19,616 nt of DNA, from NCBI GenBank assembly GCA_950072105.1, contig CATMOE010000062.1, forward strand, positions 1 to 19,616. The letters are read 5' to 3'. The DNA comes from an uncultured Dehalococcoidia bacterium (GTDB lineage Bacteria > Chloroflexota > Dehalococcoidia > Lucifugimonadales > UBA3495). Every line of letters starts with the position of its first letter. Position 1 is the stretch's first letter. A program made the position numbers and the translations under genes. Positions 1 to 19,616 of the stretch are shown piece by piece. The notes under the pieces are model-generated. The model was not told where the DNA came from and did no database searches. It saw nothing but the letters and a program-made list of their open reading frames with translations.

Positions 1-891
1 CTGGACTACGAGTCCTTGAGCGGATCCAATCCGGGGCTGGTCATGGCATCCATCAGCCCCTTCGGACAGACCGGCCCCTGGAAAGATCTCAAGTCCTCCG
101 ACCTGATCGCCATGGCCGCCAGCGGCTACATGCAGATCACCGGAGAGCCGGACCAGCCGCCCGTGCGTCAAGGTAACGAGCAGTCCCACTTCCCCGGCGC
201 TCAATACGCCGCGGTGGCCATCATGGCTGCCCTGTATCACCGGGACATGTTGTCGGGAGAGGGCCAGTACATCGACGTCTCGCAACAGGAGGCGCTGATC
301 ACCTTCTACACCGATGCCCATCCAGCCCTGGCCTGGATGCAGATGGAACAGAATGTCACCCGGGTGGGCACTAACTCCACCCTGGTGATTCCGCTGGGTG
401 CTTACCCTTGCCAGGACGGGTGGATATCGGCCGGGGTTATCACGCCAAGGGAATGGGATAGCCTGGCCCAATGGATATATGAGGTAACAGGGAACGACGA
501 GATACTGAACGAGAAGTACAAAGGCGGCAACCAGGAGCGGGCGCCCCACATGGACGTTATCACCGCCCTTTTTCTAGAGTTCAGCGCCAGGTTCACCGCC
601 GACGAACTGTTTCATCAGGGGCAAAAACGGAATCTGGTTTTCTTGCCGGTGAACGATGTTTCCGATCTACTGCACGATACTCAACTGGACGCCAGCCATC
701 TGTGGACCGAGTTGAATCACGATCAAACGGGCGTGCTCAAGTACCCTCTGGGAATCTTCGACAGCGAAGACTTCGCCCCGGCCCAATCAGCAGCACCGTC
801 ATTGGGACAGGACAACCAATCGATCTACGAAGGAGAGCTAGGATTGACCGCCCAGGAGATGGCCGGGCTTCGGTCGGCTAGGGTTATTTAA
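1..891 (+). CDS. CoA-transferase family III (CaiB/BaiF), BbsE-like subunit; 5' end outside window
   Basis: Frame open from base 1 (LDYESLSGSNPGLVMASISPFGQTGPW...). Family III motifs SISPFGQTGP, GEGQYIDVSQQE, YPCQDGW and C-terminal APSLGQDN. Confidence 0.9.
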   Translation: MDYESLSGSNPGLVMASISPFGQTGPWKDLKSSDLIAMAASGYMQITGEPDQPPVRQGNEQSHFPGAQYAAVAIMAALYHRDMLSGEGQYIDVSQQEALITFYTDAHPALAWMQMEQNVTRVGTNSTLVIPLGAYPCQDGWISAGVITPREWDSLAQWIYEVTGNDEILNEKYKGGNQERAPHMDVITALFLEFSARFTADELFHQGQKRNLVFLPVNDVSDLLHDTQLDASHLWTELNHDQTGVLKYPLGIFDSEDFAPAQSAAPSLGQDNQSIYEGELGLTAQEMAGLRSARVI

Positions 892-947
892 CGTGGTTAT
901 GAAACAGAATCGAATAAGTGGGAACGCTCTGTGTGCCGGCTGCCGGA

Positions 948-2171
948 ATGGCTAAACGAGCGTTGGAAGGCATACGAATCGTTGAATTGGGTCCGTACGT
1001 GGCCCTGCCATTGACCGGACGAATCCTGGCTTCATTGGGAGCCGAAGTTATCAAAGTCGAAACCAATAAGGTGCTTGACGAGATGGCCTTCATTCCCGCT
1101 TGGTCCAAGGGAGCTGGACAGCCGGATTACCAGCGCCACAAAAAGCGCATAACCCTGGACGTTCGGACGGATGAAGGGAAAGACCTGCTTCTGCGGTTGC
1201 TCGCGGTCAGCGACGTTTTTATGACCAACTTTCGGCGAAACATCTTGTCACGCTGGGGCGTGGACTTCCCGGAGGTCAGGGCGGCGCGGCCGGACATTGT
1301 CATCATGTGGCAAACTGGCCTGGGCGGCAATGGACCCTACTATACCTACAAGTCTTTCGGCATTCTGGTTCAGCATATGTCAGGTGTTTCGTTGATGAGC
1401 GGGTCACCCGGATCGCCGCCGGTGGCGGTAAACACGTCGTATTCGGACTACCACACCGGGGTGTTTCAACCGACAGCCATTATCGCCGCCCTGATGCGGC
1501 GCGGGATGCAGGGAAAGACAGCAACCATGGAGTCGTCGATCTTCCGGTCGGGGGCAGTCACCGCGGGTCCGGCCATCCTGGACTACCAACTGAATAACCG
1601 GTTGCCGGAGCGCCGGGACAACCGGGATTCTTCGGCGGCGCCCCACGGGGTGTACCGCTGCCAAGGCGACGATCGGTACTGCGCCATCTCGGTGGAAGGA
1701 GACGAACAGTGGGCCGCTTTTTGCCATGTGTTGGGCAACCCGGCATGGACCCAGGAACTTCGGTTCTCCACAGCGTTCGCCCGCCTCAACAATCAAGATG
1801 AATTGGACCGGATGGTAGGTGAGTGGACCATCCAACTCACATCAAAAAAGGTAATGGACACCCTGCAACAAGCCGGAGTACCGGCAAGCATCGTGTCCCA
1901 AGGCCAAGACCTGCACGACAGCGAACATCTGAAAGCCAGAGATTTCTACCGGGAGACCAACTATTATGTGGCTGAGCGGGGAACCCATGCCTCCCAATGG
2001 GACGAGGGGCCCAGCCTCTCATGGTCGATGCCCTTTAATATGTCCAAGACTCCCGTTGAATTTGGCAACTACAGCAACATCGGCGAGGACAATTCCTATG
2101 TCTTCGGCGACCTTTTGGGATTGAGTCCCACCGAGATCGCCCGGCTATCTGAGCGAGAGGTAATTTATTAG
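948..2171 (+). CDS. CoA-transferase family III (CaiB/BaiF), BbsF-like catalytic subunit
   Basis: ALEGIRIVELG, LASLGAEVIKVE, DVFMTNFR, SYSD (catalytic Asp position), APHGVYRC. ATG at 948 preferred over GTG at 918 because family homology starts there. Confidence 0.9.
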   Translation: MAKRALEGIRIVELGPYVALPLTGRILASLGAEVIKVETNKVLDEMAFIPAWSKGAGQPDYQRHKKRITLDVRTDEGKDLLLRLLAVSDVFMTNFRRNILSRWGVDFPEVRAARPDIVIMWQTGLGGNGPYYTYKSFGILVQHMSGVSLMSGSPGSPPVAVNTSYSDYHTGVFQPTAIIAALMRRGMQGKTATMESSIFRSGAVTAGPAILDYQLNNRLPERRDNRDSSAAPHGVYRCQGDDRYCAISVEGDEQWAAFCHVLGNPAWTQELRFSTAFARLNNQDELDRMVGEWTIQLTSKKVMDTLQQAGVPASIVSQGQDLHDSEHLKARDFYRETNYYVAERGTHASQWDEGPSLSWSMPFNMSKTPVEFGNYSNIGEDNSYVFGDLLGLSPTEIARLSEREVIY

Positions 2172-2193
2172 CTGTCAGCTATCAGCGTTCAGC
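2170..2193. repeat. Heptamer tandem array (AGCNNTC)n, copy 1
   Basis: AGCTGTC AGCTATC AGCGTTC AGC, overlapping the stop codon of the CoA-transferase. Confidence 0.75.
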
Positions 2194-2221
2194 AGAATAG
2201 AAACGAATCGGAGGTGTACCT

Positions 2222-3019
2222 TTGGACTACGGCCAATACCAGCATATCGTGATAGAGATTCGCGACGGGGTGGCCTTGTTGACCATCAACCGTCCTGAAG
2301 TTATGAACGCCACCAATGCCAAGCTCCACAACGAACTCAGCAAGATTTGGCTGGATATGGGCCAAGACCCGGATGTGCGGGTGGCCGTGATAACTGGGGC
2401 TGGCAAGGCCTTTTCCGCCGGAGGAGATTTTGAGCTGATCGAGAATACCATCGGCAACGCCGACCTGGTGGCGGCGACCATGCAGGAGGCCAGCGACATT
2501 GTCCACAATATGATTAACCTGGACAAACCGGTGATCTCGGCCATCAACGGCGTCGCCGTGGGAGCCGGGCTTGCGGTAGCTTTGCTGGCGGACATTTCCA
2601 TCGCCGCCGAGGACGCAAGGATAACCGACGGCCACGTTCGCCTGGGAGTTGCCGCCGGGGACCATGCCAGCGTCATCTGGCCGTTACTTTGCGGAATGGC
2701 CAAGGCGAAGTATTATCTGCTGACCTGTGACTTTTTAGACGGCAAGGAAGCTGAACGCATCGGCCTGGTCAGCATGGCGGTCCCTTCGGACGAGTTGATG
2801 CCTAAGGCCATGGAGGTCGCCGAAAAGTTGGCTGCCGGCTCCCAGTCTGCTATCAGGTGGACCAAGCGGTCGCTTAACCAGTGGCTGCGCATGGCGGCCC
2901 ACACGTCGTTCGACTATTCTCTGGCCCTGGAGATGCTTGGGTTCTTCGGTGACGACATCAAAGAAGGACTTCAGTCTCTTAAAGAGAGAAGGGCGCCCGA
3001 ATTCCCGTCGGCCCGGTAG
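2222..3019 (+). CDS. Enoyl-CoA hydratase/isomerase (crotonase) superfamily protein
   Basis: [48 protein letters not shown] start with GGAGGT RBS at about 2210-2215. Confidence 0.92.
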
Positions 3020-3061
3020 AGGGCGTGTTGCGTGTCTGGCTCGGTGGCCTGTTTTGGCGGT

Positions 3062-3089
3062 GTAGGGGCGCACGGCCGTGCGCCCCTAC
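3062..3089. repeat. REP element (GTAG family), perfect 28-bp palindrome
   Basis: GTAGGGGCGCACGGCCGTGCGCCCCTAC is its own reverse complement. Confidence 0.9.
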
Positions 3090-3371
3090 GGCACTCCAAG
3101 GTTGTCGCATCGTAATTATGCCGTGAATATGATTGGGCATGATTACGAACTCATCCATCTGCACTTCCGCCCGAATGATTTCGGTATACGTCCACTCCTC
3201 ATGGGCCAACTGGCCCAAGTGATTCAGGGCCATCTCTCCATGTGTGACGGTGCCGAATACAGATTCTCGGCTGTAGGTACATATTGTGACGGAATATGCC
3301 CCAGGTTGGGTGAAATCGAAACCTGGCAACCGGATGGACCGCCGTTGGTGGATTTGGGGGTTGTAATTCAT
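3062..3371 (-). pseudogene. Truncated REP-associated tyrosine transposase (RAYT, IS200/IS605 Y1 HUH family), N-terminal half only
   Basis: From ATG at 3371: MNYNPQIHQRRSIRLPGFDFTQPGAYSVTICT...DEFVIMPNHIHGII (HUH motif). Homology ends at the REP (VGAHGRAPL). The C-terminal WQxxY catalytic-Tyr region is absent and the frame runs on antisense into the crotonase 3' end (stop at 2979). Confidence 0.85.
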
Positions 3372-3493
3372 TTGCAGGTTCTTCCGGTGGCTATGGGCGC
3401 GGGGATAATCTTGCAGCCTTTTGGGACCTGCTTTCAAGTATGTCTTGTCAGGAGTCCGTGTTCGGACCGTACAGTAGATTGGTTCCTGTCTGG

Positions 3494-3523
3494 TGGCACT
3501 CATGCTGCGAGGCCCACTATAAT
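3494..3523 (+). promoter_or_regulatory. Putative promoter of tenA
   Basis: Perfect TATAAT at 3518-3523, about 45 nt upstream of the ATG. Weak -35 (TGGCAC at 3494-3499). Confidence 0.45.
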
Positions 3524-3568
3524 GTCTGTCGGGCTGGAATTTATGGGATGAGGCCGAAAGAGGACTTA

Positions 3569-4222
3569 ATGGATAGTTTTAGCGAGCAGTTGAGGGCTGA
3601 GGCGGCGCCCATGTGGAGCAAGATTTTCGCCCAGCCATTCTTACGGGAGATCAAGGACGGTACGTTGCCGTTGGAGAAGTTTCAGTACTACTTGGGACAG
3701 GACTATCTATACCTGGAAGGGTTCGCGCGCACGGTGTGCATGGCCCTGGCCAAGGCCCCGGATTCCCAGACATTGGAGGAGTTGGCCCACCGGGTGATGA
3801 CCCCGGTGGAACGTCCATTGCATCATAAACTGGTGGCCGAGGCCGGGTTGACCATGGAGGATATCAAGAAGGTAAAACGCTCGCCCACCAACACCGGTTA
3901 TGTCAACCACATGATAACCACCGCGTCTCTCTACGGACTGGGCCCCACCGCGGCGGCTCTGCTGCCCTGCCCCTGGTCCTACCACGAACTCAGGGAGAAT
4001 TTGGGCCAGTCGGAGCACCCTCTGTACGGTCAGTGGACCCACTTCTACGTGGCGGGTTTGCTACAAAACAGCGTTGATGCCTGGCGAGGCTTCGTGGACC
4101 AGGCGGCGCGGGAGGCAAGTCCCCAAGAGTTGGAGGCGATGCGGGAAGCATTCATGATCAGCAGCCGCTACGAGTACATGTTCTGGGACATGGCCTATAA
4201 CATGGAAGAGTGGCCGGTTTAG
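3569..4222 (+). CDS. tenA: Thiaminase II / aminopyrimidine aminohydrolase TenA (thiamine salvage)
   Basis: GTLPLEKFQYYLGQDYLYL, LLPCPWSY (catalytic Cys), YEYMFWDMAY. ATG at 3569 with GAGGA RBS gives 217 aa, typical for TenA. Confidence 0.92.
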   Translation: MDSFSEQLRAEAAPMWSKIFAQPFLREIKDGTLPLEKFQYYLGQDYLYLEGFARTVCMALAKAPDSQTLEELAHRVMTPVERPLHHKLVAEAGLTMEDIKKVKRSPTNTGYVNHMITTASLYGLGPTAAALLPCPWSYHELRENLGQSEHPLYGQWTHFYVAGLLQNSVDAWRGFVDQAAREASPQELEAMREAFMISSRYEYMFWDMAYNMEEWPV

Positions 4223-4237
4223 GGCACTGTGCAAAAA

Positions 4238-4266
4238 GTATGGGCGGGTTTGATACCCGCCCATAC
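4238..4266. repeat. REP-like palindrome / hairpin between convergent genes
   Basis: GTATGGGCGGGT-TTGAT-ACCCGCCCATAC (12-bp stem), preceded by an A-run, so it may also terminate the minus-strand transcript. Confidence 0.75.
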
Positions 4267-4293
4267 GCGCATTCGCATTGCCGCCTGGTGCCG

Positions 4294-5391
4294 CTAAGGC
4301 GCCATCCTTCCTGGCCCCCACCCGTAAGGGATGTTGACCAGGTTGGGTTCAAGTTCACGGATGTTGGTTTGGCCGCAGTAGGACATTGCCCGGTCCACTT
4401 CTTCCCGCAATAGTTCCAGTACGCCATGGACACCGTCGGCGCCGTTCACCGCTAGTCCCCAGAATAGAGGCCGGCCGATGGCCACGGCCCTCGCTCCTAA
4501 AGCCAGCGCCTTGATAACGTCGCTGCCCCGGCGCACTCCCGAGTCGACGTATACCTCTGCTTGGCCTTTAGCGGCCTCAACGACCTCTGGCACCATCTCG
4601 ATGGCGCCCATGGTCGAGTCCATCTGCCGCCCGCCGTGGGTGGAAACCAAGATACCGTTGACGCCGTTCTCCACTGCCACGTGGGCGTCCTCGGCGGTCC
4701 TGATGCCCTTCAATACCAAGGGCAGGGAGGTTAATCCACGCAGCCATTCCAGATCTTTCCAGGTGATGGGAATGGCGCGGGAGACTTCCCAGCCGGGGGT
4801 TTCGTCGGTACCGCTGATCTCGCTTTGAGGGCGGTCCATCGCCCGGAAGTTACCCAGCTCAAAATTCCGGGAGTATTGGTTGCGAAGGTCCCGCTCTTTG
4901 GGGCTCGGGGATGGGGTGTCGACGGTCAAGCAGATCGCTTTGAAGCCTGCCTCCTCGGCCCGGTGGACCAGCATCTCGGTAAGGTCATATCCCCGGTGGT
5001 AAAGCTGGAACCACAGTGGGCCGGTGGCGGCCTCGGACACCTCTTCCATGCTGTAGTTGGATGAGGTGCTGAGCATCATCAAGGTATCGGACATCCCGGC
5101 GCCCCGAGCCGTCGCCAGTTCGCCGTCTGGGTGGGCGACCATGTGACTGCCCGCCGGGGAGACCATCACCGGCATGCTGATCTTTTCGCCCAGCACGGTG
5201 GTGGAGATGTCCCGTTCGCCGATGTCCCGCAGGAAACGGGGGCGCAGGGTCAGGTCCTCGAAGGCCGACCGGTTGCGCCGTGTGGTGAACTCGTCCATGG
5301 CCCCGGCGTCGATGAAGTCCCAAGTGTCGTGGGAGAGGGTTAGTTTGGCCCTGGCCTCGTAGTCGTAAAGATTGATGGGGTCCATGCTCAT
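4294..5391 (-). CDS. FMN-dependent alpha-hydroxy acid oxidase/dehydrogenase (glycolate oxidase / L-lactate dehydrogenase family), paralog 2
   Basis: WFQLY, LTVDTP, LVLKGI, VSTHGGRQ, DSGVRRGSD, GRPLFWGL. Start at 5391 (MSMDPINL) chosen from RBS spacing and alignment to its paralog; the ORF track start is 5397. Confidence 0.93.
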   Translation of the reverse strand: MSMDPINLYDYEARAKLTLSHDTWDFIDAGAMDEFTTRRNRSAFEDLTLRPRFLRDIGERDISTTVLGEKISMPVMVSPAGSHMVAHPDGELATARGAGMSDTLMMLSTSSNYSMEEVSEAATGPLWFQLYHRGYDLTEMLVHRAEEAGFKAICLTVDTPSPSPKERDLRNQYSRNFELGNFRAMDRPQSEISGTDETPGWEVSRAIPITWKDLEWLRGLTSLPLVLKGIRTAEDAHVAVENGVNGILVSTHGGRQMDSTMGAIEMVPEVVEAAKGQAEVYVDSGVRRGSDVIKALALGARAVAIGRPLFWGLAVNGADGVHGVLELLREEVDRAMSYCGQTNIRELEPNLVNIPYGWGPGRMAP

Positions 5392-5421
5392 GTTCATCTC
5401 CTGGACGGCGGGCTTTTTAGC

Positions 5422-6519
5422 TTAGAAGGATATGGGTCCGGGTCCCCAACCCGCCGGAATGTTGACCAGGTTGGGCTCCAGTTCCTGGATGTTGGTCTGG
5501 CCGCAATAGGACATTGCCCGGTCGACTTCTTCCCGCAACAGCTCTAGGACGCCGTGTACGCCCTCGGCTCCATTCACCGCCAGTCCCCAAAAGAGGGGTC
5601 GTCCGATTCCCACGGCACGTGCTCCCAAGGCCAGCGCTTTAATCACGTCGCTGCCCCGGCGCACTCCCGAGTCCAGGTAGACCTCCGCCTGGCCTTTGGC
5701 CGCTTCCACGACCTCGGGCAGCATCTCGATGGCGCCCATCGTCATGTCCATCTGCCGGCCTCCGTGGGTGGAAACGAGGATACCGTTGACGCCGTTCTCC
5801 ACGGCCATGTGGGCATCTTCGGCGGTCCTGATGCCTTTCAGAACCAGGGGCAAGGAGGTCAATCCACGCAGCCATTCCAACTCCCGCCAGGTAAGAGGGG
5901 TGGTGCTGGAAACGTTCCAGCCGGGGGTTTCGTCGGTGCCGCTGATCTCGCTCCGGGGCCGGTCCGAGCCTCGGAAATTACCCAAGTCGTGGCGCCGTTC
6001 GTACTGGTTGCGCAGGTCCCGTTCTTTAGGACTAGGGGACGGCGTGTCCACGGTCAAACAGATCGCTTTGAAGCCTGCCTCCTCGGCCCGGTGGACCAGC
6101 ATCTCGGTTAGCTCATAGCCGCGATGATACAGTTGAAACCACAGGGGAGCGGTAGCAACGTCGGCCACCTCTTCCATGCTGCAGTTGGAGCTGGTGCTGA
6201 GCATCATCAAAGCGTCGGACATGCCGGCGCCCCTCGCCGTGGCCCGTTCTCCATCCGGATGTGCTTTCATGTGTGATCCCGCCGGGCAGATGAAAACGGG
6301 CATGCTGACCTTCTCGCCCAGCACGGTGGTAGAGATGTCACGTTCGGTGATGTCCCGCAGGAAGCGGGGGCGCAGGGTCAGGGACTCGAAGGCCGACCGG
6401 TTGCGCCGGGTGGTGAACATGTCCATCGCTCCAGCGTCAATGGTATCCCAGTCGTTGTGGGGCAGCGTAAGCTTGGCTCGCTCTTCGTAGTCGTATAGAT
6501 TGATGGGATCGTTGCTCAT
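5422..6519 (-). CDS. FMN-dependent alpha-hydroxy acid oxidase/dehydrogenase, paralog 1
   Basis: Same motifs as its neighbour, about 85-87% aa identity by hand count. AGGAGG RBS upstream of the ATG. Confidence 0.93.
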   Translation of the reverse strand: MSNDPINLYDYEERAKLTLPHNDWDTIDAGAMDMFTTRRNRSAFESLTLRPRFLRDITERDISTTVLGEKVSMPVFICPAGSHMKAHPDGERATARGAGMSDALMMLSTSSNCSMEEVADVATAPLWFQLYHRGYELTEMLVHRAEEAGFKAICLTVDTPSPSPKERDLRNQYERRHDLGNFRGSDRPRSEISGTDETPGWNVSSTTPLTWRELEWLRGLTSLPLVLKGIRTAEDAHMAVENGVNGILVSTHGGRQMDMTMGAIEMLPEVVEAAKGQAEVYLDSGVRRGSDVIKALALGARAVGIGRPLFWGLAVNGAEGVHGVLELLREEVDRAMSYCGQTNIQELEPNLVNIPAGWGPGPISF

Positions 6520-6543
6520 GGTGGCCTCCTGAGGGCGTTGGGT

Positions 6544-6574
6544 AGCAATCAGCCGTCAGCGGTCAGCGTTCAGC
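6544..6574. repeat. Heptamer tandem array (AGCNNTC)n, copy 2
   Basis: AGCAATC AGCCGTC AGCGGTC AGCGTTC AGC in the predicted 5' UTR of the oxidase pair. Confidence 0.75.
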
Positions 6575-6612
6575 ATGCGGCTGATGCGGCGGCTCTTGGC
6601 AAAACCTTCCCT

Positions 6613-6641
6613 ACTCTAGCGGGTGGGCCGGGCGGTGGCAA
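6613..6641 (-). promoter_or_regulatory. Putative sigma70 promoter of the hydroxy-acid oxidase pair
   Basis: Minus strand TTGCCA-N17-TAGAGT. Confidence 0.55.
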
Positions 6642-6729
6642 CCCATAGATAGAGGATAGAATTTATTGGGATGACCGTCTGACGGGGATGGGCGTAAGGG
6701 TGTGAGTGTTGACTGACGCGGGTGCGGGG

Positions 6730-6757
6730 CTATGGACACGGCATGCCGTGCCTCTAC
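6730..6757. repeat. REP element (GTAG family), imperfect
   Basis: Minus strand GTAGAGGCACGGCATGCCGTGTCCATAG, closely similar to the copy at 12574-12601. Confidence 0.8.
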
Positions 6758-6829
6758 CAGGATGCATGAACCACTCCTCTGGCGGACAACGCATGTAGAT
6801 GCTCGGCGGGGCGATTGGTTCGATGAATT

Positions 6830-6863
6830 AAAAAACAGAGGCGGGTTTTAAACCCGCCTCTGT
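6830..6863 (-). terminator. Rho-independent terminator of the oxidoreductase operon (REP-like stem)
   Basis: Minus strand ACAGAGGCGGGTTT-A-AAACCCGCCTCTGT followed by a T-run, about 25 nt after the beta-subunit stop. Confidence 0.8.
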
Positions 6864-6888
6864 CAGTTCACGCGATGTAGCCTGGTAT

Positions 6889-7878
6889 CTAGTCTTGGCC
6901 CATAGTGACGGGTATCACGCCGGGTAGCCACCACTTTTCCCAGCTTTCGTCCACCCGGTCTTGGAAGATCTTGATGTCTTCCTTGGTGAAGTGGGCGAAC
7001 CGGCCCTGGCGCATCAGGTATTCCTCTACCGGCTTACGTTTCCGGATGCCCCTGGCGATGGCTCGAGATGGGCCGTTGAGGGTCAACTCACCTTCTATGA
7101 TCTCGTACTGCACCCACAGCCCGGTCTCTACGATCAGCATGCCCAACTCGTGGGAGAACTTTGGGTCGTAGTCCCAGCCTTTGGGGCAGGGGTCGATGCT
7201 GTGGATGAAGGTGGGTCCGCCGATGGTCAGCGCCCGGCGGATCTTGTTGTTGAAGTCCAATCCGTAAGAGCCGTTGGCGGTAGCCACGAATTTGACGTCG
7301 GGGTGGCCCACGGCCAACATGGGCGCCGTGTTTTTCTTCCACCGTTTGTTCATTATTCGGGTTTCTTTTCCCGGTGGGCTGAAGGTGGTGTTGGCGCCGT
7401 AGGGAGTGCTGCCCGATGCCTGGATGTCGGTGTTGGCGTAGGACTCGTTGTCGTACATCAGGATCAGCAGGTTGTATTCGTCGTGCTGCAATGCTGCCGA
7501 GATAGCGGCCAAGCCCATGTCGGCGCCGCCGCCGTCGCCGCAGAAGGCGATTACGTTGATCGGCTCTTTATGCATCTTGCCTTTGCGCATCATCGATGCC
7601 AGGCCGGCGGCGGTGCCGGTAGCGGCCGAGCCGGAAGATCCCAACTGGGTGTGCATCCACGGCACTACCCAAGGAGTGCTGTAGTAGGTGGTGTTGGCCA
7701 CGTACATGCAGCCGGTGCTGCCCACGACGATGGTCCTCTGGCCCGCAGCCTTGATCATCAGGCGCATCACCAGCGCGGACTCGCAGCCCTGACAGGTGCG
7801 GTGGCCGGAGGTGTAGCCTTCGGATATGGGTATATTCTTAACACCTTTAATCTGGGGAAGGTCTTGTACCGTAGTCAT
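6889..7878 (-). CDS. oorB: 2-oxoacid:ferredoxin oxidoreductase beta subunit (TPP-binding), oxalate oxidoreductase-like
   Basis: GHRTCQGC, TGCMYVANT, GDGG...YDNESYANT TPP motif, TPYGANTTFSPPG, PCPKGW. These match Moorella OOR beta as recalled. Confidence 0.85.
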   Translation of the reverse strand: MTTVQDLPQIKGVKNIPISEGYTSGHRTCQGCESALVMRLMIKAAGQRTIVVGSTGCMYVANTTYYSTPWVVPWMHTQLGSSGSAATGTAAGLASMMRKGKMHKEPINVIAFCGDGGGADMGLAAISAALQHDEYNLLILMYDNESYANTDIQASGSTPYGANTTFSPPGKETRIMNKRWKKNTAPMLAVGHPDVKFVATANGSYGLDFNNKIRRALTIGGPTFIHSIDPCPKGWDYDPKFSHELGMLIVETGLWVQYEIIEGELTLNGPSRAIARGIRKRKPVEEYLMRQGRFAHFTKEDIKIFQDRVDESWEKWWLPGVIPVTMGQD

Positions 7879-7879
7879 A

Positions 7880-9109
7880 TTAATTATCCCTCACTCCAAT
7901 CCAGGTGGCTTCCTGTTCGATTATGCCAGTTTCGATGGCTTTTTGCACGATGTCGACCATATCATTTACGTCGTTGACGTGGACCTCGCGGCCTCCCAAT
8001 CCGGCGATGAAGTTCAGCATCAGAGGCCGCTTCTCCATCGGGTATAGGGCCGAGCGCAGTTCGGTGAACAACACCCCGCCGTAGGATGGAGCGCCGTAGG
8101 AATAGTCGCGGTCGACTACACAGACGGCTTTGCACTTGGTCAGAATCTCCTGAAGCTCCTCGGTGGGGAAAGGCCGGAAGAACTTCACTCTAACGAAGCC
8201 AATCTTCCTGCCTGCCTCTTGGAACCGCCTAACGGCAACCCGGACGGGCAACGCCAGAGTGCCCATACCGACGATGATTATATCAGCGTCTTCGGTCATG
8301 TATTCTTCGACGAAGGGACTAGGGTCTCCCCGTCCGAATATCTCTTTAAACTCTTCATAGGCTTTTTTGATGACCCCAACGGACCGGTGCATGGCTTCGT
8401 CCGATTGACGGCGCATCTCCATGAGCCAGTCTTCGTTCACCTGGGGCGCGATCGTTATCGGGTTGTCCGGGTGAAGCTGAAGCTTTCCCCGATCATATGG
8501 CGGCAGAAACTTGTTGACCTGTTCGCTGGTGGGTACGTTAACGATGGCCTGGGAGTGGGTTAGGAACGAGCCGTCGCAACTGACGGCGAAGGGGAGGAAG
8601 ACGGTGGGGTCTTCCGCCACCCGCCAGGCCAGCAGCGCGATGTCCAAAGCTTCTTGGGCCGTGGCGACCCAATAGAGCATCCAGCCCAGGTCCCGCACGG
8701 CCAAAGCGTCGTTGTGCTCAACTCCGAATGCGCCCGGGTCGTCCAACGCCCGGTTGCCTACCATGGCGACCACGGGCAACCGGAGACCGGCGGTAACCGT
8801 GATTGCTTCGAAGGCGTAGAACCAGCCCACGCCGCTGGAGCCGGTGAATGTCCGGGCTCCCACGGAGGAGGCATGCTTGACAATCTCAAACTGAGAGTGC
8901 TCGCTTTCGGCTACGATGAAGTCGCAGTCGAAACTGCCGTCAGCCTTGAGCTTGGAAACGTACTGCATAACGGTGTCGTAGGGACGGATAGGATACGCGG
9001 TAATGACGTCCACATCGGCCAAAGCGCAGGCCAGTGCGATGGCCTCACTGCCGCTGATCAGCTCTTCCTTCTCTGTCTGGAACAGCTCGTTCGTCGCTGT
9101 AGTAGTCAT
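7880..9109 (-). CDS. oorA: 2-oxoacid:ferredoxin oxidoreductase alpha subunit, oxalate oxidoreductase-like
   Basis: YPIRP motif (about 8981-8995) instead of PFOR YPITP; ESEH, TGSSGVG, NRALDDPGAFG, FRPFP, GLGGR. Confidence 0.85.
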   Translation of the reverse strand: MTTTATNELFQTEKEELISGSEAIALACALADVDVITAYPIRPYDTVMQYVSKLKADGSFDCDFIVAESEHSQFEIVKHASSVGARTFTGSSGVGWFYAFEAITVTAGLRLPVVAMVGNRALDDPGAFGVEHNDALAVRDLGWMLYWVATAQEALDIALLAWRVAEDPTVFLPFAVSCDGSFLTHSQAIVNVPTSEQVNKFLPPYDRGKLQLHPDNPITIAPQVNEDWLMEMRRQSDEAMHRSVGVIKKAYEEFKEIFGRGDPSPFVEEYMTEDADIIIVGMGTLALPVRVAVRRFQEAGRKIGFVRVKFFRPFPTEELQEILTKCKAVCVVDRDYSYGAPSYGGVLFTELRSALYPMEKRPLMLNFIAGLGGREVHVNDVNDMVDIVQKAIETGIIEQEATWIGVRDN

Positions 9110-10260
9110 TACGCATCCTCCGACGCGGCGATTTCTTCGGTGTAACCACCGACATGGTGGAAGCCGTGGGTGCGGGTTTCCGCTTTCTGCTTATCCACCA
9201 GGGCGGTCATCCACTGTTGGTAAGAGGGTTTGTCTTCCTGCCAGGCTTCCCACTGGCTGCTGTTGTCGTTGAAATCGGCTTCGCTGACCATGGTCACGCA
9301 GTCGGGCACCGGGCACACGGCTTCGCATACGCCGCAGCCGCAGCAAGACTCCATGTTGGCGTCGTACAGCCCGTCGGGCGTGATGTCGAAACAGGTGTCG
9401 GGACACTGCAGCCAGCAAAGTGTGCATTTGATGCAGGTCTCAAAGTTAATCACCGGGCGCATGGACCGGGTGCTATATTTCTTGAACACTTCGTTCCGGT
9501 CCGGTTGGAAGCCCTCGTCGCCGCCACGGAAGCCGCCGCCCTTGCCTTGGGCCCGGATGACCAATCCTTCCTCCATGGTTTGCCAGCCAAGGAGTTCGAA
9601 TTTGTAGGGTACCTCGGAATTTCCCTCTCCCGGCTCGACCGTCCGGATCGTGGCGACATCGTAGGCTTTTTGCGCCGAGGCCAACTTGGTTTCGCCATTC
9701 CCCTGCTCGTCCAAAGCTTGGAGCATGGAATCTATGCTGAAAAGCTGAGGGCAAACATTGCAGAGCGTGCCTAGGATCCGGGCGTCGGTGTGGTCGTCTT
9801 TGTACACCCACAGGCCGGAGAAGCTTACCGTGCTCTTGATAATGGACAGGTCGAAGGGAGTGTCCTTCTGGTGGATGTCCTCGACCAAAGAGTCGGCATC
9901 CTGGCGGGAGGTCACGATCAACGTCCCGTTAGGCTTGGTTAGCTGATTGATGGGTTGTAGACCGTACCAGGCCCAGGACTCGATCCCTTTGCACATGGTG
10001 TCGTCTACGTTGATGGTTACGTCAACCTCGGTAGGTTCGTAACGTGCTAGAACTTCCTCCAGTTCTTCTGCGTCGTCGGCTACCACGGCGAACTGTTTGG
10101 CCGGGATACCATTGCGCTCCGGGGAGTCGCCGTACCGGCCAAAGGCGGTGCCGATCTTGCCCTCCTTACGCGCGGCGAACACTATGGACCGTACGATGTT
10201 CCGGGCCAGGGTTCTTTGGAATATACCGCGGTATACAACCTCCACGGCAACTGTGCTCAT
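9109..10260 (-). CDS. oorD: 2-oxoacid:ferredoxin oxidoreductase gamma-delta fusion subunit with 2x[4Fe-4S] ferredoxin domain
   Basis: N-terminal gamma-like domain (YGDSPERNGIP) and C-terminal CIKCTLCWLQCP / CCGCGVCEAVCP. Stop overlaps the alpha start (TAATG). GGAGGA RBS. Confidence 0.85.
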   Translation of the reverse strand: MSTVAVEVVYRGIFQRTLARNIVRSIVFAARKEGKIGTAFGRYGDSPERNGIPAKQFAVVADDAEELEEVLARYEPTEVDVTINVDDTMCKGIESWAWYGLQPINQLTKPNGTLIVTSRQDADSLVEDIHQKDTPFDLSIIKSTVSFSGLWVYKDDHTDARILGTLCNVCPQLFSIDSMLQALDEQGNGETKLASAQKAYDVATIRTVEPGEGNSEVPYKFELLGWQTMEEGLVIRAQGKGGGFRGGDEGFQPDRNEVFKKYSTRSMRPVINFETCIKCTLCWLQCPDTCFDITPDGLYDANMESCCGCGVCEAVCPVPDCVTMVSEADFNDNSSQWEAWQEDKPSYQQWMTALVDKQKAETRTHGFHHVGGYTEEIAASEDA

Positions 10261-10304
10261 GGCTATTCCTCCAAAAGATTCTGTTTAGTTAACTTTGACT
10301 ATTG

Positions 10305-10335
10305 GGCTGTCAGCTATCGGCTTTCAGCGGTCAGC
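10305..10335. repeat. Heptamer tandem array (AGCNNTC)n, copy 3, spanning the regulator stop codon
   Basis: GGCTGTC AGCTATC GGCTTTC AGCGGTC AGC; the minus strand encodes the last residues LTAESR* of the regulator. Confidence 0.7.
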
Positions 10336-11120
10336 AGCTTCTCCCGAACCAGATTTCCGTTCAGGGATTGAGAATCGTTGCCAGTCCCAAAATCCTGATG
10401 GCTGAAAGGTGACTGCTGATAGCTCGATACGTTTTCCGGTTCCACGGTGGTCAGGTGGTATTCCATCGCCCGGCGGGCCCCCTCAGCGTCCCCGTTGTGA
10501 ATCTTGCTGAGGATCTCCCGGTGGGAATCTAACGAGCGCTGGGGACGTCCCGGCTCCTGAAGCGATTGGTCACGTGACCGCCGGAGAATGTCCTCCACCG
10601 CACTGACTACCTTAACTAGCGCCGAGTTGTGTGTGGCCGAGGCCATAGCGAAGTGAAACGATGTGTCAGCGTCGACTCCGGTGCCTCCCCCGGCGATTTG
10701 CCGGACCTGCTCCTCCAAGATACTCTCAAGCTCGGCTACTTCTTGCTCATTGGCCCGCTGGGCCGCCAATGCTGCGATCTGTGGCTCAAGCATGTGCCGC
10801 ATCTCGAATATGTGTTTCAGATTGTCTACCCCGGTGTCGGCCCCCGATGTAAGGGTTGAAGCGATCAGCGCCACCATAGATTCCAGGTTATCCGTATTGA
10901 TAAACGTCCCGGAGCCACGTTTGCTGATCACCAGGCCTTGTAGCTCCAGGGAGCGGATAGCTTCCCGGACTGAACTGCGGCTCACTTGAAGCTGTTCGGC
11001 CAACACCCGTTCGGATGGCAGGCGCTCGCCGGGCTTCAATACGCCTTGACGTATCAGGGAGCTGAAGTGCTGCACGATGTCCTCGTATAACCGGCGGCCT
11101 TTAATCGCGTGATCCGTCAT
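10314..11120 (-). CDS. FadR/GntR family transcriptional regulator (PdhR/LldR/GlcC-like)
   Basis: LKPGERLPSERVLAEQLQVSRSSVREAIRSL wHTH; FCD domain with D..FH, HN..L, H.EI and HL motifs. Confidence 0.93.
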   Translation of the reverse strand: MTDHAIKGRRLYEDIVQHFSSLIRQGVLKPGERLPSERVLAEQLQVSRSSVREAIRSLELQGLVISKRGSGTFINTDNLESMVALIASTLTSGADTGVDNLKHIFEMRHMLEPQIAALAAQRANEQEVAELESILEEQVRQIAGGGTGVDADTSFHFAMASATHNSALVKVVSAVEDILRRSRDQSLQEPGRPQRSLDSHREILSKIHNGDAEGARRAMEYHLTTVEPENVSSYQQSPFSHQDFGTGNDSQSLNGNLVREKLLTAESR

Positions 11121-11132
11121 ATACTCCTGGGA

Positions 11133-11149
11133 AAGTGGTCAGACCAATT
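11133..11149. promoter_or_regulatory. FadR-subfamily operator (autoregulatory)
   Basis: AAGTGGTCAGACCAATT, one mismatch from the PdhR/LldR consensus AATTGGT-N3-ACCAATT, lying between the promoter and the RBS. Confidence 0.8.
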
Positions 11150-11159
11150 CTACGCTGGG

Positions 11160-11187
11160 ATTATACACCACCAGGCGTAATTGTCAA
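11160..11187 (-). promoter_or_regulatory. sigma70 promoter of the regulator-oxidoreductase operon
   Basis: Minus strand TTGACA-N16-TATAAT, both hexamers perfect consensus. Confidence 0.8.
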
Positions 11188-11245
11188 GAATCGGGGAGAC
11201 TCTAAACGGCTGAGAATAAACAGAGCCGGATATTGATATGTTTCC

Positions 11246-11274
11246 TGGATAACCCTGAACAGGAATAGTATAAT
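11246..11274 (+). promoter_or_regulatory. Putative divergent sigma70 promoter for the flavoprotein gene
   Basis: TGGATA-N17-TATAAT, 27 nt upstream of ATG 11302. Confidence 0.55.
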
Positions 11275-11301
11275 CGGGCTGTTTTAACTCCCCATAAGGG
11301 G

Positions 11302-12540
11302 ATGTTTAGAGGGCTAGCCAACTTGGATGATGTAATCGTGGTGGGCGCCGGACCGGCGGGTAACAACACCGCCTTGGGGTTGGCAAGGGAAGGCTACTCT
11401 GTAACCGTCATCGATTCCCGGCAAGAGATAGGGGATAAGCTGTGCACCGGTCTTATCGGCCGGGAGTGCGCCAGCCGTTTCCCTATAGATCCCGCTCTGG
11501 TTTACCGGGAACCCCAGTCCGCCCGGTTGGTGGCCCCGGGCGCCGGCCCGCTCTTCTTTGAAACAGCCAGACCCCAGGCCTGCGTCGTCGACCGAGTTGC
11601 CTACGTGGCGTCTTTCGCCCAACGGGCCCGGGACGCCGGGGCATTGTATCTGCTTGGAGAACGGGTCCACCGGATAGTTTCCCAAAATCAGGGTGTCACC
11701 GTGATTACCGGCCAGGGAAGCCGCCAGGCCCGGGCCGTGGTTCTGGCCACCGGATTCGGCTCACCGCTGGTCCGCCAAGCCGGATTGGGCTCGGTTAGCG
11801 ATTACGTTACCGGCGTTCAAGCAGTGGTTTCCACCGATGGTGCGGATGAGGTGGAAGTGCATCTGGGGTCAGACGTAGCGCCGGGGTTCTTTTCCTATCT
11901 GGTCCCCACGCTGCCAGGTCGAGCCTTGGTGGGTCTATTGTCACGGAAAAAAGCCCAAACCCGGCTGACAAACTTCATCCAGAAACTCCGCCAAGCCGGC
12001 AAGATCAAAGAGGTGGTTAACGAGGCCGCCACTTGGGGGATTCCTCTAAGGCCCTTGAAACGCACTTATCTGGACCGGATGGTGGTAGTTGGGGACGCGG
12101 CAGGTCAGGTCAAGCCAACAACCGGAGGCGGCATCTATTATTCCTTGCTGGCCGGCGAGGCCGCCGCCCAGGTATTGTCTGAGGCGTTGGCCGACGATGA
12201 CCTTTCTTCGGGCAATCTCAGCCGGTATCAGTCCCGCTGGCGGGACCTGCTGGCCGCCGAGATAGAGGTAGGATATTCGGCGCGCCGGCTATACGAATTT
12301 CTAACTGACCAGCAGATCGGCGCGTTGGTGAAGCGGGCCGCCGCCAATGGCTTCAACAGCGAGCTGGTTGATGCTTCGGAAGGCACGTTTGACTGGCACG
12401 GAAAGATGATTGCCCAAATAATGGGCAATCCGGGATTGGGCGGTGCGTTGCGCTTGATAAACCCGCTTTTGGCCCGCCTGGCCCACCGCCCCGATATCGG
12501 AACTGCCCAATCCCAGACCACACCCGCCTATCACGACTGA
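11302..12540 (+). CDS. Geranylgeranyl reductase family FAD-dependent oxidoreductase
   Basis: DVIVVGAGPAG dinucleotide fold, KLCTG, APGFFSYLVP, VVGDAAGQVKPTTGGGIY. The start could be TTG at 11323. Confidence 0.88.
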   Translation: MFRGLANLDDVIVVGAGPAGNNTALGLAREGYSVTVIDSRQEIGDKLCTGLIGRECASRFPIDPALVYREPQSARLVAPGAGPLFFETARPQACVVDRVAYVASFAQRARDAGALYLLGERVHRIVSQNQGVTVITGQGSRQARAVVLATGFGSPLVRQAGLGSVSDYVTGVQAVVSTDGADEVEVHLGSDVAPGFFSYLVPTLPGRALVGLLSRKKAQTRLTNFIQKLRQAGKIKEVVNEAATWGIPLRPLKRTYLDRMVVVGDAAGQVKPTTGGGIYYSLLAGEAAAQVLSEALADDDLSSGNLSRYQSRWRDLLAAEIEVGYSARRLYEFLTDQQIGALVKRAAANGFNSELVDASEGTFDWHGKMIAQIMGNPGLGGALRLINPLLARLAHRPDIGTAQSQTTPAYHD

Positions 12541-12570
12541 CCATAGACGATCGTATCGAGCCGTCTTTGA

Positions 12571-12604
12571 GGAGTAGAGGCACGGCTAGCCGTGCCCCTA
12601 CTCC
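12571..12604. repeat. REP element (GTAG family)
   Basis: GGAGTAGAGGCACGGCTAGCCGTGCCCCTACTCC, a palindrome with one mismatch, downstream of the flavoprotein stop. Confidence 0.85.
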
Positions 12605-12716
12605 ATTTAGATTGTCATTCCCCCGCAATTGACAACCTGCCGTCAATTGATTGAAGATGTGAACGAACGCTGAACAATAACCTACATTAACAATGCATGT
12701 GTCTCGATGAGTTGAT

Positions 12717-14063
12717 ATGACTCTATCTACGGTTAGACGGCGAGTATTCGTGGTTGTTTTCGTAACGATGGCCCTGATGGGATTGTTGGGGCCATTGGTG
12801 GCGCGGGCTCAAGCTCCCCACGTTCTGATTCTGGATGTCAGCGGAATCATCAACCCGGTCAAAGTTGGATACATCTCCCGGGCGATCGAACGAGCGGTGC
12901 AAGACCGTAGCACCATGGTGGTTATCGAGTTGGATACGCCGGGCGGTTTGCTTTCATCCACCCGGGAGATAGTGCAATTGCTTCTGGAATCTCCGGTGCC
13001 GGTGGCGGTTTACGTTTCCCCACAAGGCGCCGGGGCCGGCTCCGCTGGCACGTTTATCACCGCTGCCGCTAACTTTGCCGTCATGGCGCCCGGGACCAAC
13101 ATCGGGGCGGCCACGCCGGTCTCCTCTACCGGACGAGACTTGGAGGAAACCCTGGCCAGTAAGATCGAGAACGCCGCCGCCGCGCTGATCCGCAGCATCG
13201 CCCAAGAGCGGGGCCGCAATGAAGAGAAACTTGAGGAAACGGTAAGGGAAGCGGCTTCATTCAGCGCCAAAGAAGCGGTGGAGTTCAATATAGTGGACTT
13301 CGTCGTCGAAGACCTTAACGGGCTGCTGGCCCACGTGGATGGGTTGGAAGTGGAGACTTCCAGTGGATCTAGGATTCTCGACACGCGGGATGTTGAACCG
13401 AGGCGATTCGGCAAGAATCTGCTGGAGTTGTTCTTAGAGGTCATATCCGACCCCAACGTCTCTTTTATCCTGCTTACTCTGGGTAGTCTGGGCCTGGTCA
13501 TTGAGTTGTTTAACCCCGGCCTCATCGCCCCGGGGGTAGTCGGAGCTATCTGCCTGCTGCTAGCGTTTCTGGCGGCGGGTAATCTGCCAGTTAACTGGGC
13601 GGGGGTAGTGTTCGTTTTGCTGGCGGTGGTCTTGGTGATACTGGAAACCCAAGTGAGTGGGTTCGGCATCCTCGGCGTCGGTTCAATCATCAGTTTTGTT
13701 GTCGGCGGTCTGCTGCTGTTCAGCCAATTTGGCGATAGGTCTCCGACTTTGCCAGAGGTGTCGGTGAGCCTGTGGCTCATTGGCGGAATGGCTGCTACCT
13801 TGGCGCTTGCCGTGCTTTTTATCGTTAGGTCGATCTATTCCTCCCGAATGGCGACAATCGGATCGGCCGATGCGGTATTGCTGGGCTCAGCCGGTATTGT
13901 TGCCAGCGATTTGGCGCCTCGAGGCCTGGTGCGACTGGGAGACGAAACATGGACAGCGGTCAGCCAAGATGGTACCGTTATCCCACAAGGGGAACCAGTC
14001 AAAGTAATCAAGGTTGACGGCTTGATTCTGACAGTATCACCGTCAGATGATACGAATAGATGA
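12717..14063 (+). CDS. nfeD: Long-form NfeD: membrane-bound ClpP-class serine protease, TM bundle and C-terminal OB domain
   Basis: Signal peptide, LDTPGG, AGSAGTF (Ser), MAPGTNIGAATP, SKIEN (Lys), hydrophobic helices, LAPRGLV...ETWTA OB fold. Confidence 0.92.
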   Translation: MTLSTVRRRVFVVVFVTMALMGLLGPLVARAQAPHVLILDVSGIINPVKVGYISRAIERAVQDRSTMVVIELDTPGGLLSSTREIVQLLLESPVPVAVYVSPQGAGAGSAGTFITAAANFAVMAPGTNIGAATPVSSTGRDLEETLASKIENAAAALIRSIAQERGRNEEKLEETVREAASFSAKEAVEFNIVDFVVEDLNGLLAHVDGLEVETSSGSRILDTRDVEPRRFGKNLLELFLEVISDPNVSFILLTLGSLGLVIELFNPGLIAPGVVGAICLLLAFLAAGNLPVNWAGVVFVLLAVVLVILETQVSGFGILGVGSIISFVVGGLLLFSQFGDRSPTLPEVSVSLWLIGGMAATLALAVLFIVRSIYSSRMATIGSADAVLLGSAGIVASDLAPRGLVRLGDETWTAVSQDGTVIPQGEPVKVIKVDGLILTVSPSDDTNR

Positions 14064-14088
14064 AGGATTCCCTCATTAGGAGGTAATC

Positions 14089-14952
14089 ATGGCGACAGGC
14101 ATAGTTGTAGTTAAGCAGTACGAACGGTTGGTGATATTGAAGTGGGGGCGCCTACAAGTCGTTGCCCAACCTGGGTTCCGTTTCCTGATTCCTATCATGT
14201 ACACCGGGCGCTTGGTGGACACCAGGGAGCAGGTAGACCGAGTGCCCACTCAAAAATACATCACCAAGGACAACGTGGTGGTGGACATGGACTTCGTCCT
14301 CTATTTCAAAGTGGTGGAGGACGAAGCGGAAAAATCCGTTATGAATGTCGCCGACCACCGGGCCGCCGTGCGGGCATTGGCGGTGGCCGAACTGAGGTCA
14401 ATCATAGGAAACATTACCCTGGCTGAGGCCCTGGCCGAACGGGAACGGATACAGAACGAACTCCAGATCTCGCTGGACCAAAACACCGGACGCTGGGGCG
14501 TGAAAGTGCAGGGTGTGGCCGTAAATGAGATCGACCCTCCCCAGGGGGTGAAAGCGGCGATGGAACGGGAGAAATCCGCCGAGGCCATCAAGACTGCCGA
14601 CATCACCGAGTCGGAAGGGCAGCGCCAATCTCAGATCAACCGGGCCGAGGGCGAGAGGCAAGCGGCCATCCTGGAAGCCGAGGGCGATCGCCAAGCGGTG
14701 ATCCTTAGAGCGGAGGGGGAACAGCAAGCCCAGTTGCTGCGGGCCCAGGGTTTCAGTTCGGCATTGGATAATATCAACCAGGTAGCTAACTCCGTTGACG
14801 CTAAGACGATGAGCTTGCAATACTTTGAAACCCTAAAGGATTTGGGGAATAGTCCATCGACAAAGTGGATATTCCCCATGGAGTTCACGTCGATGCTGTC
14901 CGGCTTCCTGGGCATGGGCAACTCTAAGGACGGGAACGACGGAAACAGTTAG
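14089..14952 (+). CDS. SPFH/band 7 (stomatin/QmcA-like) protein
   Basis: YERLVILKWGR, ITKDNVVV, LRSIIG, WGVKV, repeated AEG coiled-coil. AGGAGGT RBS. Classic nfeD partner. Confidence 0.92.
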   Translation: MATGIVVVKQYERLVILKWGRLQVVAQPGFRFLIPIMYTGRLVDTREQVDRVPTQKYITKDNVVVDMDFVLYFKVVEDEAEKSVMNVADHRAAVRALAVAELRSIIGNITLAEALAERERIQNELQISLDQNTGRWGVKVQGVAVNEIDPPQGVKAAMEREKSAEAIKTADITESEGQRQSQINRAEGERQAAILEAEGDRQAVILRAEGEQQAQLLRAQGFSSALDNINQVANSVDAKTMSLQYFETLKDLGNSPSTKWIFPMEFTSMLSGFLGMGNSKDGNDGNS

Positions 14953-14999
14953 GCCAGTTTAGTATCCACAATGTCTTGTTAGGACGATCAAGACAAAAT

Positions 15000-15053
15000 G
15001 AGGGCCGCGCTTCACCCGAATAAGATAGGGTAGCGCGGCCCTCTTGCGTTTCG
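15000..15053. terminator. Hairpin between convergent SPFH and hpf genes, probably a bidirectional terminator
   Basis: GAGGGCCGCGCT...AGCGCGGCCCTC 12-bp stem plus inner ACCC/GGGT pairing; A-rich on the left and T-rich on the right. Confidence 0.7.
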
Positions 15054-15067
15054 GCGGTTGATTTGGC

Positions 15068-15642
15068 TCAGGCGGATTCTGGCTGGACCATCCCCAAGTC
15101 GCCGTCGTCGCGCCGGTAAAGCAGACTATACTCGTGGGACTCAGTGTTCATAAACATGAAGAACTTATGGCCCAGAAGTTGCATCTGGAAGGCTGCTTTC
15201 TCCACCGTCATGGGTTCATCTGAAATCGTTTGACTCTTACCAGATTGCCGGCGCTTAATACTTCGCTTCCGTCGTAAGCCGGGACTCGGGAATCGTCCTC
15301 GGCCTGCTGGGCCCCCAGCGGGACGACCTGCCTGGCTCTCTCGCTGCGGTAGGTCAGGCTCTTGTAACGCTCGATTCTTCTATCCAGAACTCCGGCCACC
15401 AGATTGACTGCCTCTATGGCGTTTGCCGCCCGTTGCTCAGCCCGGAGCAATGAGCCGCCCACGTTCAATGTCACCTGGACCGTCATGCGGTCGTCTTGGG
15501 AGCGGGTCGGCTGGGAGGACAACTCCACCTGCACACTGGATATAGCTGGGAGATGCCGGATGAGGCCGCCAAATTTCCGTTCGATATGTGCCCGGAGTTG
15601 TTTATTTACGTCGACGTTGTTCGCATTTATGTTCAATTCCAA
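15068..15642 (-). pseudogene. hpf: Long-form ribosome hibernation promoting factor (HPF/RaiA), split by a 1-nt frameshift near 15211-15216
   Basis: The S30AE N-domain ORF 15642-15208 ends KRFQMNP*. The -1 frame continues MTVEKAAFQMQLLGHKFFMFMNTESHEYSLLYRRDDGDLGMVQPESA* (15211-15068), the typical long-HPF C-terminal domain. May be a sequencing error in an intact gene. Confidence 0.85.
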
Positions 15643-15692
15643 AACACTGTGCCTCCCGGGAAATCTAGGGCCAATCGCTATCCCCTACATCT

Positions 15693-15722
15693 AGTCTAAG
15701 CTCGGTTTGAGCGTTAAATCAA
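15693..15722 (-). promoter_or_regulatory. Putative promoter of hpf
   Basis: Minus strand TTGATT-N18-TAGACT, about 50 nt upstream of the TTG start. Confidence 0.4.
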
Positions 15723-15942
15723 GGATTCTTCCGGGAGTTACGTTCGGTGTCCGGTTGAGGCTCTCCCCGCAGACCGGCGCTAGGGCGAAACGTTTGGCCC
15801 GGAAGGCTACTATTCGAACCGGCGCAGGGGCATTAAGCGGCAACTTTGGCGGTGTGGTTTTCCATAGATAAAGAATAAGACACGATCGCTCTTGATTCGG
15901 TGGGGTTGAGGGAGAACCTAGGCAACTAACTAGCGGGGGTCA

Positions 15943-15973
15943 ACTCACCCTTGGCCGCTTTCCAAGGGTGAGT
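15943..15973. terminator. Strong hairpin downstream of the DUF429 gene
   Basis: ACTCACCCTTGG-CCGCTTT-CCAAGGGTGAGT, perfect 12-bp stem, 20 nt after the stop; no clear U-tract. Confidence 0.55.
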
Positions 15974-15992
15974 CATGTTAGTGGGGCGGAAT

Positions 15993-16628
15993 TCAGCGGG
16001 GCAGGCGAGGCAGAACCAACCACCCTTCTTCACCGGTGCCCAACATATCGGTTTTCTCCTGGAAGTGGAGCAGGGCGGTGTAGGCGTTTATAACCGCGTC
16101 GCAGGTATTTCGGTCCAACTCGTCCACGTGTTTGTCCAGGCCCTTCACCAAAGGTGTGAGGTTGTCTTTCATGAAAGGCAAACTGCCGGGGCTGCTTTTC
16201 GGAGGCACTTTGTCGCCGAAGAGGATCGTCTTGGTGGCGTGGGGATAAACCTCAATCACTGTATGACCCTGTTCGGTTAATTTACGGCTGATGTCGATGC
16301 CCCGGTAGATCAATGTGCGGATGATCGAGCGCTTGTTTGTGAAGAAGCAGCTTATGCCCATGCGGGAAAGCTCCAATTCCGCCTGACGGCCCTTCTTCTG
16401 GGGAGTTATGGTTTGGCAGGAGCAGGTGGTTTCCAAACAGCATAGACCGGTGGGCAGACTCAGCGGGGCCCCAATGGCGATCAAGCTGGGTTTGTGGGTT
16501 TCCCCCATTTGCAAAAGCTCGCTGTCGTCGCTGAAGCTACTGAGGAATGACAGGTGTGCCCCGTCATCCAAGGCTACTACCGAACTGGGACGCTTTGGCG
16601 AGGCTCTGAGATCAACACCAAATATCAT
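15993..16628 (-). CDS. DUF429 family protein (predicted RNase H-like nuclease fold)
   Basis: IFGVDL, IAIGAPLSLP, RQAELEL, VIEVYPHAT, DAVINAYTA, EEGWLVLP. Confidence 0.8.
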   Translation of the reverse strand: MIFGVDLRASPKRPSSVVALDDGAHLSFLSSFSDDSELLQMGETHKPSLIAIGAPLSLPTGLCCLETTCSCQTITPQKKGRQAELELSRMGISCFFTNKRSIIRTLIYRGIDISRKLTEQGHTVIEVYPHATKTILFGDKVPPKSSPGSLPFMKDNLTPLVKGLDKHVDELDRNTCDAVINAYTALLHFQEKTDMLGTGEEGWLVLPRLPR

Positions 16629-16740
16629 GTCAAAACTCCGAAGGTGAGACCGATTAATTATCGCAGTTCTCCAGAAGGAGACAGCGAGGGTATCTCACCA
16701 GATTTCACGGTTTTATCCGGGAAGCCGGACGCCGGGAAGT

Positions 16741-17721
16741 CTAATCTTCCTTGGTAAATAAAGAGCCGAGCAATCCAGCTGGTCCGTTGAACTTGGCCAG
16801 GAAGTCTATTGCTGAAGAAAACGGTTCCGCTTCTTTGCCGGCCACTTTCTCCAACATCGCAATCAAGGTTGGGTCACCCTCGACTAAGGCTTTCAATCTG
16901 CGTCCCACCTCCTCCTCCACCGCCTCCAGAAATTCTTGCTTGCGCCGCTGGGCTCGAAGTTCGACCAGTTTCGCGGAGGATGCCAGATAATCCCGATGCT
17001 CTTGAACTTTAGACCAGAGCGCTTCCATGCCTTCACCGGAGAGGGCCTGGGTCTTTAATATGGGAGGGTCCCAGTCTCGATGGGAAGAGTCCAACCCCAG
17101 GTTTGCTCTTATTGCGGCCGCCATTTGATCGGCACCATCACGGTCCGACTTGTTAACCACGTAGATGTCGGCGATTTCCATGATGCCAGCTTTTAGGGTC
17201 TGAATGGCGTCGCCAGATTCGGGCATCATCGTCACCAAGACGGTATCGGCAACCTCCATGATGCCGAGCTCCGACTGCCCGACGCCCACAGTTTCCACCA
17301 GTACCACGTCCGTCCCCCAGGCGTCCAAGAGCCGTACCATCCCCTTGACGATTCTGGGCACTCCCCCTGTGTGCCCACGGGTTGCCACGCTACGGATGAA
17401 GACTCCGTCATCCAGGTAATGGCGCTGCATTCGTATGCGGTCCCCGAGGATAGCTCCGCCGGTGAAAGGGCTCGTGGGGTCTACCCCGATTATGCCGACC
17501 TTTAACCCTTCTTGCCGCAGCAACTGGGTGAGCCGGTCGACCATCGTGCTTTTGCCGGCCCCAGGTGGGCCTGTGATCCCCACGGTATAGGAGCCACCCG
17601 TGTGGTGGTCAATGGCCTTGAGCACCTGGGCAGCTTCCGGGGCGCCCCTTTCTAGTTGGGAGATTACTCGGGAGAGTATGCGCCTGTCGCCCGCCAATAA
17701 CTGTTCTGAGATTTCTGTCAT
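16741..17721 (-). CDS. meaB: Methylmalonyl-CoA mutase-associated GTPase MeaB (ArgK/LAO family)
   Basis: GITGPPGAGKST, VDPTSPFTGGAILGDRIRM, ETVGVGQSE, GDAIQTLKAGIMEIAD, NKSD. ATG 17721 or TTG 17742 start. Confidence 0.93.
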   Translation of the reverse strand: MTEISEQLLAGDRRILSRVISQLERGAPEAAQVLKAIDHHTGGSYTVGITGPPGAGKSTMVDRLTQLLRQEGLKVGIIGVDPTSPFTGGAILGDRIRMQRHYLDDGVFIRSVATRGHTGGVPRIVKGMVRLLDAWGTDVVLVETVGVGQSELGIMEVADTVLVTMMPESGDAIQTLKAGIMEIADIYVVNKSDRDGADQMAAAIRANLGLDSSHRDWDPPILKTQALSGEGMEALWSKVQEHRDYLASSAKLVELRAQRRKQEFLEAVEEEVGRRLKALVEGDPTLIAMLEKVAGKEAEPFSSAIDFLAKFNGPAGLLGSLFTKED

Positions 17722-17781
17722 CGGCAGGTACTCCGGAGCCAACCAATCGGCTGGTGAACCGGGGTATTGGAGCCTGCGTGG

Positions 17782-17810
17782 ACTCTAGCATCCAGCCATA
17801 GTGCCGTCAA
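17782..17810 (-). promoter_or_regulatory. Putative sigma70 promoter of meaB
   Basis: Minus strand TTGACG-N17-TAGAGT with an extended -10 TG. Confidence 0.6.
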
Positions 17811-18077
17811 TAGAATGAGTAGGCCTGGATAAGTATCCATAAAGGGTGGATAACTCATTATGGCGGTGGGCATTCGCTGGGCCCCTAATGTGAACGTTAG
17901 CCAGATTGCGTAAGGTACGTCACTATTGCAAGCGTAACCGTTTAGGCAGCATCAAGATGATATTCAAAACTTGCCGTGTGAGACGTGAAAACTATCTCTA
18001 ATCAGAATAATCCCGGTGGCGGGGAGAAAAGCCTCGGGCGCGGCGGTCCTATCCGGAGAGCCATGGCAAATAATGGG

Positions 18078-19616
18078 TCAGTGATGAGTGCCTTGGAAGC
18101 CGAATCCTTTGGCGTCCGCGGCGATAAGCAGCTCAGGACGGTTACCCCACCTTCGAAGGAAGCGCCCAAAGTTCTTTCGGCTCAGCTCATCCCGCTGATT
18201 CTCGTCCAGTTCGGTCCATTGCCGATGCTCGTGCCGGACAAAGGGCAGGGAGCCGTCCGAGACGATGCGATATCCCTTGTCTTTGAACTGGAAACAGTAG
18301 TCTATATCCAAGTTACGGTAGAAGCGGAAGCACTCCCGCATCAGTCCAACGGTAGACACTAATTCCCGCCGGAACGTCATGCAGTAGGCTTGCATGGCGT
18401 CGGCTTCCCCTTCCTCCACCTCTTCATGAAAGTGCTGTAGGTCATCCGTGGACAAGCCATAGGGTCCGAAGATGCCGATCGACTCTTCGGCCAGCCGTTG
18501 CCCGATGGGGTCGAGGATGTTGCCGACGATCTCGGTCGAGCCGTCCAACATGATTATGTTTCGGCCTAGACTTTGCTTGAGAGCGATATTCTTCCCCGCG
18601 GCGTCTCCCACGTTGTGGTCGCAGTGGATCACCCGCAAAGTGTCGTGGGAGGATTGGAATTCCTCTAGCCATTCGGCCGTGCCGTCGGTGGACCCGTTGT
18701 CCACGACGATTATCTCGCTGGAGTAGTCTCCCGAGTACTTGAGCATGCTGCTGACGCAACGCTCCACGTCTCCCGGATGGCCGTATGCGTTGAGAACGAA
18801 GGAAAAGTCGTATTTGTCGGGCTGATCCAGAAGCGACTCCACTTCACGGGAGGACGAGACTGAGGCCCAACGCTCTCGTTGCTGTTCCAAGGGTGTCTTG
18901 GGGCGGATACGCGCTTCTTCCAGGGTGTCTTCCAGCAGGAACCCCTTGGAGAGAATGTCGGCGCGCAGGGCGTCGGCGGCCGTGTAATCGGCCTCCTGGC
19001 GCAGGCTGCCCCGCTGGCCCACCGAGGCGGCTACCGGTTCAGGCACGGCGTATTCCACCGGTACTTGATCCAGGTCAAGGCCGTAGATGCTGTCGTACTC
19101 CAACAGCAGCGCTAACTTGGCTTGTCCGGGAAGGCTGGAGCGCACCATGTCCCATGTTTGTGCCAGCGCCGCCGGCATGTCCAGATCGTTTTCCACCGCG
19201 GACCAGAATTTCTGGCGCCACTCGTCTGTCTCGGGAGGAAGCTCGTCCAGCGGGGGCAACCCCTTCCAAACCCAGATACGGTGGCGGAGGTTGGTCAGCG
19301 CTTTTTCGGCGGCCTTTAGCGAGGTAAAGGTGAAGTTCATCCGGTGGCGGTAGCGAATCGTCAGGCAGAGGTAGCGGAAGGACAGGGGAGCGAACCCCCG
19401 GGAGATCAGTTCATCAAGAAGGAATACGTTGCCCGAAGATTTGGCCATCTTGGCCCCGTCGGCCAGCAGGTGTTGGGCGTGGACCCAATATCGCACGTGA
19501 GGCTTGCCGAAGGCGGCCTCGCTCTGGGCGATCTCGTCCTCATGGTGGGGGAATATGTTGTCCACTCCCCCGGTGTGGATGTCGAATTCTTGGCCCAGAT
19601 ATTTTTCGGCCATGGC
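18078..19616 (-). CDS. cysS: Cysteinyl-tRNA synthetase (C-terminal half, 5' end outside window) fused to a C-terminal GT2 (GT-A fold) glycosyltransferase domain
   Basis: DIHTGGVDNIFPHHEDEIAQ, KMAKS (KMSKS variant, 19437-19451), NDLDMPAAL, ADALRAD...GFLLED anticodon domain; then in frame EIIVVDNGSTDGT, NVGDAAGKN, IIMLDGSTE, DIDYCFQFKDKGY, VRHEH. Confidence 0.88.
   Translation of the reverse strand, partial: AMAEKYLGQEFDIHTGGVDNIFPHHEDEIAQSEAAFGKPHVRYWVHAQHLLADGAKMAKSSGNVFLLDELISRGFAPLSFRYLCLTIRYRHRMNFTFTSLKAAEKALTNLRHRIWVWKGLPPLDELPPETDEWRQKFWSAVENDLDMPAALAQTWDMVRSSLPGQAKLALLLEYDSIYGLDLDQVPVEYAVPEPVAASVGQRGSLRQEADYTAADALRADILSKGFLLEDTLEEARIRPKTPLEQQRERWASVSSSREVESLLDQPDKYDFSFVLNAYGHPGDVERCVSSMLKYSGDYSSEIIVVDNGSTDGTAEWLEEFQSSHDTLRVIHCDHNVGDAAGKNIALKQSLGRNIIMLDGSTEIVGNILDPIGQRLAEESIGIFGPYGLSTDDLQHFHEEVEEGEADAMQAYCMTFRRELVSTVGLMRECFRFYRNLDIDYCFQFKDKGYRIVSDGSLPFVRHEHRQWTELDENQRDELSRKNFGRFLRRWGNRPELLIAADAKGFGFQGTHH

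Follow-up and report, generated by a model that had tools for sequence, protein, structure and literature searches.

Cysteinyl-tRNA synthetase fused to a GT-A glycosyltransferase domain in Dehalococcoidia, a candidate enzyme acting on tRNA-Cys

In LysX and ErdS, a dedicated synthetase is fused to a tRNA-using enzyme, a membrane-linked transferase of the GNAT type. As for the glycosylation of tRNA, QTGAL is of the GT2 type, and we know of no base other than queuosine that is glycosylated in tRNA. tRNA-Cys does not contain queuosine. The animal enzymes QTGAL and QTMAN are described as glycosyltransferases on the tRNA anticodon loop, at Q34 of tRNA-Tyr and tRNA-Asp. YadB/GluQ-RS is presented in PMC7373986 as a synthetase paralog reused for tRNA modification. 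In terms of GT-A enzymes, the xED and C-His motifs are defined in PMC7185993, and GT6, GT14 and WrtF are given as active without DxD (PMC7185993, PMC12595478). A full-text literature search, with supplements and most subscription journals outside its scope, returned no published description of an architecture joining cysteinyl-tRNA synthetase (CysRS) and a glycosyltransferase (GT).

Such a gene lies at the end of the window analysed here, a stretch of 19,616 nucleotides that makes up an entire contig (C62) of an uncultured Dehalococcoidia bacterium. We observed a single frame without a stop on the minus strand, 512 aa long and open at the contig end (Table 1). The final 77 bases of the window are identical to the first 77 of contig C22, which supplies the absent N-terminal half of the fusion (246 aa) with CGPTVY, HIGN and GWHIECSAM present; inspection of the N-terminal HIGH motif, proposed in the original prediction, thus gives HIGN. 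Joined, both contigs encode 733 aa, the length of an unbroken ORF in a genome of the same genus (G001, 98%/97% identical), and the protein of that genome served as a stand-in for full-length analyses. In Pfam, tRNA-synt_1e matches residues 1-104 of the window protein with 108 bits, and Glycos_transf_2 matches residues 273-359 with 57.6 bits (cut-off 23.3). The motifs FPHHEDE, HAQH and KMAKS, as well as DGS at 18545-18537, were found where the original prediction had placed them.

Table 1. Positions of the fusion gene, its domains and its motifs in the window
Feature	Position	Strand	Basis
CysRS-GT-A fusion gene, C-terminal 512 of 733 aa	18078..19616	-	ORF and C22 overlap
5' 221 codons of the fusion	contig C22, start TTG at C22:740		77-base overlap with window end
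End of class I CysRS catalytic domain	19350..19616	-	PF01406; motifs kept in 39/39 representatives of the fusion
Zinc ligands H245/E249 in FPHHEDE	19553-19533	-	
HAQH	19481-19470	-	
KMAKS	19451-19437	-	
CysRS stem-contact fold and DALR helical bundle	19056..19349	-	TIGR00435, model helices, 1LI5/3SP1 alignment
CysRS anticodon-binding domain	18900..19055	-	residue-for-residue alignment to E. coli CysRS
R423; D451; R427, D436 and R439	19013-19011; 18929-18927; between these	-	alignment and conservation
Linker, 28 aa	18816..18899	-	ordered in predicted model; SVSSSREV-type second half conserved
GT-A (GT2-like) domain	18120..18815	-	PF00535, fold Z about 20, 2z87 alignment, tallies
DNGSTD	18701-18684	-	GT-A domain
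DGSTE replacing DxD	18545-18531	-	GT-A domain
YRNLD with xED-Asp D658	D658 at 18308-18306	-	2z87 alignment
HEHR with C-His H683	18233-18222	-	2z87 alignment
SRKN	18182-18171	-	GT-A domain

The union of CysRS and GT2 in one uninterrupted ORF, the central claim of the original prediction, is real. A stop or frameshift at the junction was sought in contigs of public runs and none was found: three contigs from three runs (X1, X5 and X6) span the junction in one piece without an indel, and in a fourth run X16 spans it inside one record (18439-18989). Six RNA-labelled runs contain the stretch, and the three that were examined cover the intergenic gap flatly as well, so that they are no evidence of transcription. 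In terms of close relatives, the domains are not always unlinked, with open frames of 734-801 codons, or the identical contig cut, in 32 of the 40 genomes of the order. At least 120 homologues are listed, mostly of 732-737 aa with both Pfam domains; one with 71% identity is labelled SAR202 cluster bacterium, and other homologues carry Dehalococcoidia names, which puts the organism among the marine Chloroflexota. An assembly artefact, or two genes read through as one, could draw on the contig end that cuts the gene and on the contamination estimate of the genome (6%), but against it stand the relatives with long frames or the same cut, the homologues of similar length and the four runs that bridge the junction. 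This reading is refuted and we give it practically no chance. The fusion is confirmed as the architecture of a real gene.

The canonical cysS of the same genome was found on contig C2 with 509 bits, behind genes whose sequences we interpret as ispD and ispF. Strong matches to the GT part, all of them in long frames, are present in 32 of the 40 genomes of the order, this genome included, and 30 of these carriers, again with this genome among them, also have a canonical cysS; the two carriers lacking one are 85% and 89% complete. Since nearly all fusion genomes hold both genes, the fusion is a second CysRS in this order, a possibility raised in the original prediction, and not the ordinary cysS. 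The same architecture was also found in further families of Chloroflexota. A quick tree was built from 82 catalytic domains (midpoint root, three partial sequences excluded), and in it the 37 fused CysRS domains form one group with an SH-aLRT of 94. Nearest to it are unfused CysRS from families in which the CysRS anticodon-binding domain, here called the reader, occurs with the GT in a stand-alone protein, and the canonical copy is far away. That the fused domains make one clade across Chloroflexota families suggests an old pairing.

In the CysRS half, H[ILV]GN, KM[AS]KS, GWH and HHExE are each kept in 39/39 full-length fused representatives, and HxQH in 38/39. The motifs had been described as slightly drifted; they are instead traits of the family, with no decay. 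The zinc ligands C28, C220, H245 and E249 are likewise invariant (39/39), corresponding to C28/C209/H234/E238 in the E. coli numbering. The full-length same-genus protein passes TIGR00435 with 401.6 bits (cut-off 340), the match of the fusion extending to model position 459, and the closest profile for this half is PRK14536. The top Foldseek match of the model is 1u0b_B, from the E. coli CysRS-tRNA complex (E 3e-36, TM 0.85 of target). The fused CysRS is probably active in tRNA-Cys charging. The lineage appears able to charge tRNA, because in two genomes (G087 and G073) no full-length CysRS other than an unfused enzyme of the sister clade was found. When the CysRS body and the GT domain were modelled together as a complex, the score was 0.02, which counts neither for nor against a contact.

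As for the reader, R423, R427, D436, R439 and D451 of the E. coli enzyme map one-to-one onto the fusion in the alignment to 1LI5. We take R423 and D451 to be anticodon-reading residues. For the others, PMC4536326 describes a hydrogen bond from R427 to G34 in E. coli CysRS, and gives R427, D436 and R439 as mutated anticodon-contact residues. Conservation was counted over 99 representatives at 70% identity (43 fused and 56 stand-alone, with six unclassified ones excluded), taking in only proteins that cover the reader. R423, R427, D436 and D451 are each present in 56/56 stand-alone and 42-43/43 fused proteins, and R439 in 50/56 and 42/43. Among fused proteins the reader averages 33% identity to that of G001.

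At E<=1e-30, a GT-domain profile gave matches in 101 of the 401 genomes of the phylum, a tally that takes in one genome marked unpublished (G302), on which no conclusion depends alone, and roughly half of the matches are short proteins. At least five families of Chloroflexota have stand-alone reader and GT proteins, about 300-330 aa in length. At the 20 short loci examined, the reader lies inside the called ORF in 18 and in frame upstream of the called start in two; Pfam names it CysS_C in several short proteins. In a scan of genomes that started from an actinobacterial member, 76 of the best 80 loci showed the short architecture; the records are nearly all labelled Actinomycetota and the others unlabelled, and no CysRS catalytic domain was found within 6 kb of the short loci. 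Channelling of Cys-AMP, an option in the original prediction, therefore cannot be the core of the system if it takes place within one chain, since the GT occurs without a ligase in cis in many lineages. Five loci have cysS tail-to-tail with the short gene (L092, L093, L094, L097 and L117), and in four of them this cysS has its own reader. As the cysS and the adjoining gene usually each carry a reader (L092-L094 and L097), the domain was duplicated and not merely split off.

Since the reader and GT stand alone and still hold the anticodon-reading residues, the conserved unit under selection is, at the sequence level, a tRNA-Cys reader with a GT-A domain, smaller than the fusion. Tested over 328 GT matches, only 24 had no reader match and 18 of those are cut at the N-terminus. 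True losses are the degenerate copy L116 and the related fused or partial proteins P0152, P0175 and L113 (the last falsely counted as reader-positive in this tally), which have similar junctions and are probably a single lineage of reader loss. L170 and L183 show apparent frameshifts, and P0124 is a doubtful case.

Some degenerate and additional copies were also observed. L116:7528-9180 (G377) is a degenerate second copy with a remnant N-terminus, DALR and a divergent GT, and no anticodon domain. In family f59, some genomes (e.g. G379 and G435) have the full fusion together with a divergent stand-alone copy, in which R439 is changed to K and the YR and His motifs are altered, and CysRS-related genes number up to four per genome. 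The idea that the stand-alone protein has its missing half in a short reader-less CysRS, found 7-30 kb away in family f48, was rejected, because this short CysRS groups with the canonical clade, not with the fused one, and is widespread without the module.

In terms of the GT-A domain, the predicted model of reader and GT has a pLDDT of 95 and a pTM of 0.87, and aligns to 6yv7 over 218 residues (Z 20.7, rmsd 3.4). The alignment to 2z87 places D658 at the xED aspartate and H683 at the C-His. Among the representatives, the xED aspartate is kept in 97/99, the C-His in 96/99 and a second histidine, H685, in 92/99, with Y654 in 94/99, R655 in 93/99, S700 in 96/99, N703 in 99/99 and E583 in 95/99. 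The predicted change of DxD to DGS is borne out, the third position being Ser in 83/99 and Asp in none of the 99. The xED glutamate is missing in 99/99. Of the fused proteins 36/43 have the DNGS aspartate, of the stand-alone ones 35/56. With this aspartate in only 35/56 of the latter, and with neither the second Asp of DxD nor the Glu of xED in any protein, a metal/NDP-sugar site of the classical kind is doubtful.

The dN/dS values of the GT part are 0.047 against G001 and 0.018 against G002, both of the same genus, and those of the CysRS part are 0.044 and 0.050. The GT-A domain is under purifying selection. Its site is probably a selected, catalytic one with an unusual donor pocket. An ESM Atlas search returned generic GT2 clusters only, and no transmembrane stretch was found in the 512 aa (top 19-residue hydropathy 0.94).

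The neighbours of the gene within its own family correspond to housekeeping synteny: glycine oxidase-like and cyclophilin-like genes, his genes, meaB, DUF429 and hpf. The only neighbour seen across families is a peptidase S51 gene (dipeptidase E/cyanophycinase-like), within about 8 kb at seven loci of six families (L108, L110, L112, L118 and three more) and directly downstream in L110 and L118. Actinomycetota loci have ftsH and local genes in common. No thiol or sugar operon stands beside the gene across families. Elsewhere in the window, all on the minus strand, we observed two tandem similar ORFs, alpha-hydroxy-acid oxidase-like by their sequence, of 367 and 365 aa (4294-6519), which look like a recent duplication, and a cluster read as a three-subunit 2-oxoacid:ferredoxin oxidoreductase (6889-11120) with a GntR-type regulator ahead. 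The ORF of the ribosome hibernation factor HPF (15208-15642) stops at 144 aa, just inside the apparent C-terminal domain, and is possibly truncated or frameshifted.

The almost constant company of the GT domain and the reader points to an undescribed enzyme acting on tRNA-Cys. The original prediction had argued for tRNA involvement from the retained anticodon domain, and the persistence of the reader beside the GT even without a catalytic CysRS is consistent with this. Of the three uses it proposed, which were a glycosylated low-molecular-weight thiol, a cysteinylated envelope glycan and a modified tRNA-Cys, the last is favoured for the same reason. We tentatively prefer, with somewhat less than even confidence, a second and probably active CysRS that carries a soluble GT-A enzyme modifying tRNA-Cys. 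The mechanism that we infer, from tRNA binding and catalysis to donor and modification site, would begin with the reader gripping the GCA anticodon and placing tRNA-Cys beside the GT-A site. The GT-A domain would then, most likely, take a sugar or similar group from a donor activated by a nucleotide and attach it to the tRNA, with D658 as the base and DxS, HxH, YR and SxxN forming the altered donor site. The anticodon arm is the probable site of modification, as the GT domain hangs directly from the reader. The synthetase body of the fusion would enlarge the surface that binds the tRNA and may charge that tRNA as well, while the canonical cysS would handle routine translation. A fuller version is rather unlikely in our estimate: that this is the first bacterial tRNA glycosyltransferase, in which a GT-A enzyme took over the CysRS reader to place a sugar on tRNA-Cys, with a second CysRS fused to charge it or hand it over.

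No differences were seen between 28 tRNA-Cys genes of carriers and a non-carrier set, in a comparison where the search pattern fixed the loop and the rest was compared. Nor does anything suggest that another modification has replaced that at A37: 39/41 carriers and 31/32 non-carriers have miaA, and because the gene is near-universal in both, replacement of i6A37 by the module was rejected. Glycosylation of queuosine had been considered with queA beside the fusion in L112 and tgt in L114. It was rejected as a general target, since tgt was not found in 10/44 carriers, including 3/3 genomes of family f58 (95-97% complete) and 5/5 Actinomycetota genomes. As separate observations, this genome has one tRNA-Cys gene, with many other tRNAs in two or more copies, and a tRNA-Sec gene on another contig (C5:40412-40508).

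The extra synthetase is explained best by a different reading, a Cys-tRNA-dependent transferase. Here Cys-tRNA-Cys would be produced by the CysRS and picked out by the reader, and the GT-A fold would bind a sugar or glycan acceptor that receives the Cys. The product would be a glyco-thiol or a cysteinylated envelope polymer, following a logic like that of LysX and ErdS. Such a transferase would account for the kept reader, for a synthetase with motifs intact in 39/39 beside a canonical cysS in 30/32 genomes, and for the lost donor motifs, and the single old clade of fused CysRS across Chloroflexota families (SH-aLRT 94 in the quick tree) agrees with it. It would have to span the length of the tRNA, as the anticodon and the 3' end that bears Cys are about 75 A apart, but the GT is tied to the reader by a short linker that is ordered in the model. 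Moreover, the protein has no membrane domain, acceptor-pathway neighbours are not common to the loci, and we know of no GT-A aminoacyl transferase; we regard it as unlikely. Chances are lower, and distinctly on the unlikely side, for a GT-A domain that is a non-catalytic sensor or RNA-binding module regulating tRNA-Cys availability or CysRS activity, with a nucleotide-sugar, a nucleotide or a metal as candidate ligand. The loss of DxD in all proteins and the variable donor-loop aspartates would suit it, as would the His-rich tails of several families and a Fur-family gene directly adjoining the fusion in two loci, and the stand-alone form would sequester tRNA-Cys. Against this, the xED aspartate, two histidines, Tyr-Arg and SxxN are kept above 90% at 30-40% identity, which is the pattern of an active site, and the inactive GT-A protein COSMC, as PMC7185993 describes it, has lost both DxD and xED, and the aspartate of the latter is kept here.

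The reader itself bears on the remaining readings. An ordinary soluble glycosyltransferase acting on a glycan, a lipid or a protein, which joined a spare cysS in the past and keeps the reader as passenger or folding partner, agrees with the plain GT2 fold and profile, with the one lineage that lost the reader and with the lack of a tRNA-Cys signal in the gene comparison. A passenger, however, would not hold on to five particular surface residues across two phyla in a domain that otherwise drifts to 33% identity, nor be duplicated upon fission, and we find this improbable. The reader of the stand-alone proteins is also left unexplained by a mycothiol-style two-step thiol synthase, in which the GT would supply a glycoside for the CysRS half to ligate with Cys-AMP, without tRNA. 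This genome does offer a setting for it, with an mshA-like GT4 (364 bits, cut-off 462.5), two inositol-phosphate synthases and five PIG-L deacetylases, and the slot of the cysteine ligase is open, neither bshC nor a short MshC-like gene having been found. The fusion, though, scores 222.4 bits on the MshC model (TIGR03447, cut-off 485.1), where the canonical CysRS is higher with 306. With four candidates scored per genome, an mshA-like gene is present in 73/101 carriers (72%) versus 191/300 non-carriers (64%), and it is missing in all 13 f48 and all 11 f69 carriers. Pathway genes never recur beside the gene across families, and many fusion carriers, like many non-carriers, have a separate reader-less MshC-like paralog. 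The predicted glycosylated thiol thus draws no support from neighbours or co-occurrence, and we see only a slim chance for this synthase.

Some observations touch on these subjects. His-rich C-terminal tails of 50-70 aa are found on fusions outside this order (L101-L108, L112, L114 and L118), and the C-terminus of the window protein is a short HH tail. Of the two loci where a Fur-family gene adjoins the fusion, one is L108, which also has a cobalt ECF transporter nearby. Chloroflexota hold a distinct reader-less MshC-like clade: this CysRS paralog of about 400 aa is widespread (L199-L212 and L216-L218, e.g. L205:6366-7550), scores 358-397 bits on TIGR03447, below the cut-off, groups with canonical Chloroflexota CysRS and is often downstream of tatD. 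It is present in family f48, where the mshA-like gene was not found, and may mark an undescribed cysteine-glycoside thiol pathway. The mshA-like gene occurs in 264/401 phylum genomes, with none above the cut-off. In this genome it is a full-length GT4 (C39:14892-16127) flanked by a GNAT-like gene, and no MshC-like partner was found.

Either leading reading, if true, would mean new chemistry, be it bacterial tRNA that bears a sugar or Cys-tRNA as a substrate of a GT-A fold. In the fuller version of the preferred one, SAR202, soil Chloroflexota and uncultured Actinomycetota would share a new kind of tRNA modification. The anticodon-binding domain would also be a portable address label for a non-synthetase enzyme. 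Annotation as 'cysteine--tRNA ligase' and 'glycosyltransferase' hides the family, whose marine and soil hosts are abundant bacteria. In the 310-aa stand-alone form, the borrowed reader domain names the likely substrate.

In terms of known systems, the protein compares as a member of the CysRS family with a GT-A fold, and not as an MshC, LysX-type or QTGAL-type protein. With bacterial class I CysRS (E. coli 1LI5/1U0B and Borrelia 3SP1) it shares HIGH, KMSKS, the zinc ligands, DALR and the anticodon domain, but it bears an extra C-terminal GT-A domain of 260 aa. Compared with the canonical cysS linked to ispD and ispF, it is a second copy in a separate clade, with a DVGHM insert and HxQH. MshC (cysteine:GlcN-inositol ligase, TIGR03447, 3C8Z) is, like the fusion, a non-housekeeping CysRS paralog with the CysRS catalytic fold; it has no anticodon domain, whereas the fusion, as predicted, has one and scores far below the TIGR03447 cut-off. 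The membrane part and GNAT/DUF2156 domain that characterise LysX, MprF and ErdS are both absent, the top hydropathy being 0.94 and Pfam finding only tRNA-synt and GT2 families in the 733-aa relative. YadB, as far as its description goes, keeps the catalytic domain and drops the reader, and the stand-alone reader and GT would be the reverse. The solved GT2-type enzymes PcManGT (6YV7), K4CP (2Z86), SpsA (1H7L) and WrtF (9OMH) have the same GT-A fold (Z 19-21, rmsd 2.5-3.5 A, about 200-220 residues) and share the positions of the xED aspartate and the C-His. The fusion GT differs from them with DxS for DxD, xLD or xAD for xED, an extra HxH and YR, attachment to an anticodon reader and 14-23% identity. 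Finally, QTGAL and QTMAN offer a working analogy for the best explanation, a GT on the anticodon loop. They have no CysRS-derived domain, and the tgt expected in a host of a QTGAL-type enzyme is missing in 10/44 carriers of the fusion or module; if the best explanation holds, the fusion would work like them.
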